A DNA stretch of 16,065 nt from Tubiluchus corallicola (Eukaryota; Animalia; Priapulida). Below are positions 1-16,065 of this stretch, piece by piece (positions within the stretch are counted from its first letter, which is position 1; each line of letters opens with the position of its first letter). Position numbers and translations under genes: made by a program. The notes under the pieces are model-generated. The model saw nothing but the letters and a program-made list of their open reading frames with translations, made no database searches and was not told the DNA's origin. The stretch lies in the NCBI GenBank assembly GCA_030141605.1, contig JAQGDQ010002431.1, positions 1 to 16,065 of the forward strand, written 5' to 3'.

Positions 1-1298
1 CATTTTAGATTGTATTGCCTCAATATTGCATTAAATTCTTTAATATACCTTGGTAGTACTTTAGGATTTACAGCCGTATCTTCTACTATCGTTACTGGCT
101 TTTTATCACCTCTAATATTAGAGAGCGAGCCAAGACCAGCCTTTCGCAAAGCCCAGACTTTATTAATATTGGTGCCTTCTACTAATGGGAAATGATAACC
201 ATAACCTGATTGACGCATCAAAGCTTCTGTCTCTTTTGCCAGTGCTTTCAACTCTTTCAAGCTCTCTCTTGCCCATTCTATTATTAGTATTGCCTTGGGA
301 GTACCTTTAATAAAAAATCTGTTTTTTTGCTGTAAATTGATTGCCGTACTACTGATAATGGCTATTTCATCTATCATTTCAATAGAGTTAGGTTTTTGTC
401 GAAGAGCAAGCAAGTTGGCATCAAATGCTTCTTCCAGTTTCTTATCAAAATGCACACACAGTAATCCTTTATGCTTTGGAGGCACAGGCACAAGATTGAG
501 CTTCGCTTCTGTAACAAAGGCTAAAGTTCCCTCCGAACCTGCTATCAGTTTACAGAGGTTAAACCCCTCTCCTCTCCTATTAAAAGGCTTTTGTTGCAAC
601 AATAAATCTATGGCATATCCTGTGTTTCTTCTTTTTATTTCAGGGTCTGGGTATTGGCGGGTAATTTCCTTTTGATTCTCCCTGTCGGACAATATCTCGT
701 CTGTTTTTTTGTATATTTTACTTTCTAAGGTATTTCCCTCTAATTTCTGTAGATATTCCTCTGTGGTCAGTTCTTTGAGGATAATTTCTGAACCATCGCT
801 CAATAAGGCATTTATTTCGAGTGTGTGGTCTCTGGTAGAACCATAGATAATAGAATTAGCTCCGCAAGAGTTGTTGCCTAGCATCCCTCCTATCATACAA
901 CGATTTGAAGTAGATGTTTCTGGGGGAAAAAATAAGCCATAACGTTTCAACTCTATATTTAATTCATCTAAAACAACAGCAGGTTGAACTTTCACCCATC
1001 TCTCTTTTGTATTTACTTCTACTATTTGGTTCATATACTTAGAAGTATCCACAATTATTCCATCGCTTACAACTTGTCCTGCAAGTGATGTTCCTGCCGT
1101 TCTTGGCGTAATTGATATATTGTTTTTCTTCGCAAATTCTATTACTTTTTTAATATCGTCTTTGTCTTTGGGATATACAACTGCTAAAGGTTTTTGCTTG
1201 TAAGGCGATGCATCGGTAGCGTACATTATCTTATGGCTTATATCGTTAAAAACCTCTCCTTTTATTTCTTTGCTTAGTTGCTGAAATATGGCAGACAT
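1..1298 (-). CDS. FAD-binding / FAD-linked oxidase family oxidoreductase (GlcD/D-lactate dehydrogenase-like), 5' part; runs off the window
   Basis: Not in the ORF track because it has no stop in the window. Manual translation from ATG at 1298: MSAIFQQLSKEIKGEVFNDISHKIMYATDASPYKQKPLAVVYPKD..., with RTAGTSLAGQ and GGMLGNNSCGA motifs and KPVTIVEDTAV...LPRYIKEF near the window edge. A TAGCTTTG promoter motif lies upstream (1339-1346, minus). Confidence 0.85.
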   Translation of the reverse strand, partial: MSAIFQQLSKEIKGEVFNDISHKIMYATDASPYKQKPLAVVYPKDKDDIKKVIEFAKKNNISITPRTAGTSLAGQVVSDGIIVDTSKYMNQIVEVNTKERWVKVQPAVVLDELNIELKRYGLFFPPETSTSNRCMIGGMLGNNSCGANSIIYGSTRDHTLEINALLSDGSEIILKELTTEEYLQKLEGNTLESKIYKKTDEILSDRENQKEITRQYPDPEIKRRNTGYAIDLLLQQKPFNRRGEGFNLCKLIAGSEGTLAFVTEAKLNLVPVPPKHKGLLCVHFDKKLEEAFDANLLALRQKPNSIEMIDEIAIISSTAINLQQKNRFFIKGTPKAILIIEWARESLKELKALAKETEALMRQSGYGYHFPLVEGTNINKVWALRKAGLGSLSNIRGDKKPVTIVEDTAVNPKVLPRYIKEFNAILRQYNLK

Positions 1299-1433
1299 AT
1301 TAAATCTGTTTTACTTTATGGAATTCAAAAATTCTACACAAAGCTACTATAAAAATAACACTATATCTTAGTGAGTTTAAACGAATATTTTGTGCAAGCT
1401 ACTGACAAGCAGACTTATAAGTTCTTTTTTGCC

Positions 1434-4400
1434 ATTGTGAATTGCTTTTAAATTGTATCTTTGTATAGGTGCGGTTAGATCACCAACAAATAGATGGCTG
1501 TTGTGAATTGCTTTTAAATTGTATCTTTGTATAGGACGCCCGTTTACAAGTTGTTGGGCTACTTCGTTGTGAATTGCTTTTAAATTGTATCTTTGTATAG
1601 GATTACATAAAAACGCAGCAGACGCAGGTGGTTGTGAATTGCTTTTAAATTGTATCTTTGTATAGGGGGTGGCCCTCGAGCAATAGAAATGACGGGGTTG
1701 TGAATTGCTTTTAAATTGTATCTTTGTATAGGCTCCTTAGCTATTTCCAGTTCTTGAGACTTGTTGTGAATTGCTTTTAAATTGTATCTTTGTATAGGTT
1801 CGAGAGAATTTTCGCTCAGTCTTTCTTTGTTGTGAATTGCTTTTAAATTGTATCTTTGTATAGGGGAATTTCTTTTGGACTGAATCACGTTATGTTGTGA
1901 ATTGCTTTTAAATTGTATCTTTGTATAGGATAAAGTGGCAACGAAAAAAACAAAAGAAAGTTGTGAATTGCTTTTAAATTGTATCTTTGTATAGGCCCGG
2001 GTAAGATTCGAGAAACTCCTCTGAAGTTGTGAATTGCTTTTAAATTGTATCTTTGTATAGGTTCAAAATAATAATCAGGATAATTGCTTTCGTTGTGAAT
2101 TGCTTTTAAATTGTATCTTTGTATAGGTTTCCTTACGGAATTAGTTGTGAGCGGTAAGTTGTGAATTGCTTTTAAATTGTATCTTTGTATAGGAGTGCAA
2201 AATTCAATGTTTGAGCACTTGGGTTGTGAATTGCTTTTAAATTGTATCTTTGTATAGGTAAGAAATTTTCCATTTTGCGTAACCGTAGTTGTGAATTGCT
2301 TTTAAATTGTATCTTTGTATAGGTGTGAACTCTTGAAAAAACATTTTCAATGGTTGTGAATTGCTTTTAAATTGTATCTTTGTATAGGCATAAACGACAT
2401 AATAATAAACAAATTTTAGTTGTGAATTGCTTTTAAATTGTATCTTTGTATAGGTAACTGTACGCCGTTTGCTAACTATTTTTGTTGTGAATTGCTTTTA
2501 AATTGTATCTTTGTATAGGGATTATTGTGTAAGTAAAATAGAGGTTTCTGTTGTGAATTGCTTTTAAATTGTATCTTTGTATAGGAAATCTTATTGACCT
2601 TGTTCTAAATGATCTGTTGTGAATTGCTTTTAAATTGTATCTTTGTATAGGCAACAGTTTCAACGATGACAGAGGTTTCTGGTTGTGAATTGCTTTTAAA
2701 TTGTATCTTTGTATAGGAGCTGACTGTGGCTATAGAACGCTTAGAGGGTTGTGAATTGCTTTTAAATTGTATCTTTGTATAGGATCTAGGGCAGGTATCC
2801 AGTTCTCAACTGAGTTGTGAATTGCTTTTAAATTGTATCTTTGTATAGGCTCTCTAACGGACTTGAGTTTTTTTCTAAAGTTGTGAATTGCTTTTAAATT
2901 GTATCTTTGTATAGGGCCCGCCACAAAATAGAGCTGCGTATCCGAGTTGTGAATTGCTTTTAAATTGTATCTTTGTATAGGATCATATCGTGGCTAAGTT
3001 TCACATTTTAGTTGTGAATTGCTTTTAAATTGTATCTTTGTATAGGTGCTATCATTGTTGCGAAAACATCTTCTGCGTTGTGAATTGCTTTTAAATTGTA
3101 TCTTTGTATAGGTTCAAGCACGTTTTTCAATTTTTGCATTAGTTGTGAATTGCTTTTAAATTGTATCTTTGTATAGGACGCAACTTATCGCCCAAAAAGC
3201 AAGAATTGTTGTGAATTGCTTTTAAATTGTATCTTTGTATAGGCCTGCGGCGTCTTTTACTATTACGTTTTCAGTTGTGAATTGCTTTTAAATTGTATCT
3301 TTGTATAGGAAGGGCGGTTAAAAATACAACCGAAGAGGCGTTGTGAATTGCTTTTAAATTGTATCTTTGTATAGGATGTTGAAAAGTGAAAGTGTGCGAG
3401 TTGCGTTGTGAATTGCTTTTAAATTGTATCTTTGTATAGGCAGACGCTTTCGAGCCGTATTACTGCTCTTGTTGTGAATTGCTTTTAAATTGTATCTTTG
3501 TATAGGTAGCCCATTAAAGATAGAAGGGACTAATCAGTTGTGAATTGCTTTTAAATTGTATCTTTGTATAGGGAAAGAAAAGCCGTCGTATATGATTTAC
3601 GGGTTGTGAATTGCTTTTAAATTGTATCTTTGTATAGGGAAAGAAAAGCCGTCGTATATGATTTATGGGTTGTGAATTGCTTTTAAATTGTATCTTTGTA
3701 TAGGGGAAAGTGAGATTACCGTTGCTGGGTTTGAGTTGTGAATTGCTTTTAAATTGTATCTTTGTATAGGGTTCGTTGAAAAAGCTAAGCAGTGCGTGGG
3801 TTGTGAATTGCTTTTAAATTGTATCTTTGTATAGGACATAATGGGTTGTTCAAACAAATCGAAGAGTTGTGAATTGCTTTTAAATTGTATCTTTGTATAG
3901 GGAAAGATGCTAAATCTTACGGTTTCGTGACGTTGTGAATTGCTTTTAAATTGTATCTTTGTATAGGTCGTAATTTTGTAACGGCAGCTCTTAATAGTTG
4001 TGAATTGCTTTTAAATTGTATCTTTGTATAGGTCGACCTTCAGATCCTTACTGGGAGCGTGCGTTGTGAATTGCTTTTAAATTGTATCTTTGTATAGGAC
4101 AATAAAGCAGTGTCTGAACAGATGGCGGGTTGTGAATTGCTTTTAAATTGTATCTTTGTATAGGTCAGGAAGCATTCAACCAACTGGTAAACGGGTTGTG
4201 AATTGCTTTTAAATTGTATCTTTGTATAGGTATTCGGATTTAGGAACGACCGTCTCGGACGTTGTGAATTGCTTTTAAATTGTATCTTTGTATAGGCGTA
4301 GCTTTGTTTGCAAATATTAACAATAGTTGTGAATTGCTTTTAAATTGTATCTTTGTATAGGTTTTAACAGAAACAAGATTTGAACCCGTGCGTTGTGAAT

Positions 4401-4624
4401 TGCTTTTAAATTGTATCTTTGTATAGGAGATAATCAGATGGTGGTAGCTGGATATGCGTTGTGAATTGCTTTTAAATTGTATCTTTGTATAGGCCTCTCG
4501 CCAGTAGGTAGGTGGGAGAACGTGTTGTGAATTGCTTTTAAATTGTATCTTTGTATAGGAGCACGCAAAATCAAATGTTGACGGGATAGTTGTGAATTGC
4601 TTTTAAATTGTATCTTTGTATAGG
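1434..4624 (+). CRISPR. Type II-C CRISPR array, 49 repeats of GTTGTGAATTGCTTTTAAATTGTATCTTTGTATAGG (36 bp) and 48 spacers (35 of 30 bp, 13 of 29 bp)
   Basis: Repeats enumerated by hand from 1434 (first base A instead of G) to 4589-4624; all others appear identical. Plus orientation is supported by tracrRNA complementarity to the GTTGTGAATTGCT end, a TATCTTTG promoter-like motif in each repeat, and a terminator after the last repeat. Confidence 0.98.
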
Positions 4625-4653
4625 GTATTGCTTTCAATGCCCTATGCTTTTTT
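4618..4653 (+). terminator. Intrinsic terminator closing the array transcript
   Basis: GTATAGGGTATTG-CTTT-CAATGCCCTATGC forms a 13-bp stem (2 G-U pairs) followed by TTTTTT. The left arm includes the last 7 nt of repeat 49. Confidence 0.75.
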
Positions 4654-4692
4654 CCTTTTAGCGTGTTTGGGGAGTGAAAAAATAATTATTTT

Positions 4693-4748
4693 TTAGAATA
4701 GATATAACTGCTATGTAGGATTTTCCATTTCTGTAAGTTAACGTTGTG
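4693..4748 (-). pseudogene. Decayed duplicate of the cas2 3' end
   Basis: Translates HN-(frameshift)-*LTEMENPT*QLYLF*, versus cas2 [20 protein letters not shown]. Core 4715-4739 matches 5563-5587 at 23/25 nt. Confidence 0.85.
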
Positions 4749-4810
4749 GTTTTTTTATATGAAATTTAATTATTTTGTATTTATTTTAATTTTAAATCAA
4801 AATTTAGTTG

Positions 4811-4818
4811 TATATTTG
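4811..4818 (+). promoter_or_regulatory. Putative Bacteroidetes -7 promoter element for the mini-array RNA
   Basis: TATATTTG fits TAnnTTTG and lies ~40 nt upstream of the degenerate repeat. No clean TTTG -33 element at canonical spacing. Confidence 0.5.
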
Positions 4819-4857
4819 TTTTTTCACCTATATATTATTAGGTAAGAGAATATAGGA

Positions 4858-4946
4858 ATTGTGAATTGCTTTTAAATTGTATCTTGTATAGGAAACTCTC
4901 ATAAACTTCTTTGATTGCCTTTGTTGTGAATTGCTTTTAAATTGTA
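4858..4946 (+). CRISPR. Detached mini-array: degenerate repeat, 30-bp spacer, truncated repeat
   Basis: 4858-4892 ATTGTGAATTGCTTTTAAATTGTATCTTGTATAGG (G1A, one T deleted); spacer 4893-4922 AAACTCTCATAAACTTCTTTGATTGCCTTT; 4923-4946 is the first 24 nt of the repeat, after which it diverges. Confidence 0.9.
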
Positions 4947-5182
4947 CCTTATAAAAGCCACATATGCCCTTGATAGTTAATTTTTAAATAATTTAGGTAT
5001 TATCCTTTTGTAATAAAAAAATGCTTTCTTGAAAATTAGGGATAGTAATTTTTTAAACTTATTTTACTAAGAGTAAACGTCTTTCATATTTTTGATTAGA
5101 TAAAAGCCTTTAAAACTAACTCCTTTTCTTAAATTATCTATTATAGTGCTTAGTCCTCTTTCTGTGAAGCTAAAGATGTAAT

Positions 5183-5326
5183 AAAAACTGGCAGATACGG
5201 GAGATAAATTCAAAAACTACTGGCAGATTACGGTAGATAATTTCAAAAACAGCTGAAACAGCTGGTAGATTACGGGAGATAATTTCAAAAACAGCTGGTA
5301 GATAATTTCAAAAACAGCTGGTAGAT
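5183..5326. repeat. Imperfect tandem repeat, ~5 copies of AAAAACAGCTGGTAGAT(TACGGGAGAT)AATTTC (full units 23-42 bp, last copy partial)
   Basis: Unit starts at 5183, 5212, 5245, 5287 and 5310. Confidence 0.85.
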
Positions 5327-5414
5327 GATGAGGGATTTGCTGGCTATGAGGGATTTGCTGGCTATAAGGGATTTGCTGGCTATAAGCGATTATGTAACGA
5401 ATTATTTTGTTCAT
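5217..5414 (-). CDS. Hypothetical 65-aa repeat-rich, hydrophobic small protein; candidate Cas9-repressed gene or toxin
   Basis: ATG start in an AT-rich context downstream of a complete promoter (5499-5530); (Y/H)SQQIP x3 and YQLFLKLS-type repeats. No recognisable family, so it could be non-coding. Confidence 0.4.
   Translation of the reverse strand: MNKIIRYIIAYSQQIPYSQQIPHSQQIPHHLPAVFEIIYQLFLKLSPVIYQLFQLFLKLSTVICQ
5331..5384. repeat. 18-bp tandem repeat x3, AGGGATTTGCTGGCTATR
   Basis: Copies at 5331-5348, 5349-5366 and 5367-5384. Confidence 0.95.
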
Positions 5415-5498
5415 TTCATTTAAAAATAAATTAACTTCTTCCTATATTACTTACCCAATAATAAGTTATATTCACAACTAAAATTTTAAAAGGAACAA

Positions 5499-5530
5499 CA
5501 AATATAAATATTTTAAAAACAAAAAACAAA
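5499..5530 (-). promoter_or_regulatory. Putative Bacteroidetes sigma-70 promoter for the small ORF
   Basis: Minus strand TTTG (5530-5527), N20, TATATTTG (5506-5499): a full match to TTTG-N19-21-TAnnTTTG. Confidence 0.65.
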
Positions 5531-5534
5531 AAAA

Positions 5535-5879
<345 letters not shown>

Positions 5880-6779
5880 TTATTTTGGAAACTGTGGATA
5901 TTTTATTTTTCTCGTTTCTCCTGCCAAGCACTTTGCCAACGAAGCCGTAGTTTGTGTGGCAGCTATTTGTAGGGGGCTTGTTTTTTTATTGATTTTCACA
6001 TCTATTTGTCCAATACTTAGAAGTTTTGCTTTGTTTTCTTTACTTAGTTCCAAGTTTATCAGTGTACCTGTATTTTCTACTATTTTATAGACTATAGCAT
6101 CTACAAAAGGGCGGTAAGGTTCCATAATATCATCAGCAAGGCAGTAGGCGTTGTATTGATTTTGGTGGTGGATGCCTAAAGTGGGGTTAAGCCCAGTGCC
6201 TACCAATGCACGGGCTATTATAGCTCTTAGAATGGCATAGCCATAGTTGAGCAAGTTGTTAGGGTATTTCCCTTCGGGCTGCCTAATGAAGTTGGGTATA
6301 TAGCTTTTCCAATAATATGCCGAGGCTGTTCCTTCTGTATTGGTCGTATCTCCGCTTTTTACTTCTTTGGTAAGGGCTTTTAGCCGTGAAGAGGGTTTGC
6401 CTGTTGTTTCTAATACGCTGGCTTGATTGGCAATTTTGGCTACTATGGTTTGTTGCCACAGCTGTTTTTTCAATGCAATAGATGCGCTGATTTGCTCTCT
6501 CAACCTTTTGCTTTGTAGGGTGTTGCCTTCGAGGGATAGCATTATTCCTATGGGCATATGCTTGTCATTGCAGCTAATAACTGCTACATTGTTGCTTAGT
6601 AAGAATTGTAGAGCATAGTGTGTAATAGTTATACGATGGTGGTCGAGATACACTACTGCAAGGTCTTCCACAGCTATTTGCCCTATGGGTTCTTTGTTGT
6701 CTGTATTGTTGATTGTAAGTTGTTGATTTTTTATTTTTAGGTAGGCAGGGCTGTCAAGGTAAAGGGTACGTTTTATCAC
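5880..6779 (-). CDS. cas1: Type II CRISPR-associated endonuclease Cas1
   Basis: NLLNYGYAILRA, LGIHHQNQYNAYCLADDIMEPYRPFVD motifs; GTG start overlaps the cas9 stop (GTGA). Confidence 0.97.
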   Translation of the reverse strand: MIKRTLYLDSPAYLKIKNQQLTINNTDNKEPIGQIAVEDLAVVYLDHHRITITHYALQFLLSNNVAVISCNDKHMPIGIMLSLEGNTLQSKRLREQISASIALKKQLWQQTIVAKIANQASVLETTGKPSSRLKALTKEVKSGDTTNTEGTASAYYWKSYIPNFIRQPEGKYPNNLLNYGYAILRAIIARALVGTGLNPTLGIHHQNQYNAYCLADDIMEPYRPFVDAIVYKIVENTGTLINLELSKENKAKLLSIGQIDVKINKKTSPLQIAATQTTASLAKCLAGETRKIKYPQFPK

Positions 6780-9700
6780 TCTCCTATTTTTATGATATTG
6801 CCTAAGTGGTTTACTCTTACTTTTGTAAGCCTATGTAAGTGTTGGTTAGACTGAATTTGTTCCCAAGTAATGCCTCTTAGTTCTTTATCGTTTCTATTTA
6901 CCGTAGTTTCTAAATGGTGTCTAAACATAATATCAAATGCTCCTGATTTTTTTTTACTCATTTTTTGTAGTCTGAATAGTTTTTTACTTATTATAGGGCG
7001 GTTGTCAGTATGAAAGAAATCTATATCTTCAGGTTTTAGGTCAAACACAAATAGGTCGTTTATTTGCATAGAGTATTGAAATTCTCCTTTTTCGGTATCT
7101 CGTCTGTCTATCACAGTGGTGAGTTTTCCGTTGTTTGCTTCTATATTTTGCTTGGCTATATTTACGGCATCAAAAAATGGAACAACTTTTTCTATATATT
7201 TACCTTCCTCACTTTTGTAAATAAGTGCATGGTGGTTGCCTCCTTTGGCTACAAAGTCTATGTTCTTCCCTTTTTCGTTTTTACGCAGTGATATAAGTTT
7301 ACTATTTTCGAATACTTTAACCGATTTTATCTCTATTTCTTTTTTCTTGTTGAGCCACAAGGGGTTTTCACCTAGGTCTTTAAAGGCTTCTTTTACGTTT
7401 CCTTCGTAAGAGGCTATTCGGTCTTCTACTATCTCTTTTATTTGGGAATCTACTATCTTTTGCACCTGTGCAGGGGTGATACTACTAAGAGAAGTACGCT
7501 TGGTGTATGTCTCCTCCCATATAGTTACTTGTGCAATAGGCTTGTCTTTATAAAGTAGGGGCTTTTTCTTCAATGTGGCTGAAGAAAAGGCTTTTTTAGG
7601 GTCGTTGTTGTGTTTGGCTAAATGGTCTTTTACCAGTTGTTTGATGTGTTCATCAGCAATATTTTCTGTAAGTTTAAAGCTGGGTTTGAGGGCTACTTTC
7701 TTGTATTTTTTTACTTTACCCATTATGGTTTCCTCGTGCAGTCTACCCCGTGGTGTCCAGCATATTTGTGGAGGTTTTATTTCTTTTGTTTTAATTTTGT
7801 TGATGTTTTTACTCATTACTTTAGACTTGCCTTTTTTGAAGGAGATAAATATACTTTCAAGGTGCTTTTCTGCTTCTTTTCTAAGGTTAGGCATAGGACG
7901 TGGGTAGTTAAAGCCTTCGAGTTCTGCATACGATTTTAGGTTAAATTCTTTTTCCTCCAACAATTTTTTCTTTTGCTCTTGGGTTAAGTTGCCTTTTTTT
8001 TCTTGATAAATTTTGTTTAAGTTATTGAGTTTAAAAATTATTTTTTGGTCGGTCAATGCACATATCAAGGCATCTATAGCGTGGTGTCGGTGGTCGTCTC
8101 TTTTTGTCCAATTCACTATATCCCATACATTTTTTGGTCTCCCCTCTTTGTCTTTTATTTTTCTTTGTACTACCTGTCCTTTTTCTTTGTATTTGGGGAA
8201 ATTAATTTCTCTCATCAGTTCATTCAATCCCCACTCTCTACGTAAAAAGTCCGTTATTTGCCCTGTAGTAGTTAATACTTTGGGACATATTTGCTTCAGC
8301 ATTTTTACGGTTTCTTTGGCTATGTATTGTGTGTCTTTCAACATTCTTTCCACAAAGTCTTCAGGTATTTCTTCTCCTTTGGTCATTAGATTGTTAAATT
8401 TGGTTTTGCTAATTTTTCCTTTGCCATTTTTGTATAGTTCGTTCACTGTTTCTATATATTGTGTAAGGGCTTGTTCGCCTTTATTCTTCATAAAATCGTA
8501 GGCAGTATGTTGATCTTTGCTTCTGTTACACTCTCTATGTGCTATGATGTAATTACTAAGCGAATTGTTGAAAGAGCGCGATTTGGGTATGATGTGTTCT
8601 ATTTCTGCAAGTCCTTGTATCATATCTGTTTTACTAATGGTTCGAAAGCAGTATAAACATTGCTTATTGGTTTCTTCCCATAATTTGTATCTTTTTACAT
8701 CTCTACCGTTTACTATTCTGTAATTGTATTCATCTTCCAGGGTTTGTCTTATTTCTTCGTTTTCTCTTTTATTTTTTGAGTTTAATTTCGTTATTTGGCT
8801 TCTGGTTTTGGCATTGTTTTTTAGTTCTCGGGCAAGCTCTACACGTATTTCGTCTATTTTTCCGTGTTCCTCTATTATTTGGTTCACCACATTTACTACT
8901 TGGTTGAGCAGTTGTTCTATCACAGGATTGCGTAAACTGTTGGGAGCTACTGGGTCTAATTTTTCTTTGAGTTCTACTTCTTTGGTTTTATAGCCTACTC
9001 GGTCGCAGGCTTCGTTGTACATTAGTCCATCTTGCAAATGAGGCAATAGTTTTCTAATGGCTTTGGTAGACAATCTACCATAGTCGGAGGTATAACCTAC
9101 ATTGTCGGCTATGACTTGTGCTTGTTCTTTAGTAAAATCAAAGCGTTTTACTAAAGTATTAACTACGTCTTTCTCCGAAGGCAAAGAGTAAGTAATATGC
9201 CATAGTTCGAACAATCCTCCTTTTTCATCATTCTTAGTGGGGTCGAACCCAAGATATGGACTTGTGTTTTTTATGCCTGCTTTTACTAAGGCTTTTTTTA
9301 AGGTATTGTATGTTTTTGCTCCGTCTAATTCTTTATAGTTGATGTACCATTTTTTGTTGTATCCAAGTGTTTCTAATATTTTTGTTTCGGTTAGTCTACT
9401 TTGGGCATTTGTATTTTTGCATTGGAATAAAGCGTCGAACAGTTCTTTTTTTTGTTCGTTGCTGGGCGATAATTTTTCTCCTGCATAGTTTGTAACTTCT
9501 ATATTGTTGATTTGCTGCCATATTCTAAACATTTCAAAATAAGGTGAGCTTTTAGGCGTTGCTTTACATCCTTTCTCAAACTGGCAGTCAGAAACCAATC
9601 CTTTTTGGCTTTTAAGAGGACGTTGGTAGAATATGGTTTGCTTTACAAAGGTTTCTTTGAGTTTCTCTGTCAAAACATTGGGGTAAAATTGCTTTTGGGT

Positions 9701-10381
9701 TTCCCATATTTTGTCAAATTCTTTTTGGTAAGAGGTTCTGAAATAAGGGCGGTTTCTTATTCTTTCTTCTTCGCGGGTTTTCTTAGCTGATAGTCGCTTT
9801 CTTATTTTTTCTTTTTCTTCGTCTGAGGTTTCATTATCTTGTAGTAGAGAGTAAAGATAAAGAACTCGCCCTATAGTTCTGACTTCTCCTGTTTTCTTAT
9901 CTATCAGTTCTTTTTCCAGTTCTGCTATTCTTTTCTTATAATCTGTTTCTTTTTCTTCTTTGTTCTGGGCTTTTCTGTTGCTTAAAAATCCTCTTCTTTG
10001 GTTGAGGTGTATAAATACTCGCCCTATTTCTTCGAGCGAGAGTTTTTTTTCTACTGCCTTGTCTCTTAGTTTGTAAAGTTGTATTGTGGTAGGTTCTATA
10101 AGTAGTTTTTCAGAAGGGAACATATTATTTTCTTTTAATATGTTGTACAGGTTCTTTTTTCTAAGTTTATGCCTTTGGTTGTTTCTTCTAGCTCCTCTTT
10201 TTGCTGTTCTTTCTGCATTTTTGCTTGCCGTGTTTCCTTGGTAAAAGTTGCCGTGAAAATCTGGGTCTTCTGGAACAATACGCACTGCAAGTTTTTCTAT
10301 TTCCCTTTTAGAGCCTTCTTCTTTTATCAATGCTGCCCCCACAGAACTAACGCCCAAGTCTAAGCCTAAAATTTTTTTCAT
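6776..10381 (-). CDS. cas9: Type II-C CRISPR RNA-guided endonuclease Cas9 (1201 aa)
   Basis: RuvC-I ILGLDLGVSSVG, Arg-rich bridge helix, RuvC-II IRVELAREL, HNH EIEHIIPKS...N...HRECNRSK, RuvC-III DHRHHAIDA. No csn2 or cas4 in the operon. Confidence 0.98.
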   Translation of the reverse strand: MKKILGLDLGVSSVGAALIKEEGSKREIEKLAVRIVPEDPDFHGNFYQGNTASKNAERTAKRGARRNNQRHKLRKKNLYNILKENNMFPSEKLLIEPTTIQLYKLRDKAVEKKLSLEEIGRVFIHLNQRRGFLSNRKAQNKEEKETDYKKRIAELEKELIDKKTGEVRTIGRVLYLYSLLQDNETSDEEKEKIRKRLSAKKTREEERIRNRPYFRTSYQKEFDKIWETQKQFYPNVLTEKLKETFVKQTIFYQRPLKSQKGLVSDCQFEKGCKATPKSSPYFEMFRIWQQINNIEVTNYAGEKLSPSNEQKKELFDALFQCKNTNAQSRLTETKILETLGYNKKWYINYKELDGAKTYNTLKKALVKAGIKNTSPYLGFDPTKNDEKGGLFELWHITYSLPSEKDVVNTLVKRFDFTKEQAQVIADNVGYTSDYGRLSTKAIRKLLPHLQDGLMYNEACDRVGYKTKEVELKEKLDPVAPNSLRNPVIEQLLNQVVNVVNQIIEEHGKIDEIRVELARELKNNAKTRSQITKLNSKNKRENEEIRQTLEDEYNYRIVNGRDVKRYKLWEETNKQCLYCFRTISKTDMIQGLAEIEHIIPKSRSFNNSLSNYIIAHRECNRSKDQHTAYDFMKNKGEQALTQYIETVNELYKNGKGKISKTKFNNLMTKGEEIPEDFVERMLKDTQYIAKETVKMLKQICPKVLTTTGQITDFLRREWGLNELMREINFPKYKEKGQVVQRKIKDKEGRPKNVWDIVNWTKRDDHRHHAIDALICALTDQKIIFKLNNLNKIYQEKKGNLTQEQKKKLLEEKEFNLKSYAELEGFNYPRPMPNLRKEAEKHLESIFISFKKGKSKVMSKNINKIKTKEIKPPQICWTPRGRLHEETIMGKVKKYKKVALKPSFKLTENIADEHIKQLVKDHLAKHNNDPKKAFSSATLKKKPLLYKDKPIAQVTIWEETYTKRTSLSSITPAQVQKIVDSQIKEIVEDRIASYEGNVKEAFKDLGENPLWLNKKKEIEIKSVKVFENSKLISLRKNEKGKNIDFVAKGGNHHALIYKSEEGKYIEKVVPFFDAVNIAKQNIEANNGKLTTVIDRRDTEKGEFQYSMQINDLFVFDLKPEDIDFFHTDNRPIISKKLFRLQKMSKKKSGAFDIMFRHHLETTVNRNDKELRGITWEQIQSNQHLHRLTKVRVNHLGNIIKIGE

Positions 10382-10386
10382 TTTTT

Positions 10387-10417
10387 TTTGTTTTTATCTT
10401 TTAAGTTTCTATCTTTG
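10387..10417 (+). promoter_or_regulatory. Putative tracrRNA promoter
   Basis: TTTG (10387-10390), N19, TATCTTTG (10410-10417), immediately before the anti-repeat. Confidence 0.65.
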
Positions 10418-10418
10418 T

Positions 10419-10490
10419 AGAGCAATTCACAATAACGGATTATTCCGTTGTGAAAACATTCAGGGCGGTATTAACTATCGCCCTTTTTTT
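10419..10490 (+). ncRNA. tracrRNA
   Basis: Anti-repeat AGAGCAATTCACAAT pairs with repeat nt 1-15 (two G-U), followed by hairpin AACGGA-TTAT-TCCGTT and terminator AGGGCGGTA-TTAAC-TATCGCCCT-T6. Ends are approximate. Confidence 0.88.
10462..10490 (+). terminator. Intrinsic terminator of tracrRNA
   Basis: 9-bp stem with one G-U pair and a 5-nt loop, then a T tract. Confidence 0.8.
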
Positions 10491-10501
10491 GTTTTATTCA
10501 T

Positions 10502-10534
10502 CAAATATAATACAAAAAAGATAATTTTTACAAA
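10502..10534 (-). promoter_or_regulatory. Putative cas9-cas1-cas2 promoter
   Basis: Minus strand TTTG (10534-10531), N21, TATATTTG (10509-10502). Confidence 0.6.
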
Positions 10535-10693
10535 AAAAATACCATAACTGTTGTGGTGTTTATTTTTCCTTAAATTTCCTTCCTCCTCCTTAAAAAAAGA
10601 AGAGAACTCTGATTGCTCAAAACCCTATAAACATTGATATTCTTAAATGTTTTGTTAAAGTGGCTTAAAGAAAAGATTGACAAGTGAGAAAAG

Positions 10694-10764
10694 CTGACCT
10701 ACAAGGACTCGAACCTTGACTTACAGAACCAAAATCTGCTGTGCTACCATTACACCATAGGTCA
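10694..10764 (-). tRNA. tRNA-Gln (TTG), CCA not encoded
   Basis: Acceptor stem TGACCTA/TAGGTCA, D arm GTGTAATGGTAGCAC, anticodon arm GCAGA-TTTTGGT-TCTGT, T arm CAAGG-TTCGAGT-CCTTG. Upstream promoter TTTG-N20-TACTTTTG (10812-10781). Confidence 0.95.
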
Positions 10765-10817
10765 GTCTGTTTTGAAAGTGCAAAAGTAATTTTTTTACCT
10801 CAAATTAGCAAATAAAT

Positions 10818-11567
10818 TTACAATTGTTTTATGCTCTCTTTAGAATAAACAATATTCATTAGAAACAATCCCTTTGCAGGTACTGATGCTCCAGCCCCTC
10901 TCCTATCCTTTCGCTCAATAACTTTTTTAAACTCATCTATACCCATTCGCCCATACCCTACTTCTAAACACGTTCCTACAATAGCCCGCACCATATTACG
11001 TAAAAAACGATTTGCCTTTATGGTAAAAACAATTTTAGTAGCCTTATCCTTCCATTGTGCTTCTATTATCTTGCAATTATTGTTTTTTACATCTGTACCC
11101 GTTTTACTAAAACTTGTAAAATCGCTATAATAAAACAAACACTCGCAGGCTTTGTTCATTTTTTCAATATTAGGAACTCTTGCCAAGTAGTGTGCATAGT
11201 CATACTCAAAAGGGTCTTTACGTTTCAAAATATGATATTCATAAGTACGATAAAGCGCATCGAACCTACTATGCAGTTTATTGTCTACCTTATAAACTCT
11301 ATATATTGCAATGTCATTAGGCAATAGGGCATTTAGCTGATAAACAAATTTTTCATTGTTTAATTCAACATTTGTATTAAAATGAGCAAAAAAATATTTA
11401 GAATGAACCCCTGTATCCGTCCTTCCTGCTCCTGTTATATCAACTTTTTCTTGCAACAAAATAGTCATAGCCTTTTGCAATACTCCTTGCACAGTAGTGG
11501 CATTAGGTTGTATTTGCCATCCATGGTAATTTGTGCCTTTATAAGCCATTTCTATAAAATATCTCAC
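10818..11567 (-). CDS. truA: tRNA pseudouridine(38-40) synthase
   Basis: YKGTNYHGWQIQ, GAGRTDTGVH and ANRFLRNMVRAIVG motifs. Confidence 0.96.
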   Translation of the reverse strand: MRYFIEMAYKGTNYHGWQIQPNATTVQGVLQKAMTILLQEKVDITGAGRTDTGVHSKYFFAHFNTNVELNNEKFVYQLNALLPNDIAIYRVYKVDNKLHSRFDALYRTYEYHILKRKDPFEYDYAHYLARVPNIEKMNKACECLFYYSDFTSFSKTGTDVKNNNCKIIEAQWKDKATKIVFTIKANRFLRNMVRAIVGTCLEVGYGRMGIDEFKKVIERKDRRGAGASVPAKGLFLMNIVYSKESIKQL

Positions 11568-11671
11568 TTGCCAAAAAATAAAAATTTATATTATACAAAA
11601 ATAACAATTTCAAAACACAATCATTTTTCATAAATTTGCATAATTTTCAAACCCACACAAAAGAAGAAAAA

Positions 11672-13147
11672 ATGCCAAATAATAAAATTATAGGAGAAAG
11701 CCTCACTTTCGATGATGTATTATTAGTTCCTGCGTACTCCGAAGTTCTTCCACATCAAGTGGATATAAGTAGCAAGCTAACTCGAGGTATTACTCTCAAC
11801 ACTCCTATCGTATCAGCAGCAATGGACACCGTAACCGAAGCCAAACTTGCCATAGCCATAGCCCGAGAAGGCGGAATAGGAATTATTCACAAGAATATGA
11901 CCATCAAAGAACAAGCCCGACAAGTAAAAATAGTAAAGCGGGCTGAAAATGGTATGATATACAACCCTGTTACAATCAGAAAAGAAAAAAAGGTAGAAGA
12001 TGTTATCTATCTAATGAAGAAGTACAAAATTAGTGGTATCCCCGTTGTAGATTCAGAAAACACTTTGGTAGGTATAGTAACTAACAGAGACTTACGCACC
12101 CAGCACCAGATGGACAAACCTGTGAAAGAAATAATGACCAAGGAAAACCTAATTACAACAGGTGAAAGCACCTCGCTTAGTAAAGCTATAGAAATACTAC
12201 AAAAAAACAAAATAGAAAAATTGCCAGTAGTAAATGAAAATAATAAACTTATTAGCCTTGTAACCTATAAAGATATAGAAAAAGCCAAAGACAAACCTAA
12301 CGCCTGTAAAGACAGTAGTGGAAGGCTAAGAGTAGCTGCTGCGGTAGGAATAACTGAAGATACACATAAAAGGATAGAAGCACTTATCGCCGCAGATGTG
12401 GACGCTATAACTATAGATACCGCTCACGGACATTCAAAAAGAGTGATAGACACATTAAAAGAAATAAGAAAAACATACCCCAAAGTTAACCTCATAGTAG
12501 GCAACATAGCAACTAAAGGAGCAGCCAAGGCACTTGCAGATGCAGGAGCAGATGCTATAAAAGTGGGTATAGGACCTGGTTCTATTTGCACCACAAGAAT
12601 AATTGCAGGTATAGGAATACCACAGCTAACAGCTATACTCGATGTGTGTGAATATCTAAAAAACACTGACATACCCATCATAGCCGATGGAGGCCTACGC
12701 TATTCAGGAGATATAGTAAAAGCCCTTGCAGCAGGTGCCAGCTCTGTGATGGCAGGTTCACTATTTGCAGGAGTAGAAGAGTCGCCAGGCGAAACCATTA
12801 TATACAACGGAAGAAAATTCAAGTCATATAGAGGAATGGGGTCTATCGAAGCAATGCAATCAGGTTCAAAAGATAGGTATTTCCAAGATATGGAAGTAGA
12901 TGCAAAAAAACTTGTCCCAGAAGGAATTGCGGCACGAGTCCCTTATAAAGGCACACTATATGAAGTTATCTACCAACTACTTGGAGGGCTTAGAGCAGGA
13001 ATGGGATACTGTGGAACCAAAGATATAGAACAACTTCACAACGCACAGTTCATAAAGGTGAGCAACGCTGGAATAGTAGAAGGACACCCCCACGATATTG
13101 CTATTACCAGAGAAGCCCCAAATTATAGCAAAGAAAACATTAACTAA
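11672..13147 (+). CDS. guaB: IMP dehydrogenase (with CBS pair)
   Basis: [30 protein letters not shown] and YRGMGS motifs. Start moved to ATG 11672 because the track's TTG at 11636 lies inside the promoter motif TAAATTTG (11631-11638). Confidence 0.96.
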
Positions 13148-13446
13148 GAGCAATATATTAGAAAAATAAAAAGAGAAGTAGTATAAATAATACTAATTTT
13201 TCTGTATTTCAAATACAAAAATCGTAAAATTAAAATTCTTTTATGCTGGAAACAATAGCAATGCTATCTGATACAACTTTCAACTAAATTGAAAGAAGTA
13301 GAAACTATATAGTTTTCGTCTCAATAAAAATCAACAAATTGCTGGTAATTTATATCGCTTTTACAAACTTAGAGAAACACTAAGCATTGCAAACACAAGT
13401 ATTGAAACATTAAAACTATAAATTATTACACCCTGCTTTTGTCTCT

Positions 13447-13926
13447 TTACTTCCTATTCAACAAAGCAACAGCATAAGCAGATACTCCTTTTTCTACTCC
13501 TACAAAACCCAAGCCTTCCGTAGTTGTTGCCTTTATAGAAATATCCTCTATATCTATTTCAAGCACCTTGGCAACACATTCTCGCATATCCAATATTTTA
13601 TCTTTTAGTTTTGGGACTTCCAAGCAAATAGTACAGTCAATATTACCAATTTCATAGCCCTTTTCAGACACTTTTTCAAAAACTGTTCGCAATAATTTCT
13701 TGCTATCTGCATCTTTGTATTCTTCAGACGAATCAGGAAAATGAAAACCAATATCACGAAGACTGGCAGCACCTAACAAAGCATCGCAAATAGAATGCAA
13801 CAAAACATCGGCATCAGAATGACCAACAGCACCCTTAGAATGCTTTACTCGCACACCTCCTATATAAAAACTTTCTCCCGCAGCCAGTCTATGGACATCA
13901 TAACCAAAACCAACTTTTATCTTCAT
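13447..13926 (-). CDS. ispF: 2-C-methyl-D-erythritol 2,4-cyclodiphosphate synthase
   Basis: MKIKVGFGYDVH, GHSDADVLLHSICDALLGA, DIGFHFPD and IKATTTEGLGF motifs. Start placed at MKIKVG. Confidence 0.95.
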   Translation of the reverse strand: MKIKVGFGYDVHRLAAGESFYIGGVRVKHSKGAVGHSDADVLLHSICDALLGAASLRDIGFHFPDSSEEYKDADSKKLLRTVFEKVSEKGYEIGNIDCTICLEVPKLKDKILDMRECVAKVLEIDIEDISIKATTTEGLGFVGVEKGVSAYAVALLNRK

Positions 13927-13936
13927 AACAGTTTCC

Positions 13937-15064
13937 TTATATCGCATCACCTATATCAAACAGCAAAGAAAACCTTAACGTATTAGCCAAAGGACTATTA
14001 CGTACCACAGGAGCTAAGTAAGAAATATCTAAGCCCAAAAATTGATACCGGATACCTATACCCATCGAAATAAACTTTCTATCACCTTTATTAGCATTTT
14101 CGTGGAAATAGCCCATTCTAATTGCTAGCTGCTCAGTATACCAATATTCAGCACCCATAGAAATTTGAATTTCCTGCAATTCTTCCTTTAATCCACCAGG
14201 GGCATCGCTAAAAGATTTAAAAACCCCCGCAATAGAAGAATACTCCGTTCCTGTGGTATCACTTAGAGGAACCAAAAGTTTATTGAAATCAATGGAAAAA
14301 CTTAGTTTATTATGCTCATCTATTTCTATTTCCCAACCCGCTCCCAATCTTAGATTAGTCGGGATATAATCCTCATCACCATTGGAATAAGTTATTTTTG
14401 TTCCTAAGTTACTAATACTTGCGCCAAAAGAAAATGTAGTTCTCAAATTACCAAGATCAACATCTGGATTTGCATAGTAAAAACCTAAATCTGAAGCGAA
14501 CGCATTACCTGTACCAGGACCTGCACTATTTTCAGTAATATTGACATCCAAAACATTAGAATGCACATATCTAATGCCGACTCCCAAAGAAATTTTATCC
14601 GACAAAGCCATAGAGTAAGAAACATCTAAAGCATATTCCGTCGGACTGCTTTTACCTACTAAACTTCCGTCCGCATCTCTAAACTCAATACTACCTAAAG
14701 AAAAATGACGAAAAGAGCCTGCCACAGCAGAACGCTCGTTAATCTTGTAATACCCCACTAAGTAACCCATATTAATATCCCGAACAATATTTCTTAACCA
14801 AGGCACTAATGAAAAAGAAACTCCAGCCTCACTCTCTATAAAGGCATATTTAGCTACATTCCAATGTTGAGAATTAATATCAGGAGCAGTGGCTACACCC
14901 ACTTCGCCCATACCCGCAGCACGAGAATCAGGAGCAATAGCTAAAAAAGGCACTCCTGTAGTAACTCCAGTGCGTCCGGACAAAGATACATCGCCGTCCT
15001 GAGATTTCACAATATCCAAATAGGAAAAAAGAAACAAGAAACTTAAAAGTATTACTTTTTTCAT
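13937..15064 (-). CDS. porV: Type IX secretion system outer-membrane beta-barrel PorV (LptO)
   Basis: N-terminal signal peptide, TTGVPFLAIAPDSRAAGMG, GAEYWY...RMGYFHE...KGDRK and SPLANTLRFSL motifs; porV-ispF adjacency is common in Bacteroidetes. Confidence 0.88.
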   Translation of the reverse strand: MKKVILLSFLFLFSYLDIVKSQDGDVSLSGRTGVTTGVPFLAIAPDSRAAGMGEVGVATAPDINSQHWNVAKYAFIESEAGVSFSLVPWLRNIVRDINMGYLVGYYKINERSAVAGSFRHFSLGSIEFRDADGSLVGKSSPTEYALDVSYSMALSDKISLGVGIRYVHSNVLDVNITENSAGPGTGNAFASDLGFYYANPDVDLGNLRTTFSFGASISNLGTKITYSNGDEDYIPTNLRLGAGWEIEIDEHNKLSFSIDFNKLLVPLSDTTGTEYSSIAGVFKSFSDAPGGLKEELQEIQISMGAEYWYTEQLAIRMGYFHENANKGDRKFISMGIGIRYQFLGLDISYLAPVVRNSPLANTLRFSLLFDIGDAI

Positions 15065-15438
15065 AACTACATAATTTGCTTGATAGATTTTTATGTCAAT
15101 AACATTATTTCTATTCTTGTCTTATTAAATTAATCTTTTATGAATAACTCCCGCTAGCAAAATGCTTGCTTTTAATTTCTCTACGTCTACAAAAAGTGTT
15201 AATTTCATTATAGGCCTTTTCTCTATCATCGCAGTATTTTGTTTTACATCTTCTTTTATAGCCACTGAAAGTTCTTGTACAATATTAACCAATATTTAAG
15301 AAATAGCTGCTTCCTTCTTAATTTTCTTTTACCTTACTTATTTTATATAATAAAAACAGTTTTAAGGGAATATTTTTTTATTTACTCTAATTTTAATCAT
15401 AGGCTTTTTACCTATACTTTAGCACGTTCACCCAAAAA

Positions 15439-15470
15439 TAAACACCTCTGAAAACTAAACACCTCTGAAA
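15439..15470. repeat. 15-bp direct repeat TAAACACCTCTGAAA x2 (17-bp period)
   Basis: Copies at 15439-15453 and 15456-15470 in the divergent porV/era intergenic region. Confidence 0.85.
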
Positions 15471-15772
15471 TAAATCCTTTAAAAATACTTGGCAGAATGA
15501 ATACAAAGACTATGTTTGCAAACCACAACTAGCTATCTTTTCGTTAGAGTACTCTTTTTTTCCTCCATATGGAATATAGCATTGATTCTATTTAAATTGG
15601 ACTTTCCACTTGTAAAAGTATATTACAAAAATTTAAAAAACAAATTTACTGTTTTTTTAAAACACACTAATCAGGAAAACAAATTTAAAACTCTTTCGAA
15701 AATACATACAACCTTATACAGAGTAAATACAAGGAAAAATTCACTAACTTTGTAGCAATAAGATAAAATGAA

Positions 15773-16065
15773 ATGATCCACAAAGCAGGTTTTGTAAATA
15801 TCATAGGCAATCCTAACGTAGGTAAATCAACTATAATGAACCTTCTAGTAGGAGAACAGCTTTCTATTATCACTTCCAAAGCACAAACAACACGTCACCG
15901 TATAATGGGGATTGTAAACCATAAAAACTATCAAATTATATATTCTGATACTCCTGGAATACTTAACCCTAAATACAAACTACAAGAAACAATGATGAGG
16001 TCTGTTAACACTGCCCTTATAGATGCCGACATTATATTGTATATTACAGATACAGTGGAAACAAT
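15773..16065 (+). CDS. era: GTPase Era, 5' part; runs off the window
   Basis: Manual translation [47 protein letters not shown]...YSDTPG. Promoter motif TAACTTTG at 15745-15752. Confidence 0.95.

Follow-up and report, generated by a model that had tools for sequence, protein, structure and literature searches.

We favour, with moderate confidence, the reading that a cassette between cas2 and the array of a type II-C CRISPR locus would be a scaRNA-like Cas9 repressor of a small open reading frame (ORF), working now or formerly. The locus lies in a 16,065-nt stretch of the Tubiluchus corallicola assembly (contig JAQGDQ010002431.1), hereafter called the window. The reading is drawn from a spacer-sized match that sits flush against a stray repeat and falls in the predicted leader of the ORF, and from a module in a second genome, G464, which has the same geometry with another sequence and thus supports a scaRNA-like repression design. 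That this design is real seems probable to us; that the window copy is active at present can be put forward only tentatively, and a toxin or addiction role for the ORF is doubtful.

The type II-C locus and the cassette beside cas2

The window carries a Bacteroidota-type system with cas9, cas1, cas2, a tracrRNA and an array, without csn2 or cas4, which is the composition of type II-C. Its main elements are as follows.

1434..4624, forward strand: main CRISPR array of 49 repeats, each 36 nt long, with 48 spacers
5535..6779, reverse strand: cas2 and cas1 (cas1_NMENI)
6776..10381, reverse strand: cas9, an uninterrupted frame of 1201 aa that encodes RuvC and HNH domains
10410..10487, forward strand: tracrRNA with its own -7 box and a 13-nt anti-repeat at 10421-10433 (elsewhere given as ~10421-10487)

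The nearest relatives of this cas9 are ~52-55% identical. In the main array a TAnnTTTG box, which we take to be the Bacteroidota -7 consensus, closes each repeat, so that transcription of crRNAs probably begins within the array, on the forward strand; since the forward strand of the repeat is complementary to the 13-nt anti-repeat, these crRNAs read spacer and then repeat. The oldest repeat of the array (1434) begins with A.

Such loci show some further features. Spacers 33 and 34 (window 3573-3668) are adjacent, one base apart. At 4613-4655 the 3′ end of the last repeat and the leader form a hairpin followed by a T run, likely a crRNA terminator. The promoter box of cas9 (10509, reverse strand) lies beyond the tracrRNA gene (10382-10520), so the cas9 mRNA would run antisense through the tracrRNA. 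Small inserted ORFs occur in the cas2-array gap of loci L092 and L095 and in the cas9-cas1 gap of L011, with motifs that we take to resemble those of GIY-YIG nucleases and REP-associated transposase.

The gap between cas2 and the array measures 910 nt in the window; among 46 related loci, 37 have a gap of <200 nt. The window gap holds the following features.

4677..4748, reverse strand: duplicate, now decayed, of the terminal ~65 nt of cas2 (alignment score 27, 0/1000 shuffles)
4811..4818, forward strand: TAnnTTTG (-7) box, predicted promoter of the guide RNA
4833..4857, forward strand: guide, 25 nt, abutting the stray repeat and matching the target
4858..4892, forward strand: stray repeat 1, with G1A and an intact 13-nt tracr-pairing handle
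4893..4922, forward strand: mini-array spacer 2 (best score in the window 10, p 0.83)
4923..4958, forward strand: stray repeat 2, perfect over its first 24 nt and decayed over the remaining 12 nt
5067..5216, reverse strand: in-frame continuation past the TAG of the small ORF, 49 codons, no homolog
5217..5414, reverse strand: small ORF of 65 aa with ATG at 5414, putative regulated gene
5432..5439, reverse strand: PAM position of the target, AGAAGTTA
5440..5463, reverse strand: target, in the predicted 5′ leader of the small ORF
5499..5530, reverse strand: predicted Bacteroidota-type promoter of the small ORF (TTG, 20 nt, TATATTTG), directly behind cas2

The copy of the cas2 end adjoins the main leader and marks the left edge of the cassette; because the 3′ end of cas2 recurs here in decayed form, 4749-5534 appears to be an acquired or duplicated block. 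A contig of sequencing run X1, possibly the window's own sample, is identical to 4590-5248; none of the contigs compared reaches the target. When the cassette DNA was compared with plasmids and 401 genomes, the matches listed comprised only repeats and AT-rich stretches, and an Rfam search returned CRISPR repeats only, for which reason we dropped the idea that the tandem repeats in the ORF could be a type III antitoxin. Neither a candidate duplicated leader (636/2000 shuffles) nor a candidate pseudo-repeat under the guide promoter (507/3000 shuffles) was significant.

The stray repeat that follows the guide is the first of a two-repeat mini-array, whose internal spacer 2 has no target within the window. 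Both repeats keep the tracr handle (12/13 and 13/13) and both have lost the internal promoter, in stray repeat 1 through a 1-nt deletion that destroys the -7 box. The earlier note on this DNA had held that the pairing handle was retained, and a 13-bp duplex with the tracrRNA is indeed predicted, at -17.3 kcal/mol with G1A versus -17.6 kcal/mol for the array repeat. Its further remark that G1A creates a pair with tracr U10433 is right insofar as the anti-repeat ends at T10433 of the DNA; the change brings no gain in energy, however, and its reading as a special adaptation is not supported, as it is common in the oldest repeats of II-C arrays. The -7 motif reported at 4811 is likewise present as a TAnnTTTG box on the forward strand, with no TTG at the usual spacing of 19-21 nt, and the predicted transcript starts at ~4823-4825. 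The guide can fold onto its own seed, with a predicted unpaired fraction of 0.29-0.53 (starts 4823-4830) against an array median of 0.55. As a separate observation, locus L108 carries at 1501-1530 a lone 28-nt copy that is identical to the window's stray repeat and starts with A; it lies near the contig end, with no array within the 1950 nt examined.

The guide-target match, the facing ORF and the PAM position

The alignment of the guide to 5463-5440, followed by AGAAGTTA, reads as the earlier note gave it. From the 3′ end of the guide there are 9 matches, a bulge plus mismatch, 6 matches, a mismatch and 7 matches (22/25), and the bulge after the 9-nt seed is on the RNA side. The local alignment score of 17.5 was reached in 0/3000 shuffles when the comparison was with the intergenic region and in 2/500 when it was with the whole window; with the non-coding part of the first 11 kb, 2/6000 shuffles reached it, one of them flush with the repeat. 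The match is also spacer-sized, with no homology beyond the core (the scores upstream and downstream were reached in 1407/3000 and 1024/3000 shuffles). Array spacer 17 (2520-2549) matches 19/21 nt of the same target site (5443-5463), its 3′ end excluded, and scores 17, which the best of 48 shuffled spacers reaches in 4/150 rounds; this borderline match indicates that AT-rich chance matches of such size occur. Hence the score alone is not overwhelming, and it is the flush position that carries weight.

The full promoter claimed for 5530-5499 is borne out by a TAnnTTTG box at 5506 on the reverse strand with TTG 20 nt upstream. The target starts 43 nt below this box and ends 25 nt above the ATG, at ~+30 to +55 from the inferred start of the ORF transcript, a start placed by the usual -7 spacing. 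It overlaps a short palindrome.

Of the stretch from the ATG at 5414 to 5067, the first 65 codons form the small ORF, and a TAG at codon 66 cuts off the remainder. The 65 codons consist largely of 18-, 33-, 9- and 23-nt tandem repeats, of which the 23-nt repeat breaks the frame. An ORF of this length arises in 19/3000 shuffles, a figure inflated by the tandem repeats, and its codon signal is weak (0.105 versus 0.382 for cas2); the window ORF looks eroded. A phmmer search with the read-through found no homolog among 1.84 billion representatives, a 45-aa product of an alternative frame had no phmmer match (subject lengths 24-79), and ESM Atlas, Pfam, PADLOC, NCBIfam and phage tblastn returned no match for the ORF or its continuation. 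PHROGs gave two weak matches of unknown function (E 0.017 and 0.18). The toxin-like traits of the ORF are its small size and amphipathic character, and nothing else; the proposal of a toxin with addiction or abortive infection has found no footing in homologs or families for the ORF of either module.

Protospacers for spacers 1, 2 and 5 were found in contigs of runs X1 and X2, which come from one sample. The 3′ flanks of the spacer 1 and spacer 2 protospacers, CTGTCTAT and AAGTGTAT in phage-like contigs, share G3, T4, T6, A7 and T8. Set in register, the target flank AGAAGTTA has one of these five common positions (T6), with two at a shift of +1 and four at +2; at least four are reached at 61/1804 local sites. 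Compatibility of AGAAGTTA as a PAM is not supported, and the mismatch counts against present activity of the window copy, in a comparison that rests on two flanks from diverged phage variants, possibly escapers. To accommodate all three flanks, the PAM would have to be a loose one such as NNRNNT. The two phage flanks also belong to the oldest spacers, whose acquisition may have preceded the event behind the two cas2 ends.

Elsewhere, INPHARED phages held no protospacers for the arrays of the window, L011, L010 or G464, and exact scans of viral contigs for protospacers gave 0 matches in 6/6. Spacers 1, 2 and 5 (window 1470-1762) match two related 815-nt contigs, present in run X1 at 1.2-2.7x the depth of the host contig, whose flanking letters resemble a phage head-morphogenesis (MuF/gp7-like) gene. 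No PAM of CbCas9 was found in the available part of PMC13153721.

A module of the same geometry in G464

The survey drew on 80 larger loci together with 7 earlier ones; not counting the window, an array was detected alongside cas9 and cas2 in 74. Many loci were truncated, and screening was confined to GTTGT-type repeats. In these Bacteroidota II-C loci, 25 stand-alone handles in 18 loci were screened together with the oldest repeats. A significant flush match was obtained in 1/74 other loci, L155 of G464. From the ~120 guides screened over all searches, ~0.02-0.04 such matches are expected by chance.

The Cas9 of G464 (1518 aa) is identical to a protein recorded as Coprobacter tertius. Upstream of its tracrRNA, L155 holds three decayed repeats; the last of them comes with its own -7 box and with a 27-nt guide on a handle that starts with A. 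The match to the target, which is on the opposite strand, consists of a 10-nt seed, a bulge of 2 nt in the RNA and 13 matches distal to it, and its score of 19 was reached in 2/6000 shuffles, one flush. The target lies between a TATATTTG box, 46 nt upstream, and an ORF, 21 nt downstream, the corresponding distances in the window being 43 and 25 nt. This ORF faces the module, has 44 lysine-rich codons with a net charge of +12 and a length reached in 49/3000 shuffles, and is separated from the handle by a 17-bp hairpin; a peptide search with it returned only itself (subject lengths 24-77). Pairing of the handle with the tracrRNA is predicted at -15.7, versus -12.6 for the repeat of the adjacent array. 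The flank ACAAAAT fits NNAAA, a candidate PAM for the G464 Cas9; in the table of PMC8482600, NNAAA opens 6/13 of the Bacteroidota-type entries with 46-47-nt repeats that were examined. The guide sequences of the two modules are unrelated, and the modules share one 16-mer that starts at the promoter box (3/1000 shuffles).

The search of related II-C loci for covarying guide/target pairs, proposed in the earlier note, has thus given one module of the same geometry in 74 loci and no close relatives in which covariation could be seen. No such cassette occurs in the sequence examined of 13 related Cas9 loci with cas2, 40 extended upstream regions (13 handles) yielded 0 further modules, and the module is absent from 5 other genomes of the family of G464. 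A pattern search gave 15 sites in 13/401 genomes, with only G464 positive and 6 matches in a reversed-pattern control; 5 pattern sites from 291 genomes all lay in coding DNA and gave 0 modules. Other high-scoring candidates were set aside, in L167 and L170 with the match not flush with the repeat, and in L167 and L159 with matches that fall on dispersed repeats.

The survey also turned up arrangements of other kinds. In L131, L141, L145, L157, L159 and L161, stand-alone handles recur 110-150 nt before the oldest repeat, with distinctive 3′ tails and no local target found; they may represent another family of crRNA-like RNAs. Upstream of cas9 in L223 and L227, a tracr-like nexus sequence is followed directly by a repeat handle, an odd fusion. 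G464 has a second array (L247, L249) ~21 kb from cas9, whose repeat is closer to the module handle than is the repeat of the adjacent array.

Alternative readings, proposed mechanism and known systems

The window sequences might instead be a disarmed self-targeting spacer in a decaying duplicate array, with nothing regulated, in which the bulge and a loss of 1-2 nt at the spacer/repeat junction shifted the PAM out of register. The best PAM-like flank does lie at +2, and what looks like G1A at the junction could equally be a small deletion; two cas2 ends, eroded repeats and a broken ORF suit such an origin as well. For F. columnare, PMC8092290 (part of the text) describes II-C spacers that target their own genome and whose PAMs are missing or shifted, and PMC12080349 (part of the text) reports frequent mutation of the oldest repeats in II-C arrays, among them a first base changed from G to A in C. 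jejuni. Such decay would not predict, however, a dedicated promoter box at crRNA-like distance, the selective retention of both handles, or the same strand, spacings, bulge position and in-register NNAAA flank in G464, and we consider it unlikely.

It is less probable still that Cas9 represses the promoter while the real output is transcription into CRISPR elements, as with a Cas9-regulating scaRNA, running antisense to the array in the window and towards the tracrRNA and cas9 in G464. The targeted promoter of G464 is on the cas9 strand and holds the nearest canonical -7 box upstream (709 nt), the two ORFs are unrelated orphans, and Cas9-regulating scaRNAs sit in cas9 5′ UTRs or beside arrays, as far as the available text of 10.64898/2026.06.01.729453 goes. 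A canonical box is absent within 800 nt of cas9 in 12/36 loci, however, so that its absence is weak evidence; moreover, in G464 the 17-bp hairpin intervenes between ORF and handle, and the window promoter points away from the cas genes, and cas9 in the window has its own box at 10509. The pairing could also arise without any guide, through chance similarity of AT-rich DNA, a protein-binding site common to both places, or the ends of a small transposon or of an inverted duplication. The near-equal score of spacer 17 on the same site (4/150 family-wise) and the palindrome overlapping the target speak for such an origin, which we nevertheless judge very improbable given a flush position in 1/6000 shuffles, the recurrence in G464, and a match that extends on neither side of the core. 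Transposon terminal inverted repeats, which the earlier note had named as a refuting outcome, find no backing for the same reason: neither homology to element ends nor, by eye, a target-site duplication accompanies the two copies.

Under the scaRNA-like reading, the guide RNA would start near 4825, pair over 13 bp with the tracrRNA and load Cas9, bringing it to the ORF leader; the bulge behind the 9-nt seed would block cleavage, so that Cas9 would bind the site uncut and, parked there, lower transcription of the ORF. From the sequence we infer transcription, Cas9 loading, binding without cleavage and repression. The repression of the leader by Cas9/tracrRNA that had been proposed is supported by the flush, spacer-sized match and by G464. 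A usable PAM in the window copy and harm from the ORF product are the weakest steps. The 9-nt seed and the site at ~+30 to +55 also fall outside a published screen (at least 10 nt, -40 to +20; 10.64898/2026.06.01.729453). An exchange or duplication of the cas genes, which left two cas2 ends, may have orphaned the window copy, and that copy may be eroding; we class the module as scaRNA/CreA-like and possibly in decay here. On a broader and rather speculative view, which we think unlikely, these convergent modules of Bacteroidota II-C loci would be the type II counterpart of CreTA, in which a bulged scaRNA lets Cas9 silence a short orphan peptide toxin and loss or inhibition of Cas9 harms the cell, with independent origin or divergence in two Cas9 clades.

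If true, a small gene supervised by Cas9 inside II-C loci would mean that CRISPR addiction and anti-anti-CRISPR defence reach into type II as well. A co-encoded toxic gene under RNA-guided repression is documented for type I, and the known regulatory guides of Cas9 target cas9 itself or Francisella virulence genes. How cells let an active Cas9 bind without cutting would be illustrated by two natural guides, each bulged directly behind a seed of 9-10 nt, and since the second module belongs to a named gut species, a direct test of the idea is feasible. A Cas9-repressed small gene co-encoded in a II-C locus was not found in mostly non-subscription literature, including the accessible part of 10.1101/2024.10.29.618823; the supplementary tables of two bioRxiv surveys could list some. 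The portions available of two other studies predict II-C scaRNAs without targets (PMC6199352) and report mini-arrays, which that study took no further, in ~6% of type II loci (10.1101/2023.03.03.530964).

The closest known RNAs are the scaRNA of Francisella novicida (II-B) and the Cas9-regulating scaRNAs of II-A systems, which according to the available text (10.64898/2026.06.01.729453) combine a guide with a repeat-like handle outside the array and pair with the tracrRNA, as the window does through its 13-bp duplex. The partial match near a promoter and the predicted binding without cutting are alike, too. That study reports 32 cas9-targeting scaRNAs, describes repression by a scaRNA of a target put into a 5′ UTR, and has no 'Bacteroid' in its main text. 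In contrast, the modules here belong to II-C of Bacteroidota and target the leader of a co-encoded, convergent orphan ORF rather than cas9 or a distant lipoprotein gene, with a 9-10-nt seed, a bulge and a long distal match at a site farther from the start. Compared with the perfect 3′ match of at least 10-11 nt in scaRNAs, the window has 9 nt and G464 has 10 nt; the window target lies outside -40 to +20, and its PAM is doubtful.

The tracr-L of Streptococcus pyogenes resembles the window guide in reading like the transcribed strand, with the PAM downstream and a short seed, and its PAM and 9 PAM-proximal bases are essential (10.1101/2020.05.21.102756, part of the text). It is, however, a single RNA that binds from +2 and represses cas9, whereas the window guide needs the tracrRNA in trans and its target lies farther downstream, so the block would probably be weaker. 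The type I systems CreTA, CrePA and CRISIS, as described in the accessible parts of 10.1101/2024.01.05.574328, 10.1101/2024.12.27.630466 and PMC12737573, likewise place a degenerate mini-array in a cas locus beside a small gene whose promoter region is matched, and the window has such a mini-array with degenerate repeats beside its putative regulated gene. Those systems use Cascade, Cas6 processing and proven toxins, whereas here Cas9 is the only effector at the locus and would act with a tracrRNA, and toxicity is unsupported. Finally, in the ecrRNA of the oldest II-C repeat the sequence upstream of an A-start first repeat can guide (PMC12080349, part of the text), as proposed here; ecrRNAs are usually suppressed and have no target, whereas the window has a promoter box and a matching local target.
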